Below, piece by piece: positions 1 through 6,118 of a stretch of 6,118 nucleotides of DNA (within the stretch, counting starts at the first letter, position 1; each line of letters opens with the position of its first letter). The DNA comes from a virus. The DNA lies in the IMG/VR virus record IMGVR_UViG_3300045988_009032, positions 1-6,118 of that record, one strand, 5' to 3'. The translations under genes and the position numbers were made by a program. The notes beneath the pieces are model-generated. The model made no database searches, had not been told where the DNA came from, and saw only the letters and a program-made list of their open reading frames with translations.

Positions 1-55
1 TATATTACCAACCGGGGCATAGGGAACACTAGATAACTGTTCTGTATTAGCATTG
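1..55. repeat. Terminal redundancy, left copy. It is identical to 6064-6118 and is the assembly signature of a circular genome.
   Basis: Bases 1-55 (tatattaccaaccggggcatagggaacactagataactgttctgtattagcattg) match 6064-6118 exactly by direct comparison. Confidence 0.97.
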
Positions 56-366
56 TTAGAAACAGCAGAAGTCATATAGTCCGACATCTGGGTAAATGCC
101 TGTGGAAGCGCACGAGAAATCAAGCGTAACGGCACAGCATAGAAATCGTAATATTCCTTGATACGCGTATAAGCAGCCGTATTCACGGGGACAGTACGGG
201 TAAACCAGTCAGAAGAAATACGATACTTAGTACCAGGAATGGCAATCTGCCAATAGCACGGAAGAATTTCTCCAATTTTTGCCGTAAATAATTTTTTGCT
301 AGACAAATCAAAGGAAGAGCGATGCACGGCAACTCTCGCTCGATCTAGCGGATTAAAATCACTCAT
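1..366 (-). CDS. VP1: Major capsid protein VP1 (phiX174 F homologue), N-terminal 122 codons. The ORF runs off the left edge of the window and continues at 6063 because the genome is circular.
   Basis: ATG at 366-364. My hand translation is MSDFNPLDRARVAVHRSSFDLSSKKLFTAKIGEILPCYWQIAIPGTKYRISSDWFTRTVPVNTAAYTRIKEYYDFYAVPLRLISRALPQAFTQMSDYMTSAVSNNANTEQLSSVPYAPVGNI, with no stop down to base 1. The FDLS, LP, PG, FTRT.PV and EYYDF..VP.RL pattern is typical of microviral VP1 N-termini. 366 nt is exactly 122 codons, and the frame joins in phase to the ORF ending at 4705 through the 55-nt terminal overlap. Confidence 0.93.
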   Translation of the reverse strand, partial: MSDFNPLDRARVAVHRSSFDLSSKKLFTAKIGEILPCYWQIAIPGTKYRISSDWFTRTVPVNTAAYTRIKEYYDFYAVPLRLISRALPQAFTQMSDYMTSAVSNNANTEQLSSVPYAPVGNI

Positions 367-381
367 AATTAATAATTTAAA

Positions 382-2061
382 TTAGACCATACGGTTGAAT
401 ATATTGTTTGCATCATTCAATTTTTTATGCTTAATCATATCACGACAGAATGTTGCACTACGATACCGGAGCTGCTCAAGGAGCTGAACCGTTTCACGTG
501 AAACGTCCGACAAGACATCACGTTCCTGCCCGTTCGCAGGCAGCGCAAACATACAATCCGAGACTTCAGGGTATTGGGCACGGATGTTATATGCATCTCG
601 TAGACTTTCATAATTTTTTTTCGTCTCATATTCTATTCCAGTTTTGAGAATAAACATAATACGATTGGCGTAAGGATCAAGATTATCACCGATGGAAGGC
701 AGATGCCAGTTCCTAAGGAACTTACTGACATGAAGGAATAGCCGATACAACTTATTAATATAAGATTTAATATCGACATCAGAAGAACTGTTACAGCGCC
801 GAGTAAGGCACCGAGCATTATGTAATATAATTTCGTCTTCATTGGTTAGATGATGATTTAATGTAATATATTGATAATAAGCACGAGTTGTAGAAAGAAT
901 AGAATCGGAATCATAATCTATAATACCGAATCTTGCCATTCTCTTCGGCGCGTCTGCAACAGCTCGAATAATTCTAGCAATCGCAACAGCATCGTCATAG
1001 CGAGCACTTGAGAATCGGGGCAATAAGGTACGGATATACGACATGGGGGGAGTTGATTTAACACTGATCCCATTGAAGTTGTAGACTCGTCCATTAATGA
1101 CAGAATCGATTTTTTGTTCAATCGCTTGATAAGGGTCTTCATTCTCATCGAAAACCTCACCCGTTTCAAAGAATCCAAGAGACGCTCTTTGGCAGGGTTT
1201 AAATGCGCGGCATGATCGATATAATAGGGGAGCAGAACTAAGGCTGTTAACGTAGCTCGCAACGTACGAAGCAGCTCCACCGCGGGCAAGCTGGAAATCT
1301 GTACGACCGAGTTTCCAACTCTTATCGTGACACTGTCGTAATACCTCTGAGACTTTCTTCGAGTTTGTGAATAATAAGATATGATAATGCGGGCGGAAAT
1401 GGACTGGGGCATATTCACCCACAGCGTAGAAATGTAGCGATTCATAAGTACCCAATTGTTGAAATAAATGTTTACGTAATCGTTTAATATAGTTCTGAAC
1501 ATCAACATAATTTAAGAATGGTATAAGGTTATTAATACCATATTGTTCAGCAGCGGGATATACCGAATTGTCGACGGCCTGCGATTTATGAATAAAACTA
1601 CGAATAGCATCCATACTAAGAAACCAATTGTCCTTAATAGGCACATATTTCTTAATTTCACGGTCATACGGCACCGTGCCCTGAACTTGCGTGAAGAATA
1701 TATGACGCAATTGGGAAGAATCCTCAGGTTGATATTCAGAGACAGGGATATAAGTGTGGCATTCATAACCGAATACTTGATCTCCTGAGATGCTTAGAGC
1801 GTCTTCATAATCACTATGCAGAACCTCACAATTCATCAGAGGAATATGTTCATTAGCATAAGTAAGTGTTACAAAATAAGAGTATTTGAAAGCACTTCCA
1901 GCGGTCTTCACGCGCATAGACGCTTTTTTCGAACGCTTATGGATACAATAATCGCATTGACCACAATCTACGGCAATACGTGCACCAGTGTAACGATTCG
2001 TGATGAAAGAACGATGCTGACAATGATCGACAGCTTTAATCAAATCAGGAGAAAATTTCAT
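382..2061 (-). CDS. VP4: Rolling-circle replication initiation protein, HUH endonuclease superfamily (microviral VP4, phiX174 A homologue), 559 aa.
   Basis: N-terminal Cys cluster C..H..(x)..CGQCDYC. RCR motif 1-like YFVTLTY (aa 62-68). HUH motif HFRPHYHILLF, with HYH at nt 1381-1389. Double-Tyr motif AASYVASYVNS (Tyr266 and Tyr270, nt about 1252-1266). ATG start at 2061, two nt after the stop of the upstream gene. Confidence 0.95.
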   Translation of the reverse strand: MKFSPDLIKAVDHCQHRSFITNRYTGARIAVDCGQCDYCIHKRSKKASMRVKTAGSAFKYSYFVTLTYANEHIPLMNCEVLHSDYEDALSISGDQVFGYECHTYIPVSEYQPEDSSQLRHIFFTQVQGTVPYDREIKKYVPIKDNWFLSMDAIRSFIHKSQAVDNSVYPAAEQYGINNLIPFLNYVDVQNYIKRLRKHLFQQLGTYESLHFYAVGEYAPVHFRPHYHILLFTNSKKVSEVLRQCHDKSWKLGRTDFQLARGGAASYVASYVNSLSSAPLLYRSCRAFKPCQRASLGFFETGEVFDENEDPYQAIEQKIDSVINGRVYNFNGISVKSTPPMSYIRTLLPRFSSARYDDAVAIARIIRAVADAPKRMARFGIIDYDSDSILSTTRAYYQYITLNHHLTNEDEIILHNARCLTRRCNSSSDVDIKSYINKLYRLFLHVSKFLRNWHLPSIGDNLDPYANRIMFILKTGIEYETKKNYESLRDAYNIRAQYPEVSDCMFALPANGQERDVLSDVSRETVQLLEQLRYRSATFCRDMIKHKKLNDANNIFNRMV

Positions 2062-2063
2062 AA

Positions 2064-2372
2064 TTATTTACGTTTATCAATCACCTGGCGACGGTTACGC
2101 GGGCCAAATGAAACATGAATAAATGTCGGATATATAATAAGTTGATCAAATGGCGAAAAATTATCCGAAAAAATATGAATCATTTCAAGCAACTTATTAA
2201 ATGTAGTAGAGCCATAGGGCTTAATATCGACAGCTTCGCCCATCAGATGTTGAGAATTAGGAGCGCCATTACAAGCCTTATTCTGTTCGGGAGTACGCCT
2301 AGCGCTAGTCACCGAGAAATGAACATTAGAGTACAGCAAATACTCGAAAAAATGCATAAGAGTATAATTCAT
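2064..2372 (-). CDS. Zinc D,D-/L,D-peptidase of the M15 family (Peptidase_M15_3 / VanY-like fold), 102 aa. Candidate endolysin.
   Basis: The signature SARRTPEQNKACNGAPNSQHLMGEAVDI fits the family pattern S-x-x-R-x(3-4)-N-x(3)-G-x(3-4)-S-x-H-x(6)-D. The downstream FIHVSF provides a third His. Putative Zn ligands are His42 (nt 2247-2249), Asp49 (2226-2228) and His86 (2115-2117). The start ATG overlaps the stop of the upstream small ORF (ATGA at 2369-2372). Confidence 0.85.
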   Translation of the reverse strand: MNYTLMHFFEYLLYSNVHFSVTSARRTPEQNKACNGAPNSQHLMGEAVDIKPYGSTTFNKLLEMIHIFSDNFSPFDQLIIYPTFIHVSFGPRNRRQVIDKRK

Positions 2373-2452
2373 AGTCCAATAGCATTAAGAATATAACCAA
2401 GAGCAGCGGAAACAGCACCAATTACAATTTTCCAAATATTACTATTTTTCAT
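2369..2452 (-). CDS. Small single-pass membrane peptide, 27 aa (MKNSNIWKIVIGAVSAALGYILNAIGL). Candidate holin-like or lysis-accessory peptide.
   Basis: ATG at 2452-2450, a short polar/basic N-terminus, then a 19-residue hydrophobic stretch. Its stop overlaps the peptidase start (ATGA). Its start overlaps the end of the 64-aa ORF by 11 nt. The ORF is very short, so the call rests on context and hydrophobicity only. The ORF track shows the same frame open further upstream (to 2593). Confidence 0.4.
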   Translation of the reverse strand: MKNSNIWKIVIGAVSAALGYILNAIGL

Positions 2453-2636
2453 CAGTTTGAGCTTTAAGTTCGACGAAATTGTTTTCTTCTTTAATTGAAT
2501 CCACAACAACAATAAGACCCAGCGGAGAAACTCGCTCAGAATAGTTTCCAAGACCGTCAAGAGAATTGACGACATAAGGCGGTATAACATCACGACCAGT
2601 GTTTTTTTCCTTAAGGGAAATAATAAATTTCTGCAT
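2442..2636 (-). CDS. Hypothetical protein, 64 aa.
   Basis: ATG start at 2636, the first ORF downstream of the long intergenic region. The composition is balanced and globular-looking (MQKFIISLKEKNTGRDVIPPYVVNSLDGLGNYSERVSPLGLIVVVDSIKEENNFVELKAQTDEK). It sits in the same-strand operon. I recognise no family. Confidence 0.5.
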   Translation of the reverse strand: MQKFIISLKEKNTGRDVIPPYVVNSLDGLGNYSERVSPLGLIVVVDSIKEENNFVELKAQTDEK

Positions 2637-2744
2637 AATTGTAAGATTTTAATGTTAATAAATTAATGAGTTTGGTTTCTACGAGGGCAAAGGAAAGAAT
2701 TATTTTTGAATAAACAAAATATTTCGGAGTTTTTTTTATTCTAC

Positions 2745-3010
2745 GGTTAGGGTGTGAGTTGTGCGTTTATAGACAAGAGGAGGTAGAATTTGAGATGATA
2801 ACTCAAATTTCCTTCGGACACAACTAGGGGCTTCGCTTGAATAACATAGGGGTATAGGCACGGCAAGTCAAGTCTGTCTTGCCTTGGCGCACTCCGTGCT
2901 AAAATACCGGAGCGGAACGCTCCTCTAGGGAAGTCGCTCCGCTCCATTTTATACCAGGCCCTACGCGGGCGGCGGGTGTATATCGCTCCAGAGCCGCGAT
3001 GGGCTCTTAG
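2745..3010. other. GC-rich, hairpin- and repeat-dense non-coding island inside the 493-nt intergenic region. It may be a structured ssDNA origin/regulatory element or a structured RNA. The family is unassigned.
   Basis: By hand count, 2821-3010 is 109/190 GC (about 57%), against 23/100 for 2641-2740 and 24/100 for 3021-3120. Helices, in plus-strand coordinates: 2786-2794/2802-2810; 2858-2863/2894-2899, enclosing 2864-2867/2878-2881; 2909-2916/2938-2945, or alternatively 2909-2914/2918-2923; 2958-2961/2967-2970; 2990-2995/3002-3007. Short repeats: CGCTCC x4, TAGGG x4, GGGTGT x3. Confidence 0.6.
2786..2810. promoter_or_regulatory. Stem-loop with 8 Watson-Crick bp and an AT-rich 7-nt loop. Candidate origin or regulatory hairpin.
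   Basis: AATTTGAG (2787-2794) pairs with CTCAAATT (2802-2809). The loop is ATGATAA on the plus strand and TTATCAT on the virion-sense strand. The hairpin sits at the AT-rich edge of the GC island. Confidence 0.35.
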
Positions 3011-3129
3011 TACTGAAGAATGTATACGTAATATTATTTTACTACCGGGTGTCAAAATATTTCGCAAAATCAAATATTCATAACAAAAATAGAGAATAGA
3101 TAAAAATATAAGACAACGAATAGTATTAT

Positions 3130-4245
3130 TTATTTACGGCCAATAGCATTACCAGCTCCTTGGAATATGCGAGTACCATAATCAATAGCATTACGCAATT
3201 CATAAGAATTGACGTCCTTCTGTTTATGTTTAGAAGCCCATTTATAATAATCGCGTAAGGCCTTATCCTTAGAATATTCTACATCCTTAAGGACATTGGT
3301 ATTCTTAAAATCCCAGAGAGAAGACAAACCACGAGCTCGGTTAGACTGGATATTAGCGTAAATCAATGAATCAGCCGTCTGTTCGGCTATTCTATTCTGA
3401 ATTCTAAGACCATTTGTTTCAACAGTTAACTTAACAGCCTTAACCATCTCAGTCTTATACTGGGCTTCGGTAAGAGCACCTTGAGCATACAAATTAGCCA
3501 ATGTCTGACCTTTAATGAACAAATCGGCTTGCTGCTGCTCATCTAAATACTTATTCAATATCTGCTGAGCCTCAGCATCCAAGAGTATCTGAGCTTCTTG
3601 CGCCTGCGTAAGGCGACCTGCAAACTCCATGTTCTTAAGTTCTTGGTACTCCTTAGATTGGTCTAATAATGCGGACTCTCTACCAGTGCTCTTATTCCAG
3701 TAACCAGATTCACCAATGCCAATATTACGATAATCAGTATCACCACGGATTTGTTCAATCTTGTACGGCGTAAGAGCAGCATTCTGTTCGGCATTAAGCA
3801 TAGCAGCACGAGCCTGAGCCATGGAGGCAAGAGCGGAGCCAACGTCGGAGAAGTCCGGACGGAAAGCCTGGAGACTAGGAGGAGGGGAAGCAGAAGCAGC
3901 AGCACCTCCAGAAGCAGGGGCCTTAGAAACGCCAGCACCAACGTTAGAACCAATAAATGGATTAAGACCACGAGAAATCATCTCGTTAGGCGAATTATAT
4001 CGATTATTACGATTCCACATATCAGTTGACCACTGGCGTTGCATAGCAGCCTGATCAGCATTAAACTGATTATTCTGACGGTTAATCTCAACATTAGCAT
4101 CATTAGTGGAAGATTGTGAAGACGCTCCAATAGCATTACCAGCAAGAGAAGCACCAGCAGCAATGATGCCACCAAGAATAAGCGGAGCAATATGCTTTTC
4201 GGAGTGTCCCATTAAGGGGCACTCTCCAATCTCATAGAATCTCAT
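3130..4245 (-). CDS. VP2: Minor capsid / DNA pilot protein VP2 (phiX174 H-like role), 371 aa.
   Basis: N-terminal hydrophobic Gly/Ala-rich segment (IAPLILGGIIAAGASLAGNAIGA). An N/Q-rich block NRQNNQFNADQAAMQRQWSTDMWNRNNRYNSPNEMISRGLNPF resembles the conserved VP2 core (Q..FN...A...R.W...M.N.......M...GLNP). The C-terminal half is long and predicted coiled-coil-like (Q/A/E/L-rich). The position after VP1 fits. The ATG at 4245 overlaps the stop of the upstream gene (ATGA). An alternative start at Met12 (nt 4212) cannot be excluded. Confidence 0.82.
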   Translation of the reverse strand: MRFYEIGECPLMGHSEKHIAPLILGGIIAAGASLAGNAIGASSQSSTNDANVEINRQNNQFNADQAAMQRQWSTDMWNRNNRYNSPNEMISRGLNPFIGSNVGAGVSKAPASGGAAASASPPPSLQAFRPDFSDVGSALASMAQARAAMLNAEQNAALTPYKIEQIRGDTDYRNIGIGESGYWNKSTGRESALLDQSKEYQELKNMEFAGRLTQAQEAQILLDAEAQQILNKYLDEQQQADLFIKGQTLANLYAQGALTEAQYKTEMVKAVKLTVETNGLRIQNRIAEQTADSLIYANIQSNRARGLSSLWDFKNTNVLKDVEYSKDKALRDYYKWASKHKQKDVNSYELRNAIDYGTRIFQGAGNAIGRK

Positions 4246-4691
4246 TGTACACTAGCGGCAGATGCGGAATCCGTAGACGGCGCTGCCTTGTCCTCTGCCA
4301 CTGCCAGCATAGCTTGAGCATATTTAGTAAGCTCAGATTTCTCATTAGCCAATTGCTGCAATACAGCCCGACGCTCAGACATAGTCTGACAATGACGAGA
4401 AATGACACAATTAAATCGTTCCTCATCAGTCATATCGTCCATAGGAGTAGACTGAGTAGGATGCATCTGGGCTAAGATATTATTAACATTCATATCGCCA
4501 AGAAGACGACGGTACTTCTCCTGGTTAAGAAGAATAGAAGTCATATCCATATACATATACGAGCCGTCAGACAATTCTTCCAACATAACCGAATCATATG
4601 CACTAGCTTCGTAACAGGGGTTTCCCTCAATCAATTCAGGAACCACACTATCCTGTTCGAAATCAGGATTTAAATAAGCAAAATTTCTCAT
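4242..4691 (-). CDS. Acidic 149-aa hypothetical protein, possibly an internal scaffolding protein (VP3-like).
   Basis: The first ATG downstream of the VP1 stop is at 4691 (MRNFAYLNPDFEQDS...), 13 nt after the VP1 stop at 4705-4707. The protein is strongly acidic (D/E-rich). It lies between VP1 and VP2 and is translationally coupled to VP2. The functional label is inference from size, charge and position. The 192-aa version in the ORF track begins inside VP1 and is not favoured. Confidence 0.65.
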   Translation of the reverse strand: MRNFAYLNPDFEQDSVVPELIEGNPCYEASAYDSVMLEELSDGSYMYMDMTSILLNQEKYRRLLGDMNVNNILAQMHPTQSTPMDDMTDEERFNCVISRHCQTMSERRAVLQQLANEKSELTKYAQAMLAVAEDKAAPSTDSASAASVQ

Positions 4692-4704
4692 AACGACACA
4701 CAAA

Positions 4705-6118
4705 CTAATAAGGTAAACCATTTCTATCCAAGTTCTGTACAGCATACACTTGGAAATTAACATTACATAATAACTGGTCATAAGCCACATTATAATTACT
4801 AGTAGTAATCTGCGGCTCAAATATAGAATTCAGCTGCTGAGGACGAATCTTAAATGACTGATAACTCAATGAAGACTGACCAGAGACTTGAATCTGAGAA
4901 CCTTGAAGCGGAGCAACCCAAGATTGGTAAGCAGCAGCAGGACGAAATGCACCATGGACCGTGTCTACGGCGGATTTCCATTGCCAATAGCGAAGATTAT
5001 AACCAATATTGCCAGTAGGAGAGGACGGACTATTATTAAGCACCAGAGAAGGAACAGGCTGCATACCTAATTGGTCGAATGCAGGTTGGGGGAAATCGGA
5101 AACAGACGTACATAACAACTGAGGATTATGGCCTTTAAGAGACCAATCAAGCAGAGGAACAGCATGATAAACACACATAATTACCTGATGCTCAGCACCG
5201 CAATCATAATTAATAGTATGACCAGAGTTAGAGCCAACACCTTTACCGGCAATAACAGCTTGAGAGTTATCAGCAGTCAAGTTGGTGTTCAAAACCTCGT
5301 TAATATTGATAACATTAGACCAACCTCCAATATAATGGGCATGATTACCCATGTATTCAGGGGCCTTAATTCCAAATTGAGCGGCCATCTGGTCTGAATA
5401 ATCTTTACTTGCGAATTGGACTACTTCTTTCCAACGCTGGAGGTATTCTGTCGCACGGATTGAGAGGGCGGATAGGTCAGAGCTTAGAAAAAGAGCTTGA
5501 GAAGAAGATCCATTCGAACCACTCATAGAAACAGAAGTCGACGATGCATCATTTATCAGATTAGTACCAGTCTTAGGATTGAGTATCACATTAGAAGGCA
5601 AATAAGAAGACAAAGACGGCAGAACAGCTACCGAACCATACTGAGAAGCGGGAAGCACGCCGAGGAAATAATCCTTAGGGTAGTTAGCATAGCGCAACTT
5701 AATCATATCAGCAGAAATCTCAACAGAACGCTTACCATCCCAATAATCAACATTATAAGAATAAGCCAAATGTTTCTCCCACTGAGAATTGGAGAAGAAA
5801 TCGAAGTAGATTTTCTGATAGGCGAATATAGGCAGAAGATTCAAATTAATAGAAGTACCGTAAATAAGTGGATTCTGAGAATCCGACAATGAAGTGGTAT
5901 CAAGACCAAGATACTGCATAGTAATCTCTTTCTTCGTAGTGTTTTTAGTACCAATAAATGAACCATAACCAAGCATATCCAATAGCTTACAAGAGCCATA
6001 AGCGAATCCAAAACCAGCGTCATCAACAGTATTAGCAGTTACACGAGCCTGAATTTCAGCAGATATATTACCAACCGGGGCATAGGGAACACTAGATAAC
6101 TGTTCTGTATTAGCATTG
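4705..6118 (-). CDS. VP1: Major capsid protein VP1, central and C-terminal part. It continues from 1-366 across the circular junction. 6064-6118 duplicates 1-55.
   Basis: The frame is open from 6118 down to the stop at 4705-4707. The start the ORF track lists at 5982 is a TTG inside a longer open frame. I translated 5983-6117 by hand (...NANTEQLSSVPYAPVGNISAEIQARVTANTVDDAGFGFAYGSCKLL-DMLGYGSF...) and found no stops. It is in phase with the ATG at 366 (366 + 1359 = 1725 nt = 574 aa plus stop). It is a large jelly-roll-sized protein with typical microviral segments such as YFLGVLPASQYG. Confidence 0.93.
   Translation of the reverse strand, partial: NANTEQLSSVPYAPVGNISAEIQARVTANTVDDAGFGFAYGSCKLLDMLGYGSFIGTKNTTKKEITMQYLGLDTTSLSDSQNPLIYGTSINLNLLPIFAYQKIYFDFFSNSQWEKHLAYSYNVDYWDGKRSVEISADMIKLRYANYPKDYFLGVLPASQYGSVAVLPSLSSYLPSNVILNPKTGTNLINDASSTSVSMSGSNGSSSQALFLSSDLSALSIRATEYLQRWKEVVQFASKDYSDQMAAQFGIKAPEYMGNHAHYIGGWSNVININEVLNTNLTADNSQAVIAGKGVGSNSGHTINYDCGAEHQVIMCVYHAVPLLDWSLKGHNPQLLCTSVSDFPQPAFDQLGMQPVPSLVLNNSPSSPTGNIGYNLRYWQWKSAVDTVHGAFRPAAAYQSWVAPLQGSQIQVSGQSSLSYQSFKIRPQQLNSIFEPQITTSNYNVAYDQLLCNVNFQVYAVQNLDRNGLPY
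6064..6118. repeat. Terminal redundancy, right copy, identical to 1-55.
   Basis: Exact 55-nt match to the window start. Confidence 0.97.

Follow-up and report, generated by a model that had tools for sequence, protein, structure and literature searches.

A conserved, modular folded element in the post-pilot intergenic region of Alpavirinae-like microviruses: a candidate single-stranded DNA replication origin region

What occupies the single long intergenic region of a small microvirus genome? The stretch of DNA analyzed here, hereafter the window (6,118 nucleotides of the IMG/VR record IMGVR_UViG_3300045988_009032), is a circularly permuted genome of 6063 nt, with bases 1-55 recurring at 6063-6118, and belongs to a circular Alpavirinae-like microvirus that carries all its genes on the - strand, among them a 559-residue Rep protein matching the Pfam REP_ORF2-G2P family (Table 1). 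As the original prediction had it, the sole long intergenic region spans 493 nt at 2637-3129, the remaining junctions being overlaps or gaps of at most about 16 nt, and its GC-rich core (53-60% GC) is set between two AT-rich flanks (both 23%). The G+C fraction is 0.526 over 2745-3010 and reaches 0.57-0.60 in 100-nt segments at 2850-2999, against 0.231 in the left flank, 0.235 in the right flank and 0.407 in the whole genome. This genome is not exceptional in this respect: its lineage as a rule has a long gap behind the pilot gene.

The island within this gap is a real, conserved, non-coding folded element, which hundreds of microviruses from the gut and mouth have in common. Homologs were recovered at the same genomic place in more than 120 related microviruses of the gut and mouth, and sequence conservation extends past the island through the AT-rich left flank as far as 2637. 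When 2735-3020 was folded as DNA and as RNA on both strands and compared with dinucleotide-preserving shuffles, the segment folded better than the shuffles, most strongly on the - strand as DNA (z-score -4.99), followed by the - strand as RNA (-3.64), the + strand as DNA (-3.47) and the + strand as RNA (-2.69). Pairing within the strand is under selection: in the family alignment (A2) paired cells make up 91.8% and two-sided changes are seen at 39 of the 63 pairs, values reached by none of 500 shuffles, and the covariation score is 0.177 as against 0.05 or less for slid controls, although counts taken over family members are of non-independent events. The at least five helices originally proposed were correct as to folding and too few in number, with about 13 helices and mini-hairpins having comparative support; two further drawn helices, P0 and P10, are weakly supported, the low pairing of P10 resulting in part from alignment slippage. 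The clustered short repeats and mutually exclusive pairings noted earlier were also recovered, in that two copies of GGAGCG compete for a single CGCTCC, the GGAGCGG of the 5' copy (2939-2945) being the alternative partner for the 3' arm of hairpin P4b. Mutual-information analysis showed no long-range or pseudoknot signal, and a pairing between the two AT-rich flanks was set aside as it is not kept in relatives. Minority G-T and A-C cells across all pairs number 60 and 77 respectively, a count that does not decide the strand because weak or misaligned helices dominate the A-C cells. However, a pair of the P7 stem is T-G in 65 of 66 sequences, where the opposite strand would have A-C, and this, together with the asymmetry of the mini-hairpins described below, identifies the viral strand as the functional one.

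Table 1. Features of the window and of its intergenic element. Sense coordinates (s) equal 3019 minus the window position.
Feature	Position	Strand	Remarks
Rep	382-2061	-	
M15 peptidase	2064-2372	-	
Small ORF	2442-2636	-	
AT-rich block up to small-gene ATG	2637-2729	-	conserved; TTTG, TAGA and TTATTAAC motifs
Run of 7-9 A on viral strand	2730-2737	-	conserved
Whole structured island	2741-3018	- (gene-sense, viral)	conserved in >120 microviruses at the same genomic place
P10, small weak hairpin	2741-2750	-	CTA-ACCG-TAG; 59% of A2 cells pair
108-codon ORF, spurious	2747-3073	-	
3' module, universal core	2751-2846	-	~96 nt
ACTCACAC	2752-2759	-	
Pyrimidine-rich stretch, then unpaired invariant CTYGTCYATAAACG	2764-2777	-	
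P9 hairpin	2787-2809	-	loop TTATCAT
P8 mini-hairpin	2811-2817	-	CCGAAGG; covaries
P7 closing stem	2818-2824 with 2758-2764	-	
M2 mini-hairpin	2830-2836	-	GCGAAGC; covaries
Variable linker	2847-2857	-	insertion site
P6 hairpin	2858-2888	-	GC...GC base, internal loop, GGCAAG/CTTGCC; 5/6 pairs change on both sides
P5 hairpin	2889-2899	-	GCAC-GGA-GTGC; A-U to G-C in 15/62 sequences
P4b hairpin	2909-2923; 2900-2923 with following GGTATTTTA	-	GGAGCG-TTC-CGCTCC; from terminator scan
M1 mini-hairpin	2936-2942	-	GCGGAGC; two-pair stem, GGA triloop; GCGRAGC nearly invariant in family
Four mini-hairpin copies	2936-2942, 2891-2897, 2830-2836, 2811-2817		
5' domain, drawn as three-way junction	2951-3018	-	
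P3 hairpin	2964-2974	-	covaries
P2	2996-3000 with 2982-2986	-	covaries
P1	3001-3004 with 2958-2961	-	95% paired, little variation
P0, weak outer stem	3008-3012 with 2952-2956	-	69% paired only
AT-rich spacer after pilot stop, outside element	3019-3129	-	non-conserved; length and sequence vary in relatives
Pilot protein	3130-4245	-	
Scaffold-like ORF	4242-4691	-	
Major capsid protein	4705, wrapping round to 366	-	

The element is modular, and consists of a 5' three-way-junction domain, a terminator-like hairpin, two more hairpins and a 3' module of about 96 nt. The 5' domain contains a near-invariant GATATACACCCGCCGCCCGCGTAGGGCC; its P2 stem changes from AUCGC/GCGAU to AUCAC/GUGAU and AUCC/GGAU, and in P2/P3 a C-G pair is replaced by U-A and G-C. 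This domain is missing from four family members (L028, L049, L079 and L106) and from the distant clades. Hairpin P4b, whose pair G97-C109 becomes A-U in 20 of 66 sequences and which in one subgroup is itself swapped for a second GCGNAGC, is recognized in a consensus scan as a potential intrinsic terminator, its G+C-rich stem-loop leading into a T-run in the sense orientation. Of 111 genomes, 106 have a terminator-like site of this kind past the pilot stop codon and ahead of the 3' module, and in the window P4b with its T-run probably terminates the capsid-scaffold-pilot transcript. The next hairpin, P5, encloses an ACGGAGT mini-hairpin in the window, and its loop in relatives is GGA, AGA or four bases, while P6 is represented by variants such as GGCAGG/CCTGCC, GGGAG/CTCCC and GACAAG/CTTGTC. 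The linker that follows accommodates optional hairpins in relatives (TATACA..TGTATA; CTAGATC..GATCTAG) or inserts of about 170 nt. The original prediction had noted neither this modularity nor the mid-island hairpin resembling a terminator, nor the DNA mini-hairpin motifs, nor the lineage-wide occurrence of long gaps.

The 3' module is the universal part of the element. It was found in 78 of 80 relatives defined through the Rep protein alone and persists in genomes devoid of the 5' domains; in minimal genomes the order is pilot stop codon, terminator hairpin with T-run, and 3' module. A search of IMG/VR with Rep for distant relatives returned members of the same clade only, and two long IMG/VR contigs (L084 and L093) entertained as proviruses were rejected, being CRISPR loci and not viruses. 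Distant clades were obtained by tblastn against GenBank phages, and in these a covariance model of the module (R1) matches the post-pilot gap of Dulem 257, bajarodmic 1134, bajarodmic 1102, Peromfec RodF7_5 and Dulem 216 (E-values from 1e-8 to 2e-3), with weak matches in mar47, Dulem 263 and Dulem 245. The Rep proteins of the matched distant clades are only 24-32% identical, apart from Dulem 216 with 46% over a short segment. In the alignment fitted to the model (A4) the paired fraction is 98.3% of cells, and 17 of the 19 pairs show two-sided changes. Compensatory changes are abundant in A4 as in A2. Every clade examined has the module some 20-270 nt ahead of the next annotated gene, or of Rep itself. 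The conserved AT-rich block between the module and the small gene is presumed to be a promoter or unwinding region of the block of small-gene, peptidase and Rep; a strict Bacteroidetes-type promoter consensus has no match on either strand there, and the promoter role is therefore presumptive.

A further feature of the region is the packing of C(GNA)G mini-hairpins along the viral strand only. The C-GNA-G motif, in the form GCGNAGC or GCGNNAGC and with variants of the closing pair, is a property of one strand, N-C-GNA-G-N' occurring within the element 332 times in the sense and 9 times in the antisense orientation. Across the elements of 108 family genomes this motif reaches 10.6 per kb inside as against 0.59 in the rest of the genome, and the strict form GCGNAGC 8.3 as against 0.11 per kb, a strand-specific enrichment of 18-73 fold. 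It is replicated in distant clades: the post-pilot gaps of 10 distant microviruses show 5.35 N-C-GNA-G-N' per kb on the sense strand, 0.74 on the antisense strand of the gap and 0.37 in the rest of the genome, and the extra sense-strand copies in these viruses lie mostly in sequence that cannot be aligned with the window. Eight such motifs are present in mar56. Generic C(GNA)G mini-hairpins are hyperstable as DNA and not as RNA, are bound poorly by single-strand binding protein (SSB), resist nucleases and are known from the complementary-strand origins of G4, St-1 and alpha3, from RSF1010 ssiA and from the N4 hairpin promoters (PMC13037366). The two-pair stems of M2 and P8 are real because both covary, and stems as short as these are plausible in DNA only.

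Taking these observations together, we favor, with moderate confidence, the interpretation that the island is a single-stranded DNA origin region, combining complementary-strand priming signals with a Rep recognition and nick site in an organization like that of the Ff phages. It is also the one, among the three hypotheses left open by the original prediction, that strand specificity, the mini-hairpins, the position and the selected pairing favor. Under this proposal the viral strand would be coated with host SSB upon entering the cell, while the very stable C(GNA)G mini-hairpins and the longer hairpins would remain folded and free of SSB, and the folded patch would mark the start of the complementary strand for the host primase, primosome or RNA polymerase, in a manner analogous to the G4, St-1 and alpha3 origins and RSF1010 ssiA. 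The universal 3' module, closed by P7 and flanked by two mini-hairpins, would expose the invariant unpaired CTYGTCYATAAACG, or alternatively the P9 loop, and is probably the site recognized and nicked by Rep and thereby the origin of the viral strand; closely behind it come the A-run, the AT-rich block and the operon ending in Rep. The unpaired core of the module is retained where Rep identity is below 30%, and nick sites are likewise kept in other rolling-circle systems. P4b with its T-run probably also ends the capsid-scaffold-pilot transcript in mid-island, which would give an overall order of terminator, origin signals and Rep operon promoter as in the Ff intergenic region, the terminator and promoter being assigned from consensus scans only. 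We infer that folded DNA, and not RNA, is the active form and that it serves priming and nicking; as the packaged DNA and the mRNA are of the same sense, covariation is unable to tell the two apart.

The island could instead act as a structured RNA on the phage transcript, either as a 3' untranslated domain of the capsid-scaffold-pilot mRNA with a role in stability, processing or termination control, or as a separate non-coding RNA acting on host or phage gene expression. We regard this as unlikely for the island as a whole, even though its functional strand is the mRNA-sense strand and as RNA folds better than shuffled sequence (the z-score of -3.64 above). The element is evidently transcribed in some relatives: it begins 1-6 nt past the pilot stop codon in OP549867, MG945488 and MG945572, where at least the 5' domain must be transcribed, and this domain, which has no mini-hairpin and lies upstream of the terminator-like hairpin, could act as RNA. 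P8 loops are sometimes GAAA or GTAA, which are classic RNA tetraloops. The succession of a three-way junction and a terminator-like hairpin with a competing partner superficially recalls an aptamer with its expression platform; however, the two alternative pairings stop at one and the same base ahead of the T-run and neither would be an anti-terminator, and a riboswitch-like 5' domain with terminator was rejected on this ground. In the 106 of 111 genomes mentioned above the terminator-like hairpin precedes the universal 3' module, neither an upstream promoter nor a downstream terminator frames the element, and the mutual-information analysis lacks the long-range or pseudoknot signal. As in the original prediction, no known RNA was recognized: Rfam gave zero matches in 2637-3129 on either strand at E-values up to 10, and ARAGORN detected no tRNA or tmRNA in the region. 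Two-pair GNA hairpins are weak in RNA (PMC13037366), yet here they covary and recur independently in distant clades. The RNA hypothesis retains some probability, and is disfavored for the universal 3' module. Less probable still is a signal of the single-stranded DNA other than replication initiation, such as a packaging or capsid contact or a protection against nucleases or host defense during entry. It would draw on the same structural evidence as the origin, and the Ff intergenic region likewise includes a packaging hairpin; a host CRISPR spacer targets the invariant core. However, microviruses of the phiX174 type package their DNA in step with Rep-driven synthesis and are not known to have a separate packaging site, and an invariant unpaired sequence retained beside the Rep operon while Rep itself falls below 30% identity suits the target of an enzyme better than a capsid contact. 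The nuclease resistance of mini-hairpins (PMC13037366) also fits a protective role.

A host-derived segment or integration site, which had been the remaining hypothesis, gained no support. XerC/XerD integration has been proposed for Alpavirinae proviruses, which are flanked by dif-like sites located upstream of Rep, with a second site in some (PMC3091885; PMC3394797), and the gene order of the window matches theirs, in that Rep immediately precedes the capsid gene and the peptidase is situated after the pilot gene and before Rep. Nevertheless, an attachment site, possibly a folded single strand as in the CTX phage, is a very improbable identity for the island: the bacterial dif consensus, which is not specific to Bacteroidetes, is not matched when up to 3 mismatches are allowed, half-site matches are no more frequent than expected by chance and fall outside the island, and a 28-bp recombination site cannot account for about 13 covarying helices. 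Moreover, the invariant 23-mer has no genuine genomic copy, the search of 185,579 species (one genome each) giving a single chance match within unrelated sequence. A search of PLSDB plasmids yielded one chance-level match. The probability that the island encodes a 108-residue protein is practically negligible, in agreement with the earlier statement that the gap holds no convincing ORF. The frame is open in the window and the homologous stretch is annotated as a CDS in PP511392, but it has no Pfam or PHROG match, and its status as a gene is refuted by its behavior in homologs: substitution rates are 0.146, 0.219 and 0.116 by codon position, with the third position the slowest, so that the third-position variation which the original prediction had named as fatal to a structured element was not seen, indel runs are out of frame in 280 cases and in frame in 21, and 2-9 in-frame stop codons interrupt 54 of 58 sequences (the window and 57 relatives). 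The original interpretation accordingly stands as regards a structured, non-coding element that is not a gene, with its origin hypothesis favored, its RNA hypothesis disfavored for the 3' module and its host or integration hypothesis unsupported.

Among known systems the island is reminiscent of the origins of G4, St-1 and alpha3, which belong to the same virus family and likewise have several hairpins clustered between genes on the viral strand. Those origins are DnaG-dependent, lie between F and G, have hairpins thought to be free of SSB and contain the mini-hairpin motif as GCGAAAGC in G4 and GCGTTAGC in St-1 and alpha3 (PMC13037366). They comprise three hairpins in about 140 nt, as opposed to about 13 supported helices and mini-hairpins in about 280 nt, are unrelated in sequence and come from hosts of a different phylum. 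Furthermore, the island, unlike them, bears a module probably tied to Rep, and the analogy with a G4-type origin would extend to its hairpin and mini-hairpin features alone. The Ff phages (f1, M13 and fd) similarly leave about 500 nt without coding function from the last late gene to gene II, which encodes their Rep; in this stretch a terminator hairpin, the complementary-strand origin hairpins and the viral-strand origin with its nick site precede the Rep gene. The match of the window's Rep to REP_ORF2-G2P is a further point in common. An order of terminator hairpin, origin hairpins and Rep gene is suggested for the window by consensus scans only; Ff phages belong to a different branch of virus realms and have a different virion, and their promoter-mimicking hairpins find no evidence in the island. 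The best local alignment of the M13 origin with the island is located right next to the nick site of gene II; an equally high score is attained by 65 of 1000 shuffles, and the resemblance is not significant. RSF1010 ssiA and ssiB and the sso of rolling-circle plasmids are orientation-specific folded single strands that start lagging-strand synthesis, as is proposed for the island, and form modular cassettes beside a Rep-specific origin in the way that the 5' domains would here. The mini-hairpin CCGAAGG of ssiA is identical to P8 (PMC13037366), whereas ssiA is only about 40 nt long and is read by a plasmid-encoded primase, and the plasmids show no similarity to the island. The CS-6 of ssoA (TAGCGT or TAGCGA) was not found on either strand of the gap. 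For the phiX174 origin (CAACTTG/ATATTAATAAC), matches to ACTTGATATTA with up to 3 mismatches were at chance level, with none in the conserved core, CTTGATA was not found in the gap, and the invariant CTYGTCYATAAAC has only CTTG and an AT-rich run in common with that origin. Finally, reekeekee- and roodoodoo-microviruses possess conserved hairpins between genes in which compensatory substitutions and randomly placed stop codons occur, and which have been tentatively assigned to complementary-strand initiation (PMC9865509). These resemble the island in being non-coding, conserved and compensated; however, each of them, like the primosome assembly hairpin of phiX174, is a lone hairpin of 13-64 nt, while the island is multi-domain with a module common to deep clades.

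Few phages are commoner in the human gut and mouth than the Alpavirinae-like microviruses, and our survey of the literature found neither a replication origin nor a priming signal nor any other cis element defined for these or other microviruses of Bacteroidota. More speculatively, and with considerable doubt, the arrays of DNA-specific GNA mini-hairpins on the viral strand might constitute a general landing pad that recruits a host enzyme onto the SSB-coated DNA of Alpavirinae-like Bacteroidota microviruses, which are the most abundant phages with single-stranded DNA in the human gut. On that reading the 96-nt module would be the first origin defined for the lineage, and the 5' domain would be a further functional folded DNA or a terminator RNA switch with a partner of its own, and in either case a new class of structured nucleic acid. 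An alignable element with a covariance model offers a guide for origin mapping and for the construction of infectious clones and vectors, can help to detect such viruses in metagenomic data and, via CRISPR spacers, to assign hosts to them, and allows correction of several GenBank records in which "hypothetical protein" genes overlie it. The mini-hairpins, so far described from one plasmid and a handful of E. coli phages, are hereby extended to a large natural family, which provides comparative support for the idea of their marking initiation sites on single-stranded DNA.

The window holds a 6063-nt circular genome in circularly permuted form (bases 1-55 appear again at 6063-6118), every gene of which lies on the - strand. 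As the packaged strand is the gene-sense strand in all microviruses, the - strand represents both the mRNA sense and the packaged strand, and sense coordinates follow as s = 3019 - window position. The Pfam family matched by Rep takes its name from the gene II protein of filamentous phages. A Rep gene immediately preceding the capsid gene, a peptidase gene between the pilot and Rep genes and a genome of >6 kb are traits of the Alpavirinae, microviruses of Bacteroides and Prevotella (PMC3091885; PMC3394797), and the window genome displays all of them. The 27-codon ORF overlaps both the small gene and the peptidase gene, the latter through an ATGA at its start; its product resembles a lone membrane-spanning helix and could serve, together with the M15 peptidase, as a lysis or holin-like peptide.

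Genes in transcription order, from the capsid gene to Rep, followed by the four parts into which the alignment divides the non-coding element (window coordinates)
Feature	Position	Strand	Remarks
Major capsid protein	366 wrapping to 4705	-	574 aa
Scaffold-like ORF	4691-4242	-	
DNA pilot protein	4245-3130	-	
Non-coding gap	between pilot protein and small ORF		493 nt
Small ORF	2636-2442	-	
Hydrophobic ORF	2452-2369	-	27 codons, unannotated; MKNSNIWKIVIGAVSAALGYILNAIGL
M15 peptidase	2372-2064	-	
Rep	2061-382	-	Pfam REP_ORF2-G2P match
5' three-way-junction domain	2951-3018	-	near-invariant GATATACACCCGCCGCCCGCGTAGGGCC
GCGRAGC, hairpin GGAGCG-TTC-CGCTCC, GGTATTTTA		-	GCGRAGC conserved; hairpin with GGTATTTTA picked up by terminator scan
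P5 and P6, then linker		-	relatives add hairpins in linker
3' module	2751-2846	-	96 nt

The original prediction had described a GC-rich, folded island with mutually exclusive helices in this gap, and the description holds: GC content is 0.53 across 2745-3010 and 0.57-0.60 at its centre, against 0.23 in each flank and 0.41 genome-wide, and the repeated GGAGCG/CGCTCC segments allow alternative, mutually exclusive pairings. Both strands fold better than dinucleotide shuffles, the sense strand as DNA best of all (z-scores of -4.99 as DNA and -3.64 as RNA; -3.47 and -2.69 for the antisense strand). The gap matches no known RNA family in Rfam at E values up to 10, bearing out the failure to recognise one by eye, and ARAGORN found nothing in it. 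Synonymous-type variation along a 108-codon ORF, which the prediction had named as telling against a structured element, is not what we observe: across the window and 57 full-length relatives the substitution rates at the three codon positions are 0.146, 0.219 and 0.116, the third being the lowest, indel runs are out of frame in 280 cases versus 21 in frame, and 54 of the 58 sequences contain 2-9 stop codons. We accordingly reject this ORF as protein-coding and consider the chance of a coding role for the island practically nil. Several GenBank records carry a 'hypothetical protein' CDS over parts of the element, or a small gene prolonged into it (PP511392, 3352-3678; PP511526, 3581-3784; PP511799 and PP511648, 3403-3555 and 3397-3549; OP549867, 3618-3914; PP511885; PP511322), and these are probably annotation artefacts.

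Searches of GenBank phages with blastn recovered the element from roughly 35 microviruses sampled in lemurs, dogs, marmots and humans, and its place is invariably the gap that separates the pilot gene from the small gene. When IMG/VR was scanned with a 23-base pattern representing the best-conserved stretch of the element, at least 119 contigs matched; apart from two, those examined are ~6-kb genomes. The pattern also occurs in 78 of 80 relatives gathered through the Rep protein alone. Conservation extends from window position 3018 through the island and its AT-rich left flank as far as the following ATG. Relatives differ in the right flank (3019-3129), which is missing altogether from OP549867, MG945488 and MG945572, in which the element begins 1-6 nt past the pilot stop codon; post-pilot gaps of 255-1051 nt are general across the lineage. 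No similarity to plasmids was found. The island is flanked by two identical copies of a 12-nt direct repeat, CAAAATATTTCG (2715-2726 and 3053-3064), and several imperfect inverted repeats join the two AT-rich flanks; neither feature is kept in relatives with a different upstream spacer, and both may be fortuitous, the sequence being AT-rich, or a remnant of recombination. The non-conserved spacer also contains TAATATTAC (3028-3036, - strand), the nonanucleotide at which Rep proteins of geminiviruses and nanoviruses cut. In L015, a close relative, TTATATTAC takes its position; there is no family-wide conservation, and the occurrence is probably due to chance.

The relatives L028, L049, L079 and L106 lack both the 5' domain and helices P5-P6, with L028 retaining the terminator-like hairpin P4b (2909-2923). 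Here the pilot stop codon is followed by a terminator-like hairpin with a T-run, TTCCGAAAGTATCG and the 3' module, and a terminator-like site precedes the 3' module in 106 of 111 genomes. The linker is where additional modules tend to be inserted. An optional hairpin, CTAGATCTATTAGTAATGGATCTAG, occupies the equivalent of window 2847-2857 in nine relatives (L007, L014, L051, L054, L062, L096, L104, L109 and L113), and L015 and L090 have a common insert of ~170 nt at the linker site.

Sixty-six representatives with pairwise identities below 93% were aligned with MAFFT; RNAalifold and mutual information then gave a structure, and the resulting hand-drawn version was tested. The compensatory changes proposed as a further check are indeed present: 91.8% of cells pair, both sides have changed in 39 of 63 pairs, and the covariation score of 0.177 exceeds the 0.093 of shuffles (0/500 reach 0.177) and the 0.05 that slid partners attain at most. 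Helices P2, P3, P4b and P5 through P9 are well supported, as are the two-pair mini-hairpins M1 (2936-2942) and M2 (2830-2836); P1 is paired and almost invariant, and P0 and P10 have weak support. A covariance model of the 3' module, R1, located it in the post-pilot gaps of microviruses whose Rep is 24-32% identical to that of the window (46% for Dulem 216, over a short segment only), namely Dulem 257 (53.6 bits), bajarodmic 1134 (48.5), Peromfec RodF7_5 (38.8), bajarodmic 1102 (32.2) and Dulem 216 (27.2), with weak matches in mar47, Dulem 263 and Dulem 245 (E = 0.04-0.3). In these clades 98.3% of cells are paired and 17 of 19 pairs have changed on both sides, in an alignment fitted to R1 and hence biased towards structure. 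The unpaired positions surviving across clades are the GAA loops, an A just ahead of P7, CTTGTC..TA.A..G in the multiloop and T.ACA at the 3' end.

The island contains four sense-strand heptamers of the form N-C-GNA-G-N' (GCGGAGC, ACGGAGT, GCGAAGC and CCGAAGG). Mini-hairpins of the C(GNA)G type are extraordinarily heat-stable as DNA and less so as RNA, bind SSB poorly and occur at the complementary-strand origins of G4, St-1 and alpha3, in N4 virion-polymerase promoters and, as the same CCGAAGG found here, in RSF1010 ssiA (PMC13037366). Across 108 family genomes, whose copies are homologous and not independent, such motifs are 18 times as dense within the element as outside (73 times for strict GCGNAGC), with 332 sense versus 9 antisense occurrences. 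Independent support comes from a subgroup in which GCGAAGC, GCGTAGC or GCGCAGC takes the place of the six-pair P4b, from mar56, which has eight motifs and an unalignable 5' region, and from the gaps of ten distant microviruses, with 29 sense versus 4 antisense motifs (5.35 per kb versus 0.37 elsewhere on the sense strand), most of them outside the shared 3' module. The two-pair stems covary in both the 66-sequence and the distant-clade alignments, and are therefore selected as pairs. Given this strand asymmetry and a T-G pair of P7 in 65 of 66 sequences, the sense strand is the functional one. Outside the gap the heptamer numbers 21 on the viral versus 45 on the complementary strand in distant clades and 370 versus 432 in the family, a scarcity which could mean that the packaged strand avoids hyperstable hairpins at stray positions.

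Two IMG/VR contigs of 21.7 and 26.4 kb, L084 and L093, were rejected as microviruses as they carry a type I-C CRISPR-Cas locus (~12077-12893 and ~5730-6546; Cas5c, Cas8c, Cas7, Cas4, Cas1c; repeat GTCACACCCTACGTGGGTGTGTGGATTGAAAC). Among its spacers, TTGTCTATAAACGTTGAACTCACACAGCGCCCCA is a match to the invariant 3'-module core of the subgroup whose P7 reads GTTCAAT/GTTGAAC; TTC precedes this site in L018. This spacer could be a pointer to host identity.

The element is conserved, non-coding and intrastrand-paired on the viral strand; its build is modular, the universal module adjoining the Rep operon; DNA-type mini-hairpins are concentrated in it strand-specifically; and a terminator-like hairpin lies upstream of the universal 3' module. 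From this combination we infer that the island probably, if by no means securely, acts as folded ssDNA in a replication region with a priming entry point and a Rep recognition or nick site. Complementary-strand priming would enter at the cluster of mini-hairpins and hairpins, and Rep would recognize or nick the 3' module, in which an invariant sequence is left unpaired. A parallel order, from terminator hairpin through origins to Rep gene, is seen in the Ff intergenic region. When the 3' module is aligned locally with the M13 intergenic region, the top match (CTCTTGT-TCCAAAC..ACTCA-ACCCTA) falls right beside the gene II nick site and is not significant (p ~0.07). Neither a phiX174-type origin motif nor ssoA CS-6 is present. 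The AT-rich sequence conserved ahead of the small gene departs from the strict Bacteroidetes promoter pattern, so its role as a promoter is only putative.

Of the three hypotheses left open by the original prediction, the ssDNA origin is thus the favoured one. A structured RNA is rather unlikely, covarying two-pair stems being hard to reconcile with RNA energetics; it is most plausible for the 5' domain, which lies upstream of the terminator-like hairpin and is necessarily transcribed in some relatives. Another role of folded DNA, such as packaging or protection, appears less probable still. The third hypothesis, an acquired or host-derived segment such as an integration site, is improbable, as no dif-like site was found and 185,579 species genomes yielded no genuine copy, the sole match being due to chance.

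Conserved hairpins have been described in small microviruses (PMC9865509), and viral-strand hairpin origins are already known in Microviridae from these, G4 and phiX174. In an incomplete coverage of papers, neither this element nor an origin of Alpavirinae-like viruses nor mini-hairpin arrays in them turned up. The element stands out by its size, modular build and deep conservation, and as a candidate origin for one of the major groups of gut phages it lends itself to direct testing.
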